Below are positions 1-1,290 of a stretch of 1,290 nt of DNA, in pieces. A program made the translations under genes and the position numbers. This DNA is from Naegleria gruberi. Lineage: Eukaryota. Location: assembly GCA_000004985.1 (NCBI GenBank), contig GG739452.1; one strand, written 5' to 3'. Position 1 is the stretch's first letter; each line of letters starts with the position of its first letter. A model generated the notes under the pieces. The model had not been told where the DNA came from. It was given only the letters and a program-made list of their open reading frames with translations, and did not search any database.

Positions 1-455
1 AGGTTGATTGTTTTTGTGGAAATTTCACAATACGAAATCTTTACAATGCAGATCGAATCAATACTTAACTTCAATTTCATCCGTTAAATTAATACTACCA
101 CATCTTGTAAACTTGCTGTTATTTTCCACAATTTCTCAAATGTAGGTCGAGAAAGAATAGAAGTTTCCAATAATTTAGTAGAAGCAAGTTCCAATTTATG
201 TGCAGTAATCGTATAAATGAAGTAACACTTTCGAATGATGAATTAAAGCACATTTTCGGGAATGGTTTTAATTCAACTAGGTGAGCAAACTATTGTAGGA
301 GTATCTAGTTTCTTCCGAAGTAATCAATTACACAATAAACTAACAGTATACAATTTTCCGAATCTTGCGGATCATTCTTGCTCATCAAATTTTGCCATTT
401 TTTTTAAAATTTTTATTTTTGTTGTTTTTAAATTTATTATTATTATTAATTTTAA
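1..455. other. AT-rich, apparently non-coding flank 3' of the LRR gene, either an intergenic region or a 3' UTR. The longest ORFs here are 28 to 44 aa and low-complexity.
   Basis: All six frames are densely interrupted by TAA, TAG and TGA. There is no GC-rich hairpin followed by a T-run on the gene strand. The 395..470 stretch is almost pure A/T. AATAAA occurs on the minus strand at 438..433 and 417..412, but it is expected by chance at this composition. Confidence 0.4.
434..448. repeat. (TTA)5 microsatellite inside the AT-rich tract just 3' of the LRR stop codon.
   Basis: Seen in sequence: ttattattattatta at 434..448. It is embedded in a low-complexity A/T run covering about 395..470. Confidence 0.55.
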
Positions 456-1290
456 TTATTTATACAATTTAATAAGGTTTTTCATTTCACAAAGGCATTT
501 GGCTCCTCCTTTTCCAAAGCAATTGAGGCAAATATTAGGATAGGTCAAGTTTTTCATTTCACTGATGTGTTTAACTCCTTCATATTGAATACAACATTCA
601 GAAATGTCAAGATGAGTTAATTGTTCCATTTCACTAAGTAGTTTGGTTCCTTTCTCTCCAATAATATGTTTACTAATATCGAGTGTGGTCAATTGGTCCA
701 GTCCATGAAGAAAATAAACTCCAGTATCATCAATATTGTTGGATTGAATATTGAGATGAGTTAACTGTTTCATTCTACTAATGTGTTCGAGTCCTTGATT
801 GCCTATTTCATTGAAACTGATATTGAGATTAGTGACCAGTGGCAGCTCACTAATGAACTTGGCTCCTTTTTCATTAATGCAAGCTGTATTTACATTAAGA
901 TTAGTCAATTGTTTCATTTCGCTTATATATTTAGCTCCATCTCCAACACTATTGTAATAAATACGAAGATCTTTTAACTTATCAAGGTTAGTGATATGAT
1001 TGAGTCCTTTACTATTAATATCATTTCTGCCAACATCGAGATAGGTTAATTGCTTCATTTCACAAATGAATTTGAATCCTTCATTTCCAATATTATTATT
1101 AGAAACACTAAGGCAAGTTAATTGCCTCATTTTACTAATCTGCATGGCTCCAATAGCCTCAATCTTGTTGCCACTAATATTTAAAGTAGTCAATTTAGGT
1201 AATTGTCTCAGTTCTTTAAAATAATGGGATCGATAACTAATATTATTAAAAGAAATATCAAGACTAGTCAATGATTTCATCAAACTAAAT
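456..1290 (-). CDS. Leucine-rich repeat protein of the ribonuclease-inhibitor-like (RNI / LRR_RI) type, with at least 12 tandem repeats of about 24 aa. It is 5'-partial: the frame is open to the window edge, and the TTG at 1283 used by the ORF track is probably internal. The stop codon TAA is at 458..456.
   Basis: Seen in sequence: an 828-nt ORF plus 7 further in-frame nt to the edge with no stop. The translation is a regular ~24-aa repeat, for example MKQLTYLDVGRNDINSKGLNHITN / MKQLTNLNVNTACINEKGAKFISE / MKQLTHLNIQSNNIDDTGVYFLHG. It carries the LxxLxLxxNxIGxxGA signature of RI-like LRRs. The residues encoded at the edge (FS-LMKSLTSLDIS) already fit the repeat consensus, so more repeats probably lie upstream. 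Repeat boundaries in + coordinates are 486..557, 558..629, 630..701, 702..773, 774..845, 846..917, 918..986 (23 aa), 987..1058, 1059..1130, 1131..1208 (26 aa) and 1209..>1290. A C-terminal partial repeat MKNLIKLYK* occupies 456..485. Exact family assignment would need an HMM search, which I did not run. Confidence 0.82.
   Translation of the reverse strand, partial: FSLMKSLTSLDISFNNISYRSHYFKELRQLPKLTTLNISGNKIEAIGAMQISKMRQLTCLSVSNNNIGNEGFKFICEMKQLTYLDVGRNDINSKGLNHITNLDKLKDLRIYYNSVGDGAKYISEMKQLTNLNVNTACINEKGAKFISELPLVTNLNISFNEIGNQGLEHISRMKQLTHLNIQSNNIDDTGVYFLHGLDQLTTLDISKHIIGEKGTKLLSEMEQLTHLDISECCIQYEGVKHISEMKNLTYPNICLNCFGKGGAKCLCEMKNLIKLYK
456..1290 (-). repeat. Intragenic tandem repeat array with a 72-nt period (one 69-nt and one 78-nt unit), underlying the LRR units.
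   Basis: On the + strand the motif (g)tttCATttcac or a close variant recurs at exactly 72-nt steps: CAT at 483-485, 555-557, 627-629, 771-773 and 915-917, then 1056-1058 and 1128-1130 after the 69-nt unit. At the intervening steps the corresponding triplet is CAG (699-701, 843-845; Leu-initiated units) and AAG (984-986). Outside this boundary motif the units have diverged at nucleotide level. Confidence 0.85.

Follow-up and report, generated by a model that had tools for sequence, protein, structure and literature searches.

An AT-rich DNA fragment encoding the C-terminal part of a GALA-like leucine-rich repeat protein, probably of Naegleria type

Genes and features of the window

The window, by which we mean the whole stretch of 1,290 nt that was analysed, contains part of a single leucine-rich repeat (LRR) gene. 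According to the ORF listing and translation, the longest stop-free stretch has 277 codons and runs on the minus strand from 1289 to 459. Its reading frame is still open at the high-coordinate edge, and the N-terminus of the protein lies beyond position 1290. Across 1000 mononucleotide-shuffled versions of the window, the longest open run had a mean of 69 codons and a maximum of 161. The Pfam family LRR_6 (PF13516) matches the translation in seven stretches, with an E-value of 1.4e-32 and 109.5 bits against a cut-off of 23.4, and LRR_4, LRR_8, and LRR_14 are also above their own Pfam cut-offs. The LRR gene in the window is real. The original prediction was of an LRR solenoid protein truncated at the window edge. 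It had proposed an LRR_6 search as a check and an upstream frame that soon closes as a sign against it; the search gave the significant match above, the frame remains open to the edge, and the prediction is borne out. The features are listed below with the evidence for each, where AF2 stands for the AlphaFold model.

361-455, no strand: extremely AT-rich 3' flank, GC 17%, with a 24-nt AT-only tandem repeat at 397-455 (composition, repeat search)
456-458, minus strand: TAA stop codon of the LRR gene (ORF and translation)
459-1289, minus strand: partial CDS, C-terminal 277 residues of the LRR protein (ORF, LRR_6, shuffles, AF2)
459-476, minus strand: terminal half-unit, LIKLYK (repeat register; AF2 pLDDT 52 over the last 7 residues)
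477-548, minus strand: LRR unit 11, 24 aa, Cys-rich and degenerate, LTYPNICLNCFGKGGAKCLCEMKN (repeat register, composition)
549-620, minus strand: LRR unit 10, 24 aa, Cys-rich (...SECCIQYEG...) (repeat register, composition)
621-692, minus strand: LRR unit 9, 24 aa (repeat register, AF2)
693-764, minus strand: LRR unit 8, 24 aa (repeat register, AF2)
765-836, minus strand: LRR unit 7, 24 aa (repeat register, AF2)
837-908, minus strand: LRR unit 6, 24 aa (repeat register, AF2)
909-977, minus strand: LRR unit 5, 23 aa, one residue shorter (repeat register, AF2)
978-1049, minus strand: LRR unit 4, 24 aa (repeat register, AF2)
1050-1121, minus strand: LRR unit 3, 24 aa, LTCLSVSNNNIGNEGFKFICEMKQ (repeat register, AF2)
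1122-1193, minus strand: LRR unit 2, 24 aa (repeat register, AF2)
1194-1271, minus strand: LRR unit 1, 26 aa, irregular, LTSLDISFNNISYRSHYFKELRQLPK (repeat register; AF2 strand 9-11 and helix 22-27, lower pLDDT of 71-88)
1272-1289, minus strand: tail of an LRR unit, FSLMKS, whose start is outside the window (repeat register)

The sequence downstream of the gene suggests eukaryotic spacing. In these 455 nt no ORF outside the gene exceeds 45 aa, and neither a terminator nor an RNA gene was found; such a gene-less stretch fits a eukaryote better than a bacterium or a virus. The GC content is 31% for the window and 17% for the 3' flank; that of N. gruberi is about 35% (PMC9928731). Positions 361-455 contain no intrinsic-terminator-like hairpin. 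The only terminator-like hairpins, at 1109-1129, fall within the ORF and arise as a side effect of its coding sequence. Across the window there is no Rfam match at E<=1 and no tRNA, and promoter-like sites are at chance level.

Several candidate features in positions 1-455 were rejected. One was a tandem paralogue whose N-terminus would lie here on the minus strand, based on a stop codon followed by RMKLKLSIDSICIVKI, which resembles ERMKLSLICKSDCIKKM of the N. gruberi protein P0004 (tblastn E=0.08 against a 455-nt database). An HMM built from three N. gruberi N-termini scored 2.7 bits there, and Pfam gave nothing. Degenerate LRR units were also considered; an HMM of two units gave -0.6 bits, a score equalled or bettered in 78 of 100 shuffles. 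Alternative genetic codes (tables 4, 6, 10, and 12) gave no convincing frame in 1-470, and the only matches between 1-455 and the fetched loci, by tblastx and blastn, were AT-rich and of low complexity.

The repeat array and its predicted fold

The protein is an array of LRR units with a period of 24 residues. Residue self-identity is 29.6% at a lag of 24 residues compared to 3-12% at every other lag from 18 to 31, and the DNA contains diverged direct repeats with spacings of 72, 141, and 144 nt and identities of 60-77%. Eleven units are complete, of which nine have 24 residues, one has 26, and one has 23; the end of a twelfth is present at the 5' edge, and the array closes with a beta-strand of 6 residues, LIKLYK. 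The predicted count of at least 12 units was therefore slightly generous, although essentially right. The units follow the consensus L-T-x-L-[ND]-[IV]-S-x-N-x-I-G-x-x-G-[ALV]-K-x-[IL]-S-E-M-K-Q, in agreement with the motif LxxLxLxxNxIGxxGA given earlier. The array reaches the very C-terminus without a separate tail or cap domain. From composition by inspection and the AF2 model, the last 30 residues (5 Lys, 4 Cys, 1 Glu, and no Asp) are part of the folded final repeat.

The AF2 model is a regular solenoid of 11 strand-helix units (pLDDT 93, pTM 0.92), as had been anticipated when structure prediction was proposed as a check. The eleven 24-residue repeats would stack into a curved solenoid, and its concave sheet of parallel beta-strands would be the ligand-binding surface. 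The model has 722 matches among PDB structures at E<=0.001, and the best 50 of the 722 are all LRR proteins. The best PDB match by sequence is 9j7j, a "GALA protein" (RipG4), with an E-value of 9e-32, and the next is 4xa9 (LegL1). With Foldseek, RipG4 was found at E=9e-18, LegL1 at an rmsd of 1.6 A over 231 columns with a target-normalised TM of 0.86, and FBXL17 and FBXL2 at query-normalised TM values of 0.85-0.90. Ribonuclease inhibitor (RI) superposes on the model at an rmsd of 3.6-4.5 A only, through gapped alignments.

It is highly improbable that the sequence is a decaying pseudogene or gene fragment from which functional protein is no longer made. There are 277 stop-free codons in DNA of 31% GC, the units stay in register along the whole array, and AF2 predicts the fold with high confidence. 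Some signs of decay are present, in that the last two units have degenerated, with Pro in place of a core Leu in LTYPNI, some units carry C or H instead of the motif N, and the adjacent 360 nt have coding-like GC yet no ORF.

Classification of the repeats

The repeats had been described as textbook RI-like or RNI-type, and this label is wrong. The units have 24 residues rather than the 28-29 of true RI, and the closest solved structures are RipG4 and LegL1. In the Kobe & Kajava classification the RI-like subfamily has repeats of 28-29 residues, whereas the period here is 24 and the units range from 23 to 26. The 24-residue GALA and GALA-like repeats belong to the CC-LRR subfamily, and databases miscall them RI-LRR (Kajava et al. 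2008, PMC2244805). Judged by the 24-residue period and the best solved matches, RipG4 and LegL1, the repeats of the window protein are assigned to the GALA-like branch of this subfamily. By definition, a GALA-like unit is 24 residues long; its position 5 is Ile, positions 6 and 9 are Gly, and position 10 is small or apolar (N-x-I-G-d-x-G-a; PMC2244805). The nine 24-residue units have Ile in eight cases, Gly after the Ile in four, and the second Gly in all nine, where it is followed by A, L, or V. In strict GALA units position 16 lacks a conserved apolar residue and the helix carries the GAxALA motif. In the window protein Met (6/9) or Leu (3/9) is conserved at this position and the helix segment reads GA-K-x-I-S, so the repeats are GALA-like and not strict GALA. 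Calling 24-residue IG..GA repeats RI-like is a known misclassification, and the label GALA-like or CC-LRR is preferable.

Comparison with proteins of known structure shows where the window protein stands. RipG4 and the other GALA type III effectors of Ralstonia solanacearum likewise have 24-residue LRRs with N-x-I-G-x-x-G-A, and GALA proteins act as F-box/LRR adaptors. However, identity to RipG4 is about 26%, and the window protein shows no sign of bacterial origin or type III secretion. LegL1 of Legionella pneumophila (4xa9) is the closest backbone match, with 26% identity and also a 24-residue unit. It is a Dot/Icm-associated bacterial protein, while the window protein shows neither a bacterial context nor an acidic C-terminal tail. 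FBXL17 (6w66) and FBXL2 (6o60) are in the CC-LRR subfamily and have similar solenoid geometry, and their F-box plus LRR architecture is common to the closest relatives of the window protein. Their units, on the other hand, have 26 residues with conserved Cys, and identity is only 16-18%. RI (4per, 1dfj, 1a4y) is likewise an alpha/beta horseshoe, and the Pfam LRR_6 model spans both it and the window protein. The RI units have 28-29 residues and longer helices, and superposition takes 326-358 columns for 277 residues at 16-18% identity.

Relatives in Naegleria

The highest-identity named relatives of the window protein are all predicted proteins of N. gruberi, and they carry a repeated ISEMKQLT signature. 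No sequence more than 50% identical was found among about 5.8 billion protein clusters. When 1.84 billion representatives were searched exhaustively with phmmer, 39,312 matched (E<=0.001), with a top identity of 50%. The best identity in a word-index search was 46%, and a profile search with the Naegleria-family alignment found none above 49%. The two highest-identity matches are P0150 (XP_002680560) at 50% and P0157 at 49%, both from N. gruberi, and other relatives in this species are P0152 (XP_002673604), P0004, P0164 (XP_002681003), P0191 (XP_002683253), and P0214. Of the settings considered originally, an expanded RNI-like family in an AT-rich eukaryote fits best.

The signature is defined as [ILC]-[SC]-[EKR]-M-[KRE]-[QN]-L-[TI], repeated, at the helix-to-strand junction. 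The window protein has it, with Met in place in six of the nine 24-residue units and seven matches to the broadened pattern [EKRG]M[KERQ][QNH]L[TI]. Among 210 fetched proteins, only six contain MKQL in at least two copies, and all of these are from N. gruberi. The F-box-like plus LRR family of N. gruberi and N. fowleri shares with the window protein the 24-residue unit and the signature ...IG.EG.K.ISEMKQLT.L.I. Identity to this family is 37-50%, the highest found anywhere, the arrays reach the C-terminus in both, and GC is similarly low. However, the window protein has no orthologue in the family (none above 50% identity), and its last two units are unusually Cys-rich and degenerate by comparison. 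Bacterial LRR-Roc proteins reach 42-44% identity to the window protein, and the taxonomic margin of the Naegleria proteins is modest, since identity between repeat proteins is dominated by the shared consensus.

Most of the close relatives have a short, weak F-box-like motif ahead of the array. In an alignment of seven relatives (A2), six have the N-terminal motif ...DD[VI]C.EI.SF.D...C.LISKQ..N[VI]I...KL; the carriers are five N. gruberi proteins and one from a sequencing-run assembly, and lengths are 263-518 aa. P0004, P0152, P0164, and P0191 have F-box or F-box-like matches, all below the Pfam cut-offs. A relative in N. fowleri is annotated as "F-box domain-containing protein" and carries PF12937. 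In P0157, on the other hand, Pkinase and DUF4116 domains replace the F-box-like motif, followed by a C-terminal array of ISEMKQLT-type repeats.

P0157 raises the alternative that the window array belongs, as the LRR module, to a larger signalling protein with several domains, for example kinase-DUF4116-LRR or NLR/Roco-like, in which the LRR would be a sensor or autoinhibitory domain and not part of an F-box adaptor. Many of the top phmmer matches are indeed 1000-2500 aa long. Among them are the LRR-Roc-TIR protein P0063, P0083, which has an LRR array and then a GTPase-like region, as read from its sequence, and P0177, named "small GTP-binding protein" in its source record. The LRRs of NLRP3 and NOD2 match the model with a query-normalised TM of about 0.8. 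We regard this alternative as credible but rather unlikely: in the LRR-Roc matches the LRR is N-terminal to the GTPase, whereas the window array reaches the stop codon, and six of the seven aligned closest family members are short proteins with the F-box-like motif.

Bacterial and viral alternatives

A bacterial-effector reading of the window protein is not favoured. On this reading a host-associated bacterium would secrete or translocate the LRR protein as an effector of the Legionella LegL, Ralstonia GALA/RipG, or chlamydial type, and within a eukaryotic host cell it would mimic the host's F-box/LRR adaptors. The best solved homologues, RipG4 and LegL1, point in this direction, and low GC is typical of many intracellular bacteria. 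In addition, P0003 (39% identity) has a signal-peptide-like N-terminus and adjoins FtsK, photolyase, and MFS genes, while a Solimicrobium MAG encodes P0075, which combines an F-box with LRRs. However, the highest-identity named matches are from N. gruberi, and their repeat signature is absent from the fetched bacterial matches. No tblastn-confirmed relative came out of a peptide-pattern scan of 185,579 species genomes of bacteria and archaea (GTDB), nor out of such scans of IMG/VR and JGI metagenomes. An exact 31-mer had no match in these three collections, blastn against plasmids and phages found none, and a look-up of the exact protein gave no record. The NCBIfam models of bacterial LRR effectors (XopAE, XopL, XopAC, internalins) scored at best 18-47 bits against cut-offs of 275-1600. 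The 455 nt downstream without an ORF or terminator also argue against an effector gene. A comparison with the PADLOC anti-phage defence models found no family at E<=0.01.

The C-terminus of the protein bears on this question as well. In Dot/Icm substrates the C-terminal signal is acidic and disordered, spans about 20-30 residues, and contains much Glu along with small polar residues. On inspection, the last 30 residues of the window protein look unlike this, as they would form a structured final repeat rich in Lys and Cys with a single Glu. Overall an effector is unlikely, and the earlier suggestion of a strong effector candidate, made for the case of a bacterial contig, found no positive support in the genome scans, the effector models, or the C-terminus.

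Arrays of this type are an unreliable mark of bacterial effectors. It had been stated that in bacteria they are largely confined to host-associated lineages. This was overstated, as arrays with 30-44% identity are found in Planctomycetes and Flavobacteriales MAGs, and LRR-Roc-TIR proteins with similar arrays (30-44% identity) are in ordinary bacterial gene neighbourhoods. Many such arrays occur in free-living Planctomycetes and Bacteroidota, and many also in protists.

A giant virus (Nucleocytoviricota) is a quite improbable source of the gene, possibly by capture from an amoebal host. The match with the best E-value in the first search, P0001 (35% identity), is on a 9.6-kb metagenomic candidate viral contig (L001) with tightly packed genes and an SNF2/ResIII helicase. 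Giant viruses typically have AT-rich genomes with very AT-rich intergenic tracts. However, the IMG/VR scans gave neither an exact DNA match nor a relative, and a gene-less stretch of 455 nt is long for such viruses.

Among solved structures the best matches are bacterial effectors, which counts against a Naegleria-like origin. In view of these matches we retain a further reading that we consider improbable. A heterolobosean amoeba could be host to an endosymbiont, pathogen, or giant virus that carries the gene as a recently captured copy of the host's own ISEMKQLT F-box-like/LRR adaptor and would use it to hijack host ubiquitination. If true, this would be a host-to-parasite transfer parallel to that proposed for Ralstonia GALA, but with a protist donor.

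Proposed function and significance

The window most likely encodes the C-terminal protein-binding domain of a eukaryotic-type LRR protein. On balance we think it probable that the gene is a divergent paralogue of the lineage-expanded ISEMKQLT LRR family of Naegleria (Heterolobosea), from the genome of an AT-rich Naegleria-like protist or a metagenomic piece of such a genome, and that its product is an SCF-type substrate receptor. In this family the LRR array usually follows a short, degenerate F-box-like motif, and from this usual arrangement we infer both the type of N-terminal domain and the ubiquitin-ligase role, with an SCF-type substrate receptor as the most likely function. By analogy with FBXL and GALA proteins, such a receptor would bring targets to an SCF-type ubiquitin ligase.

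The window protein is an ordinary new member of a very common LRR family, as its closest named relatives are in a large Naegleria gene family. LRR_6-type arrays are among the commonest repeat domains, as the 39,312 cluster representatives matched by phmmer illustrate. By itself the protein matters little, being one more divergent LRR copy without an informative N-terminus. The ISEMKQLT signature is of wider use as a quick pointer to a Naegleria-like origin for short AT-rich metagenomic fragments.

The reading frame and its surroundings

The window carries a genuine gene fragment. The DNA is 1,290 bp long with a GC content of about 31%. It has only one long reading frame, read on the minus strand from 1289 to 459. 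The frame has 277 codons, well beyond chance expectation: across 1000 shuffled versions of the window, the longest open stretch was 69 codons on average and at most 161. GC content by codon position is 38/29/26%. The frame is unbroken up to the window edge, and it is extremely unlikely that the sequence is a pseudogene. With no closure of the frame at that edge, the encoded protein is the C-terminal 277 residues of a longer one, and its N-terminus lies beyond position 1290, as originally predicted. The end of the gene and the adjacent DNA have the following features.

456-458, minus strand: TAA stop that ends the LRR frame
361-455: extremely AT-rich tract, GC 17%, directly 3' of the LRR stop
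397-455: 24-nt tandem repeat, 2.5 copies, A and T only
434-460: (TTA)n-like run

Positions 1-360 have the same GC content as the gene (31%). Neither strand has an ORF of more than 45 aa here. There is no Rfam family, tRNA or terminator, no degenerate LRR units are detectable, and promoter-like sites occur at chance level. Possible identities for this region are a neighbouring gene in decay, a gene with introns or a UTR. Translated from the minus strand, positions 36-113 ('(stop)RMKLKLSIDSICIVKI') bear a faint likeness to the N-terminal region of the Naegleria gruberi relative P0004, just after its F-box-like motif; the HMM score is 2.7 bits, which is not significant. The only terminator-like hairpins, at 1109-1129 on both strands (AGGCAAGTTAATTGCCT), are within the coding sequence; they seem to arise from the '...RQLTCLS...' codons and not to be a signal. 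The 455 nt without a gene or terminator agree slightly better with eukaryotic than with bacterial or giant-virus spacing, which is weak evidence.

The repeat array and its class

The domain matches and the predicted fold make it nearly certain that the protein is an LRR solenoid. Pfam LRR_6 matches at 109.5 bits (E=1.4e-32, cut-off 23.4), and LRR_4, LRR_8 and LRR_14 are likewise above the Pfam cut-offs. An AlphaFold2 model made from a 19-sequence alignment (mean pLDDT 93, pTM 0.92) has 11 short beta-strands with a helix after each, forming a regular LRR solenoid. The HMM match, the predicted fold and the open frame all agree with the original prediction of an LRR array, which was correct as an observation.

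Compared with itself, the protein has one sharp maximum of residue identity, 29.6% at a lag of 24 (3-12% at other lags), and the DNA contains diverged direct repeats, 60-77% identical, at spacings of 72, 141 and 144 nt. When the register is anchored on the L-T-x-L-x-[IV] strand, there are 11 complete units, nine of 24 residues and one each of 26 and 23. The 5' edge holds the tail of an earlier unit, and the array closes with the 6-residue strand 'LIKLYK' right next to the stop codon; no cap or tail follows. As a consensus, the units read L-T-x-L-[ND]-[IV]-S-x-N-x-I-G-x-x-G-[ALV]-K-x-[IL]-S-E-M-K-Q. The final two units (477-620, minus strand, residues 224-271) are unusually rich in cysteine (C232, C233, C254, C257, C265 and C267) and are degenerate, with 'LTYPNI' having Pro in place of a core Leu and unit 10 having Cys in place of the motif Asn.

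The repeats are accurately labelled as GALA-like, within the CC-LRR subfamily. They had been described as a textbook RI-like array, a label that is partly wrong. True ribonuclease-inhibitor repeats have 28-29 residues, whereas the units here have 24, and the nearest solved chains are a GALA protein and LegL1. The top solved chain by sequence is 9j7j, a 'GALA protein' (E=9e-32), followed by 4xa9, the Legionella protein LegL1, whose deposited name is 'Gala protein type 1, 3 or 4'. Foldseek also ranks 9j7j (RipG4 of Ralstonia) first, with E=9e-18. LegL1 superposes on the model with an rmsd of 1.6 A over 231 columns (target-normalised TM 0.86), and for the F-box proteins FBXL17 and FBXL2 the query-normalised TM is 0.85-0.90. 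In contrast, ribonuclease inhibitors match only via gapped alignments (326-358 columns for 277 residues), with an rmsd of 3.6-4.5 A and 16-18% identity. The definition of 24-residue GALA and GALA-like repeats (N-x-I-g-d-x-G-a...) comes from Kajava, Anisimova and Peeters (2008), who put them in the CC-LRR subfamily and say outright that databases file them under the RI-LRR subfamily in error (PMC2244805). The window units fit the GALA-like definition in length and at the I/G/G/a positions, but are not strict GALA repeats: Met or Leu is conserved at Kajava's position 16, and the helix is GA-K-x-I-S where strict GALA repeats have GAxALA.

The closest solved structures are bacterial effectors, but every NCBIfam effector or internalin model scores 18-47 bits against cut-offs of 275-1600, and PADLOC gave no match. 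The proposal of a strong effector candidate was over-optimistic, with no positive support beyond the solved-structure matches, and a bacterial effector is quite unlikely. Dot/Icm signals reside at the C-terminus, the only end of the protein that the window contains. By inspection, the last 30 residues of the window protein include 5 Lys, 4 Cys and 1 Glu, and in the predicted model the C-terminus belongs to the last repeat and is folded, so it does not look like an acidic, disordered tail.

Naegleria relatives and the probable N-terminus

Relatives were sought with a word-index search, with phmmer run exhaustively over 1.84 billion cluster representatives, and with a profile seeded with the closest family. 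The word-index search reached 46% identity. It missed P0150 and P0157, later recovered by phmmer, and recall of the index is incomplete for repeat proteins. phmmer gave 39,312 matches at E<=0.001, of which 398 reached E<=1e-30, and identity never exceeded 50%. These results show that the family is enormous and that this copy is divergent. The profile search found no closer relative. The exact protein has no existing record, and no exact 31-mer of the window was found in IMG/VR, JGI metagenome contigs or a 185,579-species genome set. Peptide-pattern scans of the same three collections gave no confirmed relative, and blastn against plasmids and phages gave no match. The window protein is a new and divergent addition to a domain type that is very common and well understood.

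The highest identities are to the N. gruberi predicted proteins P0150 (50%) and P0157 (49%). Further N. gruberi matches are P0152 (43%), P0004 (46%, over half of the query), P0164, P0191 and P0214, and N. fowleri contributes two more. Among the 210 proteins fetched to that stage, only six carry the junction signature MKQL at least twice, and all six are N. gruberi proteins. In the window protein, Met occupies this position in six of the nine 24-residue units, and a broadened pattern matches seven times. A eukaryotic, heterolobosean-like origin is probable.

The informative part of the protein, the N-terminus, is absent from the window fragment. Of seven close relatives aligned with the window protein, six share the conserved N-terminal motif ...F.DD[VI]C.EI.SF.D...C.LISKQ..N[VI]I...KL. 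Five of these are from N. gruberi and the sixth is from a sequencing-run assembly (Logan). Four of the carriers have weak, below-threshold Pfam F-box or F-box-like matches (E 0.0004 to 0.2), and a relative from N. fowleri carries PF12937 and the annotation 'F-box domain-containing protein'. This evidence suggests that an F-box-like adaptor is the most probable, though not certain, architecture of the full-length protein. The family is not uniformly F-box-like, since P0157 (XP_002675835) has a protein kinase and four DUF4116 repeats ahead of the same 'ISEMKQLT' LRR array. A multidomain signalling protein is unlikely.

As expected from the fold family, the concave beta-sheet face would bind a protein ligand. 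The full-length protein would most likely serve a Naegleria-like protist as the F-box-like/LRR substrate receptor in an SCF-type ubiquitin ligase, by analogy with the architecture of the closest relatives and the established roles of FBXL and GALA proteins (PMC2244805). The balance is slightly in favor of this combined reading, while the SCF-adaptor role itself is a tentative assignment.

Relatives beyond Naegleria

Relatives at 39-44% identity, lower than the top N. gruberi matches, come from varied sources. They include a Flavobacteriales MAG; P0063, a bacterial LRR-Roc-TIR protein whose gene neighbourhood is Bacteroidota-like; P0083, which by its sequence appears to have a GTPase-like region after the LRR array; P0082, on a transposon-rich, eukaryote-looking metagenomic contig; and P0003, with a signal-peptide-like start, encoded on a bacterial contig alongside FtsK and photolyase. 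Planctomycetes MAG proteins have 25-32% identity. This variety shows that the statement that bacterial arrays are largely confined to host-associated lineages was too strong.

P0001, also in the 39-44% group, is on a densely coding, possibly viral contig that carries an SNF2 helicase. A giant-virus gene is very unlikely as an explanation of the window. P0001 (L001 2342-3682) had the best E-value in the first search and has faint Pfam WW-domain matches ahead of the LRRs. Its locus, L001, is a tightly packed 9.6-kb metagenomic contig in which an SNF2/ResIII helicase adjoins P0001, and it may come from a giant virus.

P0075, from a Solimicrobium sp. MAG, is a bacterial protein of 902 aa that is 35% identical to the window protein and combines an F-box (PF00646/PF12937) with the same type of LRR. 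This is a GALA-like architecture outside Ralstonia, in an Oxalobacteraceae MAG.
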